DNA of 41,556 nt, taken from IMG/VR virus record IMGVR_UViG_2802429245_000005. One strand, written 5' to 3'. A program made the position numbers and the translations under genes. The number at the start of each line of letters is the position of its first letter. Positions within the stretch are counted from its first letter, which is position 1. Under the pieces are notes generated by a model. That model was not told the origin of the DNA. It did no database searches and saw nothing but the letters and a program-made list of their open reading frames with translations. This DNA comes from a virus. Its lineage: Duplodnaviria > Heunggongvirae > Uroviricota > Caudoviricetes. Shown here piece by piece: positions 1 through 41,556 of the stretch.

Positions 1-516
1 ATGAAATTTAAAAAATGTTTTCTGCCTGTGGCAATTTTAGCGTCATTCACCCTGGCAGGATGCCAGTCAAATGCTGACGACCATGCCGCCGATGTCTATC
101 AAACCGATCAACTGAATACAAAGCAAGAAACTAAAACCGTTAATATTATCTCCATTCTTCCCGCAAAAGTTGCCGTAGATAACTCACAAAATAAACGGAA
201 TGCGCAAGCCTTTGGCGCACTTATTGGCGCTGTCGCAGGCGGCGTTATCGGCCATAACGTTGGATCTGGTAGTAACTCCGGAACAACGGCTGGTGCAGTT
301 GGTGGCGGAGCTGTAGGCGCGGCAGCGGGTACTATGGTGAATGATAAAACCTTAGTGGAAGGTGTCTCTTTAACTTATAAGGAAGGCACCAAAGTGTACA
401 CCTCCACCCAGGTGGGTAAAGAATGCCAGTTCACAACGGGTTTAGCCGTTGTTATTACCACCACTTATAACGAAACGCGTATTCAGCCAAATACAAAATG
501 TCCTGAAAAGAGCTAA
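1..516 (+). CDS. Outer-membrane lipoprotein with glycine-zipper region; probable host flank
   Basis: ATG at nt 1. N-terminus MKFKKCFLPVAILASFTLAGC has a lipobox (LAGC). Gly/Ala-rich GAVAGGVIGHNVG zipper. TAA stop at 514-516. Confidence 0.6.
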   Translation: MKFKKCFLPVAILASFTLAGCQSNADDHAADVYQTDQLNTKQETKTVNIISILPAKVAVDNSQNKRNAQAFGALIGAVAGGVIGHNVGSGSNSGTTAGAVGGGAVGAAAGTMVNDKTLVEGVSLTYKEGTKVYTSTQVGKECQFTTGLAVVITTTYNETRIQPNTKCPEKS

Positions 517-531
517 CTATCAGGAGGACTC

Positions 532-1074
532 ATGAAGAAAGTTTTTCTTTGCGCCGCCATATTAGCTGCTGTTAGTAGCCCGGCTTTCGCCTCTTCATTA
601 CAGGATCAACTCTCTGCGGTCGCAGAAGCTGAACAGCAAGGCAAAAATGAAGAACAAAGGCAGCATGACGAATGGGTTGCGGAGCGCAACAGGGAAATCC
701 AGCAAGAGAAGCAACGGCGCGCAAACGCTCAGGCCGCAGCGAATAAAAGAGCGGCAGCAGCAGCAGCGGATAAAAAAGCTCGCCAGGATAAACGGGACGC
801 CGAATTCACTGCGGATAAAAAGCGCGATCAAAGTTATGAAGATGAGCTGCGCAACTTAGAGATTCAGAAGCAAAAACTGGCGCTGGCAAAAGAAGAAGCG
901 CGCGTTAAGCGTGAGAACGAATTTATCGATCAGGAACTGAAACACAAAGCAGCGCAAACCGATGTTGTACAATCTGAAGCTGACGCTAACAGGAATATGA
1001 CTGAAGGTGGTCGTGATTTGATGAAAAGCGTGGGTAAAGCAGAAGAGAATAAATCAGACAGTTGGTTTAATTAA
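532..1074 (+). CDS. Secreted charged coiled-coil protein (signal peptide); probable host flank
   Basis: RBS AGGAGG at 523-528, ATG at 532. Signal-peptide-like N-terminus MKKVFLCAAILAAVSSPAFA. Lys/Glu/Arg/Ala-rich body. Confidence 0.55.
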   Translation: MKKVFLCAAILAAVSSPAFASSLQDQLSAVAEAEQQGKNEEQRQHDEWVAERNREIQQEKQRRANAQAAANKRAAAAAADKKARQDKRDAEFTADKKRDQSYEDELRNLEIQKQKLALAKEEARVKRENEFIDQELKHKAAQTDVVQSEADANRNMTEGGRDLMKSVGKAEENKSDSWFN

Positions 1075-1326
1075 TCGTCTTTCCACTACCAGGCCTGTAA
1101 TTCGTGAGGATTATGGGCTTTTTAATTGCATAAAAAAACCTCCAGTGGATGAACAGAGGGTTTTGTTACCAAAATATGCTGAAGCCTCGTACGAATAGAA
1201 AACCTCAGCATTTAGTGTTCGGGTTTATTCCCACTAAATTATTTACGACACACATAACCATTTGACTGATAACAACTTTCTGAAACCTGATTTTCACCGT
1301 ACCGTTTTATATACCGTCACCGGAAA

Positions 1327-1824
1327 TCAGTGCCACGATTTTTGCTTCTTCAGTGAATCGTATTGCTGTTCGCAGGATTCTCCTGCAATCCGATACTTTT
1401 CAGCCTCAGCTGCTGTTGCGTTGTAAACTCGGTTGCTTTCTTCAAGCATGTCGGCGAGCACACCGATGACCTTGCTGGCTGGCGTGCCAGTGGGGAAAGA
1501 TCCGGTATAGTGTTCGGCGAGTCGCTTGGTTTTGTCAAGCTCGGCGCGCAGGCTGTCAGCAGCGGCATTAGCATGCTCAGCATCAACACGCGCCACATCG
1601 ATACGGGATTGTGCTTCACGTTCAATTTGTGTTTTCTCCTGATCACGTTGTGACCTGGCCTTATCATCAGCCTGTTTCTGATCTTCCTGTGCCTGCGCAT
1701 ACCCGGCGTCGTACTGACGAATGCCGTGTGCATTCCAGGCTACAACTCCTGATATGACCAGAACAGCAAGCATCGCCATGATAACCAACTGTTTCCAGTA
1801 TGCTTTTGCGAATGCCCAGATCAT
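1327..1824 (-). CDS. Rz-like i-spanin (lysis)
   Basis: N-terminal TM helix then charged coiled-coil body. Start overlaps endolysin stop (ATGA at 1821-1824). Last gene of the lysis cassette. Confidence 0.6.
1350..1598 (-). CDS. Rz1-like o-spanin lipoprotein embedded in Rz in another frame
   Basis: Internal start gives [17 protein letters not shown] (lipobox LTAC) followed by a Pro/Ser-rich segment, entirely inside the Rz ORF. Start codon choice (1598, 1583 or nearby) is uncertain. Confidence 0.4.
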   Translation of the reverse strand: MWRVLMLSMLMPLLTACAPSLTKPSDSPNTIPDLSPLARQPARSSVCSPTCLKKATEFTTQQQLRLKSIGLQENPANSNTIH

Positions 1825-2450
1825 AACGCCAGCACCTTACTGGCAGTGATGTATCGCGCGCGCCGGTCATCAATGCCGTTCCGGCCACCATTGATAAGCA
1901 GAGTTACACGTGCAATATCTCCGGTATACTTCATGCAGCCTTTGCTGGAGAAGAACCACGCCGCGCTACGAGCCGCGTATTCGTCCTGCGCAAGCAGTTC
2001 AGGACTCTCCAGCAGGTCAACCTTAAGACCGTTTCCACAGTCACGATAGTTATTCAAACCGGTAATCTGGATAAGTCCGCGCCCACGGTAGTTCCAGCCA
2101 TCGCCAGGAGCATTGTTACCCATGCGTTTGCTGTACACCAGATTGGCAATCGCTCTCTGGCGCTCAGGTGGCAATGGTGGTTCGCCTGCGCGTCGCCCCA
2201 ATGCGTTGGCCTGTCCCTGAGTGAGACGCCCAGCCCGAACAAAGTTAGCCAGTCCGCTGACGCTGTAGTTGAAATTTTCCTGCAACCGGGTGAAACCTCC
2301 AGACTCATGCCCGACCTGAGCAATAAACATTGCCTGATCTTCTGGTTTGCTGATACCAAACTCTTTCATCGCAGAAGTTATATGCGAGAACCAGCGTGCG
2401 GCCAGCGCCTCGCTAATACCAGCAGCTCGCTGGAATTGTTTAATCTCCAT
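1821..2450 (-). CDS. Endolysin, glycoside hydrolase family 19 (chitinase-like) lysozyme
   Basis: Internal ATG at 2448-2450 gives [12 protein letters not shown]... with [18 protein letters not shown] and NY motifs typical of GH19 phage endolysins. The longer ORF to 2615 has an atypical N-terminal extension. Confidence 0.75.
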
Positions 2451-2643
2451 GTTTAGACCTCGATACTTTAAAAATTTGAACGACGTTACCGCGCGTTTTA
2501 ATAACCGCAGCGAGCATGACAGCGTTGATAATGACCTCAGATAAATCCACAGCCATTGGCGTGCGGAACCAGATTGCATAGGCAACACGAACCGGAATAC
2601 TGGCCGCAGCAACAATCAGGAAATAAGCAAGCCACCCCCCCAT
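2440..2643 (-). CDS. Small two-TM membrane protein, candidate class II holin or antiholin
   Basis: 67 aa with two hydrophobic helices and a charged C-terminus (KVSRSKHGD). Overlaps the endolysin start by 11 nt. RBS is weak. Confidence 0.4.
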
Positions 2644-2733
2644 CTTCGATGTTGAGATCCGTTACGCCGGAATGTGACAACACGAATTGCTATGCCAGTA
2701 CAAATAACTGCATTGGTGATAAGCAAAAAAAAC

Positions 2734-3138
2734 TCATGCGTTACCATCGTCTTTTCTCCCCGGAATTAACTCGCGTGGATTATCGGAACGGTGGTAGAGC
2801 CATATACCAATACGCACAGCAACAATTGCTGACACGAATGCGCCAGCAGAGAAAACAATCCCTTTTTCAAAAGAGTCCTGCGTGATAGTAGGGATCAGGC
2901 TGGCTATGCCGATAAGAATTGATGCTGCTGGTTTATAAAAAAGAAGGCCGCAGAGAAAGCTAAGCATCGACAAGAGTACACGACGACGAATGGGATACTC
3001 TACCGCAGAGGTAACAAAAATTACCGCTCCAGCCAAAGCCCCCAAAGCAACCTCAGGAGGAACTCCTGCTATCACCGCCGCCAGAGAACTCATGCTAAGC
3101 CACTGATTTAAAGTTTCACTGGTTAGTTGAGCTGACAT
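2734..3138 (-). CDS. Multi-TM membrane protein, putative holin
   Basis: ATG at 3136-3138 preceded by GGTGG. About 134 aa with 3-4 predicted hydrophobic helices, immediately upstream of the endolysin. Confidence 0.5.
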   Translation of the reverse strand: MSAQLTSETLNQWLSMSSLAAVIAGVPPEVALGALAGAVIFVTSAVEYPIRRRVLLSMLSFLCGLLFYKPAASILIGIASLIPTITQDSFEKGIVFSAGAFVSAIVAVRIGIWLYHRSDNPRELIPGRKDDGNA

Positions 3139-3358
3139 GTTTTCCACCGTTTATATGCATAACTACCTCCTGAACAGTAAAGCATTATGCATGATAAACC
3201 ATTTATGGTTTTTTGTTACTTCAACATCGTCAATCCCCTGTTTTCATGCCGATAATAAGGCTCACCTTTTACATAACACTGAAGAAACAACAGTACAGAA
3301 ATGATTCAAACTATGGAGATCGGGTTGAATACCGCGCCATCAAATGGCGCGGTAGCGA

Positions 3359-3655
3359 TCAAATAGAGAAATAAATACAAAAACAAAAAATGACAGGAAC
3401 AGCAAAATCCAACAGACTTCCCACATCCCACACGCGTGGGTCAAAACCTCCCCACCATGGCATGTTGATACGTTTCCCTTTCCCAAACTTTTCTATCCAG
3501 CGATATTCTGCCTGGGTGTGTTCACGCGCAATGAAGAACGTACAACCGGCTATCGCACCGTAAGCCCAGTTTCCTGTTATTATTCCGAAGAAACATTGCA
3601 CAATTATTGATGCAATAGCATGGACAAAAGGAGAATAGTCAATATTATTCATCAT
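3359..3655 (-). CDS. Small integral membrane protein of unknown function
   Basis: ATG ATG at 3650-3655 preceded by GAAGGTG. About 98 aa, hydrophobic (IASIIVQCFFGIITG..., FAVPVIFCFCIYFSI). Followed by a 10-bp perfect-stem hairpin at 3331-3354. Confidence 0.45.
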   Translation of the reverse strand: MMNNIDYSPFVHAIASIIVQCFFGIITGNWAYGAIAGCTFFIAREHTQAEYRWIEKFGKGKRINMPWWGGFDPRVWDVGSLLDFAVPVIFCFCIYFSI

Positions 3656-3684
3656 AACACCTTCATGAATAAACCATATTCTGC

Positions 3685-6426
3685 TTACACAGCACAAATC
3701 CTGATCGTTGCTGTGATATCAGTTTCAGTGCCATTATTGAGATATAACCTACCGCCTACAATTGACATCCCAATTTTGGTAGAAACTTCTTCATCTGCAG
3801 ATGTCACCACCACGTTTGTTTTATTGTAATTACCAAGCGGAGATTCATCAGTCGAATGCCCTGGCCTCAATATCATTCCTACACCTGCAAAGAAATTAGG
3901 GTTCCCATTATTTATAACATCCACACAATAAGATAATGCGCTTTTACTAAGTGGGATGGATTGACTTGTATGTGCCTTAACCCACATTTCCCATACGTAT
4001 TCACTTTTACGTATCGCCCCCTCACATGAACCAGATGCATGGAATAACTTTCCTGATGATACAGTGTTATTGGTGCCAACAAGAATCATCTGATTTCCAC
4101 CACCAAAGCCAAAGTTATCACCAAGAGATGGTCCACCATTAATCCTTAACATATATGCATCAGTACTGCCTGATGAGGCGTCAGAGTTATCTATATATAC
4201 AGTGCAATCACTTATAAGAACGCCATCAATCTTATCTGGCGCAACAGTATTAGTTTGGACAACGACGAACTCTCTGGTGGTAGATTTTGCCGAACAACCT
4301 TTAATAATTGTTGGTGTTTCAAGAGTATATGTTTGAGTAATAAAAATGAAATTACTAGGACGAAGCTTCCGATTAACAGCATTTGTTGCTTTCCACCATT
4401 TATTGCTTGATTCGGTTGTTTCGCTAAAGCCATCAATATAGTGAGTATCGGTAATAGTAATTCCGCTACCATAATACAAACGAATCGGAAGGTTGCTAAA
4501 TCCTCTAATCTCGCAACCAGATACTATCTCATTAAAACCACGTATAGTTGCGCCATAAAAACAGTCAACTGCCACATTGTCTTTATATTTAGACTCTGCG
4601 GCACCACCATGACTACCAAACCCATAGGAAAATTCAGTCCATCCTTCCGATGGAAATATAATCCCACCAGTATAACCAGTTCCGCCACCACGCATTGTAA
4701 TGTTGGTTACATTATTGTAGAGAGAACTCCAGTTACTCCCTCCAATATCAACACCACGCCTACAACAAGATGCATTGATATTGTCCACAGTGCAGTAACT
4801 GCTATTGGAAACAGAAACAGCATTACCTGTACCACCATCACCATTGAAAACTCTATTGATTCCATACAGAGATGTATCACGAACAGTGCATCTTAAGCAG
4901 CCTAACAAGGTAATCCCAGCATTCGGGAAATTTTCCACACTAGCGAAACTGGCAATACCGTTTACGCAATATTCGAAGACAACCCCATCATAAGCTTTTT
5001 GTCCGCTAGTTGCATTGGTAACTAACCCGTGTATCGTCCCAACATGAAAATCTCCAGAAATATTAAATGTAGCAGGATAGACAGCCCAGGCCTCAGCTTG
5101 CCTAACCAAACGAAATGTATCTCCTGCAGCAGGTTTATTTGGGAATCCAGTGTCAGCATTACTACCAATAGTAAATGTTTTTGTGTCATCATCATATGCT
5201 GTAACCATTTTGGTTATACCAGCATTATCTCCCGTTAATCCAAGAATTTTATAGAGTGCATCACGAGGTGGTGATGTCACTGAGAAATTTGTAGATGTAA
5301 ATGATTGCCCACTAGATGCGCCAGTAACTGTAACTGTAATATTCCCTCCTGAACGGTAGTAATAATATGCATCCTGATCTAATGTCACATTATTTCCACT
5401 AAGTGAAACGACTTCAACAATTTGCCCTTCCTGCCAACTTCCTCGGTTATCTCCACGAACAAGGTGGTTATTACGAATAACAAGCAAATCTCCGACAGAA
5501 ATATCAGACACATCATCAAGAGTCACAGTCTTTTCGCCCAATGATATATCTCTCGTTATGAAATTATGCAATTTAGTACTTGCAATTCCACCAAGCTTTA
5601 TTGCTGAACCTTCATATCCTACAACATTATTTGTGCAGAGCAATTCAACCTTTCCTGATGCCACCCAATCGAAGCAACCATATGGAATGGAAATATCTAT
5701 TTGTGAAAACAGGTACTTTCCTGCTGTCCATTCCAAACGCTTTCCGTTAGATGCGCAGTAAATGATGGCATTTGTTATTGCGTCTGTATCGTCAGTAATG
5801 CCATCCCCTTTTGCACCAAAATCGCGAACATTGACGATATCCCGCATCTTATCCTGGAACGTTCTGTATACTGCTCCAGAACCATACTGAATAAACAAAC
5901 CAAAACCACCAACAACTCCGGCGATTGCAGCATCGACATAATTACGCATTGAGCGATTATTTACAGCATCCTGCTCAAGTGATGGATCTGCAAGGTTAGA
6001 AATTCTGTTTTGTTTTGCATCGTAATATTTTGCAAGCAGAGAGGGCTTCATCAATGCACGTCTGAACCACCCAAAACATTGCTGGATCAGCATCGTCAGA
6101 TAGTCAAAGGCATCCTCATGCACTTCGGGGAAAAATTTTCCCTGATTGCGAAGGTCTGTCTCCTGCACTACATCAAGCACACGATCTATCGTAATTCGCC
6201 ATCCAGCAGCAAGCGGAGACGGAAGAACCACAGAACCGCCACTATAAGTGCCCGCCCCAGTTACCGTATAACCGGTATCCAGAACCAATTCTGTTACGTT
6301 CCCGTTCAGGTCAGACACCTGAACAACCAGGTCTGATTTTCTGAAAATTCGAAAAGTATACGGAAACGATGTCGTAACGCCGTTACCTGTGTATTCGTTG
6401 TGGTCAACTTCGGTTGAGACCGTCAT
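3685..6426 (-). CDS. Tailspike with N-terminal virion-attachment domain and pectate-lyase-like beta-helix receptor-binding/depolymerase domain
   Basis: 913 aa. RBS GGAG 9 nt upstream of ATG (6424-6426). VRDFGAKGDGITDDTDAI motif typical of right-handed beta-helix glycanases. Downstream two-thirds is AT-rich by eye. Confidence 0.85.
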   Translation of the reverse strand: MTVSTEVDHNEYTGNGVTTSFPYTFRIFRKSDLVVQVSDLNGNVTELVLDTGYTVTGAGTYSGGSVVLPSPLAAGWRITIDRVLDVVQETDLRNQGKFFPEVHEDAFDYLTMLIQQCFGWFRRALMKPSLLAKYYDAKQNRISNLADPSLEQDAVNNRSMRNYVDAAIAGVVGGFGLFIQYGSGAVYRTFQDKMRDIVNVRDFGAKGDGITDDTDAITNAIIYCASNGKRLEWTAGKYLFSQIDISIPYGCFDWVASGKVELLCTNNVVGYEGSAIKLGGIASTKLHNFITRDISLGEKTVTLDDVSDISVGDLLVIRNNHLVRGDNRGSWQEGQIVEVVSLSGNNVTLDQDAYYYYRSGGNITVTVTGASSGQSFTSTNFSVTSPPRDALYKILGLTGDNAGITKMVTAYDDDTKTFTIGSNADTGFPNKPAAGDTFRLVRQAEAWAVYPATFNISGDFHVGTIHGLVTNATSGQKAYDGVVFEYCVNGIASFASVENFPNAGITLLGCLRCTVRDTSLYGINRVFNGDGGTGNAVSVSNSSYCTVDNINASCCRRGVDIGGSNWSSLYNNVTNITMRGGGTGYTGGIIFPSEGWTEFSYGFGSHGGAAESKYKDNVAVDCFYGATIRGFNEIVSGCEIRGFSNLPIRLYYGSGITITDTHYIDGFSETTESSNKWWKATNAVNRKLRPSNFIFITQTYTLETPTIIKGCSAKSTTREFVVVQTNTVAPDKIDGVLISDCTVYIDNSDASSGSTDAYMLRINGGPSLGDNFGFGGGNQMILVGTNNTVSSGKLFHASGSCEGAIRKSEYVWEMWVKAHTSQSIPLSKSALSYCVDVINNGNPNFFAGVGMILRPGHSTDESPLGNYNKTNVVVTSADEEVSTKIGMSIVGGRLYLNNGTETDITATIRICAV

Positions 6427-6530
6427 GTTAAATCTCCAGATAGTCGCAGCACCCGTTGCGCCGCATATCTGGTTATTCTATTACCTGAAAAACCACATAT
6501 GGATAGAAAGACTGTAAATACGAATAGATA

Positions 6531-6545
6531 TTACCTTTCAGGTAA
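6531..6545. promoter_or_regulatory. Palindromic operator-like site TTACCTTTCAGGTAA
   Basis: Exact TTACC-N5-GGTAA between the divergent tailspike (start 6426) and gene 6622. Confidence 0.6.
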
Positions 6546-6621
6546 TTTGCAAAACGTGCTGGATAGCAAACAAATTATTTGCTACTGTATAAATATACAG
6601 TTATTGCATGGAGAAGATAAG

Positions 6622-6879
6622 ATGCAGCAGTATCACTATCCACTGGAAGACGGATTTACCGAAAGGATTCACACGCCGGGAGGCGTCAGATCACTGGTGG
6701 AGGGATCGCACTTGATGAAATTACTCCGGGATCTCGATAAGGATGGATTTAATGTCGATGGCCCACTTGCCGAACTGACTGCACTGATTAACTACGTCAC
6801 CAGCTCACAGATGTCTATGCAGGATCTGCAAACACATCTCGACTATTGTGCCGAACAATTACGAAAACAAACCCGGTAA
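6622..6879 (+). CDS. Small protein homologous to the C-terminal domain of the BRO-N antirepressor at 8028-8723
   Basis: ATG at 6622 with GGAGAAG upstream. Aligns with the antirepressor C-terminus (LMKLLRDLDKDGFNVDGPLAELT...DLQTHLDY versus LMNLLNQLQEDGHDVSGAAAELT...DIQTHAEY). Confidence 0.55.
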   Translation: MQQYHYPLEDGFTERIHTPGGVRSLVEGSHLMKLLRDLDKDGFNVDGPLAELTALINYVTSSQMSMQDLQTHLDYCAEQLRKQTR

Positions 6880-6886
6880 ATTTAAA

Positions 6887-6902
6887 GGCCGCAAGAGCGG
6901 CC
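6887..6902. terminator. Hairpin between convergent genes 6622-6879 and 6902-7630 (possible bidirectional terminator)
   Basis: GGCCGC-AAGA-GCGGCC with T-rich flanks on both strands. Confidence 0.4.
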
Positions 6903-7630
6903 TATCGTTTCGCTTTGTGCTCGTCCCAGCACGTTTTGCACCATGCCATTAAGCCGTCCGCATTTTGATTATTAGGGTAAAAGCTGGTTCGTTTTCTGCG
7001 GACATTACAAATTGGGCACCACTTCATATGACGTGTATTCTTTGGGCCATCGAGACACCTTGCACACCACTTAGTCAATCCATCTGGATTTTTTGACGAT
7101 TTCCTGAATTTTTCATATGGAAGGTTTATTCTGCATCGCAAGCACTGCTTGCTACCGCTTGAAACTCTGTTAGCTGATTCTTCTTTTGGCGGCGATACAG
7201 AAGATATTCTTGCTGGCTCTGATACTGCCTGAGGTGCTTTTTTAAATGACTGAGACGATATGTCATCACCAGGGAATCTTCCATGATATGCCGGACGCGT
7301 TGACACTCCAGGTGGAAGCTCAGCTGTAAACGGCTTTGGCTGAATCAGTTGCCTCTCTTTTGCTAACTCCTGCTGTTTATAATATGTCTGGATTACCGCA
7401 CTATCATAAGCAGGAGGTGCGGAAATATTAGGCGCATTACCTCCAGTTTTTTGAAACTGAGTAGAGGTGTGTTCTATCACCTGTGTACGATTAATCGTTA
7501 TCTCCCCATCTTCGGTCTTTATCGTTTTGTTATGATTAACGACCGTACGATCAGAGATCTTAGTCTTGTTCTGGTTGATAACGTAAATAATCACCGTAAC
7601 CACACCAACAACTATCCAGAAAACTTCCAT
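6902..7630 (-). CDS. Membrane-anchored protein with two tandem CxxC...WCxxC zinc-ribbon-like repeats
   Basis: RBS GAGGAAAAG before ATG (7628-7630). N-terminal TM helix, Pro/Ser-rich linker, repeats CLRCR...DGLTKWCARC and CPICN...DGLMAWCKTC. Operator motif at 7651-7665. Confidence 0.6.
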   Translation of the reverse strand: MEVFWIVVGVVTVIIYVINQNKTKISDRTVVNHNKTIKTEDGEITINRTQVIEHTSTQFQKTGGNAPNISAPPAYDSAVIQTYYKQQELAKERQLIQPKPFTAELPPGVSTRPAYHGRFPGDDISSQSFKKAPQAVSEPARISSVSPPKEESANRVSSGSKQCLRCRINLPYEKFRKSSKNPDGLTKWCARCLDGPKNTRHMKWCPICNVRRKRTSFYPNNQNADGLMAWCKTCWDEHKAKR

Positions 7631-7650
7631 TGCTTTTCCTCACAATAACA

Positions 7651-7665
7651 TTACCTTAAAGGTAA
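7651..7665. promoter_or_regulatory. Palindromic operator-like site TTACCTTAAAGGTAA
   Basis: Exact motif 21 nt upstream of the start of minus-strand gene 6902-7630. Confidence 0.6.
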
Positions 7666-7743
7666 TATCTTGCTTTCAGGTGATCAAGCATTAAACGCAA
7701 CCAACCAAATACGGTTGATTTTAATATTTATTCGCGTTTATCA

Positions 7744-7758
7744 TTACCTTTGCGGTAA
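7744..7758. promoter_or_regulatory. Palindromic operator-like site TTACCTTTGCGGTAA
   Basis: Exact motif at the head of the structured leader upstream of the antirepressor gene. Confidence 0.6.
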
Positions 7759-7792
7759 ATTTACATCGCACTCCTCTTGTGCCATAGTAATC

Positions 7793-7816
7793 GGGCACTG
7801 GCAAAATCCAGTGCCG
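7793..7816 (+). other. Perfect 8-bp stem-loop (GGCACTGG / CCAGTGCC) in the antirepressor leader
   Basis: Read directly; lies between the operator at 7744 and the terminator at 7851. Confidence 0.5.
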
Positions 7817-7850
7817 GGATTGGCGTCCCGGATTACTAAAAGGCGCATTC

Positions 7851-7870
7851 ACCGCGCAAGCGGTTTTTTT
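7851..7870 (+). terminator. Intrinsic terminator-like hairpin plus T7 tract in the antirepressor leader
   Basis: ACCGC-GCAA-GCGGT followed by TTTTTTT. Confidence 0.5.
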
Positions 7871-8027
7871 ATGCGTATAGCACGGCCACATTCGTATTAT
7901 GGTGGGCTGTGTGGGGGCACCGAAAGGTGCGCCGGGTCCTTTTAGCCGGTTACGCCAACCCTGCACAGTTCACCACCAACCGATTGGCGTCGGTAGTGGT
8001 GATTAACCAGACTAAAAGGTAACCACT

Positions 8028-8723
8028 ATGACAGCTACAAAAAGCACGTCCATTTTTTCTTTCGAATCCCAAGCCGATATACGGGTAATCGTCATTAATG
8101 GTGAGCCATGGTTTATCGCTTCAGATGTTTGTCGGGCTATAGGCATAGCAAACCATCGAGATGCTGTTCGAAAACTTGATGATGATGAGAAGGGCGTCGC
8201 TTCAACCGACACCCCTGGCGGTGAGCAAGAATCGATCATTATCTCCGAGTCAGGCCTCTACACACTGATCCTCCGCTGCCGCGATGCGGTGACACCAGGC
8301 ACTATCCCCTACCGCTTTCGTAAATGGGTTACAGGTGAGGTTCTTCCTCAGATCCGCCGCACCGGAAGTTACATTAAAAACTCGCTCCCGCAGGAAGAAC
8401 GCATAAAGATGGTTGCCGACCAGGTTGCCAACGCCACGGCGTCAGCAGTAATGCAGGCGATGAAGATAGAGAACAAAACCTACAGCGCCCCGCTGAAGCC
8501 AGGATACCGCAGTCTGATTCACTCGCCGTCTGGTGTTCTCGGCCTGACGGAGAACTCACTGCTGATGAATCTGCTGAACCAGTTACAGGAAGACGGGCAT
8601 GATGTATCGGGCGCGGCGGCGGAGCTGACCACCATGTTCTGCTACATCGTCGGTGTGAGTAAATGCCTGCGTGATATCCAGACGCATGCGGAGTACATCA
8701 ACGACAAGGCTGGGTTCTTCTGA
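8028..8723 (+). CDS. Antirepressor, BRO-N (Ant-type) N-terminal domain plus C-terminal domain
   Basis: N-terminus FSFESQADIRVIVINGEPWFIASDVCRAIGIANHRDAVRKLDDDEKG matches the Bro-N fold signature. RBS AAGG before ATG at 8028. Confidence 0.8.
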   Translation: MTATKSTSIFSFESQADIRVIVINGEPWFIASDVCRAIGIANHRDAVRKLDDDEKGVASTDTPGGEQESIIISESGLYTLILRCRDAVTPGTIPYRFRKWVTGEVLPQIRRTGSYIKNSLPQEERIKMVADQVANATASAVMQAMKIENKTYSAPLKPGYRSLIHSPSGVLGLTENSLLMNLLNQLQEDGHDVSGAAAELTTMFCYIVGVSKCLRDIQTHAEYINDKAGFF

Positions 8724-8789
8724 CGGGCGGCGGCACAGGGATGTGCCTTTAAAATAATCATTGGCGATGTGATGTAGATTCGCGTAATA

Positions 8790-8804
8790 TTACCTTAAAG
8801 GTAA
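8790..8804. promoter_or_regulatory. Palindromic operator-like site TTACCTTAAAGGTAA
   Basis: Exact motif immediately after a -10-like TAATAT (8785-8790) and 27 nt before ATG 8831. Confidence 0.6.
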
Positions 8805-8830
8805 ACCATGTGTTTACATGAGGAGGAGAT

Positions 8831-9040
8831 ATGGGATTTTGGTTCGCTCGTACAAAAACGAGGGATAATGCACCCAGCCCTCAGGCAAAAAATGCAGAAG
8901 TTCCGGCGTCAGCGCAGGTTAACAAGCGTGGTGGAGTATATATCTCATCACAGCAAATTTCTGAGCTTCCTGAGGTTAAGGAGATGCGTCGTCTCGCTGC
9001 TGCAATTGTTAAACAGGATCTTGCCACTGTAAGGAAGTAG
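8831..9040 (+). CDS. Small hydrophilic protein, first gene of an operator-controlled accessory cassette
   Basis: Strong RBS GAGGAGGAG before ATG at 8831. Operator motif at 8790-8804. Stop TAG overlaps the GTG of the next ORF. Confidence 0.55.
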   Translation: MGFWFARTKTRDNAPSPQAKNAEVPASAQVNKRGGVYISSQQISELPEVKEMRRLAAAIVKQDLATVRK

Positions 9041-9906
9041 TGTTGCTAGCTCTTCTAATTATCCCAATCCTGGTTAGCGGTTATATTATGATAACCGCTA
9101 ACCAGTATCATTATTTCCGTTTATACCGACACGAAGGCCAGCTTCTTTATATGAAAGTAGCGGCACTAGGTACATATTGCCTTGTTGCATCAGTAATAAT
9201 TGCAGCCGCTATAAAATATAAATGGCCTGATTTTCACCTAGTTCACGATATGGTGGAAACTTTTAATGTAACATCAAAACCAGAAACAGATAGAATTTAC
9301 ATGTGGCTGCTTCTTCTCTCAGCCACATCCATTTGCTTCTCTTTGTGTTATGTGTCTGTTGTGTGGGTGAAAGATTTTCTTCTTGGTTGTTTTTATAAAC
9401 GTGATATTTACGAGCAAAAAACAGAGGCAATGAAGGCCAGAGTACTGCGAAAAACTTACTCGCAGGGTTCTTTAGACTTACTATTGCTTGATGCTATTGA
9501 ATCGGATCCTAAACGACCAATGCTGATTACTTTATCATCAAACAAAGTGTATGTTGGAATAATAAATGGTTCTGGTGAACCAACGGAAAATCAGGGTCCG
9601 CATCAGCACATATCTTTTGTTCCTTTAATGTCAGGATACAGGAACAAAGAAAACTTATCTGTCACATTCACTAATGCTTATCCAGGAGAAATACAGGTCA
9701 AGCGGACTGCAGCAATAAGAGGAATTAGCAGAAAGAAAGTGCCAGGACTTGAGATCATGGTGTCTATTGACGAAATAAGTTATATATCATGGTTTGATTT
9801 TGAAGTATATAAAGCAACAAATAACAAAGTAGAATCCAGGGGGCACGTTATTCGTGTTACCAAAAATGGAAGAAATATATATCAAAGAAATAGCAAAAAA
9901 GAATAG
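9040..9906 (+). CDS. AT-rich integral membrane protein (three N-terminal TM helices plus soluble C-terminal domain); accessory gene
   Basis: 288 aa ORF. GTG at 9040 is coupled to the upstream stop; alternative ATG at 9088 lies in the loop of an 11-bp inverted repeat. AT-rich by eye. Intrinsic terminator directly after the stop. Confidence 0.6.
   Translation: MLLALLIIPILVSGYIMITANQYHYFRLYRHEGQLLYMKVAALGTYCLVASVIIAAAIKYKWPDFHLVHDMVETFNVTSKPETDRIYMWLLLLSATSICFSLCYVSVVWVKDFLLGCFYKRDIYEQKTEAMKARVLRKTYSQGSLDLLLLDAIESDPKRPMLITLSSNKVYVGIINGSGEPTENQGPHQHISFVPLMSGYRNKENLSVTFTNAYPGEIQVKRTAAIRGISRKKVPGLEIMVSIDEISYISWFDFEVYKATNNKVESRGHVIRVTKNGRNIYQRNSKKE
9074..9101 (+). other. 11-bp perfect inverted repeat around a candidate start codon
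   Basis: TTAGCGGTTAT-ATTATG-ATAACCGCTAA; the ATG at 9088-9090 is in the loop. Confidence 0.5.
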
Positions 9907-9927
9907 CCCGCGCCGCGGGCTTTTTTG
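9907..9927 (+). terminator. Rho-independent terminator after the accessory membrane-protein gene
   Basis: CCCGCG/CGCGGG stem followed by TTTTTT, immediately after stop TAG at 9904-9906. Confidence 0.7.
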
Positions 9928-9998
9928 TGGACGAAACAAAAGTCAGTGCTACACTCATTGACGCCACATTGAGATGGCTTATAGATGGAAATTTCACA

Positions 9999-10160
9999 AT
10001 GAAAAAAGCATTTGCTGCACTGTTCGTTTTGTTGTCTCTGGTAGCTTCAACTCAGGCCTTTGCCGGTCGTTGTCAGCACGACAGCGATACTGCTGCTGAC
10101 GGCTCCCGCTGCGGTGGGCGTTCTGCGGATTCCCGCCCGGGCGGCGGTGGCATCCGTTAA
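9999..10160 (+). CDS. Small secreted Cys-containing peptide (signal peptide plus about 31-aa mature part)
   Basis: Internal ATG at 9999 gives MKKAFAALFVLLSLVASTQAFA followed by GRCQHDSDTAADGSRCGGRSADSRPGGGGIR. RBS is weak. Confidence 0.35.
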   Translation: MKKAFAALFVLLSLVASTQAFAGRCQHDSDTAADGSRCGGRSADSRPGGGGIR

Positions 10161-10189
10161 AAACAAGGCCGCGAAAGCGTCCTGTTTGA

Positions 10190-11041
10190 TCACTGTGCAG
10201 TTTTCGCTGATCGATTTTCAGCTCTAAATTCAAGAACCGTTTCAATATTTCTTTCCTTCAGCATATCAATAACATTTTTATTCATTTGACTATCACTGGT
10301 TAATAACTGGTAAACGTTGCTTCTCTCTTTATCAGAGTTTTCTTTAACAGCTGCTTTGCATGCCAAATGCTTATTGAAATTTTCTACATCGCTAGTACAG
10401 GAATTTACGGCTGCTGATGAAATATCAGACGCTGAAGAAACACCATCATCCAAACGTTTTATAGCATTTTCTATACATGAGTTAAGGGAATAAACGACAA
10501 CTGAGCGATACCCTTCAGACGCACACCATTCTAAATTTCTTGAAGGATCGAGTGGTTTTACTTCGCTGGATTGAATTAACTTGTCAAAAACTGACTTATA
10601 TTCAATCTGTTTTTTATCTATAGCCCATACTTCAGTAGCTGATTTATAATTCCCCGTATGCCTATTAACATCAAATCCATGTTTTATAAGCAAATCTGCC
10701 CATGAAAGATTTATTGATTCATTGTTATGAGGCCATTTTCCTGTCAGAACCGCCCCCATAGACCCCATATATCCGCCATATGATGGTATAGCACCATGGC
10801 TCAGTAACTTCTCAGCAACCACAGGGCAATTAATTACATAAGAGGCGTAAAGCCCATTCCATAAAGCCCCTCTATAGTAATCGCCACGATTAGGTTCTTT
10901 TAAGTCGATAGCCTTTGATAATTGTTCACACGTTTTGCATGCATCAAAGTTATCCTTATTGCATTGCAATGAACTGGCAGCTGTAGGATTTACAGAGACT
11001 ATTGAAAGCACTATGCCAAAAAACAAATTTATTTTTTTCAT
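10190..11041 (-). CDS. AT-rich secreted/periplasmic protein of unknown function
   Basis: N-terminal signal peptide MKKINLFFGIVLSIVSVNPTAAS. Start codon sits 1 nt after the stop of the upstream 1129-aa virion protein gene. AT-rich by eye. Confidence 0.6.
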   Translation of the reverse strand: MKKINLFFGIVLSIVSVNPTAASSLQCNKDNFDACKTCEQLSKAIDLKEPNRGDYYRGALWNGLYASYVINCPVVAEKLLSHGAIPSYGGYMGSMGAVLTGKWPHNNESINLSWADLLIKHGFDVNRHTGNYKSATEVWAIDKKQIEYKSVFDKLIQSSEVKPLDPSRNLEWCASEGYRSVVVYSLNSCIENAIKRLDDGVSSASDISSAAVNSCTSDVENFNKHLACKAAVKENSDKERSNVYQLLTSDSQMNKNVIDMLKERNIETVLEFRAENRSAKTAQ

Positions 11042-11042
11042 C

Positions 11043-14000
11043 CTATTTCATCTGCTCTTCAACTTTATTTAGTAATGGTGATATCGCCCACAGATTCTGA
11101 AAAGGTAGCATTTTACGGACAGCGTGGGTTTGCTGGCTGTCAAATTCTCCGTTAAGTACACCATTTGCAACCGTCGCGGCATCACCGCCAAGATCAAAGG
11201 TAGGACCAAGTAAAGCACCAATAGCATTACGACTCTGAAACCTTGATACCGGAGGCGCACCAAACATCGCGCCAAGACCAAACCTACCGCCGCTTATGTT
11301 CTCAACGGTATTCAGCGGCTCAGAGAGCCAGCCAAGCATTCCGCCCCGGTCGATCCCCTCTTTCACAAGGTTATTCCAGCTGTAGTCAATATCGCGACCG
11401 CTTAACTTCTGTTTCATCATATAGACCATTGAGCCAAGCGCAATCGTGCCAAGCGCACCAAGATAGAATGCAGCATCGCCCTGCTGGATACCAGATACCA
11501 GCACCCTGTTATGCTGTGCGAAGATAAACGTTTTAAACTGCGTGATCATCTTCCAGCCTTCTTTACTAAAAAACAGCGGGGTATCACCTACGCCAGGCGT
11601 TACAATCACTGAGTCTACATCTTTCAGCACTGCAGACTGGAAAATCTCTCTAGCGAAACGGTCATCCCACAGATGACTATGCCCGGTTAACAGCCCGTCC
11701 ATATCCTCTCCGTGCTTCCCGAATTGCTCCCCGATTCGGCGCAGAACATCTTCATTGATGCCGACCTGTGCCATCTTCCGCATTTCACTTTTGGAGAGCG
11801 TGCCACCAGCAGAAACTTTGCGAGCCGCGTCAAGTATCCTCGACTGCACTATCATCCCGGACCATGATTTAAGTGCGCTGTTCCACTGATTCATCAGCGT
11901 CCAGTTACCGAATTTCTGCGTCATCCAGTTCAGACCTCGCTCAGCGGCGCTTCTCCGGCTATAGGGGTCAGTAAGATCCGCTATAGCCTTTGTACGCGTA
12001 GACAGGACATAATCAAGCCCAACGGCCATTTCTCGCAAATCCCTGGTTGCAATTTTCACTGAGTCCATATTTTTAAGCATGCTTACCATTGGTCCGAGAG
12101 ATTTTCTCAGGCCATGCTGCATCATCGGTCGCATCAGATCAGTTGCAGCGGAGACAGTCATTCCACCAAGCAAACGGAGGAAGTTAATATTCCTAGCAAC
12201 TCGCCCGGCACGAACAAAGAAACTGCGTGGATCTTGAGGTGCACCGTAAGTACCAAGCAGTCGATCACGCATAGCCGTAATATCCCTAATATCAGCCTCC
12301 CGTTGCTTCTCAAGAACTGCACGTCGTTTAGGTGTTTTAGCCTCTTTTATTAGCCGGGTATATTCCTCACTAACCTGACGGATTTGCTCCCCCATATCTT
12401 TACGGCCAAACTGCGCAGTCAGCTCAATTTCTGGTGCCACCTGCCGGAGATAACTTTCCATGATGTAGTTAACATCTGATTCAAGAAAATCTTCTATACG
12501 CTCATCAGGAATAAGCAGCGTTCTGCTTTTAGTGAAACCAGCCCGACCAACGAGTCTCTCTGGGATAATATCGGCTGGTACAAGCCCGGAAGGTGCGCCT
12601 ATTATTTTATTCACGATCTCGTCAGCAGCGTCCTCTGCTTCCTCTCGGGATAGAGGCTCCATCTGCTTCAGTGCTCGTTCGCGGCTTGCATTCAGCCTTG
12701 TGGTTGAATTTGCCCGTTTTTGCAGTCGGCGAAGCTCAGAACGATATTTCCGTGGATTATCCAGCAACTCCATATGGCGCTGATAGACAGGAAGCTCACT
12801 CTTTGCCTGCGCTATATCATCAAGGCGTGTTTTAAGGTCAGAGCTTTCTTTCATCATTCTTGCCTGAAGTTTTTCTGATGAAGTCTCGGCCAACTCTTTT
12901 TCTATTCTTGTAAGACGCGCCTGTGTGTCAGTCTCCTGAGATATAAGCTTATTTCGTTTATCCAGTTCTTCCATGAGTAGAATTTTTTTACCAGACCATT
13001 TCTCCGCTTCAGCGATTTCACTAGCGAGAGCATCAGCGCGCGGTGCCGATTCCTCTGCAGTTTTTAGCAATGAATTTATCCTTTCAATTCGCTGACCTGC
13101 TTTGTCAGCACCTTTGGCACTAATCCCTTGTATCCAGTTGGCAATTCGCCCTCTGAATTCAGTGCGGTCGGAAAGTATCTTATCGAACTTATAAATGCGG
13201 GGAAGATAACTTTTCGCCGTCACGACATCGATATCTTCAGGAAGGATCCCCAGTTCCTGCATACGGGCTTTTGTGGTCTCGAAAATGGGGCGGATTCTGG
13301 CGGCTGCTTGTGAAACCTCAGGAATATCACTCTGATCACCACGGCGCATAGCCATGCCAACAGCTTCATTGAAATCAATAAAGTTCATCCTCTTCACGCC
13401 GCGGGCGCTAACAGATTTGCTGTACTGCTGGTAAGCATCACGAGTAGCTTCCATCTGCTTATAAAGCATGGCGTCGTATTGCTTAATCTTAGTCTCGACT
13501 GCTGTAAACGTAGCCAACCCCTCATCATTTTTGGCGAAGAAATAGTTATTTTCGGCAAGCTGCTGGTTAATCTGACGGGAGACAAGAGATGGTGATTGCG
13601 CCAAGCGGCCAGCAGGAGTGACACTCAACGTTTTGTTAGCAAGTCCAAGTCCAGCGAGCTGTTCCTGATCGAGTGTGGTATTGAAAACCTGAGCTGCACC
13701 AATGCTTTGAGGAGAATCCATACCTCGCAAATGATTACCTACTGAGTTAACCACTGCCTCGCGCGCGCCAGGTCCAGCAAGTAGCTGTGCACCAGCACCA
13801 AGAATCCCACCAACGAGAGCATCAACAACAACGTTCGATACGCTCTCCATCGGTGAGCGAGCTTCCTGAGTGGCCTGTAATGCGGCCTCTGAAGCAACAC
13901 TGCCAGCAGCATTCGCCATGGCAAAACGCCCGGCTGTTTCTGCAATACGACCGCCACGAACGACAGCGCCGAACGGAATAAACATAGAAATCGCATTGAA

Positions 14001-14432
14001 TGGATCTGCTAATCTCATTGCTACAGAAGAGACTGTACCAGCAAATCCCAAGCCTGAATTGTATTCCATGTCAGCTCTCTGCTGATCGATTCGATGTTTA
14101 ATTGCCATTGTTTCTTCAGGCGAACCGGAGTTGATAAACGAATCTGCAAAATCTTCATAGCCTTTAATATCTGCTGCATCGTTATCAAATGGGTTATATC
14201 CTTCAACCCTGTCAAACTGACTGAAAGGAGCACTGGCAATAAAGCTACCCAGCGTGTTATCTATACGAAATGCTGCTTGTCTAGACCTTTGAACGCGTTG
14301 ATCACTGGTAAATGGGTTCACAGCAGAAAGCAAAGAAGGTGTTTCCATATAGAAATTACTGTCATCAGGTGCTGCTATTTGCTGAATATCCTCGCCAAGC
14401 AACTCTTTAGGATCCTGTTCATATATCGGCAT
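11043..14432 (-). CDS. Large internal virion (ejection/injection) protein with long charged coiled-coil region
   Basis: 1129 aa, in the late structural operon. Glu/Lys/Arg-rich coiled-coil central segment. Start overlaps the stop of the upstream gene. Confidence 0.75.
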   Translation of the reverse strand: MPIYEQDPKELLGEDIQQIAAPDDSNFYMETPSLLSAVNPFTSDQRVQRSRQAAFRIDNTLGSFIASAPFSQFDRVEGYNPFDNDAADIKGYEDFADSFINSGSPEETMAIKHRIDQQRADMEYNSGLGFAGTVSSVAMRLADPFNAISMFIPFGAVVRGGRIAETAGRFAMANAAGSVASEAALQATQEARSPMESVSNVVVDALVGGILGAGAQLLAGPGAREAVVNSVGNHLRGMDSPQSIGAAQVFNTTLDQEQLAGLGLANKTLSVTPAGRLAQSPSLVSRQINQQLAENNYFFAKNDEGLATFTAVETKIKQYDAMLYKQMEATRDAYQQYSKSVSARGVKRMNFIDFNEAVGMAMRRGDQSDIPEVSQAAARIRPIFETTKARMQELGILPEDIDVVTAKSYLPRIYKFDKILSDRTEFRGRIANWIQGISAKGADKAGQRIERINSLLKTAEESAPRADALASEIAEAEKWSGKKILLMEELDKRNKLISQETDTQARLTRIEKELAETSSEKLQARMMKESSDLKTRLDDIAQAKSELPVYQRHMELLDNPRKYRSELRRLQKRANSTTRLNASRERALKQMEPLSREEAEDAADEIVNKIIGAPSGLVPADIIPERLVGRAGFTKSRTLLIPDERIEDFLESDVNYIMESYLRQVAPEIELTAQFGRKDMGEQIRQVSEEYTRLIKEAKTPKRRAVLEKQREADIRDITAMRDRLLGTYGAPQDPRSFFVRAGRVARNINFLRLLGGMTVSAATDLMRPMMQHGLRKSLGPMVSMLKNMDSVKIATRDLREMAVGLDYVLSTRTKAIADLTDPYSRRSAAERGLNWMTQKFGNWTLMNQWNSALKSWSGMIVQSRILDAARKVSAGGTLSKSEMRKMAQVGINEDVLRRIGEQFGKHGEDMDGLLTGHSHLWDDRFAREIFQSAVLKDVDSVIVTPGVGDTPLFFSKEGWKMITQFKTFIFAQHNRVLVSGIQQGDAAFYLGALGTIALGSMVYMMKQKLSGRDIDYSWNNLVKEGIDRGGMLGWLSEPLNTVENISGGRFGLGAMFGAPPVSRFQSRNAIGALLGPTFDLGGDAATVANGVLNGEFDSQQTHAVRKMLPFQNLWAISPLLNKVEEQMK

Positions 14433-17179
14433 TATTTGCCCCCTGCGTATATATTGCTCGGAAGGTAATTGGCTGAACCATAACCGAATGGTTTGGTCAG
14501 ATCTGGAGGAGTATATCCATCTTTATTGCTGAACTGCGGCAGCGGATTGCCTTCTCTCCGCACTCTAGCCTCATCAACACGCTGTTGCTGGAACTGAATG
14601 GTTTGCCTGTACATTGGAGATGTCAGCTGATCCGGCTTGAAACGAACAGGGAGACCATTTTCTCCAATATAATTTCTCGGTTCTATCGCTCCGTTTGCGT
14701 CAGGCTGTAAAACCATAACAGCATAACTCCTATCCCTTGCCGTAAGGCCATCAGAAACAAGTATTAAGTCCGTATCACTGCGAGGACCGCCAAAGGATTT
14801 TGATTTAAGCTCGCGTTTTTCCTGCTCCCACTGCCCCTGTATCCAGTTACCAGCACCATTATTTACTCCGTACAATGCCTCAGGTGCATACTTCATAACC
14901 TCTGCTTTGCCATTAACCGTAGAAACTCCCCAGGTGGTTCTGATCATGGCATTGGTCATTTTCTCAGCCTGTTCTGCATCGCCACCTGTCTGTACAAAGT
15001 TAGCATCGTAAATTGTCTGGTAATCTCGCTGATAGGCCGCATTTGATTTTCCTGGATCGGTAATATCCGGAGACCACGAACCAAAGGAAGTCAGACTGCT
15101 GGCGTTATTTTGTGCAGCAGTTGCCCTCGCCGCGACATATTTTTTGTCTCGCATGGCAGTGGAAAGCATCTGTTTCATTCGGTCATCCTGTTGGAACACC
15201 TGGCTGTAAGCCATATCAACAGCCTTATCCTCCGGCACGCCAGCGCGGGAATAATCGTAAACCTTGCCGTAAAATGCCATCGTACTTTTATCAAGTGTTG
15301 CCGCTGCCGCCGGATTATTATCGAATAACTGACCGTAGAATTTTGCCATCGGGACAACCAGCGCAGGATCTCTTGATGTTGCTCCACTGTTAAGCATTGT
15401 TTTAACCTGAGTTGGTATCATGCCGCTTTTAGTTGTGACGGTGACCAGTGTATTGATGCTCTGCGGATCAGATATGGAAAACGAAGGCGCAATATCCTGC
15501 GCGAAATAACGGTCTACCGCTGCCTGATTGTTTTTGTCGTTCGGGTCCAGCGGGAAGTTATTTTGCATTGAAGACACGAACCTGTTTCTTCCCTGCTGAA
15601 TCTCCCAATCCCTATCCATCTCTTTAAATTTGGCCTGCATTTTCTCCCAGCGTTGCTGGTTAGCTGCAAATCCAGGAGCGTTTGGATCCTGTGGACGTAA
15701 ACGTTCAAGAATGTCTTGTCGTCCTTCTGGAGTGAGGTCTTTAGCGGCACCAATGACACCTCCATATTGTATCTGCGCCTGCATATCCTTCCACTTCATA
15801 GCGCCAATGCGCGGACCATTGGCCCGGATAAAATCGTCCTCAGAAGGTAACTGCTCAGGTTTCAATCCTTCATCAAGGGCTGAATATGCATCTTTAACTA
15901 CGGTGCTAAGCTGGTCCGCATACTGCTGGCGGTACTGATTTCTCAGCTCATTAGCCTGCCTCAATGCCTGTATTTGCATTTGAGGGCTCATAGCATCAAA
16001 TGCCGCATTGCCCGTATAACGCTTAGGTGAATCAAGGTTAGTTAGACCAAGGGCTGCCGAGATACCAGTTTCAAGCTGTTCGGTGCTATAAGGCATACTG
16101 CCATTTTCGTGTTTAATAATCCCAGCAAATAAAGCAGCTAGTGTCTTTGGGTTAGAGATATCAAGCTGATCATTCTCCCCAACACCAAGCTCACCACACA
16201 ATGCCCTAATATAAGCATCAGTATTATTACCATCACTAGCCGGAGCATAGCGATTAACAATCTCGCTAACGGTGTCATAGCCTTGACGCTGGTAAGACAA
16301 CATATTTTTACCCAACGCGCGGATTCCATGCTCAGGGGTAGCAAACGTTGCAAAACGTCCATCGCTACCGATCTGACCTTCCCACGGGTTAGATTTGCTC
16401 GCTTCAATATTACCAGGGTTATTATTACGTAAACCACGAGCATCCAATGAATTACCATGTGACATTGCACGACTCACACCGTCAAGATCCCCTGGCTCTC
16501 CATTAACCTGAAGAAACTCGTTGTATTTTTGAGCGATATTTCCTATCCATGCTTGCTGCCCCATTTGTTCCTTGAGCTGAGTTTTCTGCTGAACACGCCA
16601 CTCATCAGGAAGCCCATGCGCATCAGCGTATTGATCAATAGATTCAAATCGCTGCTTGGCTAAATCGACAAATGCTTGGTTATCGCTATATAGCCCCGCA
16701 GACTGAGTGACAGCCAATGCATTTCCTGACAAATACGTTTGATCTTGGAATTGCTGAAACTGCCCAACTTCATATCGACGTGCCTGATTGTAATAAGACT
16801 GCATAGACTGCTGGAGTTGAAAGGATAATTTATTCCTTTCCTCACTTTCAGGAATTGAGCCTAATAATGCCTGAGCCCTTTCCTGCATATTTTTCATAAC
16901 AGCGTCACTCTGACCAAGAGCGTTTTTACCCTGTTTAGAAATCAGCCCATTTTCAGGGTTGTTAATCTGGTCATCTGCAAATTGGTTAAATTGCAGTAAC
17001 GCCTCCTGGGCCATAGCAACATTCGCTTTCTGCCTGGCTTCACCATATGCCACCGCATACTGATCTGCGACATTCGCCAGCACCTGACCTGCTTGAGGAA
17101 CATCGAAGGTCTGAAAACCACCGGTTTGCACACCACGACTTTGCACCTGGCGTCCGGATGTAGTAGGAACAACAGGCAT
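14432..17179 (-). CDS. Large internal virion/tail-hub protein; contains a possible cell-wall hydrolase-like segment
   Basis: 915 aa. Strong RBS AGGAGG before ATG at 17177-17179. Segment RGLRNNNPGNIE...FATFATPEHGIRALG resembles virion-associated murein hydrolase motifs (recalled pattern, unverified). Confidence 0.75.
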   Translation of the reverse strand: MPVVPTTSGRQVQSRGVQTGGFQTFDVPQAGQVLANVADQYAVAYGEARQKANVAMAQEALLQFNQFADDQINNPENGLISKQGKNALGQSDAVMKNMQERAQALLGSIPESEERNKLSFQLQQSMQSYYNQARRYEVGQFQQFQDQTYLSGNALAVTQSAGLYSDNQAFVDLAKQRFESIDQYADAHGLPDEWRVQQKTQLKEQMGQQAWIGNIAQKYNEFLQVNGEPGDLDGVSRAMSHGNSLDARGLRNNNPGNIEASKSNPWEGQIGSDGRFATFATPEHGIRALGKNMLSYQRQGYDTVSEIVNRYAPASDGNNTDAYIRALCGELGVGENDQLDISNPKTLAALFAGIIKHENGSMPYSTEQLETGISAALGLTNLDSPKRYTGNAAFDAMSPQMQIQALRQANELRNQYRQQYADQLSTVVKDAYSALDEGLKPEQLPSEDDFIRANGPRIGAMKWKDMQAQIQYGGVIGAAKDLTPEGRQDILERLRPQDPNAPGFAANQQRWEKMQAKFKEMDRDWEIQQGRNRFVSSMQNNFPLDPNDKNNQAAVDRYFAQDIAPSFSISDPQSINTLVTVTTKSGMIPTQVKTMLNSGATSRDPALVVPMAKFYGQLFDNNPAAAATLDKSTMAFYGKVYDYSRAGVPEDKAVDMAYSQVFQQDDRMKQMLSTAMRDKKYVAARATAAQNNASSLTSFGSWSPDITDPGKSNAAYQRDYQTIYDANFVQTGGDAEQAEKMTNAMIRTTWGVSTVNGKAEVMKYAPEALYGVNNGAGNWIQGQWEQEKRELKSKSFGGPRSDTDLILVSDGLTARDRSYAVMVLQPDANGAIEPRNYIGENGLPVRFKPDQLTSPMYRQTIQFQQQRVDEARVRREGNPLPQFSNKDGYTPPDLTKPFGYGSANYLPSNIYAGGK

Positions 17180-17724
17180 CAGTAACCTCCTATTTTGAAT
17201 CGGGAGTCAGAATTCATAAAACCTGAGTTAGATAACATTGGCGTCCCACCACTAGATGTACTTCCTTTAGAGAACGGACTCCACGTCCCACCAAACATCT
17301 GGTACGCACCGTATGCCTTCAGAGGCGCAGTGAGCAATGTTGTTGCTGCTCCCACATTCCCCTGTTTACGGGCTGAACTGGCTTCTGCTTTATAGTTGGC
17401 AGCCTGAACCTGATAACCGTAAGCCTCGCGTTGCGCGTTATTCACCGTCGTCAGCGAATCAAGAGCGCCAAACTGAGCAGTGTCACCAAATATATCCAGC
17501 GCGTTACCGGTAGATAAATCAGCGCCGGTAGCCCCCATTGTCGCCGCCTGTGTACCAAGCCGCTGTCGGGTCTCTCTGCGCCGTTGCTCAGCTTCAGCGT
17601 TACCCCTGTTTATTGCATCATTTGCCTGAGCTGTGGCTATATCTGCGTTCGCTTCTGCAACCTTCGAGGCATACTTTCCCTGTTGGTACTGGGTGTATGC
17701 CTGAATGCCACTCATGGCGAGCAT
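17179..17724 (-). CDS. Virion structural protein (Gly/Ala/Thr-rich)
   Basis: 181 aa. RBS GGTGG before ATG. Stop overlaps the start of the downstream gene. Confidence 0.55.
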   Translation of the reverse strand: MLAMSGIQAYTQYQQGKYASKVAEANADIATAQANDAINRGNAEAEQRRRETRQRLGTQAATMGATGADLSTGNALDIFGDTAQFGALDSLTTVNNAQREAYGYQVQAANYKAEASSARKQGNVGAATTLLTAPLKAYGAYQMFGGTWSPFSKGSTSSGGTPMLSNSGFMNSDSRFKIGGY

Positions 17725-17753
17725 TGCGCCACCAGCAATAACCGGATCGCAGA

Positions 17754-18218
17754 TTATTTTCTCTCCATGTGAAATCTGTGGAAATTAAGACCAAGAGCAC
17801 CATAAGGCGCGGCTTCTTCAAGCCTGAATCCAAGCCAGTGCAGCCATGCTTTGGCAACATGGTTTCGCTCGTCGACGTAGTTTTCCAGGCGCGGATAAAC
17901 TGCCAGCATCTGCTGCAATACAGGGCGGCAGTGGCGAAGAAATGTCTTCTGATATTTTTCAATACGGCTGGTTCCGACCAGCCAGGGCGTACCATTGCCA
18001 CCGATCATTGACGCCGGAGATACACCAAACATGGTTACCAGTTCTCCGTTCGCGAACCCTGACCAGGCCATAGTCGCAGTGCGCAGACCAACGCGCAGCG
18101 CATCTTCGGTAGTCATCAGCGATACCGCATACAGTTCGTCAATATCAGCCTGACGAACATCCGGCAAAATCATCTGAAGATGCTCTTCGGTAGCGGGAAT
18201 AATTTGAACGTCGATCAT
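17754..18218 (-). CDS. Phage structural/assembly protein of unknown function
   Basis: 154 aa. RBS GGGGGA before ATG at 18216-18218. Stop-start overlap with the 823-aa gene. Confidence 0.55.
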   Translation of the reverse strand: MIDVQIIPATEEHLQMILPDVRQADIDELYAVSLMTTEDALRVGLRTATMAWSGFANGELVTMFGVSPASMIGGNGTPWLVGTSRIEKYQKTFLRHCRPVLQQMLAVYPRLENYVDERNHVAKAWLHWLGFRLEEAAPYGALGLNFHRFHMERK

Positions 18219-20689
18219 CAGAATCCCCCAACAGTAAGGCGAGGAATAACGGCAAGAACAGACAGCGGCAACGGGTCAAGCTGACGGATTTTTACACGTC
18301 CGTTTTTGCCCCAGTTACTGTCCAGTTTCACTTCTACTTTTCCGGTAGCATCATCAACAGGATCATCGTAGAACTCGAATTCACGCTGTGGATATTCGTA
18401 CCATTTACCGCCAGGCGTAGTCGCCCAGATGCCGCGGCTGGCATTCACAACCAGAGTAACGGAGGGGATCACCTGTTTTTTGTCCAGCAGCGTTTCCTGT
18501 CCGTTAATGTTGATATCCAGTGTTTCGAATTCAGCAGTTATTGGCAGACCGATGTGCACTACAGCCCCCGGAGATTCCAGCGTGACGGCACCTCCGGAAA
18601 CAACTTTCTGTGGCTCAACATTCGCATCAGAAAGAATGTTTACGGTCTGTCCTTCAAGATGAGACAGGCCTCCAAATGTCCGGCGCGCCATCTGCCAGTT
18701 CGTGGTGGCCGCATTCCTGAGGGATGGCGGGAGGTTCCTGTTGGCACGAACCACTACAGCGGTATTGCTGGTTACAGAAATAATGTCGCAACGTAATTCT
18801 TTTGACACTTCATCGCCAGTATCAGGATCAGTTCCAGCATAAGGGAACTGTAGTTGCGCACCGACATCACTACTGGTGAAGTACGCACCACCAGAAACAC
18901 TGATTGTATATTCCGCGCGGTAATCCCATTCACCAGAACCACCAGTGATGGTCATCGTTCTGTCAGACGTATTTCTTCCATCATAGCTAAGGCCAGAATC
19001 AACAAAGAAAGCGTCTTCATCGCTGGTAAATAAACGGCTGGACAGTCTCTCGATGTATCTCACTGCTTGCCCGTTAACGGTTCGGTTAACGACGAAATAC
19101 ACCGCATCTTCATTGCCTTCGCTGATACTGCATGTGCTTTCATATTTTCCGGTACTGGACTGTGGTGCCCATGCAAAAACCTGCTGATCACGCAAATAGG
19201 TCATCACCAGTAATTTACCGTCATCACGAATGCAGAAGGCGCTGGAGTAAGGGACAATCGAGAAGCACCAGTCAACAATGCTGTGCTTCTGAAAAAGATG
19301 ATTGGCAAGGATGGTCAGGTCGTTCCCCTGATAGCCGTCAACATCGAATGAGTAGGCCAGATCACGGACAACGCTGCCTTTCTCCTGGACGAACAAAGCA
19401 ATATTCGCCACGGCAATTGGCGGGACGTTGCTTGAGCCATTTGATCCCTGAGAGCTGAATGCAAATGATGATGGGGTTAACACTTTGTTCTGGTCGCCGG
19501 TGATGACGTACTCACCTCCGGAAGTCAGCGCCACCAGCGAACCAACATCAATCAGGTGACGGATCTCATTAACCTGACGCCCGGCATAGGTGTAGATAAT
19601 TCTGTCGTCATCCTGCGTAGGATTGCTTTTGCCAAAATCCTTATAATCCCCAGTACGGCTGGCCCAGATAGTCTGAGGGAACGCAGTCGATGCGGCGAAG
19701 TAAAGACGTTGTTGATAATAAACAACAGTGCCAGGATAACCATTAACACTGTTCCAGGCATATTTAGCCCATTTATAGCTGGCATTATCCTCGCCAACGA
19801 CCTGCGAAGGGATATAGGAAATCACCTCAGCAGTTGCAGTAGTGCCATTTACAGCAGTTATACGGGCAATGCCAAAACCACTGTGCAGATACTCCCACTC
19901 AATGCCAGTATCATCATCACCGGATCCGCCCCAGCCATCCCATGATGTGCCTTCTGTATGCGAAGGGCGCAAAGTGCCTGTTTTGCCTGCTGTAACGGCG
20001 CGATAGTAGTTACTGTCTGCACGGCGAATATCACCAATCGACGTACTCTTACTGGTTTCCCATACCGGCACTGAATCCACTGCAGGCTGTTCCAGATAGA
20101 ACAATTTGCCTACCTGCTCCGCGCCAAAAATAGAGGCGCTTGCCGTTAACGTAATTGTCCCGGTGCTGGCGCTGGCATAAACCGTCACTGACTCGTCAAT
20201 ATTGATATCTTCAAATGGCCCGTTCTTCGTTACCACATCAACCAGTTGCCAGTTGTCATGAGCATAGCGGCGCAACTCTTTCGGCGGGTATGCCGGATGA
20301 ACCAGCGTAAGCACGTCGGCGCTTTGCGTGAATTTAATTCGGAACAGATCGGCTTCAGTATATGGCGTGGCAATTTCATAAATAACATTGCTGCTGTTCA
20401 GCACCAACGCACCATCTTTGATAACGCGCATGTACTGGTGTCCGAACTCCAGAGCATAGGTCTGAACAGTCGAGAACTGGAACGGGATCAGGCGGCATTT
20501 CCGATTTGGGTATTTGGCGGCACCGACAAAACGCGTACCCGGTCGATTCTCAACGCCGCCATACTGCCGCACGATAAAGTTATCGCACTTGCGCAAAGCC
20601 ACCTGGTACTTCGCCATGTCGATACGACCGTACAACGACGGTCCAATCTCACCACCGGCAAAGCTGGGCTGGATCCAACTGATAGCCAT
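18218..20689 (-). CDS. Large tail/virion structural protein
   Basis: 823 aa in the late operon between head and internal-virion genes. RBS GAGG before ATG at 20687-20689. Confidence 0.7.
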   Translation of the reverse strand: MAISWIQPSFAGGEIGPSLYGRIDMAKYQVALRKCDNFIVRQYGGVENRPGTRFVGAAKYPNRKCRLIPFQFSTVQTYALEFGHQYMRVIKDGALVLNSSNVIYEIATPYTEADLFRIKFTQSADVLTLVHPAYPPKELRRYAHDNWQLVDVVTKNGPFEDINIDESVTVYASASTGTITLTASASIFGAEQVGKLFYLEQPAVDSVPVWETSKSTSIGDIRRADSNYYRAVTAGKTGTLRPSHTEGTSWDGWGGSGDDDTGIEWEYLHSGFGIARITAVNGTTATAEVISYIPSQVVGEDNASYKWAKYAWNSVNGYPGTVVYYQQRLYFAASTAFPQTIWASRTGDYKDFGKSNPTQDDDRIIYTYAGRQVNEIRHLIDVGSLVALTSGGEYVITGDQNKVLTPSSFAFSSQGSNGSSNVPPIAVANIALFVQEKGSVVRDLAYSFDVDGYQGNDLTILANHLFQKHSIVDWCFSIVPYSSAFCIRDDGKLLVMTYLRDQQVFAWAPQSSTGKYESTCSISEGNEDAVYFVVNRTVNGQAVRYIERLSSRLFTSDEDAFFVDSGLSYDGRNTSDRTMTITGGSGEWDYRAEYTISVSGGAYFTSSDVGAQLQFPYAGTDPDTGDEVSKELRCDIISVTSNTAVVVRANRNLPPSLRNAATTNWQMARRTFGGLSHLEGQTVNILSDANVEPQKVVSGGAVTLESPGAVVHIGLPITAEFETLDININGQETLLDKKQVIPSVTLVVNASRGIWATTPGGKWYEYPQREFEFYDDPVDDATGKVEVKLDSNWGKNGRVKIRQLDPLPLSVLAVIPRLTVGGF

Positions 20690-21294
20690 CAGGACAACCT
20701 CGCAATAGTAAACTCGTCAACCGGTGGCTGTGGTTCCTGTGATTCATTCTGGCTATGCGAGCCAGCACTAAGAATCACGCGATTGTACATATTGAGGGCA
20801 AACGTACCGAGGTCTGCATTCCCAGTCAGCGCCATGTTAATAGCTGCCGCAAGACGCCAGGCCAACGCCTCCATAAAAATGGCATCAAACATGTTCACAT
20901 CTGAAACGCGAGAGACATACTTGAGCCATGCCTGAGGCTGGTCTGTGTAGATCAACTTTCCTGTTCCGTTGGTGTCTGCACCAACTTCGTACTGAACGCG
21001 CATTGCTGCTGTTGGATTGCGTACACCAGGAAGCATAATTTCAGTAATGCGCAGACAATCTGACGGGTACTGATACGCATATTCCCAGTCAGGCGGTGGA
21101 TTGCTCGTATCTGCAAGCGCCACGCGTTTGGTAGCAAAGTTCCAGTCAAAATCAGAAAGCACAGCATCACGGCAGGCCTCAAAGTGCAGCGAACATTCCC
21201 CCGCTTCCTTGCTGGCTTCCTTCAGGCTGTTAATGCTGCGGCTATTGCCAATATTGGACAGCGCACGATTGCAGATCTCTACTACAGAGGCCAT
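20689..21294 (-). CDS. Virion protein (possible head-tail adaptor)
   Basis: 201 aa. RBS GGGGGTGAG before ATG at 21292-21294. Overlapping stop/start with neighbours. Confidence 0.6.
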   Translation of the reverse strand: MASVVEICNRALSNIGNSRSINSLKEASKEAGECSLHFEACRDAVLSDFDWNFATKRVALADTSNPPPDWEYAYQYPSDCLRITEIMLPGVRNPTAAMRVQYEVGADTNGTGKLIYTDQPQAWLKYVSRVSDVNMFDAIFMEALAWRLAAAINMALTGNADLGTFALNMYNRVILSAGSHSQNESQEPQPPVDEFTIARLS

Positions 21295-21617
21295 TACTCA
21301 CCCCCATTGCCGTACAGGGTTTCAGCCGCTGATTTTTCTACATCCCCGGAAACAGGAGCGATCGCCATATCAGTGATCTGCAGATCGGCGCTGCGATTAA
21401 CACCATCGTCAGTTTCTCTGGCAGACAGGCCTCGAATAACAGCCTTTGCAGTTATCATCTCTTCTGTTCCGACGCCCTGAGGTTGCGCCTTCAGCTTATT
21501 CAATGTGTCGTTATTCAGCGTGATGCACAGCCCCCACGGGTATTCATCGCGAGTTCTGGTTTCTCCGCTCTCATCCTGGTAGCTGTCAGTGCCGGTTTTG
21601 AGGTTTACGAGTTCCAT
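21294..21617 (-). CDS. Small virion-associated protein
   Basis: AGGAG 5 nt upstream of ATG at 21615-21617. The track ORF begins at GTG 21623. Confidence 0.5.
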   Translation of the reverse strand: MELVNLKTGTDSYQDESGETRTRDEYPWGLCITLNNDTLNKLKAQPQGVGTEEMITAKAVIRGLSARETDDGVNRSADLQITDMAIAPVSGDVEKSAAETLYGNGGE

Positions 21618-21667
21618 ATACACTCCTGCAATAAAGGGGCCGAAGCCCCTTGTCGGATTCGCGAGGC

Positions 21668-22003
21668 TTACACGCCCAGTTCTTTACGCTTATCTGCGAT
21701 CTTCTCGCGGAGCGTTTCGGCTTTGGCGTTATGGTGTGGCTTCTCGTTAAAGAGCAATTCGTACTCTTCACGGAGCTTATCCAGTTCACCATCATCTGAC
21801 ACATCGTTGATGATTTTGGTGCTGGTTGCTGCCATAGACACCTTTCCTGCTACCTTTGCTTTTGCCTGTCTGGCTGCATCGTTAACAGGTTCCAGTGCGC
21901 TACCAGGCTCACCTTCGTATTCGATTTCTGCCCCCTCCGGCCACAGTGTGTTATGGATATGAGAGAGGCGCAGAACGCGGTATCTTGGTTTCTCACCTGA
22001 CAT
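21668..22003 (-). CDS. Small head-associated protein (possible capsid decoration/stabilising protein)
   Basis: AAGGTGA before ATG at 22001-22003 (track start is GTG at 22012). About 111 aa, hydrophilic. Hairpin follows at 21635-21650. Confidence 0.5.
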   Translation of the reverse strand: MSGEKPRYRVLRLSHIHNTLWPEGAEIEYEGEPGSALEPVNDAARQAKAKVAGKVSMAATSTKIINDVSDDGELDKLREEYELLFNEKPHHNAKAETLREKIADKRKELGV

Positions 22004-22013
22004 CGATATCACC

Positions 22014-22451
22014 TTAACCAGTTACTTTTGAGCGGATCGGGTACGGCGTATTGGCATCAACATCAAGACTGATACCCGCAGTGAATTCGCCAGCCGTTAG
22101 TGGGCCAGTTGCGACGGAGTAGTTAACACGCAGATATCGCTGAACACCGGCAGGCACCTTTGCAGAAACAACTCGTTTACCTGCTGTCAGGGTGGTCTTT
22201 GCCAGTGCGCCACTATCATAAATAGTGGTCCATGAGCTGTTATTCTCACTCGTCTGCAACTGGATGTTTACAGTTGCATCACCGCTTGCCGCGGCGGCTG
22301 TGTTAACCAGCGCCCAAAATTCAAGCGGGTAACCCACGCCGATATCACGACGTTTTCCGTCAATTGGACCGAGATCGATTACGTCAGTAGAAGCCGCGGT
22401 ATTCGTAACCGCCTGAGCTTCGGAGAACATCAACAGTTTGTCGGTGATCAT
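22014..22451 (-). CDS. Head-associated protein downstream of major capsid gene
   Basis: RBS GGAGAAAG before ATG at 22449-22451. 145 aa, Thr/Ala/Val-rich, beta-rich-looking sequence. Confidence 0.55.
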   Translation of the reverse strand: MITDKLLMFSEAQAVTNTAASTDVIDLGPIDGKRRDIGVGYPLEFWALVNTAAAASGDATVNIQLQTSENNSSWTTIYDSGALAKTTLTAGKRVVSAKVPAGVQRYLRVNYSVATGPLTAGEFTAGISLDVDANTPYPIRSKVTG

Positions 22452-22466
22452 CTTCTTTCTCCATTA

Positions 22467-22486
22467 GTGGGTCTGTTACGACCCAC
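22467..22486 (-). other. Stem-loop immediately downstream of the major capsid gene
   Basis: Perfect 7-bp stem GTGGGTC / GACCCAC with no U-tract, between the coat stop and the RBS of the next gene. Confidence 0.45.
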
Positions 22487-22502
22487 AGGTTAATAACAGG
22501 CG

Positions 22503-23495
22503 TTACACCACGCGGGCTTCTGTTTCCAGAAGCGCATCAGTTTCACGGATTGGTACACCACGGAATGAAGTCCACCACTCGCCTTCAGTCTCTTTTACGC
22601 TGATAGCCAGAGATGTTTTCTCCAGAGACTGTAGATCAAGAGCCTGGCCTACAGTGCGGTTCATGTAGAACACCGGGCGGCCCATGCCACGGTTTGGAAT
22701 GCGATGCAGTGCTTTAACCATCAACTTCGCAATATTTGCGGCAGAGGAAGGTTCTGAAAGATTGCTGACATCGATGTTTGCAATGCGAACAACATAACGC
22801 CAGTCACGCAGAGCAAGTCCGTTGTCCCATTTGTAATGGGTACGGTAGCCTTCGTACTTGCCGCCATTCGCATCTTCCAGTGTCACCTGGCCTTTATCTT
22901 CCATCTGGATGCCAGCCTTCTGCCCTTTCGGGAAGATGCCATGCACGGTGTTTTCGCCCCACACCACTAACCAGATTGAGGTGTTATCTGTACCCGTGCC
23001 ACCAGCATCAATGATGTTCTGAGCATTACCCGCAGACAGGCTGGAATAGCGGGAGGACAAACCCATAAACTGCTGAGGGTTAACGCTGGAATCACCATAA
23101 AACAACGTCTGCGCCATCTGCTGATTCATCGCTTCAATAAATGCGCGGTCTTCAGACAGGCGGAATTCGGCGGTATTACCGTTCAGATCAGCCAGTGACT
23201 TATCGACTTCAGCATAGGTTTCCAACATGCCAACGGAATCGGTGACCTGCACTGTGGTTGATTTGCTTGGTTGTACGCCATAGTTCAGCAAACGCCAGGT
23301 AGCTGAAGGTAAACCAGAACGAATGGTGGTTCGGTGTCCGGTAGGAAGGTTCCCTTCGACAAAAGGCATATCCTGAAGGATCGGGTTAGTTTGACCGAGA
23401 AGCTCGATAATCTTATCGACTTTCCCGTTTGGATCGACGCGCTTACCCCAGTCAGCCAGCGTTAGCGCAGTTAAGCCTTTAACAGCCATTGTCAT
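22503..23495 (-). CDS. Major capsid protein
   Basis: 330 aa. RBS AGAGAGGA before ATG at 23493-23495. Lies directly after the scaffold gene and is followed by a stem-loop, as expected for a highly expressed coat gene. Confidence 0.8.
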   Translation of the reverse strand: MTMAVKGLTALTLADWGKRVDPNGKVDKIIELLGQTNPILQDMPFVEGNLPTGHRTTIRSGLPSATWRLLNYGVQPSKSTTVQVTDSVGMLETYAEVDKSLADLNGNTAEFRLSEDRAFIEAMNQQMAQTLFYGDSSVNPQQFMGLSSRYSSLSAGNAQNIIDAGGTGTDNTSIWLVVWGENTVHGIFPKGQKAGIQMEDKGQVTLEDANGGKYEGYRTHYKWDNGLALRDWRYVVRIANIDVSNLSEPSSAANIAKLMVKALHRIPNRGMGRPVFYMNRTVGQALDLQSLEKTSLAISVKETEGEWWTSFRGVPIRETDALLETEARVV

Positions 23496-23503
23496 TTCCT
23501 CTC

Positions 23504-24199
23504 TTATTTGCCATAGAGCACTTCGGCCGCACTACGCTGGCCTTCATTACCACCGGTGACCATGCCATCTTCAGACATCGCCTTTCCGATTTTCACGAAC
23601 GTTTTGACCAGATCAGGGTGATTACCCAGCCCGGTGGTGTTCAGATATTCTTTGAGTTCAGGTGTCCCGAACTGGTCAAGCGCACGCTGTGCGGCGCTAA
23701 GGTTAGAAATCAACTTGTCGCCACCGATTTCTTTGTCAGCTTTTACATCCGCAGCCCACTGCTCGGTTGTTTTCTGCCAGGCTTCTGCCTGGCGCTGCTG
23801 AACACCTGCCAGAATCTTCGGATAAGCATCAACCAGCTTTTGCGCTTGCTCGTTGGTCAGGTTAAGTTCTCGCGCCACCGGCTCGAATTCCTTCAACGCT
23901 TCTGTATCCAGCTCTACGCCTTCGGCAGCCTGAAACTCGTACTTCTCAGGCGCACCCTCTGGTTTATCGCCGCCCTTTTTTTCATCCTGCTTATCGTTTT
24001 CAGGCTTTTTGTCATCAGCAGGTTTATCGCCATCAGCAACAGGTTGTGGCTTATCGCCTTCCTGTTGTGATGGATCACCAACTGGAGCAGGGGTATCACC
24101 TGCAGGCGCTGACGGTTCTGACGCAGCCGGAGCTGCTCCACCATCGACTGGTTGCTCATTGCAAAGACGGCGATACAGCAAACGCTCAAATAAATTCAT
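23504..24199 (-). CDS. Scaffolding protein
   Basis: AGGAG 5 nt before ATG at 24197-24199. Acidic, low-complexity Pro/Ala/Asp/Lys-rich N-terminal half and helical C-terminus. Sits between portal and coat genes. Confidence 0.65.
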   Translation of the reverse strand: MNLFERLLYRRLCNEQPVDGGAAPAASEPSAPAGDTPAPVGDPSQQEGDKPQPVADGDKPADDKKPENDKQDEKKGGDKPEGAPEKYEFQAAEGVELDTEALKEFEPVARELNLTNEQAQKLVDAYPKILAGVQQRQAEAWQKTTEQWAADVKADKEIGGDKLISNLSAAQRALDQFGTPELKEYLNTTGLGNHPDLVKTFVKIGKAMSEDGMVTGGNEGQRSAAEVLYGK

Positions 24200-24201
24200 G
24201 A

Positions 24202-24498
24202 TCACTCCTGTTCACTGGCCTCTTTGGCCATCTTCAAATACTGTTCAGGGCAATGCGCCATAACGCGCTGAAACAGTTCCAGCGCCAGATTGCGTTGCCC
24301 CTCATTAAATGCCATTGCCATAGCGTCCATCGGTGAGATAGCGGAAAACACACGGCCTTTCTCCAGCACCGACCAGACAACGCGACGCCCCTGTTCACTG
24401 CTCATGACAAAGCGAATGTCATCAATTTCACGCTGCGCCATGTCACGTTGCTTACGGGCGTTTTCTTCTTTCAGTTGATCGTCTTCGTAATCTGTCAT
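24202..24498 (-). CDS. Small head-morphogenesis-region protein
   Basis: 98 aa. Overlaps the portal stop by 4 nt. Confidence 0.5.
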   Translation of the reverse strand: MTDYEDDQLKEENARKQRDMAQREIDDIRFVMSSEQGRRVVWSVLEKGRVFSAISPMDAMAMAFNEGQRNLALELFQRVMAHCPEQYLKMAKEASEQE

Positions 24499-26174
24499 TG
24501 TGATTGCCCACCCTGACCACTAACTGCATTCGCCATAGCTGACAAAACACTCGGATCCGAAGTTTTAGCTTCGCTTAGCGTCTTGGCACCCTGTGCCGCC
24601 GCCATCCCCATCGCCATCATTTGTTGCTGCTGTTGCTGCTGTGCCCGTTGCTGGCGAGCCTGCTCAACCTGTTCCTGCGGAACAATGACGGTTGGAGACA
24701 CTCCGGACATATCAGCGAATGCATCGATCGCCTGATCAACGTTGAGTTTGTCGAGAGCTTCTGGTTTCGCTTGCGCAAGTTGACCAATGAAGTTGACCGT
24801 AGACGCCAGACTGGACAAGCCGATAGACTTCTGCGCCTGAGCCATGACGGAAATGTATTCGACCTTCAGGGGCATACCTTCCATCGCGTCAGGCGGTGGC
24901 GGCAGCATGTTTTTACGCACCATCATCGAGAAAGCGCGGTCAATGAGAGGATTAAGACATTCGTCGTTCAGACGCTCCAGAACCGGCCCCAACATCAGAA
25001 GTTTTTCTTCTTTCATTTCGATCACCGCTTCAACAGGCATCGAGCGGGTATTGATGTTCTGCAACATCATGAACAGATCGACAAAGTAGGCGCTGTTAAT
25101 GATTTGACGAGTGTCCTGAATGTCTGCCACCAAATCTGCTGTACTGGGGTTAACCAGATAAGCAGGCCTGAAGCCATCCTGACCAGTAATCTGATCGATA
25201 TACGTGATGTCGCCAGGAAGAAGGGAGGCGCGCTGATTCTTGAGGGAAGTCGGAGCAACCATCGGCGGATTGGTGGCTTTATCAATCAACTGCGACTTGC
25301 GCTTCTGGAGAAGCTGCAATGCCTTAACAGGTCCAAGCGCCAGCATACCCGGGCATGATGATCCATAAACATCTTCGCCGTTAACTTCCCAGCGCGGAGC
25401 CATAATTGGAAACTCATCGAATCCGGACTCACGCAACAACTTGTCGTTATCGCCACCAACCTCGTAATAAACCGATTTGAATGGCTTGTTCTTGCTATCC
25501 AGCTTCGATGTATCGCGGTCAATGTTCGGGTAAACCGAATGCATCACTTCAATCCACTTCTCGTAGGTGCCGCTTTCCCACATGCTTTTTACGGATTCGC
25601 TGACGTTATTTAGCCCGAACTCCTGAACAAGCTGACGAACAGTCATAGAGAACTTACGAAAACATGTGTCCACACTGCCACGAGGTGAGTTAGCCAGGTA
25701 GTAACTACCTATCGGGAATGGCATTGTGCGAATTATGTCCTCGTCATCCTCCAGCACCGCCATTGCACCAGTGCTGTATGTGCCGAGGCTTCCGTATAAC
25801 TGCGGAAGAGACTGGTAGAGATTCGACTTATTGAACATATCGTTCATGCGGTTCTGCACCGCCTCAAGCCACAACTTAACAGGGCCATAATCCATCATTT
25901 CAGGATCTGGCGTAGCCAGGCGAAACCACGGACGCGCGGGACTTGTGATGCCTGACATCATGCCGCTGGCGAGAGTGCGCGCCGCCATAGTCCCGGTCGA
26001 ATCAATAATGCGTGTATTGCGTCGATCGTTACGGTTGACCTCAGAAGTCAGAAAGCGGGAACCACGCGGGTTGATGTAATCACTCAACTCGCGCCAGTGC
26101 GGCTCGAACGACTGACGCTCGCTTTCAAGTTGTGCGAACTGTTTGTTCAATCGCTCTTTAGTTGTTTCCGCCAT
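24495..26174 (-). CDS. Portal protein
   Basis: 559 aa. Sits between terminase and scaffold/coat genes. Gln-rich C-terminus. ATG at 26172-26174. Confidence 0.8.
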   Translation of the reverse strand: MAETTKERLNKQFAQLESERQSFEPHWRELSDYINPRGSRFLTSEVNRNDRRNTRIIDSTGTMAARTLASGMMSGITSPARPWFRLATPDPEMMDYGPVKLWLEAVQNRMNDMFNKSNLYQSLPQLYGSLGTYSTGAMAVLEDDEDIIRTMPFPIGSYYLANSPRGSVDTCFRKFSMTVRQLVQEFGLNNVSESVKSMWESGTYEKWIEVMHSVYPNIDRDTSKLDSKNKPFKSVYYEVGGDNDKLLRESGFDEFPIMAPRWEVNGEDVYGSSCPGMLALGPVKALQLLQKRKSQLIDKATNPPMVAPTSLKNQRASLLPGDITYIDQITGQDGFRPAYLVNPSTADLVADIQDTRQIINSAYFVDLFMMLQNINTRSMPVEAVIEMKEEKLLMLGPVLERLNDECLNPLIDRAFSMMVRKNMLPPPPDAMEGMPLKVEYISVMAQAQKSIGLSSLASTVNFIGQLAQAKPEALDKLNVDQAIDAFADMSGVSPTVIVPQEQVEQARQQRAQQQQQQQMMAMGMAAAQGAKTLSEAKTSDPSVLSAMANAVSGQGGQSQ

Positions 26175-26188
26175 TTCAATGACTCCGG

Positions 26189-26395
26189 TTACTGACCAAG
26201 CAGCGTTTTACCGCTGGTATTAGCGGTTGATGTGTCGCCCTGAGAACCGGTAAGCAGCGTAGAACTACGACCAGCAGCAGCGCGACGGCGACGAGTTTCT
26301 TCGTCGCGGGCATCAACAACGGCGGCATCCTGCTCCTGTGGTGCGGCCTGAACTTCTGGTGTTGCAGGCACTGATGGTGAGCTACCCATGCACAT
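26189..26395 (-). CDS. Small hydrophilic protein upstream of portal
   Basis: 68-aa ORF (ATG at 26393-26395) ending 15 nt before the portal start. Frame choice against the overlapping 26176-26415 ORF is uncertain. Confidence 0.3.
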   Translation of the reverse strand: MCMGSSPSVPATPEVQAAPQEQDAAVVDARDEETRRRRAAAGRSSTLLTGSQGDTSTANTSGKTLLGQ

Positions 26396-26485
26396 ATCAA
26401 TGACTCCGTACGCAATTAAATTATTACCAATTTAACCACATATGATTTATTTATCGTAGATAGTTGACATTTAACGCACGAATTA

Positions 26486-26500
26486 TTACCTTTCAGGTAA
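26486..26500. promoter_or_regulatory. Palindromic operator-like site TTACCTTTCAGGTAA
   Basis: Exact motif next to TTGACA (26464-26469), upstream of the tRNA region. Confidence 0.6.
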
Positions 26501-26822
26501 CCAAAGAGTTCATTCCGGTTACTAACCTGACTGGCTTGTCGTTAAATTGAACAGGTGGAGTGAGCTTTTATTTTGAGCAGTACGGCGTATGGCACATGCG
26601 CCGATAGCGGTCTGGATACGTTTAAGGGGCACCCTCCCTTGCTCGGGCAAACGAACCAGGTAGCCGGAATGTGCAAGTCGAGCGGTTTTATTCCGCGCAC
26701 GGGGATTCACCATCCCGGCGATTCGGTGTGACACCTCGGAAGAGACGAGGGTACAACGATGAGGGCATTTATGGAGCCGCGACAAAGTGTGGTGCCTTAA
26801 CAGGCTAAGTGCTCTCAGCGTT

Positions 26823-26899
26823 GTGGCATTAGCTCAGCTGGACAGAGCAACCGCCTTCTAAGCGGTTGGTCGCAGGTTCGAATCCTGCATGCCACGCCA
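26823..26899 (+). tRNA. tRNA-Arg, anticodon UCU (reads AGA), phage-encoded
   Basis: Cloverleaf read directly: acceptor GTGGCAT/ATGCCAC, D-arm GCTC-AGCTGGACA-GAGC, anticodon stem ACCGC/GCGGT with loop CTTCTAA, T-arm GCAGG-TTCGAAT-CCTGC, discriminator G and encoded CCA. Confidence 0.85.
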
Positions 26900-26942
26900 G
26901 AATCACGCCTAAGGACCGTGATGCCAGAAGTTCCATGGGCTT

Positions 26943-26985
26943 GGCGGTGATGGTTTCCCTTGAAGGACTATCACCGCCCTTTTTA
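26943..26985 (+). terminator. Rho-independent terminator downstream of tRNA-Arg
   Basis: 9-bp perfect stem GGCGGTGAT / ATCACCGCC followed by CTTTTT. Confidence 0.6.
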
Positions 26986-27058
26986 CAGCAGGACGCCATT
27001 GCGATGACTTCATGCTGTAAACCAGTACAGCCACGGAAGGCATAACTCATTGCTTCCA

Positions 27059-27087
27059 GTTCGCCCGGTTCGCCGGGCATTTTTTTG
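27059..27087 (+). terminator. Rho-independent terminator (second, downstream of the tRNA)
   Basis: GCCCGG-TTCG-CCGGGC followed by ATTTTTTT. Confidence 0.7.
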
Positions 27088-27102
27088 CCTGGTGACTGAA
27101 CG

Positions 27103-27117
27103 TTACCTTGAAGGTAA
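27103..27117. promoter_or_regulatory. Palindromic operator-like site TTACCTTGAAGGTAA
   Basis: Exact motif 33 nt upstream of ATG 27150, downstream of the tRNA terminators. Confidence 0.6.
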
Positions 27118-27149
27118 GATAACAAAAACATTTAACATCTGGTTTAGAC

Positions 27150-27755
27150 ATGTTCGAGCAATTTAAAGAGATCGCATCATCGGCTATTAGCACAACGTCA
27201 GAGAGAGTCCGCAACCCAGCACTTGGGGCATTTGTGTTTTCGTGGTGTTCTTTTAACTGGAATCCACTATTATTTTTATTCTTCAGTAAGTCAGGAATTG
27301 AAGAAAAAATAAATTATATATCTTCCCATAGTGATGCGTACCACTCACTCTTATATCCAGCTTTATGTGCATTCGCGCTGTGTGTAATAGTTCCATGGTT
27401 TAACAATATAGTGGTGATGTTTCAAAAAATTCCACTACAGAACATCGATAACTTCAAACACAACAAAAGCCTCAGGGATGTTAAAAACGCCATAGAATTG
27501 CGTAAGCTTGAGGCACAAAGGGACATTACATACGACAGAGTTAAGGTTGAGTTTGAGTCTGAGATTCAATTCTATAAAAATGATTTAATCAAGCACCAAG
27601 AGTCTTTGAATTCTTTTTTGCAGGAAAGAGATTCCCTTATTGAAAAAATAATGGCGCTTGAAAAAGAACTTGCAGAAGAAAAAATAAAATCCAATACCAG
27701 AATTGCAAATAAGTTTAACTCAAGGAACAATCGCAACACAGACAATGCTGCTTAA
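27150..27755 (+). CDS. AT-rich membrane protein with C-terminal coiled coil; accessory gene
   Basis: 201 aa on the strand opposite to the flanking late genes. Two hydrophobic segments then a heptad-like Glu/Lys-rich tail. Operator motif at 27103-27117. Confidence 0.6.
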   Translation: MFEQFKEIASSAISTTSERVRNPALGAFVFSWCSFNWNPLLFLFFSKSGIEEKINYISSHSDAYHSLLYPALCAFALCVIVPWFNNIVVMFQKIPLQNIDNFKHNKSLRDVKNAIELRKLEAQRDITYDRVKVEFESEIQFYKNDLIKHQESLNSFLQERDSLIEKIMALEKELAEEKIKSNTRIANKFNSRNNRNTDNAA

Positions 27756-27759
27756 AACT

Positions 27760-29229
27760 TTATGAAAACGGATCGTACTCAGTAATAGCTTTCCCCTGCT
27801 GCTGCCGTGGGTCATTAGTTTTCTTGGCTACCGGGAAGGCGAACGTTAGCAGCAGCGCATCACCTTTACCCGGCGAACGCCCAAGTCGCTCTTTGATATC
27901 TTCCTTCGGTTCGATAACGATTTTACCGTCCACGCGAACTTTGTACTCTGCCGTCGACAGGTCGTCCGCTGTTTCCTGGTCATCCAGCATCCCGCCCAGC
28001 CTCAGCCATGTCTTGCATGAGTTGAACATCTCCCCACGCTTGTTGAGCATCTGCGGGTCAGTAGACGCGCCACCGAACGGAACAAGTTGCCATGTACGAC
28101 CCCAGCCGTCACCGATTGACTTCAGACCAGTTCCGTAACCGAAGTCGATGAACACTGCGTCAGCCTGGTACTGGTCTTCAAAGTCAGCGATACGCTTCGC
28201 CATTATCAGATCGTCAGTGGTCTTGTTGCCAGTCCACAGCACCTTACTGTGCAGCCCCTGCCGCAGGTATATCACAGCGTCATCAACGCCGGAGTATGCA
28301 GGGTCAACGCCGATTATCACCGGAGCATGTGCCACCTGCGCAGCAGTTACCACCCGTTTCATTGCCTCGTCAGTAAGACCGGTAGGGATAAACTGCAATT
28401 CAGATGCATCAGGAAATATGCCGCGCACACGGATTTTAACGAAGTCGCTGTCTTCCCCGTAGTCATCAACCCATTTCTGTAATTGCTGCTTGTTAGTACC
28501 TTCCACCGTCCGGCTGTCAATCTGTGCAGTTTTCCAGCGGTGTTTATATTTGCGGAAACATTCGCGGAAACGCCCGGTGTTACGTGTCGGGTTTCCGAAC
28601 GCCACCCAGATAATCTCAGTGTCTTCGTCCGTAAGCGCACCCTCAGCAACTTCCCACACCAGATCCGCAATGTTCGACGCTTCATCGAATACCACGATGA
28701 TGCGTTTGCGCTCATTGTGTAATCCGGCGAATGCCTCAGTGTTGTGCTCAGACCAGGGGATTGCGTCAGCTCGCCACCGCTTGTCGTGCCCAGGGTCATT
28801 GCTGTACATCGCGGTAGCGGTACAGGTAAACCAATCTTTCGTGATAGCAAGGTTCGACCACTTGATAATTTCCGGCCAGGTCTTCGTTCGTAGCTGGTTG
28901 TCGGTGTTGGCGGTCACCACGACCTTACAATCCTCGCAAGTGGACATGCCCCAGTTGATCAGCATTGAGATGAATGCTGATTTACCAATACCGTGACCAG
29001 AAGCACGTGCCAGCATAAGCGGCTGATAGCGCGTCTCTGGATTCTGCAGATGATCACGTATCTCTCGGAACGCATCGGCCTGCCACTGACGTGGACCGGT
29101 GGCATGTGCCAGTTCAGTCCCCTCTTCCCCCCACGGGAACGCATAGAGGGCATAGCCAAGTGGATCGTGAGTGAACCCTGCAATATCCTCGATTAACTGC
29201 TCTTCAGGAGATAACGCTGTATCTGTCAC
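27760..29229 (-). CDS. Terminase large subunit
   Basis: 489 aa. GTG start at 29227-29229 overlaps the small-subunit stop, with RBS AGGATGG. Walker-A-like GHGIGKS and a C-terminal nuclease-type acidic region. Confidence 0.85.
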   Translation of the reverse strand: MTDTALSPEEQLIEDIAGFTHDPLGYALYAFPWGEEGTELAHATGPRQWQADAFREIRDHLQNPETRYQPLMLARASGHGIGKSAFISMLINWGMSTCEDCKVVVTANTDNQLRTKTWPEIIKWSNLAITKDWFTCTATAMYSNDPGHDKRWRADAIPWSEHNTEAFAGLHNERKRIIVVFDEASNIADLVWEVAEGALTDEDTEIIWVAFGNPTRNTGRFRECFRKYKHRWKTAQIDSRTVEGTNKQQLQKWVDDYGEDSDFVKIRVRGIFPDASELQFIPTGLTDEAMKRVVTAAQVAHAPVIIGVDPAYSGVDDAVIYLRQGLHSKVLWTGNKTTDDLIMAKRIADFEDQYQADAVFIDFGYGTGLKSIGDGWGRTWQLVPFGGASTDPQMLNKRGEMFNSCKTWLRLGGMLDDQETADDLSTAEYKVRVDGKIVIEPKEDIKERLGRSPGKGDALLLTFAFPVAKKTNDPRQQQGKAITEYDPFS

Positions 29230-29822
29230 TGATTACCATCCTGACGTTCTTTGAGTCGCTTCCTGGCTGCTGCTATGCGATCAGCAATTGTCACATTCAC
29301 ATTAACATCCAGACGTTCTTTGAACGCGTTGACATCAACATGCTTACCAATCAGCTCAAGGTTCTTCACCTTGTCAGGCCATTTAATTTTTTTGAGGATT
29401 GTCTCTATCGAATCCTCGTTCATGTTCATGATGGTCGATGACAGATCAAAGCCACTAAGCGTAGTACGCCAGATTTTCGGCCACTCACGGATTGGTTTAA
29501 GGCTCCCATCGTCGTTGAGGATGTCGATCACGTCCATCTGGTCGATCTCCACCAGGCGCATGAGAACGTAATCAGCACTGACGCGCATTCGTTTGTTGCG
29601 CTCCTCCATCAACTCGGCAATCCGTTTCTGAATGCGTTCATCGCGCATCATGACACTGGCTTTAACTGCCGCTGTATTTGGGGAGAATCCTGCGTTAATC
29701 GCAGCCTGAGTCTGGTTTTCAGGCGTTTTGATGTATGACTGGCAATAAGCCTCCTGCATTGCTGTGAGCGGCTTAAATTGCGTTGATTTGCGTTTATAGG
29801 TTTTAGGTTCAGCAGGCATCAT
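29226..29822 (-). CDS. Terminase small subunit
   Basis: ATG ATG at 29817-29822 with GGTGG upstream. 4-nt stop/start overlap with the large subunit. Confidence 0.65.
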   Translation of the reverse strand: MMPAEPKTYKRKSTQFKPLTAMQEAYCQSYIKTPENQTQAAINAGFSPNTAAVKASVMMRDERIQKRIAELMEERNKRMRVSADYVLMRLVEIDQMDVIDILNDDGSLKPIREWPKIWRTTLSGFDLSSTIMNMNEDSIETILKKIKWPDKVKNLELIGKHVDVNAFKERLDVNVNVTIADRIAAARKRLKERQDGNQ

Positions 29823-29839
29823 AACCACCGTGGTAATTG

Positions 29840-29854
29840 TTACCGTTGTGGTAA
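29840..29854. promoter_or_regulatory. Palindromic operator-like site TTACCGTTGTGGTAA at the late-operon start
   Basis: Exact motif between the minus-strand terminator (29866-29891) and the terminase small subunit start (29822). Nested GGTAA/TTACC half-sites around it (29832-29861). Confidence 0.55.
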
Positions 29855-29865
29855 TAGTACCATGC

Positions 29866-29891
29866 AAAATAAAGCCGCCATAGTTGGCGGC
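29866..29891 (-). terminator. Rho-independent terminator between the early region and the terminase gene
   Basis: 7-bp perfect stem GCCGCCA / TGGCGGC followed on the minus strand by UUUAUUUU. Confidence 0.6.
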
Positions 29892-29940
29892 AGTATTCAA
29901 AACCCATCAAATTCATCATGCATAATCTACTCGTGACATG

Positions 29941-30279
29941 TCACACTATTAATTTCGTTTCATGCCAGCCTTTAGTCACCCAGCATTGCGAGTCACCATT
30001 ACACGGGCATGAATTAACTGGAACTCTCTCGCCGCACTTACCGCAACGTTTTCTGCTGATCGATTTTATACGCCCGCGCACGCGTGCATCATCCTGGCGG
30101 ATCAGTAACGCTATATACTCACCAAATTCGTAAGGCGCACGCCCGGGGCGACGCGTGGCACAGTTACGCTCCAGCATTTCAATTTCCTGAGCATCAAGCA
30201 CAATTTCCAGCTTACGCACACCAGATGCAGCTTGTCTGGCTCTCTGAGCGGCTTTGCGCTCTGCTGCTGATTTAGCCAT
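29941..30279 (-). CDS. Small DNA-binding-like protein with C-terminal Cys-rich zinc ribbon; candidate late-gene regulator
   Basis: Basic/Ala-rich N-terminus (MAKSAAERKAAQRARQAASGVRKLEIVLDAQEIEMLE) and C-terminal CGKCG...CPCNGDSQC. Last early gene before the terminator and terminase. Confidence 0.5.
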   Translation of the reverse strand: MAKSAAERKAAQRARQAASGVRKLEIVLDAQEIEMLERNCATRRPGRAPYEFGEYIALLIRQDDARVRGRIKSISRKRCGKCGERVPVNSCPCNGDSQCWVTKGWHETKLIV

Positions 30280-30553
30280 CAATATTTACCTTTATCGCGA
30301 ACACCTTTACCGGTTTATCGCCGAAGTGCGGATGTGTGATTGTCTTGATTTCATATCCGTCATACGGAACATTAATTCTGCGGCTGGAATCGTCGCGCTT
30401 CGGATATCCCTTTGTGATAATCAGGCGGTCGTACTCGCGGAACATAATTCGCTTATTCCAGTAGTCATTACACAGGCGATACTCTTCCGTTTTCTCTCCG
30501 CGAATCATGGCATCGAAGTATTCACCTTTGACGGCAAGTTGCAGGTTAGCCAC
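30272..30553 (-). CDS. Small protein, possible ASCH/PUA-like fold
   Basis: GTG start at 30551-30553 preceded by strong AGGAGGAAGG. 93 aa. Fold assignment from motif recall only. Confidence 0.5.
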   Translation of the reverse strand: MANLQLAVKGEYFDAMIRGEKTEEYRLCNDYWNKRIMFREYDRLIITKGYPKRDDSSRRINVPYDGYEIKTITHPHFGDKPVKVFAIKVNIDG

Positions 30554-30830
30554 GACCTTCCTCCTTTGGCTTGTGAATTTGTATCGTCATGCCGCTTTGA
30601 GTGGTGACTACAACGACAGAACCTGGCTGAAGGCTGTTAAGATTGAATGCTTCGTAAAACGAATCCAATGCCAGTGCTTTTTTATTCTTTCGGTTCCACC
30701 AACGCCATCCCTTGCTACAGGCTACATCGACAATCCACTGTCCACTCCTGTAAGCCATATAAAACCAGATGAGCAAAACCTGAAGGAAGGCTATCCAGTC
30801 AATAATCGTATATTTCGCGAAGGAGTCCAT
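30546..30830 (-). CDS. Small membrane protein
   Basis: AGGAGGTGA before ATG at 30828-30830, which overlaps the upstream stop. One hydrophobic helix (IIDWIAFLQVLLIWFYMAY). Confidence 0.45.
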   Translation of the reverse strand: MDSFAKYTIIDWIAFLQVLLIWFYMAYRSGQWIVDVACSKGWRWWNRKNKKALALDSFYEAFNLNSLQPGSVVVVTTQSGMTIQIHKPKEEGRG

Positions 30831-31660
30831 CACTTCACCTCCTGCGGCGGTTCCGGTAGCCGCATCCAGTCGGTTACATTGCGACTCTGTGTTTCGAAAA
30901 GTTCATCACCATTGCGGACAATATCGAAAAACTCTCCGTCTCGATATTGCGCATAAAGAACGAATGCGCCATCACATAAAATAATTACGTGCTGACCATC
31001 ATCTGGCATTCGCTCACTACAGCTTATCCAACCATCCGGAGTTACCGGAGAATTGCCATTTACCAAGTCAGCTCGAACATATAGCGTGTCATCATGGTGC
31101 TGATTGTGGCTGCACCACGTTAATTCGCTTAACTCGCCATCTTCTGGCCATACTCCAGCTGTTTGCAGCCAGATATGGGCTGGCGCATCCTGGCAAGGTG
31201 TATTAACTGGAAACTTGTAAGTTTGGCTTACAGGTTGGCTACCCTGAAGCATGGCAGCGTGGCAGGCATCCTCTACGCCCTTAACTGCATCTGCGCAGTA
31301 GTTATAGCGATTGCATTCCACTAACTTCTGCTTGAGGATTTCAATTGTTTGCGCGACATCAGCCTGTATTACCGGCGCTGGCGGTGCAGTGTACACAGTA
31401 CGAAATTCGGCGTTTTCACTGGCGTTATCTTTGACAAACTCGTATTCCTGCTCGGTCAATTCCTGCCATCCGGTCGTCATGCCATTGTAGGGATTTCGCT
31501 CGCGATAGAGAGTTACCTTTTCAGCTTCCAGAGATGCCAGTGCAATCCGTGCCAGTTCTTTAAGATTTTCGCTATATGGTGAAGTATTATCACGGTTGAT
31601 TACGTGATTAGCTGTATCTATGAGAACTTGCTTTTGTTCTTCTCTGTTCATAGTGGTCAT
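30830..31660 (-). CDS. DUF551-type phage protein
   Basis: AAGGAGA before ATG at 31658-31660. C-terminal WISCSERMPDDGQHVIILCDGAFVLYAQYRDGEFFD resembles the DUF551 domain. Confidence 0.6.
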   Translation of the reverse strand: MTTMNREEQKQVLIDTANHVINRDNTSPYSENLKELARIALASLEAEKVTLYRERNPYNGMTTGWQELTEQEYEFVKDNASENAEFRTVYTAPPAPVIQADVAQTIEILKQKLVECNRYNYCADAVKGVEDACHAAMLQGSQPVSQTYKFPVNTPCQDAPAHIWLQTAGVWPEDGELSELTWCSHNQHHDDTLYVRADLVNGNSPVTPDGWISCSERMPDDGQHVIILCDGAFVLYAQYRDGEFFDIVRNGDELFETQSRNVTDWMRLPEPPQEVK

Positions 31661-31661
31661 C

Positions 31662-32222
31662 TCACTCTCCTTTGATGCGAATGCCAGCGGCGCGTGGCAC
31701 ATTAACTTCCACGATGCGCACAGTTGGTTTGTACATCTCAATCGCTGTCAGCCAGTCAGCTCCTGTCATGCGCTTTTCCGCATCGCCATTAGTCCACTGA
31801 ACCGGTACACCAATAGCCTTCATCGCGATTTCTATTTCCCCGGCAATGGCGCTTTTTCCGCAACCAGTAAAACCAGATACAACGACAAGAACTTCGCCTT
31901 TGGCTGGTTTTATTTCCCGTGCTTCCAGTTCTGCAATGCGCTTTTTGTCTGCTTCCCGTTCATCCAGTAGTGCCAGCAAGATAGCTGGACTGGCTGCGGC
32001 GATGAATTCAGCATTGGCCTGCTGTTCCATTTGGAAATCTTCATCGAAACCGCTTTCTGGATGCGCTCCTTCAATTCTGCAAATGGGAAGATATCCAACA
32101 ACTTCACGATGAATTAGCGCATCACCAGCATCAAATCTCTCCTCTCCATATTCGAGCGACCACACACCACACGTTGCTTTCTCTGCCTTTTCACGCAGTG
32201 CCTGATAGTCAATCTTGCTCAC
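31662..32222 (-). CDS. Ead/Ea22-like early protein
   Basis: AGGAGG before GTG at 32220-32222. N-terminus MSKIDYQALREKAEKATCGVW resembles the Ead/Ea22 family. Confidence 0.6.
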   Translation of the reverse strand: MSKIDYQALREKAEKATCGVWSLEYGEERFDAGDALIHREVVGYLPICRIEGAHPESGFDEDFQMEQQANAEFIAAASPAILLALLDEREADKKRIAELEAREIKPAKGEVLVVVSGFTGCGKSAIAGEIEIAMKAIGVPVQWTNGDAEKRMTGADWLTAIEMYKPTVRIVEVNVPRAAGIRIKGE

Positions 32223-32526
32223 TGGGTGCCTCCTTTGCTGGGCTTTCTAACTTCTGAGTGGTTGTATCAAACTCAAACAACTTAACCACGTCATCAAACA
32301 GGACATAATCTCCATCAGAATCTTCAGTCATGTCAGCGCCACAATCCTGACCGCACGAGTCACAACCATCCATATCAAGCTCGTATCGCTTGAGGTTTGC
32401 GATATTTGATAAATTCAGCGCCAGTACAGCTAGGTCATAAACCTCGTCAGCGGTATACCCTGCACCATGTCCATACATTTCAATGCGGGATATGATTTCT
32501 TCTACCCGTTGTTTTGTGATTGTCAT
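32209..32526 (-). CDS. Small acidic early protein
   Basis: GGGAGGTGAG before ATG at 32524-32526. Overlapping stop/start with both neighbours. Confidence 0.45.
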   Translation of the reverse strand: MTITKQRVEEIISRIEMYGHGAGYTADEVYDLAVLALNLSNIANLKRYELDMDGCDSCGQDCGADMTEDSDGDYVLFDDVVKLFEFDTTTQKLESPAKEAPSEQD

Positions 32527-32984
32527 TTTTGCTCACCTCCCTGTTCTTCCAGAAAAATACGCATAGCCTCAAGCATCTCTTCGGTGTCATACGGTGACAA
32601 CTTGTCACGCAGGATGTGTTCAATGCTGTTAATGAACTTGCGGATTGCTTTGCGTTCAATTTCAGCCAGAAAAGCATCGGTGGCTGGCATATTTCCTGTT
32701 GCCTTCATGGCCTCCAAAATAACCAGAACGCCATCTCGCCCAACCTCATCAGCGATAATCTCGGTGTTGTCGCCAACAACATCGCAGAATGCCTGAACTG
32801 CCTTACGAGCCAGCTCATTCTCCGCCGCAAGCGCATTAGCACGCGCCAGTTGCACTTCCAGTTGCGTTGCCAAATCGCTGATCAGCTTTGCCACACTGCG
32901 CATATCAACGGCACCACATTCTGCTTTCAGTTCCGAAGCCATCTCATGCCCGGCGGCAACTAACCCTTTGATATTACTTTCCAT
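32523..32984 (-). CDS. Early protein of unknown function
   Basis: RBS GAGGG before ATG at 32982-32984. 153 aa, helical and acidic. Confidence 0.5.
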   Translation of the reverse strand: MESNIKGLVAAGHEMASELKAECGAVDMRSVAKLISDLATQLEVQLARANALAAENELARKAVQAFCDVVGDNTEIIADEVGRDGVLVILEAMKATGNMPATDAFLAEIERKAIRKFINSIEHILRDKLSPYDTEEMLEAMRIFLEEQGGEQK

Positions 32985-33045
32985 CTTTACCCTCGCTTAT
33001 CCACATAACTTATTGATTACATTGATAACTAAAAAGATCGTCGAT

Positions 33046-33390
33046 TCAGAACTCTTCGATGTTCCAGCCATCACCCGCTTTCTTTGTCTTAACCGTTACC
33101 CCGATGATGCGAAACGGGTACTGGTCTGCTGCGACTTTGGTTTTCACCCTGGCGTCGTCGGTCCAGAAACCTTTCACTTCGTGTAGTTCCATCTCGCCGG
33201 TGGCGAGCATCACAGCAAAATCGGGCGTATAGAACGTGTTGTCAGCTAACCGCAGCTTGATACCCTCGAATCGATACCAGGCGATTTCCCCTGCACGTTT
33301 ACGCAGCTCAAGGTGCTGGCAATACGCAGATTCTGTTTTGTTCATCTGGCCTGTTTTGAGTCGACCAAGAGCCTGTATCTGTTTTCTCAT
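33046..33390 (-). CDS. Small PD-(D/E)xK-type nuclease (VRR-NUC-like)
   Basis: Motifs YTPDF ... ELHEVKG (PD...ExK). 114 aa. Two operator motifs upstream at 33394-33408 and 33456-33470. Confidence 0.55.
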   Translation of the reverse strand: MRKQIQALGRLKTGQMNKTESAYCQHLELRKRAGEIAWYRFEGIKLRLADNTFYTPDFAVMLATGEMELHEVKGFWTDDARVKTKVAADQYPFRIIGVTVKTKKAGDGWNIEEF

Positions 33391-33393
33391 GAT

Positions 33394-33408
33394 TTACCCC
33401 TGAGGTAA
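33394..33408. promoter_or_regulatory. Palindromic operator-like site TTACCCCTGAGGTAA
   Basis: Exact motif directly upstream of the start of gene 33046-33390. Confidence 0.55.
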
Positions 33409-33455
33409 TTAAAAACCACATAAGACACGAAATCAATAGAGTTTAGAATATTTTG

Positions 33456-33470
33456 TTACCAAACAGGTAA
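33456..33470. promoter_or_regulatory. Palindromic operator-like site TTACCAAACAGGTAA
   Basis: Exact motif between the P-like gene end and gene 33046-33390; 62 bp from the previous site. Confidence 0.55.
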
Positions 33471-33507
33471 TTATCAAGACGTAAAAAAATGCGCTATCGC
33501 GCTGGTA

Positions 33508-34284
33508 TTACTTGATAAATCCTGCCGCCTTTCCCCGCCTGTATTCCTCCATCAGCCACTGCGCCGGTGTTATTCCCCCAAGGGTGGCGGCGTTAGGCAT
33601 GCACCCGAAACTTCGCCCTGGTGGATGGTAAACGTCTCTCCCTGTGTCCGGAGGTGTACTCATGGGCTCTGGCTTTGCCTGTATGCTGATCACCGGATCG
33701 GGTATCTGCTGTCCGGAAGCCACCTTTTTCGCCCAATCATCGAGCAGCCTGCGCGCGTGTTTCTCAACCTCAATCTCGCTAAGCTGGCGCTGATACATTG
33801 CACGGCGGGTATCACATACGACCCAGTACATAACCGGATGCCGCCACGGGAATCTTTCGGGACCACCAGGATATAAACTTTTTTCCTTGCTGTACCGGTG
33901 AAACTCCGCCATCACATCGTCAATGGTGACGCCAAGAACCATCTTGCTGTCTTTACACCACTTGATAAATTGCCCTGGCGACGGCCAGAACGGAGATTCA
34001 CTGGCGCGGGCGTGGCGCATACCAGCGTTAACCTGTTCCATTGTAGTGATCCCATTCTCCAGAAACGCAAGCATCCATTGCTTACGGAATTCATTAAGTT
34101 TGTTCTGCTCCCTTATGGTCGAAACGCTTGCAGGAAATGCAGCCTGTAACTGGACAAATAGTTCATTGAAAATTCTAGCGACCTGCTCCTTTTTGCCATT
34201 GCTGTCACGCCGCTCTTCATGCACAGCAACACCATGCTCACGTAAGCGATCGTACTCATTGAGAAGTTCTGGAGTTGATTTCAT
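33508..34284 (-). CDS. P: Replication protein P-like helicase loader
   Basis: Strong resemblance to lambda P over IFNELFVQLQAAFPAS...RKQWMLAFLENGITTMEQVNAGMRHARASESPFWPSPGQFIKWCKD. RBS AAGGGG before ATG. Confidence 0.8.
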   Translation of the reverse strand: MKSTPELLNEYDRLREHGVAVHEERRDSNGKKEQVARIFNELFVQLQAAFPASVSTIREQNKLNEFRKQWMLAFLENGITTMEQVNAGMRHARASESPFWPSPGQFIKWCKDSKMVLGVTIDDVMAEFHRYSKEKSLYPGGPERFPWRHPVMYWVVCDTRRAMYQRQLSEIEVEKHARRLLDDWAKKVASGQQIPDPVISIQAKPEPMSTPPDTGRDVYHPPGRSFGCMPNAATLGGITPAQWLMEEYRRGKAAGFIK

Positions 34285-35086
34285 CCCACACCCCTTCTAT
34301 CCAGTCAGTGTTATTCCAGTCAAGCTCATCGCTTTTCCCGACGTTTTTTGATTTTCCCCTGATATGATTTACGTGCCTGGCGAATTTTTGTTCCCACTGA
34401 ACCTGCGTGAACACTTTGCCCTCAGCCATCCAGTAATCCCGGAATGCAGCAAGTTCAGCAGGTGTAAATTCCGGTTCCGGCAGGGCCGTTCCCCACAGCG
34501 CAGCACGCCGTCGAAAATCCGGCGACGGATGCCAGCCATCGGTCATCGGAAATTTCCCAATAGGTTCACTCAGGCCATCCAGAAATGCAGGTTCTGCCAC
34601 CTGCAACGGCGTACCGTTCGCTTCACTGGTCGGATCACTCTCGCGCGCGTGTGCTATGTGTGGGGTTTTATATATATCTTCCTCTTCCTCTTCCTCTGGT
34701 AACTCTTTTTGTAACGCTGTTGGCGTTACTTTTTGCGTTACTCGTTTTCGATGCTCTGCCACTCTTCTATTCGTAAGTGCACGTTTTTTCGATGATTCTC
34801 CATTGTGTCGCTCAAAGTTTGGAAGAATTAGTTTGCCGTCATGATAAGCAAGCCATCCGACGCTAATGAGGGCGTCAGCAAATCCTGTAATAAAAGCGAG
34901 TCTATCAAGTACTCCTTTTGTAACGCTGCCAGCGTTACCGTCTATTGTTTGCTGGTCAGCCCATGCCCATATACGAACCAGCTTTCCAAGAACAGCATCT
35001 GGATCAATACCCAGAATTTCTGCTATCTGAAAAATTTCAGGTTTATCAGGAGTGATAACTTCAACCTTAATCCAGCTGCTTGCCAT
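34256..35086 (-). CDS. Replication initiation/organiser protein with DnaT-like C-terminal domain (O-equivalent)
   Basis: C-terminus GKFPMTDGWHPSPDFRRRAALWGTALPEPEFTPAELAAFRDYWMAEGKVFTQVQWEQKFARH matches the DnaT C-terminal domain. GAGGGG before ATG at 35084-35086. Confidence 0.7.
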   Translation of the reverse strand: MASSWIKVEVITPDKPEIFQIAEILGIDPDAVLGKLVRIWAWADQQTIDGNAGSVTKGVLDRLAFITGFADALISVGWLAYHDGKLILPNFERHNGESSKKRALTNRRVAEHRKRVTQKVTPTALQKELPEEEEEEDIYKTPHIAHARESDPTSEANGTPLQVAEPAFLDGLSEPIGKFPMTDGWHPSPDFRRRAALWGTALPEPEFTPAELAAFRDYWMAEGKVFTQVQWEQKFARHVNHIRGKSKNVGKSDELDWNNTDWIEGVWDEINSRTSQ

Positions 35087-35279
35087 AGGTTTCCCCTCTT
35101 GCACTCTTTAGTGCACAAGCAAATTCATTACGATGGCGGTTGGCGCTATTCATTGCACATTCAACACATGTTCCGTTCAGAACATACCTTTCAGAGAGAT
35201 GGCCGTGACGGCACCGCTTTCCTGTGAAATAGCGATTTAACCCGGCTTTTGCGGCCTCCATTCTGGTTACTATCTTCAA
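35067..35279 (-). CDS. Small Cys/His-rich zinc-binding-like protein
   Basis: 70 aa with CRHGH...CVEC. Start is either TTG 35279 (AAGGGG upstream) or ATG 35261. Confidence 0.45.
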   Translation of the reverse strand: MKIVTRMEAAKAGLNRYFTGKRCRHGHLSERYVLNGTCVECAMNSANRHRNEFACALKSARGETYGKQLD

Positions 35280-35357
35280 TTTTTCCGCCCCTTTTTGTTA
35301 TTGATATTGGCTATTTTGCACAATTGGAAAATTTGATCAACCAGATTTGGTTTTTTA

Positions 35358-35372
35358 TTACCTTTGAGGTAC
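35358..35372. promoter_or_regulatory. Operator-like site TTACCTTTGAGGTAC (one mismatch)
   Basis: Between the terminator after the cro-like gene and the 70-aa zinc-binding-like gene. Confidence 0.4.
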
Positions 35373-35380
35373 GAATAGAT

Positions 35381-35406
35381 ATGAAAAGACCGCCGGATGG
35401 CGGTCT
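35381..35406 (-). terminator. Rho-independent terminator after the cro-like gene
   Basis: 8-bp perfect stem AGACCGCC / GGCGGTCT with a U-rich tail on the minus strand, 22 nt after the cro-like stop. Confidence 0.6.
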
Positions 35407-35427
35407 ACAGAGGGTTGTGGATGGATA

Positions 35428-35658
35428 TCATGAGTAGAAGAAGTATGCCAGTTCTGCTTTTGAGCGCAGCCATTGTCTTGTTTTACAGGCTTTAAAAAGC
35501 CCATTCATCAATACCTTACCTGGCATTTTGCGCTTACCTGTTAAGTGAGTCTGGATATAGTGACTCGTCGTTCCGGCTTCCTGTGCGAAGGCTTCACGCT
35601 CATCCGGAGTAAGTGCAAGCCAGTGCTTTTTGAAATCGAAATGTCCGTTATCGCTCAT
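35428..35658 (-). CDS. Cro-like small HTH regulator, first gene of the leftward early operon
   Basis: 76 aa with HTH-like LTPDEREAFAQEAGTTSHYIQTHLTGKR. Divergent from the repressor-like gene. Intrinsic terminator directly downstream. Confidence 0.6.
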   Translation of the reverse strand: MSDNGHFDFKKHWLALTPDEREAFAQEAGTTSHYIQTHLTGKRKMPGKVLMNGLFKACKTRQWLRSKAELAYFFYS

Positions 35659-35694
35659 AGCTATTGCCTGATATTTATTTCAGATAATAAATAT

Positions 35695-35709
35695 TCACCC
35701 ATAAGGTAA
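35695..35709. promoter_or_regulatory. Operator-like site TCACCCATAAGGTAA (one mismatch) in immunity region
   Basis: First of three sites between the divergent cro-like (start 35658) and repressor-like (start 35813) genes. Confidence 0.45.
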
Positions 35710-35725
35710 CAAAAATCAAGGATAG

Positions 35726-35740
35726 TTACCTATGAGGTGC
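35726..35740. promoter_or_regulatory. Operator-like site TTACCTATGAGGTGC (two mismatches) in immunity region
   Basis: Second site; degenerate right half. Confidence 0.35.
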
Positions 35741-35742
35741 AT

Positions 35743-35757
35743 TTACCTGTTGGGTAA
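35743..35757. promoter_or_regulatory. Palindromic operator-like site TTACCTGTTGGGTAA in immunity region
   Basis: Exact motif; third site, nearest the repressor-like gene. Confidence 0.6.
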
Positions 35758-35812
35758 TATTGCTTTAAATTGAATCATCTACTGATTCATATATGAGGCG
35801 ATTTTCCAGAAA

Positions 35813-36397
35813 ATGAAAAGTATCCAGGACGTCCGCAGGCAAAATCTCAACGACTTGATCGACCGTGAATTCAATGGTGTTCAGACGCGGATGGCAGAAA
35901 AACTTGGAACTCAGGCAAATCTGGTAAACCGCTGGGCTCTTGGCAAGAAGGTTATCGGCGACCAGGTTGCGCGAAAAATTGAAGCTGCCGCCAATAAACC
36001 CCGTAACTGGCTTGATATCGATCGCTCGCTTTCTCAGGAAGGTTTTCAGCCTGTCGGCCCAAGCGACATTGGTCAGCTGGCGGCTCACAACCTGGAACGC
36101 TGGATGAGCGAAAGCCGCGACCTTTCAACACAGGGAAAACTTCACCGCGCATCCGGCGTCGCCCAGGTAACAATCAGCCGCCTGTTAAACAATGAGGTCA
36201 GCGTTTCCATTTCCACCCTGGAGAATGTTGCATCCGCATTCGGGCGTCACGGCTATGAATTACTGATTCACCCGCACGACCCTGCGACCATCAACTATGA
36301 CCGCTCGCGCTACGCATTGTTACCCGAAACCGAGAAAGCAAAGATCGAAAGTTACATTGAATTTGTCATCAACCAGAACGAAAAAAATAAACAATAA
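35813..36397 (+). CDS. Repressor-like protein with two XRE-type HTH domains (candidate lysogeny repressor)
   Basis: 194 aa with two HTH-like segments and no S24 peptidase domain. Monocistronic: strong terminator at 36418-36444. Operator motifs cluster between it and the cro-like gene. Confidence 0.7.
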   Translation: MKSIQDVRRQNLNDLIDREFNGVQTRMAEKLGTQANLVNRWALGKKVIGDQVARKIEAAANKPRNWLDIDRSLSQEGFQPVGPSDIGQLAAHNLERWMSESRDLSTQGKLHRASGVAQVTISRLLNNEVSVSISTLENVASAFGRHGYELLIHPHDPATINYDRSRYALLPETEKAKIESYIEFVINQNEKNKQ

Positions 36398-36417
36398 AAC
36401 TATAGTTTTCAGCAAGT

Positions 36418-36444
36418 AAGCCGCCTCATGGCGGCTTTTTTATT
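36418..36444 (+). terminator. Rho-independent terminator after the repressor-like gene
   Basis: AAGCCGCC-TCAT-GGCGGCTT followed by TTTTATT. Confidence 0.75.
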
Positions 36445-36454
36445 GCCATCAAGA

Positions 36455-36469
36455 TTACCTTATGGGTAA
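36455..36469. promoter_or_regulatory. Palindromic operator-like site TTACCTTATGGGTAA
   Basis: Exact motif about 20 bp upstream of TTGACA (36489-36494), ahead of the recombination operon. Confidence 0.6.
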
Positions 36470-36488
36470 TTTTTTTAGCTCATATCTA

Positions 36489-36516
36489 TTGACATCAAAC
36501 CAAATACGCATAATCA
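36489..36516 (+). promoter_or_regulatory. Sigma70-like promoter candidate for the recombination operon
   Basis: TTGACA at 36489-36494 and -10-like CATAAT (36509-36514) or TAATCA (36511-36516). Spacer length is non-optimal, so assignment is tentative. Confidence 0.4.
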
Positions 36517-36531
36517 TTACCCCAACGGTAA
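36517..36531. promoter_or_regulatory. Palindromic operator-like site TTACCCCAACGGTAA
   Basis: Exact motif immediately downstream of -10-like CATAAT/TAATCA (36509-36516); paired with the site at 36455. Confidence 0.6.
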
Positions 36532-36550
36532 CAGACCGAGGTAACAAATT

Positions 36551-36703
36551 ATGCAGTGGAAAATCATCAACGGTTGGTACTGCGTTACTGCATGCGGATT
36601 CATGAGCTGGAAGTTCCGCACCTTACAGGAAGGCATTAAGTGGGCTTTCGTCAGCAAAGAAGCTCGCGATGTGGCCAACGATAACGAGATATGGGAGGGC
36701 TGA
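36551..36703 (+). CDS. Unannotated small ORF (50 aa)
   Basis: Absent from the supplied ORF track. GAGG 10 nt before ATG at 36551. Sits between the promoter/operator region and the next gene, ending 3 nt before its start. Confidence 0.3.
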   Translation: MQWKIINGWYCVTACGFMSWKFRTLQEGIKWAFVSKEARDVANDNEIWEG

Positions 36704-36705
36704 TA

Positions 36706-37005
36706 ATGAACGTTAATCAGCAGAAAAATCTTCAAAAAATCATGCTGGCATTCGACAAGGACTACCGCCTGTCAGAACAGCTATATGACCGACAAGTTGA
36801 ACTGATTGAGAGCATCCGACTTCATCAACTGTCCTCAACTTTCGACGTTGTAACAGGCAAAGGCGTTCGTCAGGAAGTACTGGAGGCTGCTAAAGACAGC
36901 CCTGAGTTCGAAGAACTGATGGATGCCTACCGGCGCGAGGCAATGGCAATTATCGCCCGCTGGGATCTGGCGGATCAGCTTGATGGACAGAGGGACGCGG
37001 CATGA
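36706..37005 (+). CDS. Small protein of the recombination operon
   Basis: GGGAGGG 7 nt before ATG at 36706 (track start 36691). Stop overlaps the exonuclease start. Confidence 0.5.
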   Translation: MNVNQQKNLQKIMLAFDKDYRLSEQLYDRQVELIESIRLHQLSSTFDVVTGKGVRQEVLEAAKDSPEFEELMDAYRREAMAIIARWDLADQLDGQRDAA

Positions 37006-37823
37006 AAGCGGGAATTTATTTCGACATCAGCAACGAAGACTACCACGCCGGTGACGGCGTGAGTAAATCGCAACTGGACATGGTTGCCAAGAATCCGGCG
37101 CTTCTTAAATGGGTTCAGGCAGCACCAGAAGACGAAGAGAAAAAGTCTGCACTGGATATGGGAACCGCATTGCACTGTCTGCTTCTGGAGCCTGGAGAGT
37201 TCGACAAACGCTTCATTGTTTCACCGAAATTCGAACGTCGGACGAAACAAGGTAAAGCTGACGAAGAGGCATTTCTTCGTGATGTGGCGGATATGGGGAT
37301 TACGGTACTTGATGCCGAGCAGTGGCGGAAACTGGAGCTGATGCGTGATAGCGCAATGGCTCACCCGGCGGCACGCTGGATGCTGGAAGCACCTGGTTAC
37401 TGCGAAGCATCAATGTACTGGAACGATGAAGATACTGGTGAGTTGTGCCGCATTCGTCCAGACAAATGGCTGAACGAGCACAACGTGATCGTCGACGTGA
37501 AAAAGGTTGCAGATATGGACCGTTTTGCACGCCACATCGAGGAATTCCGCTACCACGTGCAGGACGCAATGTACCGCGAAGGCGCAATGAGGGTTACTGG
37601 TCAGCCGCATGGTTTTTTCTTTCTTGCCGTGAGCGAAAGCATTGATTGTGGTCGATATCCGGTACGCGTGTTCGAGCTGGATGCGCCGGATGTCGATGCC
37701 GGGCACGCTCTGTTCCGCCGGGATCTGAATACCTATCACGAATGCCGCATCAACGATGAGTGGGGCGGAGTGGAAATTATTAAACGCCCTGACTGGGCAC
37801 GCAAACAGGATATGTACATATGA
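37002..37823 (+). CDS. PD-(D/E)xK recombination exonuclease (YqaJ/lambda-Exo-like)
   Basis: Acidic/Lys catalytic-type motifs (IVDVKK, D...E.K). Directly upstream of, and overlapping, the RecT-like gene. Confidence 0.7.
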   Translation: MKAGIYFDISNEDYHAGDGVSKSQLDMVAKNPALLKWVQAAPEDEEKKSALDMGTALHCLLLEPGEFDKRFIVSPKFERRTKQGKADEEAFLRDVADMGITVLDAEQWRKLELMRDSAMAHPAARWMLEAPGYCEASMYWNDEDTGELCRIRPDKWLNEHNVIVDVKKVADMDRFARHIEEFRYHVQDAMYREGAMRVTGQPHGFFFLAVSESIDCGRYPVRVFELDAPDVDAGHALFRRDLNTYHECRINDEWGGVEIIKRPDWARKQDMYI

Positions 37824-38761
37824 GCAACGACATCGCAAACATCAATGCACCAGTAGACACAGCAATCGCTGGAACTGCTGCAACTATTTTCAGCCCAGAC
37901 GGCTTGAACCAACTGATGAAATTCGCCGAGGTAATGGCGCAAAGCCGCGTAACGGTACCGGCGCACCTCGCCGGGAAACCAGCTGATTGCATGGCCGTGG
38001 CAATGCAGGCTGCGCAGTGGGGAATGAACCCGTTTGCCGTGGCTCAGAAAACCCATGTTGTGAACGGCACGCTAGGTTATGAAGCCCAATTAGTAAACGC
38101 AGTTATCTCAACGATGTCGCCAACAAAAGATCGCATCAACTACGAGTGGTTCGGGCCGTGGGAACGCGTGATCGGTAAGTTTGTTGAGAAAACATCCAAA
38201 AACGGCAATCCATATATCGCACCAGGCTGGACTCTAAAAGACGAAGAAGGCTGCGGTGTTCGCGTATGGGCAACCATGAAGGGCGAGGATCAACCTCGAG
38301 TGCTTGAGTTAATGCTGTCTCAAGCACAGGTAAGAAACTCCACACTTTGGGCCAGTGATCCGAAACAACAACTCGCATACCTTGCGACAAAACGCTGGTC
38401 TCGCTTGCACTGTCCTGACGTAATCATGGGCGTCTACACACCAGACGAATTACAGGAAACGGCACCGCGCGTTGAGCGAGACATTACTCCGCAAACGACC
38501 ACTGCTGCGGGAATGAACAGTCTGATCAACGCTAAACAAGTGAAAAAGCCTGATGAGCAAACGCGTAAAGCGGATAGCCGTGATCCAGAAGAAATGCTGA
38601 TGGCCTTTACCAGCGCAGCGATGAATTACAGCACTGTCTCCGAACTGGATAAAGCTTACAAATACATTGCACAAAAACTTTCAGATGATGACGAACTGCT
38701 GGCAAAAGCCACCGACGTTTACAGCGTTCGTCGGGAAGAATTAAACGAAACATCTATGTAA
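37820..38761 (+). CDS. recT: RecT-family single-strand annealing protein
   Basis: 313 aa. ATG overlaps the exonuclease stop. Conserved RecT-like core (AQWGMNPFA...TLGYEAQLVNAV). Confidence 0.8.
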   Translation: MSNDIANINAPVDTAIAGTAATIFSPDGLNQLMKFAEVMAQSRVTVPAHLAGKPADCMAVAMQAAQWGMNPFAVAQKTHVVNGTLGYEAQLVNAVISTMSPTKDRINYEWFGPWERVIGKFVEKTSKNGNPYIAPGWTLKDEEGCGVRVWATMKGEDQPRVLELMLSQAQVRNSTLWASDPKQQLAYLATKRWSRLHCPDVIMGVYTPDELQETAPRVERDITPQTTTAAGMNSLINAKQVKKPDEQTRKADSRDPEEMLMAFTSAAMNYSTVSELDKAYKYIAQKLSDDDELLAKATDVYSVRREELNETSM

Positions 38762-38810
38762 CCACCACCGCGGCGCCACGCGCGCCGCACTGCAACCAAG
38801 AGAGGTATTT

Positions 38811-39059
38811 ATGAAAGGTGCATTAGGTAAGAAGGAACTCCTGGCGGTGGTGCCACTGTCATGGAGCACTATCGACCGCATGGAGCGCGCAGGGGAATTT
38901 CCTAAACGCTGGTATATCACTGACAAACGCTGCGCATGGAACCGTGATGAAGTTGAGCGTTGGCTTGATGAACGTCAGGCAGCAAGCCCGGCAGAGTTCC
39001 AGGGTAAAAAGCCTCCTGTTCAGCAACGTGTATATCGTCCTGTGAGCAACGCTGCATGA
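38811..39059 (+). CDS. AlpA-family DNA-binding protein / excisionase-like
   Basis: AGAGAGG RBS. Winged-HTH signature LLAVVPLSWSTIDRMERAGEFPKRWYITDKRCAWNRDEVERWL typical of AlpA/Xis. Confidence 0.7.
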   Translation: MKGALGKKELLAVVPLSWSTIDRMERAGEFPKRWYITDKRCAWNRDEVERWLDERQAASPAEFQGKKPPVQQRVYRPVSNAA

Positions 39060-39172
39060 GTGTGCTGCTAAGGCACTGGAGCAAATGGTCAGGATGGTAC
39101 TTATTCCTGGCCTCTGTTTCAGCATGGCTTTATCTGCTGGCATTAATTTTCAGAGAGGGTTGGATTAAGTGA
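39056..39172 (+). CDS. Unannotated 38-aa single-TM peptide ORF
   Basis: ATG overlaps the AlpA-like stop (ATGA) and its TGA overlaps the GTG of the next gene. Peptide MSVLLRHWSKWSGWYLFLASVSAWLYLLALIFREGWIK. Confidence 0.3.
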   Translation: MSVLLRHWSKWSGWYLFLASVSAWLYLLALIFREGWIK

Positions 39173-39468
39173 AAAAGTTAAGCCGACTTGAAAAATATCA
39201 CATGAACAAGGTTTCAATGCGCAGTCCGTCAAAGATTGTCGCCGTTACTCCTGCGGCGATAGAGATCGAAAAACGCGCGATTGAAAGAGAGAAAAAAGGG
39301 CAGTTCCGCATTGCCGCTCACCTTTGGCTTCAGTGTATGGATGTTGCTTCTGGTGATGTTGAGCGTGCGAGGATCGCGGTTCGCAGGGACCAATGTATCA
39401 CAAAAGGTAACGGCCTTCGCCGTGGCGACTATAGCGGCATAGGATGTTGTGGGGTGGTTTATGACTAA
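39169..39468 (+). CDS. Small regulator-like protein (ANR-like) preceding the methyltransferase
   Basis: GTG start with AGAGAGGG upstream. 99 aa. Family assignment from recalled motif AHLWLQCMDVA only. Confidence 0.5.
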   Translation: MKKLSRLEKYHMNKVSMRSPSKIVAVTPAAIEIEKRAIEREKKGQFRIAAHLWLQCMDVASGDVERARIAVRRDQCITKGNGLRRGDYSGIGCCGVVYD

Positions 39469-40111
39469 GAAATACACACTAATCTATGCAGATCCACCCT
39501 GGGTATACCGGGACAAAGCCGCAGATGGTAATCGCGGTGCCGGTTTTAAATATCCGGTTATGAGTGTGCTGGACATCTGCCGCCTTCCTGTGTGGGATTT
39601 GGCCGATGAAAACTGTCTGTTGGCCATGTGGTGGGTGCCAACACAACCACTCGAAGCACTAAAAGTTGTTGAAGCCTGGGGATTCCGTCTGATGACCATG
39701 AAGGGATTCACGTGGATAAAATGTGGTAGTCGACAACCAGATAAACTGGTTATGGGTATGGGACACATGACTCGCGCCAATAGTGAAGATTGCCTGTTTG
39801 CGGTAAAGGGAAAACTACCTCCGCGCATTAATGCAGGTATCGTTCAGTCATTTACCGCACCGCGGCTTGAGCATTCAAGAAAACCAGATATTGTTCGTGA
39901 AAAACTTGTGCAATTGTTAGGCGATGTTTCTCGCATTGAACTGTTCGCCCGCCAGACGTCTCATGGCTTCGATGTTTGGGGTAATCAGTGCGAAGACCCG
40001 GCAGTGCAACTACACCCTGGATACGCGTTGGATATTGCCGGATTAACAAATGCATTCAGCAATGCTCCGCTGTCACCAACAGACAACCAGGGGCGGGAGC
40101 GTGCAGCATGA
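39461..40111 (+). CDS. MT-A70-family N6-adenine DNA methyltransferase
   Basis: Catalytic DPPW motif in MTKKYTLIYADPPWVY. About 216 aa. Start taken at ATG 39461; the track starts at GTG 39449. Confidence 0.75.
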   Translation: MTKKYTLIYADPPWVYRDKAADGNRGAGFKYPVMSVLDICRLPVWDLADENCLLAMWWVPTQPLEALKVVEAWGFRLMTMKGFTWIKCGSRQPDKLVMGMGHMTRANSEDCLFAVKGKLPPRINAGIVQSFTAPRLEHSRKPDIVREKLVQLLGDVSRIELFARQTSHGFDVWGNQCEDPAVQLHPGYALDIAGLTNAFSNAPLSPTDNQGRERAA

Positions 40112-40302
40112 ACAGGGCATCACCAGCAGATTTAAGGAAATGCCTTGAAACTGCAAACATGCTTGCACACAGCGGGATCAGGTTTGTTCCAATTCCCGCT
40201 GTCACTGATGCTGAATTTGCAACGCTGTCAGCAATATTCGCAGACAAAATTGAATCACTGGCAGCAGAAGCCGAGATGGAAGAAAATCAGCAGAACTATT
40301 AA
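40108..40302 (+). CDS. Small protein downstream of the methyltransferase
   Basis: ATG overlaps the methyltransferase stop (ATGA at 40108-40111). 64 aa. Ends 4 nt before the convergent integrase stop. Confidence 0.45.
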   Translation: MNRASPADLRKCLETANMLAHSGIRFVPIPAVTDAEFATLSAIFADKIESLAAEAEMEENQQNY

Positions 40303-40305
40303 ACG

Positions 40306-41556
40306 TTATTCTCCCGCCATCCACTTCTCAAACTTCGACGGGGAGAACGGAATCAAATCCGTATGCTCCCCGTTAATCCAGGAATCAATCATATCGGCCC
40401 ACTGCTGCAACATGTAGGCGCGCTGTCTGGCGTATTCCGCTTTGTTATATACGGCGCGCACACTTTTCTGCTCATGTGCCAGGGCCTTTTCAATCCAGTC
40501 TGAAGGATAACCAGCCTCATGCAACAACGTACTGGCTGTACGGCGCATATCGTGTACGGTGAAGTCCTGAATATGCTCACCATCTTCATTTATTATTTTC
40601 ACCGTTCTGTCGATCAGAGAGTTCAGCGCGGCATTAGATAATGGCTTCCGGAAGTTGTAACGACCAGGAACCAGATATTCACTTCCACCAGCGCACATCT
40701 GCAACCCGACCAATATATCCTGTGCCTGTTTAGGCAGGTAAATAACGTGCGCCCGGCTTCCCTTCATGCGGTCTGAAGGAATTGTCCATGTCCATTTTTT
40801 AAAATCTATTTCATCCCACGTTGCATTGGTGAATTCGCCTTTACGAACCATGGTGATAAGCACCAGCTTTAAAGCCATTTTCATAGTGCCCATAGCACCA
40901 ATGGCATCCAGCGTGCGGAAGAACAGGCCAACTTCTTCTGGTGTCAGTGTTCGCTCTCGTGGTTTAAATATGGCGATAGACGAAGGTTTAATGTCAGCCG
41001 CAGGATTAAACAAACCATGACCACGGTCATTGGCGTGACGGTATACGCTGCTGATGATCTCCCTGGCCTGCACTGCTGTTGCCCGGCCACCGCGTTCGAC
41101 AATCCGGTCACACAAATCACGAACCATCGATGTGGTAATTTCAGCCATCATTTTGTTGCCAAGAACCGGAAGTATGTCACGGTCGATCACTGCCTTCTTC
41201 ATTGCGCGGGTACTTTCAGCAAGGATGACGTGTTTCATATAACTGTCGGTATGTACCGTAAACGTCTCGGCACCACGAATCTTTTTGATACCGTCACGTT
41301 TAGCCGCAGCCGGTGACTGGCCTGCTTTAAGCAGCTTTTTTGCAGCAATCAGTTCTTCCCGCGCTTCTGCCAGGCTGATACCGTCACGCCCATACTGCCC
41401 GATTACCAGTGTTTCGCGGCGACCGTTGATACGGTAGTCATAGCGAAATGAGACCGTACCTGACGTAAGCACAGCTACATACAGCCCGTCACGATCGGAG
41501 ACTTTGTACAGTTTGTCCTGCGGCTTGAGGTTTTTTAATTTTGTATCGGTAAGCAC
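40306..41556 (-). CDS. int: Tyrosine integrase (P4-like family); 5' end at or beyond the window edge
   Basis: N-terminus (M)LTDTKLKNLKPQDKLYKVSDRDGLYVAV matches the P4-type integrase N-terminal domain. C-terminal catalytic region with HDMRRT and Y. ORF runs to the last base; the first codon in the window is GTG. Confidence 0.85.
   Translation of the reverse strand: MLTDTKLKNLKPQDKLYKVSDRDGLYVAVLTSGTVSFRYDYRINGRRETLVIGQYGRDGISLAEAREELIAAKKLLKAGQSPAAAKRDGIKKIRGAETFTVHTDSYMKHVILAESTRAMKKAVIDRDILPVLGNKMMAEITTSMVRDLCDRIVERGGRATAVQAREIISSVYRHANDRGHGLFNPAADIKPSSIAIFKPRERTLTPEEVGLFFRTLDAIGAMGTMKMALKLVLITMVRKGEFTNATWDEIDFKKWTWTIPSDRMKGSRAHVIYLPKQAQDILVGLQMCAGGSEYLVPGRYNFRKPLSNAALNSLIDRTVKIINEDGEHIQDFTVHDMRRTASTLLHEAGYPSDWIEKALAHEQKSVRAVYNKAEYARQRAYMLQQWADMIDSWINGEHTDLIPFSPSKFEKWMAGE

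Follow-up and report, generated by a model that had tools for sequence, protein, structure and literature searches.

A predicted ribbon-helix-helix/Cys4 protein of temperate phages and the palindrome that accompanies its gene: a candidate regulator at operon boundaries

The gene at 29941–30279 on the minus strand of the 41,556-nucleotide stretch of phage DNA analysed here (IMGVR_UViG_2802429245_000005; hereafter the window) encodes a 112-residue protein that is probably a site-specific DNA-binding regulator, and its TGA stop codon is overlapped by a perfect 12-bp palindrome, GTGACATGTCAC (29933–29944), which is unique in the window and is kept across phage types. Our reading is that the protein combines a ribbon-helix-helix (RHH) domain with a zinc module, that the palindrome is its candidate cognate site, and that it acts on transcription at operon boundaries; we put the chances of this reading, taken whole, at about even. 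Both the combination of an RHH domain with a Cys4 module and the linked palindrome appear to be unreported, as our literature search found no experimental work on the family (PHROG 536), none on its DNA binding, and nothing relevant on the palindrome sequences.

The gene, its setting and its protein

The reading frame runs from an ATG at 30279 to a TGA at 29943–29941 in the ORF list and encodes MAKSAAERKAAQRARQAASGVRKLEIVLDAQEIEMLERNCATRRPGRAPYEFGEYIALLIRQDDARVRGRIKSISRKRCGKCGERVPVNSCPCNGDSQCWVTKGWHETKLIV. An earlier note on this DNA, made from the sequence alone, had placed a gene at these coordinates; the coordinates are correct, the strand is the minus strand, and the gene is real, with a PHROG 536 match of E 1.6e-54 (residues 1–111 against profile positions 2–114 of 115) with 726 homologues at 90% clustering, and with 154 clusters at 50% identity among 1.84 billion representatives; the family is thus small, yet widely distributed. 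Its homologues include phiV10 p55 and epsilon15 gp49, each encoded by the final gene of its record, and, at a greater distance, N15 gp46; by tblastn the protein is 77–99% identical to the products of Uetakevirus genes and 35% identical to N15 gp46. Phage records carrying a gene of this family come from Vibrio, Escherichia, Salmonella, Klebsiella, Yersinia, Enterobacter, Aeromonas and Pectobacterium. Both PHROGs and RefSeq label the family ‘transcriptional regulator’. No Pfam or NCBIfam model matched the 112-residue protein at threshold; below threshold there was a match to the LexA-regulated protein YbfE (E 0.05), and one or two of 63 family members gave matches to RHH_5, RepB-RCR_reg, RHH_1 and TacA1 (E 0.01–0.07).

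The window is a phiV10/epsilon15-like (Uetakevirus) Escherichia coli prophage and is 96–99% identical to several such phages in this region. On its minus strand a replication initiator (34256–35104) and a P-like helicase loader (33508–34284) are followed by resolvase-like, Ead/Ea22, DUF551, DUF4752 and ASCH-like genes and then by the gene under study, whose ATG overlaps the stop codon of the ASCH-like gene (ATGGCTAA; 30272–30553, minus strand, PHROG 625, recognized from the ORF list, profile matches and the phiV10 p54 annotation), so that the two are co-transcribed in one operon. Downstream lie terS (29226–29822, minus strand, likely start ATG 29822; Terminase_2, PF03592, E 1e-29; PHROG 51), the first late gene, and then, also on the minus strand, terL and the structural genes. 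In this order the early-right operon ends with the gene under study. That gene had been described as the last before the late-operon terminator; it is indeed the last before a strong intrinsic terminator, but that terminator divides the early-right operon from terS and does not end the late operon. A comparable position is found elsewhere, as the family gene occupies the distal part of the early operon in N15, P2-like Yersinia and Mu-like carriers, and in Vibrio phages no other early gene stands between it and the lysis and terminase genes. A second candidate regulator in the window, a PerC-like ‘transcriptional activator’, is encoded in the early-left operon at 39169–39468.

The N-terminus, MAKSAAERKAAQRARQAASGVRK, is rich in Ala and in Arg/Lys, as the earlier note had observed, and the Cys cluster that it described is present as C79-G-K-C82 ... 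C91-P-C93-N-G-D-S-Q-C99. Conservation was assessed in 63 clean full-length members that are 27–78% identical to the query. C79, C82 and C99 are invariant in these divergent homologues and C91 is kept throughout the selected full-length members, whereas C93 and C40 vary, so that the conserved motif is C-x2-C-x8-C-x7-C. The most conserved motif of the family is the N-terminal RK-x2-QR-x-R, in which R13 is invariant and R8 nearly so, and a G-(I/V)-x-x-(I/V/L)-E-(I/V/L)-x-L strand and a PY-x3-EY-x3-LI motif are also conserved among the 63 members. An AlphaFold2 model computed with the 63-member alignment (pLDDT 92.1, pTM 0.67) has a helix at residues 5–19, an extended segment at 20–29, a helix at 30–42, a long helix at 52–74, the Cys module and a final helix at 100–107. 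Codons 1–22 (30214–30279, minus strand) thus form a basic, Ala-rich helix (ERKAAQRARQ; pLDDT 87 for helix 5–19); codons 23–74 (30058–30213, minus strand) form the RHH core, with the strand KLEIVL, helix 30–42 and the long helix; and codons 79–99 (29983–30045, minus strand) form the Cys4 module (C79, C82, C91 and C99; pLDDT about 90), a putative zinc site, ahead of the short last helix. What the analysis supports of the zinc ribbon named in the earlier note is a conserved Cys4 site in a short, confidently modelled module.

In a test against the RHH superfamily, the N-terminal strand and two helices matched solved RHH proteins, and no curated RHH family was matched above threshold. We conclude from the model that residues 1–74 comprise a basic arm and an RHH DNA-binding domain and residues 79–99 a putative Cys4 metal site. 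That the protein is a DNA-binding RHH protein is a prediction in which we place high confidence. It differs in several respects from members of the Arc/MetJ/CopG superfamily such as NikR and the MazE, TacA and ParD antitoxins: its second helix is very long, it carries after the RHH domain a conserved Cys4 module that the matched RHH proteins lack, and its candidate site lies at the 3' end of its own gene and not at the promoter of that gene.

The palindrome at the stop codon and what may bind it

The palindrome has the form GTGAC-N2-GTCAC and occurs once in the window, against 0.02 copies expected from shuffles; no further copy was found there at zero or one mismatch. In 76 of 78 informative close relatives it lies at the stop codon of the family gene, although what follows it varies among these 78 loci, being a terminator, the ribosome-binding site of the next gene or a LexA-box promoter. 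At 46 of the close loci the available DNA holds a further copy elsewhere, mostly about 2.3 kb downstream, after terL; that copy is absent from the window, where a different gene (27150–27755) is present.

The association extends well beyond close relatives. Of 15 lineages that share no more than 50% identity, 10 have an exact copy between −40 and +230 nt of the stop codon, among them those of N15 gp46, of P2-like Yersinia and Mu-like phages and of Vibrio phages. The divergent proteins are 31–47% identical to the query, and the DNA flanking their genes is unrelated. At the stop codon epsilon15 has the same sequence as the window and phiV10 has it with one mismatch. The palindrome overlaps the TGA in N15 gp46 (as GTGACTGGTCAC) and in the P2-like Yersinia phage (as GTGACGCGTCAC, with a degenerate second copy 30 nt on), overlaps the stop codon in lineages L095 and L098, and lies 14 nt past it in L104 and 7 nt past it in L110. 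In the Mu-like phage (L090) it falls within a C-terminal extension, where it encodes V-T-G-H, and in the Vibrio phages it lies 138–226 nt downstream, with another copy just before terS. Lineage L094 and an Aeromonas phage share an identical variant, GTGACCGGACAC, in two copies each, and three divergent lineages of the 15 (L096/L097, L106/L107 and L108/L109) have no palindrome. For any one lineage a copy would be expected by chance within the 270-nt interval at a rate of about 1e-4, so the linkage of gene and palindrome is not accidental.

Exact copies are few in the complete genomes that bear the gene, with three in epsilon15, three in N15, two in phiV10 (and one more with one mismatch) and one each in the Yersinia phage and the window, and there are none in lambda, P2, Mu and P22 (160 kb combined). 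The association was also approached from the side of the palindrome: when viral contigs were scanned for the 14-mer GTGACATGTCACGG, 50 of the 120 stretches recovered contained a family gene. Chance matches to a 14-mer are to be expected in so large a collection, and several of the gene-less matches are clearly coding coincidences. The earlier note had offered the nearby palindrome as one possible target of the protein, and the presence of this element beside the gene family in very different phages lends that suggestion strong, if indirect, support. We regard the palindrome as the candidate cognate site of the protein with some confidence, though less than we attach to the predicted fold.

The form of the sites bears on how they are likely to be read. 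The half-sites are invariant across lineages, the two central bases vary, and the asymmetric variant is unable to form a hairpin, a combination that favours recognition of double-stranded DNA by a symmetric dimer; in 16 sequences the central dinucleotide showed no clear pattern of covariation with the residues of the strand or the N-terminal helix. An alternative is that the protein is an RNA-level regulator in the manner of Mu Com or lambda N, its Arg-rich N-terminus binding a GUGAC-NN-GUCAC hairpin and controlling translation of the next gene or the adjacent terminator. The Arg-rich helix does resemble ARM peptides, many palindromes sit against a ribosome-binding site or 3–10 nt ahead of a terminator hairpin in a fixed orientation, and the asymmetric variant has one and the same direction in each of its four copies. 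However, the stem would be only 4–5 bp long and is invariant, without covariation, while it is the ‘loop’ that varies; the predicted fold is that of a binder of double-stranded DNA; and one of the N15 copies, within repA, points the other way. These features, together with the variant that does not fold, disfavour the hairpin, and we consider the RNA-level explanation the least probable of those weighed here.

The earlier note had also named a dispersed motif as a possible target. This motif, ATTACC-N5-GGTAAT, was matched 16 times in the window with two mismatches or fewer, where 1.1 matches were expected, and its copies cluster at the immunity region and ahead of transcription units. A motif scan places two adjacent copies at 29821–29855 (29821–29837 and 29839–29855), between the intrinsic terminator and terS, where they abut the ribosome-binding site of terS. 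The matching sites in epsilon15 are annotated ‘repressor’, one of them 20 nt ahead of terS, and because of this annotation the motif is unlikely to be the target of the 112-residue protein and was rejected in that role. It belongs most probably to the prophage repressor (35813–36397).

The half-sites of the palindrome, GTGAC and GTCAC, are those of E. coli matS, the site of the chromosome-organizing protein MatP, a resemblance that may be meaningful or may be convergent. MatP is an RHH protein that binds the 13-bp matS (PMC3603311; PMC3330122), for which the consensus is GTGAC[AG]N[CT]GTCAC, and prophages were reported in one study to contain no 13-bp matS at all (PMC3603311); we likewise found none in the eight phage genomes that we scanned. 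It is thus conceivable, though improbable in our view, that the family protein is a MatP-like organizer that binds matS-like phage sites and bridges or marks them via its zinc module, with an effect on compaction, packaging, segregation or the interplay with MatP, MukBEF and the divisome, and not on transcription. The parallels are several: MatP too is an RHH protein with a basic helix ahead of the strand, the half-sites are identical, and both proteins would have few dispersed sites per replicon, the phage sites being intergenic and numbering one to three per genome. In epsilon15 and phiV10 two sites lie half a genome apart and two bracket terS–terL. Moreover, the hosts of the family phages are Enterobacterales, Vibrio and Aeromonas, and these are taxa that possess MatP. 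Against this, the spacer is of two nucleotides and not three; homology to E. coli MatP is not significant (hhalign 1.1%, BLASTP E 13); and the AlphaFold2 model has neither the four-helix bundle nor the coiled coil of MatP. With only one site in the window and one in the Yersinia phage, there is nothing to bridge within either genome. The phage palindromes are, unlike matS, tied to gene ends and terminators, and their strong, oriented association with terminators is not predicted by a MatP-like role.

Since all the hosts encode MatP, which recognizes the same half-sites, a host protein could itself be the binder. On this explanation MatP or some other host factor would bind the palindrome, or the palindrome would be a recombination or moron-boundary signal, and the family protein would act elsewhere, for example on RNA polymerase in the manner of TraR/DksA, via its zinc finger. 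The Cys4 module provides a lead of this kind, as the family profile matched YbiI (E 0.015) and TraR (E 0.027) in the PDB, hhalign against TraR gave 46%, and there is a local likeness to F TraR, YbiI and P2 Orf82 in a helix followed by C-x2-C-G-x2-(L/I)-P ... G-x3-C; the palindromes also adjoin variable moron genes, and palindrome–terminator units occur in some phage contigs where no family gene was seen in the readable DNA. However, the similarity to TraR spans only about 31 columns and falls to 23% with a two-sequence TraR/P2 Orf82 profile. The TraR/DksA pattern C-x2-C-x17-C-x2-C is not kept, the second CxxC pair being lost with Cys91 in its place, and PF01258 (zf-dskA_traR) is not among the families matched by members. 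In addition, the helix meant for the secondary channel is buried in the model behind the RHH domain, a domain incompatible with TraR-like insertion there, and the palindrome is missing from control phages with the same hosts, contrary to what one would expect of a general host-factor site. We therefore treat the weak resemblance of the module to TraR and YbiI as a lead and not as evidence of membership, and consider an explanation of this kind slightly less probable still than a MatP-like organizer. In our reading this protein, and not a host factor, would be the binder of the palindrome.

Terminators and comparison with known late regulators

The intrinsic terminator found by the terminator scan at 29865–29891 on the minus strand consists of the hairpin GCCGCCA-acta-TGGCGGC (stem 29891–29874) followed by TTTATTTTG, with the T-run extending to 29865, and its equivalent is annotated in both epsilon15 and phiV10. 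For all three copies of the palindrome in those two phages the order is gene stop, palindrome and then, 1–45 nt on, an intrinsic terminator. The same tendency is seen more widely: a strict terminator was found within 70 nt of the palindrome in 68 of 184 distinct contexts, compared with 16 of 920 control positions, mostly at a spacing of 3–10 nt, the 184 contexts being phylogenetically non-independent yet including several unrelated terminators. Within 45 nt the order palindrome–hairpin–T-run was found 52 times and the reverse order six times, and five of the six reverse loci also have a forward terminator. Many contexts, however, have no terminator and are followed directly by a ribosome-binding site and ATG, so no single transcriptional mechanism covers all palindrome contexts. 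The single copy in the window also counts against our reading, as the other late transcription units are unmarked. The order of palindrome and terminator is exemplified by a siphovirus tail operon, where the TGA of a gpM-like gene lies within the palindrome and a terminator follows ahead of gpL; searches of the phage and E. coli collections returned nothing closely related to the siphovirus contigs of this type (L179).

A late promoter with the palindrome as its −35 element was considered but is not favoured. The candidates, GTGACA-18-CATGAT in the window and GTGACA-17-TAAATT in epsilon15, are both weak, the distance to the terminator differs between them (45 and 22 nt) and other copies lack a −10 element.

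The earlier note had likened the protein to the Ogr/Delta-type activators, which would have it bind upstream of late promoters, recruit RNA polymerase and switch the late operon on. The comparison is understandable, because the protein shares with the Ogr/Delta proteins of P2 and P4 the character of a small, basic, cysteine-containing phage regulator, its Cys4 motif is conserved, its database label is that of a transcriptional regulator, its gene lies immediately upstream of the late operon, the palindrome's GTGACA gives a weak sigma-70-like match as a −35 element, and no Q, Ogr or Mor/C homologue is recognizable in the early region of the window. Nevertheless, membership is ruled out by profile, hhalign and co-occurrence results. 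Neither the protein nor any of the 63 members matched Ogr_Delta (PF04606), a model that in the same library detected P2 Ogr and YenM gp44 at E 1e-21; hhalign against P2 Ogr gave 0.3%; the fold differs; and so does the cysteine spacing, which for Ogr/Delta we take to be C-x2-C-x22-C-x4-C, in place of the C-x2-C-x8-C-x7-C found here. In the P2-like Yersinia phage vB_YenM_06.16-2 the family gene follows gene A and a true Ogr (E 1.8e-21) is also present; together with the occurrence of the palindrome only once in the window, upstream of none of its other late transcription units, this departs from the pattern of a sole Ogr-type activator. In many relatives a ribosome-binding site abuts the palindrome and leaves no room for a promoter, and the start of the late operon bears repressor-type operators instead. 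An activator that works as Ogr does is accordingly an explanation to which we give little credence, on a par with that of a host-bound palindrome.

The likeness to lambda Q is one of layout. Here, too, the early-right operon ends with the candidate regulator's gene, and a candidate DNA site and a terminator that guards the late genes come directly after it. Lambda Q contains a zinc finger. When polymerase stands at the U-tract, the palindrome is some tens of base pairs behind the RNA 3' end, and the Q-binding element lies comparably placed relative to the paused complex. The proteins themselves are different: the phage protein is much smaller, has the predicted RHH fold, has no convincing promoter at its site and gave no match to a Q family, although N15 gp40 (Q) was detected at E 1e-110 with the same library. 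N15 thus carries a family gene and a real Q, and in the Mu-like phage the neighbours of the family gene are GemA and a Mor-like protein of borderline score (24.7 bits, with the cut-off at 24.9). The presence of Q, of Ogr and of the Mor-like protein in other carriers indicates that late-gene switching is not the general role of the family.

A proposed role and its significance

Our working model returns to the RHH–zinc protein with the palindrome as its site. The basic N-terminal helix and the RHH domain would dimerize and read double-stranded DNA, and the C-terminal four-Cys module would bind zinc and either confer stability on the protein or mediate contact with a partner. Expressed as part of the early-right operon, the protein would occupy the palindrome at the operon boundary and there modulate the passage of RNA polymerase, by read-through or termination, ahead of terS. 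The early-right origin of the protein, a site placed before the terminator that guards terS, and the oriented sites near terminators in other phages make an effect on transcription the most economical reading. That the effect is exerted on termination or read-through is a tentative proposal, to which we give somewhat less than an even chance. As to the direction of any such effect, antitermination would suit a late switch biologically, and the layout accords equally well with enhanced termination or a roadblock. That the protein is a net positive regulator of late genes in the window's phage we consider possible but rather unlikely.

A bolder version of this proposal is that these phages share a previously undescribed and widespread system of temperate phages, in which an RHH–zinc protein tethered upstream of terminators, or at the heads of later operons, decides read-through. 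We think this unlikely, though clearly less so than a MatP-like, host-bound, Ogr-like or RNA-level explanation. If true, it would amount to a Q-like switch with an unrelated fold that uses copies of matS half-sites and, in the window's phage, opens the terminator between the early-right operon and terS. Our search of the literature yielded no account of how late genes are turned on in epsilon15/phiV10-type phages, and the gene described here is positioned exactly at their early–late junction. The finding would be an ordinary one if the protein merely autoregulates or plays a minor accessory part.

What is new is a cis element that travels with a gene across podoviruses, N15-like phage-plasmids and P2-like, Mu-like and Vibrio phages. 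Its position just upstream of terminators poses a testable question about the control of termination, and its identity with the half-sites of matS, a motif that according to one study prophages otherwise avoid (PMC3603311), poses one about possible cross-talk with the organization of the host chromosome. For the family itself, the finding turns an anonymous PHROG 536 ‘regulator’ into a protein with a concrete candidate DNA target that can be tested.

Distribution and context of the palindrome

In both epsilon15 and phiV10, the palindrome copy at the stop codon of the family gene (the PHROG 536 homologue) and the copy where the structural operon ends are separated by very nearly half the genome: they lie at 39612 and 19517 in epsilon15 (50.7% of the genome) and at 39101 and 19493 in phiV10 (50.1%). 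In addition, terS-terL is flanked by two copies, one on each side. N15 carries three exact copies, at 28550, 33237 and 39269, all with a TG/CA centre; the sites are the gp46 stop, the 3' side of gene 33 (upstream of a terminator) and the interior of repA.

The palindrome was also found in siphovirus tail operons. In viral contig L179 (2452-2850), a gpM-like minor tail gene ends at a TGA that lies within GTGACATGTCAC, and 8-9 nt farther on there is an intrinsic terminator, with gpL next in line; at least ten more viral contigs are arranged similarly (L111, L124, L142, L155, L159, L165, L167, L169, L195 and L205). No family gene was seen when the sequences of L179 and these contigs, at least ten in number, were read, and the phage and E. 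coli collections contained no close relatives of contigs of this type. Raw palindrome counts are inflated by coding coincidences in unrelated phage proteins, where the same sequence supplies the codons for V-T-C-H within a CxxCxGxG zinc-finger motif (L119, L120, L137, L148, L186, L198, L211 and L219).

The regions on either side of terS-terL

A 201-residue ORF (27150-27755, plus strand), for which a Pfam search returned no match, is convergent with terL in the window. At this place relatives have a second copy of the GTGACATGTCAC palindrome, along with a terminator and further small genes in reverse orientation; this second palindrome, which relatives carry after terL, has been lost from the window.

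At the other end, the phiV10 record annotates a long, 224-residue form of terS (L007 41-715), equivalent in the window to a TTG-start ORF (29226-29900, minus strand) whose first codons run across the intrinsic terminator. We consider the ATG at 29822, behind GGTGG and as annotated in epsilon15, a more plausible start than the TTG. The minus-strand intergenic RNA (29800-29960) folds far more stably than its shuffles (z -3.7), because of the terminator hairpin and the self-complementary operator repeats.

LexA boxes near the palindrome and elsewhere

In some Uetakevirus relatives (L079, L080, L082 and L087, at about 3336-3420) a LexA-box promoter, TTGACT ... TACTGT-N8-ACAGTA, lies at most 6 nt past the palindrome and is followed by a small inserted gene before terS. 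The P2-like Yersinia phage vB_YenM_06.16-2 has a LexA box upstream of tum, 165 nt past the palindrome, and N15 a LexA-box-like sequence 295 nt past it. This closeness to SOS-type elements may be a coincidence.

The window itself has a perfect LexA-box-like sequence, CTGTATAAATATACAG, at 6585-6600, adjoining the operator-like motif at 6530-6546; its counterparts in epsilon15 (19841) and phiV10 (20822) are close to a small leftward gene. A LexA-controlled antirepressor has reportedly been described in the epsilon15-like phage SPC32H, and the combination of LexA box and small leftward gene would be consistent with an antirepressor of that type.

Candidate regulators of the lytic units

The PHROG 868 ('transcriptional activator') gene of the early-left operon (39169-39468, plus strand), whose phiV10 counterpart is annotated as PerC-like, is a candidate for another positive regulator of this phage.

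The dispersed palindromic motif ATTACC-N5-GGTAAT has 16 matches in the window against 1.1 expected (6530-6546, 7650-7666, 7743-7759, 8789-8805, 26485-26501, 27102-27118, 29821-29855, 33393-33471 and 35357-36532), with copies in the immunity region and on the upstream side of most transcription units. Because of this placement, and because sites annotated 'repressor' in epsilon15 are counterparts of the motif, our analysis suggests that many lytic units, the late operon included, are under direct control of the prophage repressor.

Follow-up and report, generated by a model that had tools for sequence, protein, structure and literature searches.

Among the closest systems described is the switch of Salmonella phage SPC32H, in which a LexA-controlled antirepressor, Ant, inactivates the repressor, as the work of Kim and Ryu (2013, J Virol 87:11775) is summarised in a later article (PMC7380047). 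In another account, SPC32H Rep occupies DNA as a tetramer, each pair of DNA-binding domains being contributed by different dimers; Ant, itself a tetramer, disrupts the Rep tetramer and releases Rep from the DNA (PMC9638917). SPC32H Rep escapes cleavage during SOS (PMC9638917; PMC7380047). Both the repressor and the BRO-N antirepressor of phage vB_EcoP_ZX5 have been tested by overexpression, and excess repressor abolished free phage, blocked lytic growth and reduced lysis-gene transcripts by 99.9% (PMC9782041). The record of phiV10, for its part, already notes the pair of HTH motifs, a terminator after each of the two genes and a Bro-N protein labelled 'anti-immunity protein'. A switch of this type is already known, the homologous phages having been annotated, tested and structurally solved.

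The window (the whole stretch of DNA analysed, 41,556 nucleotides) is a phiV10-like Uetakevirus, and its immunity region is 97-99% identical to those of phiV10, ZX5, TL-2011b and HEMP4. Relative to phiV10 and ZX5 (GenBank DQ126339, MW722083) the identity is 97.7-98.1% and the repressor is the same. The original prediction of an immunity region is borne out: the region controls lysis versus lysogeny in a phiV10/epsilon15-like E. coli prophage of a common type, which occurs in 562 of the 5426 complete E. coli genomes (~10%). A search of the window for an attP core found none. The features in Table 1 very probably make up an OR-rep-OL immunity switch that works like that of SPC32H.

Table 1. Coordinates of genes, RNAs and candidate regulatory sites in the window
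Feature	Position	Strand	Basis or remark
Operator TTACCTTTCAGGTAA between tail-fibre gene and ant	6531-6545	.	Invariant in 5 lineages; epsilon15 repressor site 19895-19911
Near-consensus LexA box TACTGTATAAATATACAGTT at ant promoter	6583-6602	.	CTGTATAAATATACAG match at 6585-6600
ant, 85-aa small antirepressor	6622-6879	+	SPC32H Ant homologue
Additional operator near BRO-N module	7651-7665	.	
Second antirepressor module (probable), BRO-N	7715-8723	+	Promoter, operator, isrK-like RNA, C4 RNA, BRO-N protein
Module promoter TTGATT-18-TATCAT	7715-7744	+	Promoter scan
Module operator, abutting promoter	7744-7758	.	
isrK-like RNA, terminator-containing	7795-7870	+	Rfam isrK, 77.9 bits
C4 antisense RNA	7895-7980	+	Rfam RF01695, 77.7 bits vs gathering score 45
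BRO-N protein with Ant-like C-terminal domain	8028-8723	+	Pfam Bro-N, E = 2.3e-21
Further exact operators	8790-8804; 27103-27117	.	
Operator 5' of head/virion operon	26486-26500	.	Syntenic epsilon15 site 2931-2947
Operator pair	29822-29854	.	Just 5' of terminase small-subunit gene; epsilon15 repressor site annotated at 12-27
Two operators (33394-33408; 33456-33470) at a spacing of 62 bp	33394-33470	.	Between replication P gene and DUF1064/nin-like operon
Weak operator TTACCTTTGAGGTAC	35358-35372	.	Just beyond cro terminator, upstream of conserved promoter-like element
Intrinsic terminator 3' of cro-like gene	35387-35406	-	8-bp GC-rich stem, UUUUCAUAU tail; -15 kcal/mol, z -5.4
76-aa cro-position HTH protein	35428-35658	-	epsilon15 gp39 / phiV10p41 homologue
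OR operator closest to cro-like gene, TCACCCATAAGGTAA, 1 mismatch	35695-35709	.	Within cro-ward promoter spacer
OR middle operator, TTACCTATGAGGTGC, 2 mismatches	35726-35740	.	Degenerate right half
OR operator closest to rep, TTACCTGTTGGGTAA, exact match	35743-35757	.	
rep, 194 aa, two HTH-type domains, predicted non-cleavable	35813-36397	+	SPC32H Rep homologue; = phiV10p40, ZX5 ORF21
Intrinsic terminator 3' of rep	36418-36444	+	Stem 36418-36437, then UUUUUU; -19 kcal/mol, z -4.5
OL distal operator TTACCTTATGGGTAA	36455-36469	.	62 bp centre to centre from proximal
Early-left promoter TTGACA-17-AATCAT, 10/12 matches	36489-36517	+	Operon: 50-aa, 104-aa, exonuclease, RecT
OL proximal operator TTACCCCAACGGTAA	36517-36531	.	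Abuts -10 hexamer, spans start-site region

Rep and the cro-position protein

The 194-aa protein had been described as a repressor with two HTH motifs and without a LexA-like S24 domain, and the searches agree on each count. Pfam returned HTH families only, with HTH_3 matching in two stretches (the better at residues 106-147), a YdaS-type HTH at residues 21-61 and no match to peptidase S24. Residues 1-190 align with residues 2-197 of PDB entry 5D50_A (phmmer against PDB, E = 4e-42), the C-terminal half aligns with the C-terminal domain of SPC32H Rep in 5D4Z, and overall identity is 42% to SPC32H Rep (BLASTP) and 100% to the phiV10/ZX5 repressor, the protein whose excess blocks lytic growth. 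We take 5D50 and 5D4Z to be the SPC32H Rep/Ant structures of Kim et al. (2016, PNAS 113:E2480). A lambdoid cI-type repressor, in which the HTH is joined to a C-terminal S24 domain bearing a Ser/Lys dyad and an Ala-Gly cleavage site, was considered and rejected, as the S24 match is absent and the C-terminal half is SPC32H-like. Nor did a separate LexA-like repressor turn up elsewhere: tblastn of the whole window with LexA and lambda cI gave nothing better than E = 0.6, and a scan for S24 motifs found no hidden candidate. By its sequence, the 194-aa protein can be taken as the repressor of this prophage. Since it shares only 42% identity with Rep of SPC32H, from which the mechanism is known, its oligomeric state and its contacts with Ant are assumed to be those of SPC32H.

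The 76-aa gene on the other side of OR had been called cro-like, a label borne out by its position as the first gene divergent from rep and by its HTH fold but not by any match to a curated Cro or HTH family. The protein matches phrog_35 'transcriptional repressor' (E = 5.6e-13), has no Pfam match at E <= 1 save a spurious one to RepC, and has none among PDB sequences at E <= 10. An AF2 model (pLDDT 85.5) is a five-helix bundle, for which the best PDB folds found by Foldseek are lambda-repressor-like HTH domains, including the N-terminal domains of YdaS (TM 0.64-0.66), 434 and P22 c2; the E-values are not significant, and the matches are consistently HTH. The HTH is weakly similar to that of the Rep N-terminal domain, and the protein is 58-86% identical across lineages. 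Such a profile might also suit a CII-like lysogeny activator, or a regulator with another target: a Pfam match to Cro or HTH families is lacking, the structure closest to the model is YdaS and not a Cro, at non-significant Foldseek E-values, and these phages are not known to have a CII-like gene. We nevertheless consider this unlikely, since the gene is in the Cro position at the head of the operon diverging from rep, the five-helix lambda-repressor-like fold is that of 434 Cro, the HTH resembles that of the Rep N-terminus, and the protein, like the operators, is far more conserved than Rep, which fits a reader of the same sites. We retain the reading of the 76-aa protein as a probable Cro analogue.

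Operators, promoters and terminators

The 154-bp intergenic region (35659-35812) between the divergent 76-aa and 194-aa ORFs contains three sites resembling the palindrome (A)TTACC-N5-GGTAA(T), which Rep would bind. Their centres, at 35702, 35733 and 35750, are 31 and 17 bp apart, so the predicted arrangement of three operators stands. A site with two mismatches is uninformative by itself, about 12 being expected per window; all three OR positions, however, are kept in four other Uetakevirus lineages, where the aligned half-sites are invariant, and an exact site occupies the middle position in BUCT711, epsilon15 and SPC32H. The TCACC variant of the cro-side operator is likewise kept in SPC32H and epsilon15. 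This operator would lie inside the cro-ward promoter, with the two adjacent ones on the rep side: it adjoins an invariant AAAAATCAA block, equivalent to a TTGATT -35 element on the minus strand, and is also overlapped by a promoter-scan match (TTGTTA-17-TATTAT, 35712-35684). Between OR and the rep start there is no convincing match to the sigma-70 consensus; an invariant TAATAT ends the rep-proximal operator, without a -35 hexamer. Because the promoter and terminator scans of the window were no richer than those of shuffled sequence, all promoter assignments are drawn from conservation only.

On the far side of rep, OL would consist of one operator against the -10 element of the early-left promoter and a second 62 bp upstream, and the TTGACA hexamer of that promoter is invariant in five lineages. 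Alignments of the OR and OL footprints show invariant half-sites and promoter hexamers. A comparison with relatives whose repressors have diverged (42-78% identity), made to see whether operators change along with Rep, gave the same TTACC/GGTAA half-sites in all five lineages.

The same palindrome recurs well beyond the immunity region. The window has 12 exact copies, all of them intergenic, as opposed to 0 in 100 shuffles, and the full set comprises at least 16 sites ahead of nearly all operons. Epsilon15, SPC32H, Tyrion and BUCT711 each have 9-11 exact copies in syntenic places, and SPC32H, Tyrion and BUCT711 also share a syntenic pair with the spacing of that at 33394-33470; seven sites are already marked 'protein_bind repressor' in the epsilon15 RefSeq record. 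It is only positional conservation that suggests a function for the scattered sites, and we infer from their placement which promoter each would control. Beyond OR and OL, Rep operators would guard the promoter regions of the replication, nin-like, terminase, head, tail fibre/ant and BRO-N genes, and since most operons would be guarded in this way, one repressor would silence the whole prophage.

Terminators had been predicted 3' of both divergent genes, and both have stable hairpins that are also annotated in phiV10; because the one at 36418-36444 ends rep, this gene is monocistronic, as had been proposed. The cro-side hairpin is kept in five lineages, with a poorer U-tract than its rep-side counterpart. 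From this terminator the original prediction had derived a need for either antitermination or internal promoters ahead of the replication genes, and of these two it is the internal promoter that finds a candidate. A promoter-like element, TTGATC-17-(TGC)AAAAT, with TTGATC at ~35340-35335 and TGCAAAATA at ~35320-35312, putatively serves the 70-aa gene and the replication genes. Upstream of it, a perfect GGTAAT half-site with a weak partner is present at position 35358 in all five lineages, and is accompanied in each by invariant GGTTGATC and AAAAT blocks.

Given this conserved element 3' of the cro terminator, antitermination need not be invoked. That cro-ward transcription would read through 35387-35406 to the replication genes by means of a phage-encoded antiterminator has some appeal, in that the hairpin is stable and conserved, other operons are also preceded by terminators and several small early proteins without an assigned function could be candidates. 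We rate it as quite improbable, however: an N- or Q-like protein or a nut-like element was not identified, the poor U-tract (UUUUCAUAU) makes partial read-through plausible, and the -35/-10-like element and its operator are kept just downstream in five lineages. Moreover, the terminator-operator layout is repeated at 33394-33470 and 29822-29854, as would fit independent Rep-controlled promoters. An internal promoter is the simpler reading of the conserved sequence for expression of the replication genes.

Small Ant and the BRO-N module

The product of the 85-aa gene is ~88% identical to PDB 5D50_E, 'Anti-repressor protein' (E = 4.1e-47), and matches phrog_450 (E = 9e-48). The gene is beside the tail-spike gene, in synteny with SPC32H ant, whose type of product is ~86 aa long, and a terminator hairpin follows it at 6886-6903. 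Kim and Ryu reportedly found that Ant of the SPC32H type differs in structure from antirepressors encoded by sipho- and myoviruses. The LexA box at its promoter is kept in five lineages (the others being SPC32H, epsilon15, BUCT711 and ZX5) and is the sole strong one in the window. In E. coli genomes, the usual label of ant is "hypothetical protein" and that of rep is "helix-turn-helix domain-containing protein".

A BRO-N antirepressor had also been noted elsewhere in the phage, and a BRO-N protein is present at 8028-8723. Its residues 148-229 match phrog_450 and share 42% identity with the small Ant (E = 8e-16), and the window scan found no LexA box upstream of its gene; the ZX5 annotation places a short 'ash family' ORF in the BRO-N leader. 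In ZX5, overexpression of the BRO-N protein, which is 39% identical to that of phiV10, lowered lysogeny, reduced prophage titres ~1000-fold and decreased repressor transcripts by 75% (PMC9782041). Because of the Ant-like C-terminal domain and this overexpression effect, the BRO-N protein is probably a second antirepressor. Its gene should be silent in a lysogen, since Rep operators and the isrK-like and C4 RNAs precede it.

The original prediction, induction by antirepression through the BRO-N protein instead of RecA-mediated cleavage, is thus upheld as to antirepression, given a Rep without S24 and the mechanism of its SPC32H homologue, and not as to the protein: on the sequence evidence, the SOS-linked antirepressor is the 85-aa Ant with its LexA box. 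In favour of the BRO-N protein as inducer are its Bro-N domain and strong matches to PHROG 'anti-repressor Ant' families, the likeness of its last 80 residues to the SPC32H-type small Ant, and the ZX5 effects on titres and repressor transcripts. We regard such a role as very improbable, considering that the strong LexA box is at the small ant gene and absent upstream of BRO-N, that the BRO-N promoter abuts a Rep operator and is followed by a leader with isrK-like and C4 RNAs, which would keep it off in the lysogen, and that SPC32H and epsilon15 have the same Rep without a BRO-N gene, so that small Ant is sufficient there. The low identity between the ZX5 and phiV10 BRO-N proteins further indicates an exchangeable module. 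With the 85-aa Ant as the SOS-linked antirepressor, the operator at 6531 would suggest that Rep may also damp ant, complicating a trigger by LexA only.

A proposed mechanism and its relation to known switches

In the mechanism we propose, Rep would bind its operators through an N-terminal HTH domain, and a C-terminal HTH-like domain would serve oligomerisation and Ant binding. Terminators would divide the genome into separately Rep-controlled units. As Rep is without an S24 domain, cleavage would not be expected; instead, DNA damage would take LexA off the box at 6583-6602, the 85-aa Ant would be made, and its binding to Rep would remove Rep from the DNA. The BRO-N protein, with its paralogous Ant domain, would most likely be used after derepression or on superinfection.

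Several features invite a wider proposal. In this phage subgroup the circuit may have two inputs, both relying on paralogous Ant domains: a separate small Ant that cleavage of LexA sets free, and an Ant fused to BRO-N that is kept off by Rep operators and the isrK/C4 RNAs; if so, the fused Ant could be a feed-forward amplifier or an anti-immunity weapon on superinfection. The 62-bp operator spacing, about six helical turns, may be matched to two DNA-binding faces of one Rep tetramer. Finally, because Ant is ~88% conserved and Rep only 42%, cross-induction between heteroimmune Uetakevirus prophages could occur. That a two-input antirepression circuit, genome silencing via 62-bp operator pairs and heteroimmune cross-induction all hold together is a tentative reading, which we would not expect to prove right in full.

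With its operators, LexA box and second Ant-domain gene located, the induction behaviour of the prophage could be predicted, and the switch would be a textbook case of SOS induction in which a LexA-controlled antirepressor takes the place of repressor autocleavage. The gain is better annotation of a prophage carried by roughly a tenth of complete E. coli genomes.

SPC32H, likewise a Uetakevirus, has the same gene order (ant and tail spike, then the early-left operon, OL, rep, OR, the cro-like gene and the replication genes), a Rep homologous over its full length, an Ant of ~88% identity and a LexA box at ant, as well as the same half-sites, OR sites spaced 17 and 30/31 bp apart and the TCACC variant beside cro. 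It differs in the modest Rep identity, in having three OL operators as opposed to two here, and in the absence of the BRO-N/Ant-domain gene with its isrK and C4 RNAs; the replication module here is of the lambda-P type. The phiV10 and ZX5 records, in turn, are without operators, LexA box or a small Ant annotated as such, and the ant region here is TL-2011b-like, with an extra 242-aa gene.

The layout also resembles that of lambda, 434 and P22, in which a tripartite OR separates the repressor gene from a divergent gene in the cro position and a second cluster, OL, controls the recombination operon, with the repressor gene between the two; the likeness extends to 434 in the five-helix HTH fold modelled for the cro-like protein. 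However, the repressor here is without S24, operators occur beyond OR and OL, and induction would depend on a LexA-controlled antirepressor. The locus shares its logic with 186 Tum, the Gifsy and Fels-2 antirepressors and N15 AntC, which pair a non-cleavable repressor with a small LexA-repressed inactivator (PMC7380047), although Ant here is of the SPC32H family and a sequence link to Tum was not found. The BRO-N module recalls immI of P1 and P7, where c4 antisense RNA, icd and ant follow a promoter with a C1 operator, with a C4-family RNA ahead of an antirepressor gene on the same strand and a promoter abutting a main-repressor operator, and main-repressor operators are scattered over the genome as they are for P1 C1; the repressor families differ, the operator here is symmetric, and an isrK-like RNA is also present here.

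The repressor and its operators

On re-examination, the coordinates and features that the original prediction gave for the immunity region were accurate, and its architecture of divergent genes, three operators and terminators was borne out. The 76-aa cro-like ORF (35428-35658, - strand) and the 194-aa repressor gene, rep (35813-36397, + strand), are divergent, and the 154 bp between them, the operator region (OR), hold three copies of the 15-bp palindrome TTACC-N5-GGTAA whose centres are 31 and 17 bp apart, as had been proposed. Behind each gene lies a GC-rich hairpin with a U-tract, that after rep having a stem at 36418-36437 (-19 kcal/mol, z -4.5) and that after the cro-like gene a stem at 35406-35387 (-15 kcal/mol, z -5.4) and a poorer tail, UUUUCAUAU.

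Pfam assigns HTH_3 to two stretches of the 194-aa protein and a YdaS-type HTH to residues 21-61, and finds no peptidase S24 domain in it, confirming the predicted two-HTH protein without S24. Over its full length the protein matches PDB 5D50 chain A, "Repressor", from Salmonella phage SPC32H (E 4e-42, residues 1-190 against 2-197, 42% identity to SPC32H Rep), and its C-terminal half matches PDB 5D4Z. In SPC32H, Rep reportedly stays uncleaved during SOS, its N-terminal domain binding DNA and its C-terminal domain serving oligomerisation and Ant binding. A separate LexA-like repressor, named beforehand as refuting, was not found: tblastn with LexA and lambda cI detected no LexA-like or cI-like S24 sequence in the whole window (best E 0.6). 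With no S24 domain and homology to SPC32H Rep, the prediction of a non-cleavable repressor and of induction by antirepression was right. Phages phiV10, ZX5, PAS61 and others encode a repressor 100% identical to this protein, and in ZX5 its overexpression left no free phage and cut endolysin and holin transcripts by >99.9% (PMC9782041). SPC32H Rep binds DNA as a tetramer in which the pairs of DNA-binding domains are drawn from different dimers, and tetrameric Ant binds two Rep dimers, disrupting the Rep tetramer (secondary account, PMC9638917). SOS induction of such Salmonella prophages proceeds via LexA-controlled antirepressors, not repressor cleavage (review PMC7380047, citing Kim and Ryu 2013).

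Three operators are indeed present at OR, and the operator set as a whole is much larger than three: the window holds 12 exact copies, against 0 in 100 shuffles, and all 12 are intergenic (table). About 12 sites with up to two mismatches are expected per window, and a one- or two-mismatch site alone is not significant; all three OR positions are kept in four other phage lineages. In epsilon15, SPC32H, Tyrion and BUCT711, syntenic positions hold 9-11 exact copies per phage, and the repressors of these phages are only 42-78% identical to Rep here. Because the epsilon15 RefSeq record marks seven such sites as "protein_bind: repressor", the genome-wide operator set is already known. We also note that two pairs, one after the replication genes and one at OL (the operator cluster and early-left promoter downstream of the rep terminator), are each spaced exactly 62 bp centre to centre, a distance kept in every lineage examined except at epsilon15 OL, where a third site is added; both are syntenic in SPC32H, Tyrion and BUCT711. 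Such a spacing would suit a single Rep tetramer spanning both operators of a pair.

Operators and other features of the window
Feature	Position	Strand	Detail
Gly-zipper/TraT-like lipoprotein	1-516	+	
DUF5384 protein	532-1074	+	
Operator	6531		exact; between tail fibre and ant
Operator	7651-7665		exact; BRO-N module
Promoter-like TTGATT-18-TATCAT	7715-7744		directly abuts operator 7744-7758
Operator	7744-7758		exact; BRO-N module
isrK-family RNA with terminator	7795-7870		77.9 bits
C4 antisense RNA	7895-7980		77.7 bits
Operator	8790		exact; upstream of 69-aa gene
Operator	26486		exact; head operon
Operator	27103		exact; upstream of 201-aa gene
Operators	29822, 29840		1 mismatch, exact; terminase
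Operators	33394, 33456		exact; after replication genes
Weak operator and promoter-like TTGATC-17-(TGC)AAAATA	35305-35372		upstream of 70-aa gene and replication genes
OR operator	35695-35709		1 mismatch
OR operator	35726-35740		2 mismatches
OR operator	35743-35757		exact
OL operators	36455, 36517		exact

The small antirepressor gene and a probable second one

The strongest LexA box in the window, the near-consensus TACTGTATAAATATACAGTT (6583-6602), lies just upstream of an 85-aa gene (6622-6879) that is followed by a hairpin and whose product, the small Ant, matches PDB 5D50 chain E, "Anti-repressor protein" (E 4.1e-47, ~88% identity). The promoter region, comprising an operator, a TTGCAA hexamer, the LexA box and a Shine-Dalgarno sequence, is kept in SPC32H, epsilon15, Klebsiella phage BUCT711 and ZX5, and relatives label the gene only 'hypothetical protein'. 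Judged by sequence, the LexA box and small Ant, which the original prediction overlooked, constitute the SOS trigger of the switch. The BRO-N protein, previously put forward as the antirepressor, is not the principal one: the small Ant gene has a LexA box, whereas a scan of the window placed none upstream of the BRO-N gene. Relative to SPC32H, Ant is ~88% identical and Rep only 42%, a contrast under which heterologous Uetakevirus prophages might cross-induce one another, much as Gifsy antirepressors have been described to do.

The window's second CTGT-N8-ACAG match, CTGTAAACCAGTACAG (27015-27030), could be a weak LexA site or a chance occurrence; a terminator-like hairpin, operator 27103 and the 201-aa gene (27150-27755) all lie downstream of it. 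A tRNA-Arg (anticodon TCT, 26823-26899) sits in the long non-coding DNA that separates the head operon from the terminase region, and a tRNA-Arg occupies the syntenic position in SPC32H.

The BRO-N protein (231 aa, 8028-8723) has a Bro-N domain, and its residues 148-229 match phrog_450, the PHROG family that also holds the small Ant, to which they are 42% identical (E 8e-16); it is therefore BRO-N fused to an Ant-like paralogous domain, and plausibly acts as an antirepressor on Rep too. Its 270-nt leader carries two RNA-family matches, isrK and C4, and the order of operators, promoter, C4 RNA and then gene is like that of P1/P7 immI. Rep and the isrK/C4 RNAs should keep the gene off in a lysogen. 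Since it is absent altogether from SPC32H and epsilon15, and the ZX5 protein is only 39% identical to its phiV10 counterpart (PMC9782041), the BRO-N gene is an exchangeable accessory, not the core inducer. Next to the module, with an operator 20 bp upstream of its start, is a 242-aa ORF (6902-7630, - strand) that has a hydrophobic segment at its N-terminus and, at its C-terminus, Cys-rich repeats matching endonuclease VII / Lar-like PHROGs (phrog_6762); TL-2011b has this ORF, whereas phiV10 and ZX5 do not.

The cro-like protein and transcription from the region

The 76-aa protein has no Pfam match and no PDB sequence match, but its position and fold favour the predicted cro-like role. It matches phrog_35, "transcriptional repressor" (E 5.6e-13), and an AlphaFold model from 23 homologues is a five-helix bundle (pLDDT 85.5) whose best PDB fold matches are all lambda-repressor-like HTH domains, namely the YdaS N-terminal domain (TM 0.64-0.66), 434 repressor, P22 c2 and C-proteins, with non-significant Foldseek E-values (0.6-2). 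Its HTH weakly resembles that of the Rep N-terminal domain, and it is 58-86% conserved across lineages where Rep fell to 42%, in parallel with the conserved operators. The name seems reasonable for this putative Cro.

The OL promoter, TTGACA-17-AATCAT (36489-36517), has 10/12 consensus matches; its TTGACA hexamer is invariant across lineages, and the proximal operator directly adjoins the -10 hexamer. OR contains an invariant AAAAATCAA block, TTGATT when read on the minus strand, so that the operator nearest the cro-like gene would fall within the cro-ward promoter's spacer, and a consensus scan gave TTGTTA-17-TATTAT over that operator. No convincing promoter for rep emerged. Because shuffled sequence yields at least as many promoter-scan hits, conservation is what supports these assignments.

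Either antitermination or internal promoters had been proposed to carry transcription past the terminator of the cro-like gene. Beyond the hairpin, an operator that pairs a perfect half-site (GGTAAT) with a weak one is shared by all five lineages, as are an invariant GGTTGATC and, 17 nt on, TGCAAAAT; a terminator and then an operator likewise precede the nin-like and terminase operons. An internal promoter under Rep control, plus a degree of read-through at the weak-U-tract terminator, probably explains the arrangement; antitermination, the less likely alternative, is not needed.

Elsewhere, 6474-6545 and 26418-26500, upstream of the tail-fibre gene and head operon, share TATTACC-N5-AACCACATATG, invariant in five lineages, then TATTACCTTTCAGGTAA 40-55 bp on, a candidate late-promoter or activator motif. 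The two + strand ORFs adjoining the lysis cassette, for the lipoprotein and DUF5384 protein, probably represent lysogenic-conversion cargo. The window lacks the published attP core.

Relation to known phage immunity systems

The immunity region is 97-99% identical to those of Escherichia phages HEMP4, vB_EcoP_ZX5, TL-2011b and phiV10, epsilon15-like temperate podophages of the genus Uetakevirus, and occurs in 562 of 5426 complete E. coli genomes. Already annotated in the phiV10 GenBank record are the 194-aa gene with its two HTH motifs, both terminators and the Bro-N "putative anti-immunity protein". By every feature testable here, the system is the Rep-Ant family of SPC32H, epsilon15 and phiV10, already known through annotation since 2005-2007 and through mechanism and structures from 2013-2016. 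Possibly undescribed within it are the fusion of BRO-N to an Ant-domain paralogue, controlled by Rep and by C4/isrK, the constant 62-bp distance within operator pairs, and the fact that Ant is far better conserved than Rep.

Follow-up and report, generated by a model that had tools for sequence, protein, structure and literature searches.

Two small open reading frames, ORF1 (50 codons) and ORF2 (38 codons), are very probably genuine protein-coding genes of a repressor-controlled early-left operon in a temperate podophage of the phiV10/epsilon15 type. The sequences show that the frames are conserved, syntenic and under purifying selection, that starts and stops overlap and that ORF2 is hydrophobic; translation as such, the way coupling would work, membrane topology and function are inferred. 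The window (the whole stretch of DNA that was analysed, 41,556 nucleotides) is a phiV10/epsilon15-like (Uetakevirus) prophage of E. coli; phiV10 is 98% identical to the region, which is present in 564 of 5426 complete E. coli genomes. The initial annotation had placed ORF1 at 36551-36703 and ORF2 at 39056-39172, which we confirmed, and had called both frames unannotated. This holds for the ORF track that was supplied and, for ORF2, for the PGAP record inspected, in which ORF1 is called and ORF2 omitted, but not for the RefSeq records of phiV10 and epsilon15, where both are already listed as hypothetical proteins. Exact look-up also found both sequences in public protein sets: these are already catalogued genes and the result is ordinary. 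Since 101 ORFs of at least 25 aa occur within a 6.5 kb stretch around ORF1 and ORF2, their size alone is within chance and the case for both is conservation.

Operon layout and selection on the two frames

The operon and its control region carry the following features:

36418..36444, + strand: intrinsic terminator from a terminator scan (8-bp stem, 6 GC pairs, T run); the equivalent phiV10 site is annotated as a terminator
36455..36469, no strand: operator-like inverted repeat TTACCTTATGGGTAA, lying 5' of the promoter's -35 hexamer; epsilon15 repressor-binding sites are annotated at equivalent places
36489..36517, + strand: sigma-70-type early-left promoter (TTGACA, 17 nt, AATCAT)
36517..36531, no strand: operator-like inverted repeat TTACCCCAACGGTAA, beginning 34 nt before the ORF1 ATG
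36538..36541, + strand: Shine-Dalgarno GAGG of ORF1, 9 nt before the ATG, read from the sequence
36551..36703, + strand: ORF1, first cistron of the early-left operon (ATG 36551, TGA 36701-36703, 50 codons)
36706..37005, + strand: gene for a 99-aa protein (epsilon15 gp36 family, phrog_856), 2 nt past the ORF1 stop
37002..37823, + strand: PD-(D/E)XK exonuclease (RecE-like), its start sharing ATGA with the gp36 stop
37820..38761, + strand: RecT-family recombinase, its start sharing ATGA with the exonuclease stop
38811..39059, + strand: AlpA-family regulator or excisionase-like gene, 82 aa (Pfam PF05930, 24.2 bits against a cutoff of 21; phrog_66)
39056..39172, + strand: ORF2, between the AlpA-like and PerC-like genes (ATG 39056, TGA 39170-39172, 38 codons)
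39155..39158, + strand: GAGG inside ORF2 codons 33-35 (R-E-G), 10 nt 5' of the PerC-like start, read from the sequence
39169..39468, + strand: PerC-family gene, 99 aa from GTG (Pfam PF06069; phrog_868 matched at 99 of 99 positions)

The terminator follows the repressor gene (35813-36397) and is predicted to divide the repressor transcript from the early-left operon. The promoter matches at 10 of 12 positions and was the top promoter-like site across 35200-40400 in a consensus scan. The order of repressor, operator, ORF1, recombination module, AlpA and a membrane ORF of 33-42 aa is kept in remote relatives.

Lack of conservation had been named beforehand as the result that would speak against the two frames. 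Both were open, with near-constant length, in every one of the 14 (ORF1) and 12 (ORF2) distinct intact sequences compared, taken from at least eight genera including Escherichia, Salmonella, Enterobacter, Klebsiella, Citrobacter and Scandinavium, and tblastn found each of the two in Uetakeviruses of the first four. The proposed frames had a pN/pS of 0.25 for ORF1 (bootstrap 0.14-0.37) and 0.32 for ORF2 (bootstrap 0.19-0.49), with zero stops in either set; the AlpA control gave 0.23. The four other frames reached 1.19-1.65 and the antisense frame that shares wobble positions ~0.47, all with stops. The suggestion that these are real small proteins with coupled translation draws support from comparative evidence: open frames, in-frame purifying selection, recurring start/stop overlaps and, for ORF2, a single helix that is kept.

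ORF1, a predicted soluble protein at the head of the operon

ORF1 corresponds to PhiV10p39, epsilon15 gp37 and phrog_898. It matched the phrog_898 profile over its full length (residues 1-50 on positions 1-50 of 50, E 1.9e-38), is 100% identical to PhiV10p39 (YP_512294.1) and 79% identical to epsilon15 gp37 (NP_848245.1), which has about equal length. Both counterparts occupy the same position, first gene past the repressor and operators, with no structural difference. Relatives of ORF1 are encoded on 391 IMG/VR contigs, and homologues in remote relatives, 46-51 aa long and down to 36% identical, without exception follow a TTACC-N5-GGTAA operator as the first gene and stand at the front of the recombination module. 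A further match to the ORF1 profile from the full-library search, P0030, is a 1929-aa repetitive protein and was judged spurious.

The GAGG ribosome-binding site ascribed to ORF1 was located at its listed position, and an SD-like motif precedes ORF1 in 20/20 relatives, while a TTACC-N4-5-GGTAA repeat begins 27-34 nt 5' of its start in 19/20. At the other end, ORF1 had been said to stop 3 nt before the next ATG: the close spacing stands, but the gap is two bases (TA) and the ATG lies at 36706, a discrepancy of one base. In relatives with gp36 next to ORF1, the two genes are 2-4 nt apart or overlap by GTGA. The gp36-family gene occupies the place of the Gam gene in one remote relative (L027).

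When remote homologues were included, AlphaFold2 modelled ORF1 as three strands (residues 2-6, 9-14 and 18-22) plus one helix (25-49) at pLDDT 74. The predicted product is a small cytoplasmic domain with this fold. An earlier model as one long helix, from a shallow 15-sequence alignment, reached only pLDDT 55 and was dropped.

These properties also bear on whether ORF1 acts as a regulatory leader peptide of the early-left operon, through the act of its translation or its nascent chain, and not as a free-standing protein. Such a leader could well be the first and a very short cistron at a fixed 27-34 nt from the operator, and the first 25 codons are indeed the most conserved part of ORF1 (pN/pS 0.165). 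Yet the entire length of 46-51 aa is kept, a compact fold is predicted once diverse sequences are added (the pLDDT of 74 given above), the terminator scan found nothing resembling a terminator in the gap that follows ORF1, and the structure of the ORF1 mRNA is not above that of shuffled controls (z = 0.28), unlike what an attenuator needs. We consider a leader function quite unlikely.

The annotators of phage Tyrion made a different choice at this site, leaving out ORF1 and calling an antisense ORF (BI095_gp39), which in the window is a frame of 72 aa at 36517-36735 on the minus strand. That this is the true gene, or that the small frames arose by chance in non-coding or RNA-coding sequence, where small ORFs are abundant, is extremely improbable. 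In some relatives the antisense frames are interrupted by stops, and their pN/pS values are 0.48 and 1.48-1.60, of which the lower is the mirror effect expected when wobble positions are shared with the coding frame. A consensus scan found no minus-strand promoter-like site here and, against an RNA element, the region had zero Rfam matches and no excess folding energy.

ORF2, a predicted membrane peptide between AlpA and PerC

ORF2 corresponds to PhiV10p35, epsilon15 gp32 and phrog_17484, again matching its profile over the full length (residues 1-38 on positions 1-38 of 38, E 4.7e-27). It is identical to a 'putative membrane protein' of YDC107_2 and to a protein of E. coli CE10, 97% identical to the PhiV10p35 'membrane protein' (YP_512290.1) and 79% identical to epsilon15 gp32 (NP_848240.1); in phiV10 and epsilon15, the gene likewise lies between AlpA and PerC and overlaps both in the way seen here. 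Relatives were sought by tblastn, IMG/VR scans and exact look-up, and 316 IMG/VR contigs encode one. The peptide has a basic N-terminus and a single predicted transmembrane helix, and it ends in a short EGWI(K/R) tail. The single helix that had been predicted for it falls on its one hydrophobic stretch (residues 14-32, Kyte-Doolittle 19-residue mean 1.92) and is kept even in divergent versions of 32-42 aa. In remote relatives, the start of the transmembrane ORF of 33-42 aa and the AlpA stop always overlap as ATGA. Highly diverged peptides at the ORF2 position (32 aa in BUCT554, 33 aa in L027, 39 aa in L029 and 42 aa in L026 and L030) all combine a basic N-terminus with one helix (Kyte-Doolittle mean 2.0-2.5).

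The coupling overlaps proposed for ORF2 are present at both ends, as an ATGA (39056-39059) shared with the stop of the AlpA-like gene and a GTGA (39169-39172) shared with the GTG start of the PerC-like gene. Across relatives the first junction is ATGA, or GTGA in Klebsiella, and the second, GTGA in the window, is ATGA. Overlapping or abutting stop and start codons that are conserved in relatives, as expected of translationally coupled cistrons, are found at these junctions and at that of ORF1 and gp36. The PerC start varies by annotator, lying at ATG 39202 in RefSeq phiV10 and at ATG ~39217 in PGAP. Since relatives carry an ATG exactly at GTG 39169 of the window and the extra N-terminal residues are conserved, the ORF2/PerC overlap is real, and the start of the PerC-like gene is placed at GTG 39169. 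The GAGG at 39155..39158 is likely its Shine-Dalgarno sequence, and the surrounding AGAGA(A/G)GG(C/T)TGG stretch is conserved among relatives.

A longer PerC of 122-124 aa, of which the ORF2 region would be the 5' end, has been annotated in PAT1, BUCT711, ST512-KPC3phi13.3 and VB_ST_E15; gene callers picked this form where the frame is open ~75 nt further upstream, as it is in several Salmonella and Klebsiella relatives. In the window, a TAA (39166-39168) stands immediately before the GTG. Across 12 distinct sequences the extended frame has 6 stops and a pN/pS of 1.43, and its residues differ radically among relatives, whereas changes in the ORF2 frame are conservative. There is very little chance that the long form is the true gene.

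ORF2 was also assessed in samples drawn without regard to it. Among 75 E. coli contigs picked irrespective of ORF2, 9 synonymous variants stood against 9 non-synonymous or nonsense variants, a ratio of ~0.33 (a rough estimate from ~28 synonymous and ~86 non-synonymous sites); 2 of the 75 carry nonsense alleles. We also retrieved 14 loci via AlpA alone. All six intact AlpA-PerC prophages in this set (from Superficieibacter, Pseudocitrobacter, Citrobacter and Scandinavium) have a 38-codon ORF2 with 4-nt overlaps at both ends. Pseudescherichia vulneris lacks ORF2, its PerC directly following AlpA; K. pneumoniae ATCC 13883 has ORF2 in a fused or deleted state, and Ca. Erwinia dacicola carries a frameshift in it. 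As judged from these loci, ORF2 is dispensable in some lineages.

A rival reading makes ORF2 a pure translational bridge with an inert peptide, through which ribosomes have to pass on their way from AlpA to PerC. The 4-nt overlaps at both ends of ORF2 in nearly all relatives, the PerC ribosome-binding site inside it, the nonsense alleles and the P. vulneris arrangement, in which PerC has its own spacer and start, all agree with a bridge. A bridge, however, needs an open frame and no specific peptide, and the pN/pS of ORF2 remains 0.40 after removal of the tail that encodes the ribosome-binding site; versions diverged beyond recognition still keep the basic N-terminus and the one helix. Part of the conservation of the tail may come from the embedded PerC site and not from the peptide. 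We regard an inert bridge as unlikely and favour an ORF2 that encodes a functional membrane peptide.

Candidate functions and use of the annotation

Both products would be made only on infection or once the prophage repressor is removed. With its own GAGG just past the second operator, ORF1 would be the first product of derepression. All relatives have it at the front of the recombination module, whose order is a Gam-like protein or gp36, the exonuclease and RecT. ORF2 would be translated through termination-reinitiation, its start sharing ATGA with the AlpA stop, and ribosomes that terminate at its GTGA would pass to the PerC-like gene, making ORF2 both a small inner-membrane protein and a link that ties PerC translation to AlpA translation. 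We found no ribosome-profiling, proteomic or tagging evidence for either ORF in the papers searched; the peptide sequences had no match in papers, and neither the vB_EcoP_ZX5 paper nor the CFT073 Ribo-seq preprint mentions the two genes. Lysogens keep the operon repressed, and neither ORF would be visible in published data taken from uninduced cells.

Neither ORF matched Pfam, NCBIfam or PADLOC, and a profile search of PDB sequences gave nothing significant. In size, ORF1 is similar to lambda Kil (47 aa), lambda CIII (54 aa), P22 Kil and P22 Arf (47 aa), whose genes immediately precede gam/bet/exo or erf in a leftward operon under repressor control; in the remote relative L027, ORF1 comparably stands before a Gam-family gene. 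This is a likeness of position and nothing more, and the lambda and P22 genes lie several genes into their operons whereas ORF1 is the first. Homology to these proteins was rejected, with hhalign probabilities of 0.2% and 0.35% for lambda and P22 Kil (the PHROG search gave no Kil family even at E up to 1), 0.14% for Arf and 0.48% for CIII. As a tentative guess from its position, ORF1 may bind a host or phage protein in early development, in an accessory or host-takeover role comparable to those of Kil, CIII and Arf.

AcrZ and MgrB exemplify small single-pass proteins by which bacteria modulate larger proteins of the membrane, and a further group is formed by membrane peptides of phages that act in exclusion or host takeover. 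ORF2 shares with these two groups a length below 50 aa, a single helix, a basic N-terminus and aromatics near the helix ends, with no homology claimed; unlike stand-alone genes, it is embedded in its operon by two 4-nt overlaps. Type I toxin-like peptides (Hok, TisB, Ibs and similar) come from a stand-alone gene that has its own promoter and an overlapping antisense RNA. ORF2 lies inside an operon with 4-nt overlaps at both ends; in its vicinity (~39000-39200) a consensus scan, which can miss an antisense RNA, gave no promoter-like site on either strand, and there were zero Rfam matches. Host takeover or exclusion could be the role of ORF2. The PHROG label 'moron / host takeover' for phrog_17484 is based on membrane prediction only.

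A combined reading, possible but doubtful, would make ORF1 a key early factor (for example a lock on the lytic decision, a means of disarming host nucleases or defences, or an aid to the exonuclease and RecT) and ORF2 an AlpA-tied membrane factor of host takeover or exclusion. If it were true, ORF1 or ORF2 would represent a new functional class of phage micro-protein, without a homologue of known function. Across immunity types, all the epsilon15-like phages that were compared have the gp37-family protein in the position of first early-left product, and this position directly under repressor control makes ORF1 a reasonable knockout target.

The main use of the analysis is in annotation. The two ORFs are conserved early proteins of a widespread temperate phage group that includes phiV10 and epsilon15, current understanding being unchanged, and substitution analysis shows that two hypothetical micro-genes are under protein-level selection. 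Given the 564 of 5426 E. coli genomes with the region, the omission of the 38-aa membrane gene that the inspected PGAP record shows could be widespread. The start of the PerC-like gene is set at the GTG, and the long PerC and antisense-ORF annotations of some phages are rejected.

Small cistrons of the early operon

The window carries an E. coli prophage whose gene order is that of the phiV10 and epsilon15 RefSeq records (genus Uetakevirus). The stretch 36400-39500 shares 98% identity with Escherichia phage phiV10; among 5426 complete E. coli genomes, 564 carry it, nearly always on the chromosome. The matched phiV10 segment exceeds the query by one base. The exonuclease and RecT are annotated differently: these form one fused 1761-nt CDS in the phiV10 RefSeq record (window 37002-38761; phiV10 locus L001, 2101-3861) and two genes with an ATGA overlap at 37820-37823 in the window and the PGAP record. 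The region reads as follows, the operon being transcribed rightward in the order listed.

35813-36397, repressor with a double helix-turn-helix, a terminator next
Between the repressor terminator and ORF1, promoter with operators
36551-36703, rightward, ORF1, 50 codons, ATG 36551 to TGA 36701-36703, with GAGG at 36538-36541, 9 nt upstream
36706-37005, rightward, gp36, 99-aa gene product
Next, rightward, PD-(D/E)XK exonuclease, then RecT
38811-39059, rightward, AlpA-family gene
39056-39172, rightward, ORF2, 38 codons, ATG 39056 to TGA 39170-39172
39169-39468, rightward, PerC-family gene
Next, rightward, MT-A70 methyltransferase
40306-41556, strand opposite to the operon, integrase

The cistrons abut throughout. 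The ATG that follows ORF1, at 36706, leaves 2 nt between ORF1 and gp36; gp36/exonuclease and exonuclease/RecT are joined by ATGA; the AlpA stop lies within the ATGA (39056-39059) that opens ORF2, and the GTGA that closes ORF2 (39169-39172) contains the GTG opening the PerC frame; PerC and the methyltransferase overlap by 8 nt. The initial annotation described ORF1 as a 50-aa frame with a GAGG ribosome-binding site abutting the next gene, and ORF2 as a 38-aa frame with one predicted transmembrane helix, overlapping the AlpA stop and the next start; both descriptions are accurate, and ORF2 has a single hydrophobic stretch at residues 14-32. The statement that the two are unannotated did not hold for public records, as both are already catalogued as hypothetical proteins: ORF1 is PhiV10p39, epsilon15 gp37 and, in the PGAP record inspected, WP_001198620.1; ORF2 corresponds to PhiV10p35 ('membrane protein') and to epsilon15 gp32, and an identical sequence from phage YDC107_2 and from E. 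coli CE10 is on record as 'putative membrane protein'.

The best sigma-70-type site within 5 kb (TTGACA-17-AATCAT, 36489-36517) is flanked on both sides by inverted repeats (36455-36469 and 36517-36531) that resemble those of the divergent promoter region 35693-35758; all have the form TTACC-N5-GGTAA, and the equivalent epsilon15 positions are annotated as repressor sites. In 19 of 20 relatives the start of such a repeat lies 27-34 nt upstream of the ORF1 ATG, and this near-fixed spacing suggests that ORF1 would be the first thing translated once the early operon is derepressed. The repeat is kept even where the repressors are only ~40% identical. Because no good ribosome-binding site precedes it, ORF2 is likely translated by reinitiation once AlpA terminates.

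Conservation in relatives

Both proteins match PHROG families end to end (ORF1, phrog_898, E 1.9e-38; ORF2, phrog_17484, E 4.7e-27). By tblastn against 50,697 phage records, 36 Uetakevirus-type records of Escherichia, Salmonella, Enterobacter and Klebsiella carry ORF1 and 35 carry ORF2, at identities down to ~70% and ~66%, respectively; relatives are encoded on 391 (ORF1) and 316 (ORF2) IMG/VR contigs. ORF1 was intact in all 19 loci first examined (47-50 aa), with a Shine-Dalgarno-like motif in every one. A word-indexed search returned 29 clusters of ORF1 relatives, all enterobacterial, and HMMER run in full over 1.84 billion representatives returned relatives of 46-51 aa down to 36% identity. 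Five remote loci share a layout of repressor, TTACC-N5-GGTAA operator, ORF1 homologue and variable recombination module; the module always has an exonuclease and, where the contig is long enough, RecT followed by an AlpA gene. Extra genes intervene before the gp36-like gene in some relatives (L012, 684-1955; L014, 750-1896; L026, 4001-5207), so that ORF1 keeps its linkage with the operator and promoter but not with gp36. The insert in the remote loci L026 and L030 is a 348-aa coiled-coil protein.

For ORF2, we fetched loci through the AlpA protein, one genome per species, to avoid selecting by the ORFs themselves. A 38-codon ORF2 overlapping both neighbours was present in all six intact AlpA-PerC prophages (Superficieibacter, Pseudocitrobacter, two Citrobacter, two Scandinavium). 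Elsewhere it has changed or decayed: in K. pneumoniae ATCC 13883 (L016, ~4246-4330) it has become fused to PerC through a deletion, in Ca. Erwinia dacicola (L020, ~4246-4340) its start frame is lost to a deletion of 10 nt, and Enterobacter phage BUCT554 has a divergent hydrophobic 32-aa ORF at this position. Pseudescherichia vulneris lacks it, PerC following AlpA by 11 nt (L023, ~4250-4275), so ORF2 is not indispensable. In the remote ORF1 loci, where the contig reaches, the AlpA stop shares an ATGA with the start of a hydrophobic ORF of 33-42 aa.

Constraint on the reading frames and competing annotations

Finding ORFs of this length means little by itself, as 35000-41556 is overlapped by 101 ORFs of 25 aa or more; the case for ORF1 and ORF2 rests on comparison with relatives. 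We calculated pN/pS by the Nei-Gojobori method for every pair of distinct sequences (14 for ORF1, 12 for ORF2) in six frames, with bootstrap over codons. The proposed frames, free of stops, gave 0.25 (0.14-0.37) for ORF1 and 0.32 (0.19-0.49) for ORF2, with 0.23 for the control gene AlpA. All five other frames contain stops; the two other sense and two antisense frames gave 1.36-1.65 (ORF1) and 1.19-1.43 (ORF2), and the wobble-sharing antisense frame gave 0.48 and 0.46, intermediate values that are the expected mirror effect. Constraint is strongest in the first 25 codons of ORF1 (0.165), and ORF2 stays at 0.40 (0.23-0.63) without the tail that also encodes the PerC ribosome-binding site. Among 75 E. 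coli IMG/VR contigs selected without regard to ORF2, we counted 9 synonymous and 9 non-synonymous variants, two of the latter nonsense (two contigs), a ratio of ~0.33 with site numbers only roughly estimated. ORF2 could instead be a pure translational bridge between AlpA and PerC, but the protein-level constraint, and a helix that is kept in versions whose sequences are unrecognisable, weaken this reading. The comparative evidence supports the initial interpretation of ORF1 and ORF2 as real, coupled small proteins.

The useful by-products are annotation corrections, beginning with the absence of ORF2 from the PGAP record inspected. Annotators place the PerC start differently (PGAP, ATG ~39217; phiV10 RefSeq, ATG 39202; a 122-124 aa form starting within ORF2 in some phage records). 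ORF2 codons 33-35 (AGA GAG GGT) include a GAGG 10 nt before GTG 39169, relatives have an ATG exactly at this GTG, and the added residues are kept (M-x-K-L-T/S-R-L-E/Q-K-Y-H); the 99-aa form from GTG 39169 (39169-39468) is therefore the right one, and the starts in PGAP and phiV10, which give shorter proteins, are wrong. The long PerC annotation, which extends 5' over ORF2 in another frame, is wrong: it is closed by TAA 39166-39168 in the window, and across relatives has six stops and a pN/pS of 1.43. Also wrong is the antisense ORF annotated in place of ORF1 in phage Tyrion, since the antisense frames do less well than the sense frame and are interrupted by stops. In NCBIfam, the PerC-like protein has a weak match to the ANR (AraC negative regulator) subfamily NF033650 (23.6 bits, cutoff 32).

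An RNA element was rejected, with no Rfam family in the region and folding no better than shuffled controls (z 0.28 and -1.49 for the two stretches). Elsewhere in the window, Rfam matches above the gathering score are an isrK Hfq-binding RNA (7795-7870), a C4 antisense RNA (7895-7980) and a tRNA gene (26823-26896).

Possible roles

Neither protein has a match in Pfam, NCBIfam or PADLOC, and ORF1 has nothing significant among PDB sequences. AlphaFold2 with remote homologues predicts strands at ORF1 residues 2-6, 9-14 and 18-22 and a helix at 25-49 (pLDDT 74); structure searches gave generic matches only, and the two cysteines are not kept in remote relatives. In position, ORF1 recalls the small lambda and P22 proteins beside recombination genes (Kil, CIII, Arf), and its homologue directly precedes a Pfam Gam gene in the remote relative L027. 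With hhalign probabilities of 0.1-0.5% against each of Kil, CIII and Arf, the likeness is positional only. As a working guess, ORF1 may be a small early protein-binding factor and ORF2 a small inner-membrane protein with its N-terminus inside; we consider it rather unlikely that either will prove to serve a specific host-directed function of this sort.

The gp36 family (36706-37005) sits where L027 has its Pfam Gam host-nuclease inhibitor (3819-4106, 46.8 bits). It is a candidate Gam analogue, with hhalign probabilities of 37% against the L027 Gam protein and 1.6% against lambda Gam.

Follow-up and report, generated by a model that had tools for sequence, protein, structure and literature searches.

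The closest studied relative of the methyltransferase analysed here is the orphan enzyme of Stx2a phages (M.EcoPA8orf6770P/M.EcoGV), which is encoded near an integrase and followed by a DUF1382 gene. Directly upstream of M.EcoPA8orf6770P, and co-transcribed with it, lies the gene for PNB-2, a 143-aa wHTH protein; bound to PNB-2, the enzyme prefers 16S rRNA, and the purified enzyme alone shows almost no methylation of DNA or RNA in vitro (PMC10810198). According to the account given in the same paper and to Table 3 of PMC6602927, M.EcoGV, when overexpressed on its own, reportedly methylates GATC sites of DNA in vivo. Gong, Chakraborty and Koudelka (NAR 2023; PMC10810198), in whose study the rRNA site was not mapped, tied the C-terminal ~27 residues of the STEC-type enzyme to PNB-2 binding and found that a virulence phenotype restored by the wild-type gene was not regained with an APPA mutant of the active site.

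The genes flanking the methyltransferase in our locus also have described relatives. PerC of EPEC and Pch of EHEC, LEE activators encoded on prophages (PMC4764244, PMC6265319), are small proteins with the same Pfam domain as the product of the upstream gene; the Pch proteins target host promoters, and no methylase is known to take part (PMC4764244). PerC-domain genes likewise lie directly upstream of, and overlap, orphan adenine methyltransferase genes in the YfdN-type pairs, namely SfV orf40-dam, ST64B sb43-sb44, mEp460 gp44-gp45 and yfdN-yfdM of E. coli K-12 CPS-53, the last linked through depositors' notes naming b2357 and b2356. These pairs follow a replication gene in the early-right operon, their PerC-domain protein carries an N-terminal MarR-like wHTH, and their methylase belongs to Pfam Dam (PF05869). 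The downstream gene corresponds to lambda orf63 of the exo-xis region, which is situated between recombination genes and int; lambda Orf63, for which a dimer structure is available, pushes development towards lysis (PMC10869804).

The window (the whole stretch of DNA that was analysed, 41,556 nt) is of the phiV10/epsilon15 type at 96–98% nucleotide identity, and the phage hosting the locus is, judged by its sequence, a temperate member of this type (Uetakevirus). On the + strand, three overlapping genes encode a 99-aa PerC-domain protein, a 216-aa MT-A70 protein with a DPPW motif and a 64-aa DUF1382 protein, in the following setting:

35813-36397: HTH repressor gene, followed by a terminator-like hairpin
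36418-36437: terminator-like hairpin after the HTH repressor gene, just upstream of the candidate promoter
36489..36517, + strand: candidate early-left promoter, sigma-70-like, TTGACA-17-AATCAT (10/12 consensus matches)
38811..39059, + strand: AlpA/excisionase-like small HTH protein, 82 aa, backbone gene (Pfam Phage_AlpA, E 3e-5)
39056..39172, + strand: 38-aa membrane protein, backbone gene (phrog_17484, E 5e-27; annotated in phiV10 and epsilon15)
39169 (GTG)..39468, + strand: PerC-domain protein, 99 aa (Pfam PerC, phrog_868)
39461 (ATG)..40111, + strand: predicted stand-alone MT-A70 (beta-class) N6-adenine methyltransferase, 216 aa (Pfam MT-A70, PADLOC, PHROGs)
40108..40302, + strand: DUF1382 protein, 64 aa, lambda Orf63 homologue, exchangeable cargo (Pfam DUF1382, PDB 8DSB)
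40306..41556, - strand: P4-type tyrosine integrase, 416 aa (Pfam Phage_integrase, Arm-DNA-bind_3, Phage_int_M)

This trio is already known, and the feature as first described adds nothing new and is ordinary overall. Phage phiV10 (NC_007804) carries the trio in identical order (PhiV10p34-p33-p32) at 98% nucleotide identity and adjoining the same integrase, annotated as transcriptional activator (PerC), DNA methyltransferase and DUF1382 protein; beyond the RefSeq start of PerC, there is essentially no difference between the two versions. PGAP annotates the trio in 539 of 5426 complete E. coli genomes (~10%), and the methyltransferase ORF is intact in these 539 genomes at 95% nucleotide identity or more. 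The three genes are real: full-length homologues at 60–85% identity exist in many Enterobacterales. Equivalent genes are present in epsilon15, SPN1S and Tyrion, also of the genus Uetakevirus, but there additional genes separate PerC from the methyltransferase, and the latter is followed by a gene other than DUF1382.

The preliminary description had placed the methyltransferase between a 99-aa regulator-like protein and a 64-aa protein, all translationally coupled and next to the integrase. This layout, with overlaps of starts and stops, is borne out: the flanking products match Pfam PerC and DUF1382, the methyltransferase start overlaps the end of the PerC gene by 8 nt and is preceded by a Shine-Dalgarno-like GGGGTGG, the DUF1382 start overlaps the methyltransferase stop (ATGA), and the stop codons of DUF1382 and the convergent integrase gene are separated by 3 nt. 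The accompanying view of the three genes as one module does not hold, as the arrangement is not fixed: in relatives, DUF1382 is swapped or relocated, and insertions of genes of the DUF1317, DndB/DGQHR-like or wHTH type can separate PerC from the methyltransferase. A window-wide search found no PNB-2, DndB or wHTH gene.

Regarding transcription, the trio would form the far end of an early-left operon, which is probably repressor-controlled. The candidate promoter at 36489..36517 occupies a place equivalent to that of annotated repressor-binding sites in epsilon15, and a + strand promoter and terminator scan gave no other match between this site and 40302; we infer for it a candidate role in which the whole + strand gene string is read from this point. 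The operon would comprise a small gene of unknown function, exonuclease, RecT, AlpA (its counterpart annotated as excisionase/regulator in epsilon15 and phiV10), the 38-aa membrane protein, PerC, the methyltransferase and the Orf63-like gene, and would run head-on into the integrase. The stop of the 38-aa gene overlaps the PerC start codon (GTGA), as read directly from the sequence. Related prophages adjoin guaA.

The methyltransferase itself is predicted to be a complete, stand-alone, beta-class, SAM-dependent adenine-N6 enzyme. Its match to Pfam MT-A70 (PF05063; E 6.5e-22, 78.7 bits against a cut-off of 23.9) covers profile positions 1–172 of 172, in agreement with a complete catalytic domain, and it also matches PADLOC MTase_II (7e-77) and phrog_359 (3e-120). 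Catalytic motif IV (DPPW; residues 11–14, nt 39491–39502) lies N-terminal to the cofactor-binding motifs, i.e. in permuted order, and in alignments with its relatives in the PDB, ciliate MTA1 (6e-13) and METTL3 (6e-6), the segments EDCLFAVKG, SRKPD and IELFAR fall on the corresponding motifs; the family placement is based on these sequence matches to PDB chains and not on a structure model. The Pfam scan of the enzyme returned MT-A70 only, with no Dam-family (PF05869) match, and BLASTP against SfV Dam detected no similarity; the enzyme may work like Dam without belonging to the Dam sequence family. Members of the same clade are found alone elsewhere, between ninB and ninD or after lysis genes, indicating that the methyltransferase can work without a fixed partner.

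Within the window, this enzyme is an orphan. Its neighbours are AlpA, the 38-aa membrane protein, PerC, DUF1382 and the integrase, none of them a restriction endonuclease. Scans of these neighbours and the other non-structural ORFs (Pfam, PADLOC, PHROGs) gave no match to a restriction nuclease or defence protein, the structural-gene block being covered only through its 96% identity to the annotated phiV10 structural genes. A hidden restriction nuclease was rejected, none being found among the ORFs scanned. Type II restriction–modification calls for an adjacent cognate endonuclease, and this gene has none, as the preliminary description had stated.

Comparison with Stx-phage relatives bears most directly on the substrate. 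Residues 1–187 share 83% identity over 187 aa with the enzyme of the ArgO145 Stx phage, whose locus contains the exact gp7/gp6 terminator sequence quoted for phage PA8 and the DPPW primer site with one mismatch. The catalytic domain of M.EcoPA8orf6770P/M.EcoGV is 83% identical to that of the window enzyme, and the variable loop KCGxRQxDKLVMG is common to both. The window enzyme most likely acts on DNA, most probably at Dam-type GATC sites, since GATC methylation is reported in the two sources cited above for the 83%-identical M.EcoGV when expressed alone. As a clue to specificity, the GATC count of the window is uninformative either way: the 146 sites (observed/expected 0.73) represent a mild under-representation similar to that of other palindromes. 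If the site is GATC, a lysogen methylome with no phage-dependent motif, earlier proposed as a refutation, would not refute activity because host Dam masks GATC; moreover, the early operon to which the gene belongs is probably under repressor control, and lysogens may not express it. The anti-restriction or epigenetic role suggested in the preliminary description is plausible, and only plausible, because the accounts of PMC10810198 and PMC6602927 describe the 83%-identical enzyme either as methylating GATC in DNA or, when joined by a partner that is absent here, as a 16S rRNA methylase.

Turning to the upstream gene, the 99-aa protein matches Pfam PerC (PF06069; E 6e-7, 30.1 bits against a cut-off of 22.6) over profile positions 5–50 of 90 only, and phrog_868, 'transcriptional activator', matches it over residues 1–99 of 99. 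Its first 11 residues are conserved, Y10 and H11 almost without exception; the RefSeq annotation of phiV10 PerC (88 aa) begins at an internal Met that is not conserved. This N-terminal conservation supports the GTG start and the 99-aa length first given, the RefSeq start being 11 codons too late. The 39169-40302 coordinates first assigned hold as well. The protein is predicted to be all-helical, with no HTH or wHTH: its AlphaFold2 model (pLDDT 75) consists of five helices and no strands, and a Foldseek search of this model against the PDB gave nothing better than E about 1, the best matches being MIT/TPR-like helical hairpins. Within the family of EPEC PerC and EHEC Pch, it falls in a subgroup located upstream of adenine methyltransferases. 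It differs from the YfdN-type proteins in having no wHTH, in being paired with an MT-A70 rather than a Dam enzyme, and in the position of the pair beside int; as in those loci, the PerC-domain gene directly precedes and overlaps the methyltransferase gene.

Across 80 species-level loci of the methyltransferase, a PerC domain was present in 22, always upstream and on the same strand, abutting the methyltransferase in 10 of them, and was found nowhere else within 3 kb on either side. At least seven of these 22 loci encode wHTH-PerC fusions, whose phage surroundings differ (CII, replication protein, wHTH-PerC, MT-A70, RusA, DUF968). When the collection was scanned with single-protein queries for wHTH-PerC, 40 of the 46 viral contigs carrying the fusion had the methyltransferase downstream. 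In SfV, mEp460 and ST64B, the slot after the wHTH-PerC gene holds the Dam (PF05869) methylase, in which BLASTP detected no similarity to MT-A70; the presence of an unrelated methylase in the same slot suggests that the connection runs through adenine methylation of DNA. Rare ORFs (P0124, P0122) fuse PerC and the methyltransferase in frame. The PerC domain is not required, given that 58 of the 80 loci, and Stx phages entirely, are without it. Part of the co-occurrence represents inherited synteny among related phages.

The 64-aa protein presents a different picture. It is a DUF1382 member (PF07131; E 1.3e-30, 105.7 bits, positions 1–60 of 60) and matches lambda Orf63 (PDB 8DSB) with E 6e-13 and 30 of 61 residues identical (49%). 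Like lambda orf63, its gene lies between recombination genes and int, but the lambda gene is not adjacent to a methyltransferase. In close relatives, the gene is replaced by one for a Ser/Thr phosphatase, a coiled-coil, a membrane or a wHTH protein, and it is sometimes located upstream of the methyltransferase instead. The Orf63-like protein is independent, swappable cargo, and the PerC gene is less incidental to the methyltransferase than the DUF1382 gene.

The reading that we favour, with roughly even confidence, is that of an orphan DNA adenine methyltransferase which is expressed early and has a PerC-type regulator linked to it, with an exchangeable Orf63-like gene at the end of the early-left operon. 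Under this scheme, the methyltransferase would probably be made early after infection or induction, alongside the recombination genes, and GATC methylation would keep the fast-replicating phage DNA fully methylated and shielded from nucleases cutting unmethylated sites. The PerC protein would be functionally tied to the enzyme, as a regulator acting with or through adenine methylation and not as a chance neighbour; we read it as linked because PerC genes, usually wHTH-fused, recur directly upstream of adenine methyltransferases of two unrelated families. The Orf63-like protein, small and exchangeable, would be independent of the pair, and its lambda counterpart is pro-lytic. A bolder extension, which we offer tentatively and consider rather doubtful, is that the PerC-domain family, including the PerC/Pch virulence regulators, originated as partners devoted to the orphan adenine methyltransferases of phages, typically as a wHTH-PerC protein encoded just upstream of the methylase, with MT-A70 and Dam interchangeable in the slot. 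The window protein would then represent a form without the wHTH whose task is to regulate, target or read out the methyltransferase, and the pair would be a two-gene unit instead of a lone orphan enzyme.

The alternative that survives best, although we judge it improbable enough to rank as a minority view, treats the genes as unrelated neighbours in a cargo-rich region by the attachment site, with PerC an independent anti-H-NS-type (Pch-like) factor, the methyltransferase acting alone and the overlaps reflecting tight packing. Nearly every gene of the operon overlaps its neighbour, including pairs clearly unrelated in function, the genes flanking the methyltransferase are freely swapped, and most loci of the clade are without PerC; the action of Pch on host promoters, for which no methylase is known, fits the same picture. 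What chance would hardly produce is the strictly upstream, same-strand placement of PerC in the 22 loci, across at least two unrelated phage contexts and two methyltransferase families, and this argues against it.

Less likely still, and in our estimate unlikely outright, is an RNA enzyme acting on host 16S rRNA, thereby tuning translation and prophage induction, with PerC replacing PNB-2 as the targeting subunit. The 83% identity extends to the catalytic subunit M.EcoPA8orf6770P, which is nearly inactive alone and owes its 16S rRNA preference to the upstream, co-transcribed PNB-2 (PMC10810198). The PerC gene holds the same upstream, overlapping position, wHTH-PerC fusions share PNB-2's two-part layout of a wHTH and a C-terminal tail, and the in-frame fusion ORFs are also in keeping with a targeting subunit. 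Against this, the window encodes PerC and no PNB-2 homologue (tblastn of PNB-2 against the whole window gave E > 1 only), whereas Stx phages have PNB-2 and no PerC domain. The window PerC protein gave no BLASTP alignment to PNB-2. The idea that PNB-2 is a diverged wHTH-PerC was rejected, as BLASTP found nothing and a profile–profile comparison with hhalign aligned just 20 columns at 3.5% probability. A short C-terminal motif does look alike in the two (RQxCIxKAxRRRRLIxxGL against RRDQCITKGNGLRRGDYSGI). The last ~29 residues of the window enzyme (188–216) do not align with the Stx form and match a Tyrion-type tail, so the region linked to PNB-2 binding differs. Neither the tail type nor the variable-loop type of the methyltransferase tracks the upstream partner; a correspondence of this kind was considered and rejected. 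In addition, the window PerC protein is modelled without a nucleic-acid-binding wHTH, the occurrence of wHTH-PerC before Dam-family DNA methylases is a better fit to a DNA role, and the unmapped rRNA site also weighs against the RNA reading.

That the gene is an inactive relic is very improbable. The near inactivity of the purified relative and the low-confidence AlphaFold2 model (pLDDT 55) could be taken in its favour, but this low value is due to a shallow alignment of 18 close sequences. The ORF is intact throughout the 539 genomes, 63 alignment columns, including DPPW and the cofactor-binding motifs, are invariant across homologues of 60–85% identity, and the APPA mutant of the Stx-phage gene lost its function in the virulence assay. 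Finally, the enzyme as the modification half of a restriction–modification or defence system with its nuclease elsewhere in the phage can be practically dismissed: although the best PADLOC match is its 'Type II methyltransferase' model and bacterial MT-A70 relatives include M.MunI-type restriction–modification methylases (PMC4738411), the scans above found no nuclease, every neighbour is identified as something else, and hundreds of prophages, as well as nin regions, carry the same gene with no nuclease.

The locus has modest value in two respects. The window enzyme, which either has no partner or has a different one from the only member of its clade to have been studied, is a natural comparison case; as the substrate of this clade is disputed between GATC in DNA and 16S rRNA, it could help settle the role of these very common prophage enzymes. 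The link between PerC and the methyltransferase, if real, would offer access to how the PerC/Pch virulence regulators work, a mechanism that is poorly understood.

The + strand genes that end beside the integrase gene form a compact trio:

39169-39468, + strand: PerC-family ORF, GTG start, 99 aa (Pfam PerC, E 6e-7)
39461-40111, + strand: MT-A70 ORF, 216 aa (Pfam MT-A70, E 6.5e-22, entire profile covered)
40108-40302, + strand: DUF1382 ORF, 64 aa (Pfam DUF1382, E 1.3e-30, entire profile covered)

These ORFs, their junctions and their Pfam matches confirm the preliminary description of a methyltransferase between two small, translationally coupled proteins next to the integrase. The overlaps at successive junctions, beginning with that between the upstream gene and PerC, are 4 nt (GTGA), 8 nt (ATGACTAA) and 4 nt (ATGA), and the stop codon of the convergent, opposite-strand integrase gene lies 3 nt past the last stop of the trio (40300-40308). 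RefSeq starts the corresponding phiV10 protein, phiV10p34, at an internal ATG, giving 88 aa (window 39169-39201 versus position 4503 of L001, the phiV10 locus). Among 20 homologues, down to 59% identity, this internal Met is not conserved, whereas the first 11 residues are, with Y10 and H11 nearly invariant; a PHROG profile also spans residues 1-99 of 99. Because the 11 preceding codons are conserved across genera, sequence comparison indicates that the start is the GTG overlapping the upstream stop, in favor of the 99 aa originally claimed rather than 88 aa. For the methyltransferase, the predicted start is the ATG at 39461, since its homologues begin three or four residues ahead of KYTLIYADPPW.

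The stretch 38700-40400 shares 98% DNA identity with Escherichia phage phiV10 and a dozen similar podophages, and the first 25 kb of the window is 96–97% identical to the same phages. In phiV10 (NC_007804, genus Uetakevirus), the equivalent stretch is annotated as an AlpA-family regulator, a membrane protein, a transcriptional activator (PerC family), a DNA methyltransferase, a DUF1382 protein and an integrase. Positions 39169-40302 recur at ≥95% identity in 539 of 5426 complete E. coli genomes, where PGAP labels the genes PerC family transcriptional regulator, MT-A70 family methyltransferase and DUF1382 family protein. The trio as first reported is thus an already known, common and ordinary finding. 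The end of the window coincides exactly with the integrase start codon, and the stretch therefore looks like a whole prophage or phage record; guaA adjoins the element in both related prophages examined. Several other features accompany this backbone:

1-1074: glycine-zipper/TraT-like lipoprotein gene (cut at the window start) and DUF5384 protein gene
6902-7630, - strand: 242-aa ORF (phrog_6762) with a C-terminal zinc-ribbon-like part
7795-7980: isrK sRNA (Rfam, 77.9 bits) and C4 antisense RNA (77.7 bits)
8028-8723: BRO-N antirepressor-like gene, just downstream of the isrK/C4 matches
26823-26899, + strand: tRNA-Arg (anticodon tct), between - strand structural genes

The first ~1.2 kb (entry 1-1074) has no phiV10 coverage, and its two genes look like cargo at the prophage end. 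The RNAs and the BRO-N gene constitute a P1/P7-type c4-ant immunity module inside a podophage. For the C-terminal part of the 6902-7630 product there are weak matches to the PHROGs labeled endonuclease VII and 'Lar-like restriction alleviation protein'; the ORF is a candidate second anti-restriction-related gene of the cargo region. At 37002-38761, two individual ORFs with a 4-nt overlap encode a PD-(D/E)XK exonuclease (273 aa) and RecT (313 aa), whereas phiV10 RefSeq annotates a single 1761-nt RecE–RecT fusion (L001 2302-4062).

The DPPW motif occupies residues 11-14 of the methyltransferase, and the remaining motifs align with the solved structures of ciliate MTA1 (E 6e-13) and METTL3 (E 6e-6). 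A dead gene is very improbable. The protein also matches phrog_359 and the PADLOC Type II methyltransferase model (7e-77). This last match notwithstanding, neither the neighbors nor the other non-structural ORFs yielded a restriction nuclease or known defence protein, which bears out the earlier claim that no endonuclease is adjacent and makes a hidden restriction–modification system scarcely credible. In the protein collection, >2500 relatives at E ≤ 1e-10 are mostly stand-alone proteins of 190–216 aa from Enterobacterales. Other phages place PNB-2, DndB/DGQHR-like, DUF1317 or small winged helix-turn-helix (wHTH) genes ahead of the methyltransferase; the window holds no homologue of any of these (tblastn E > 1). 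Members of the same clade are also found on their own elsewhere: in lambdoid prophages between ninB and ninD, and in another phage type behind the lysis genes. This is thus a mobile orphan enzyme with no need of one fixed partner.

The gene itself is a mosaic by sequence type: its internal variable loop KCGSRQPDKLVMG (residues 84-100, nt 39710-39760) is of the Stx2a-phage type, its last ~30 residues are of the Tyrion type, and epsilon15, SPN1S, Tyrion and Klebsiella prophages carry the other loop, KTNKHKGNSAI-G. Across methyltransferases that are otherwise alike, these sharply different alleles are reassorted without regard to phage backbone or C-terminal tail, and the loop may determine specificity. 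Some relatives from E. coli, Salmonella and Citrobacter have a 331–355-aa DndB/DGQHR-like (ParB-fold) gene between PerC (or DUF1317) and the methyltransferase, overlapping the methyltransferase start; loci L147, L162 and L164 have a ParB-like ORF at the same place.

L007 2434-3501: DndB/DGQHR-like insert
L003 2509-3504: DndB/DGQHR-like insert
L104 1937-3004: DndB/DGQHR-like insert

A strong sigma-70-like site (TTGACA-17-AATCAT, 36489-36517) lies past the terminator of the HTH repressor gene, a scan found no further + strand promoter or terminator up to the DUF1382 end, and repressor operators are annotated at the corresponding position of epsilon15. Judging from these consensus matches, the trio therefore probably belongs to an early-left operon expressed on infection or induction. 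As 3 nt, and no terminator-like hairpin, separate the convergent stops (40300-40308), early-left transcription should continue antisense through int; epsilon15 carries annotated RNase III sites around int. The lysogen-versus-cured methylome proposed in the preliminary description would probably show nothing, because host Dam already methylates GATC and the operon may be repressed in the lysogen.

PerC is present in all Uetakevirus-type phages and absent from Stx phages, and initially gave the impression of a backbone gene merely abutting the methyltransferase. That impression changed with a survey of 80 loci (one genome per species; methyltransferase relatives at 41–87% identity), in which the ORFs that end at the methyltransferase start were clustered, the largest group being PerC-domain proteins. 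A six-frame search with a PerC-domain HMM gave hits in 22 of the 80 loci. Every hit lay upstream on the methyltransferase strand, adjoining the methyltransferase in 10 loci, and the rest of the 3 kb on each side had none; in relatives, DUF1317, DndB/DGQHR-like or wHTH genes can intervene. As 58 of the 80 loci have none, PerC is not obligatory for the methyltransferase. At least seven of the PerC proteins are fusions of an N-terminal winged-HTH-like and a C-terminal PerC domain; loci noted with proteins of this type are:

L113, L115, L117, L155, L157, L159, L167 (ORFs ending at about 3000): wHTH (MarR/PaaX-like)–PerC fusions, YfdN type
L223 1801-2289: wHTH–PerC fusion, YfdN type
L225 1759-2283: wHTH–PerC fusion, YfdN type

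The fusion-bearing loci (CII, replication protein, wHTH–PerC, MT-A70, LexA-like/RusA/antirepressor, DUF968) represent a lambdoid early-right region and are not Uetakevirus-like. With two fusion proteins as queries, 46 viral contigs were recovered; the methyltransferase abuts the fusion in 37, lies 772 nt downstream in 3 and is absent in 6. The fusion protein has relatives in 53 phage records, and for SfV orf40, mEp460 gp44 and ST64B sb43 the next gene, in the same slot, encodes a Dam (PF05869) adenine methylase, which shows no BLASTP similarity to the window enzyme. YfdN-type fusions in lambdoid early-right operons thus lie directly upstream of a methylase of either the MT-A70 or the Dam family; in the ST64B record, sb43/sb44 are described as similar to E. 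coli K-12 b2357 (yfdN)/b2356 (yfdM). Phage adenine methylases of two enzyme families, in two genomic contexts, are therefore repeatedly preceded by a PerC-domain gene. Chance adjacency is unlikely, and the pattern partly reflects shared ancestry; that the trio comprises three unrelated neighbors is a minority reading, favored by the many PerC-less loci and disfavored by this recurrence. In rare assemblies a small deletion at or close to the 8-nt overlap has joined PerC and the methyltransferase in frame (P0124, 297 aa, and P0122, 263 aa, of the protein collection); each fusion ORF is represented by two or three sequences, and both may be accidental.

Between the 64-aa protein and lambda Orf63 (PDB 8DSB), 30/61 residues are identical (E 6e-13). 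Orf63 is a dimeric, helical product of the exo-xis region that promotes lytic development; it showed no DNA binding in the assay performed and possesses a helix-binding cleft (PMC10869804). By our own tally of the 80 viral contigs closest to the window, the methyltransferase is followed by DUF1382 in 45, by a Ser/Thr phosphatase in 18, and by a coiled-coil protein or nothing recognized in others; DUF1382 precedes it in three. This variable slot is filled by other small genes in epsilon15, Tyrion and a Klebsiella phage, and we treat the Orf63-like gene as independent cargo.

Residues 1-187 of the window enzyme share 83% identity with the methyltransferase of Stx phage ArgO145, whose locus shares the methyltransferase-then-DUF1382 order. 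The ArgO145 locus holds the exact terminator sequence quoted for phage PA8 by Gong, Chakraborty and Koudelka and, with one mismatch, the PA8 primer site quoted in PMC10810198; its enzyme therefore stands for M.EcoPA8orf6770P. By itself, M.EcoPA8orf6770P is almost inactive on DNA and RNA in vitro; the gene directly upstream encodes PNB-2, a 143-aa winged-HTH protein that co-purifies with the enzyme at 1:1, and the resulting complex prefers 16S rRNA, the modified base not having been mapped by the authors (PMC10810198). According to the same paper, the highly similar M.EcoGV gave in vivo GATC methylation on overexpression alone, and an entry in PMC6602927 lists it as a GATC enzyme. Unlike the Stx locus, the window has no PNB-2 homologue. 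Its PerC protein is predicted to have five helices and no strands (pLDDT 75), with no significant PDB match (the best weak ones being MIT/TPR-like hairpins), which argues that, unlike PNB-2, it is not a winged HTH. Methylation of rRNA with PerC in place of PNB-2, as the Stx complex might suggest, is accordingly improbable, somewhat more so than three unrelated neighbors.

We give roughly even credence to an early stand-alone DNA N6-adenine methyltransferase with a linked PerC protein and a separate Orf63-like protein. The enzyme would be made early and act most probably on DNA, because its close relative, in the account cited, methylated GATC in vivo when expressed alone; the interchange of MT-A70 and Dam-family enzymes behind wHTH–PerC genes suggests the same job for both. 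PerC would be tied to the methyltransferase by regulation or by action on methylated DNA, and is probably not a rigid adaptor, because proteins of its kind go with two unrelated enzymes and the 99-aa protein here has no predicted nucleic-acid-binding domain. The Orf63-like protein would act separately, on the lysis–lysogeny balance. The PerC–methyltransferase pairing, for which an uninformative text search found no published description, is one of two points of residual interest, and the window enzyme provides a natural PNB-2-less comparison for the disputed DNA-versus-rRNA activity.
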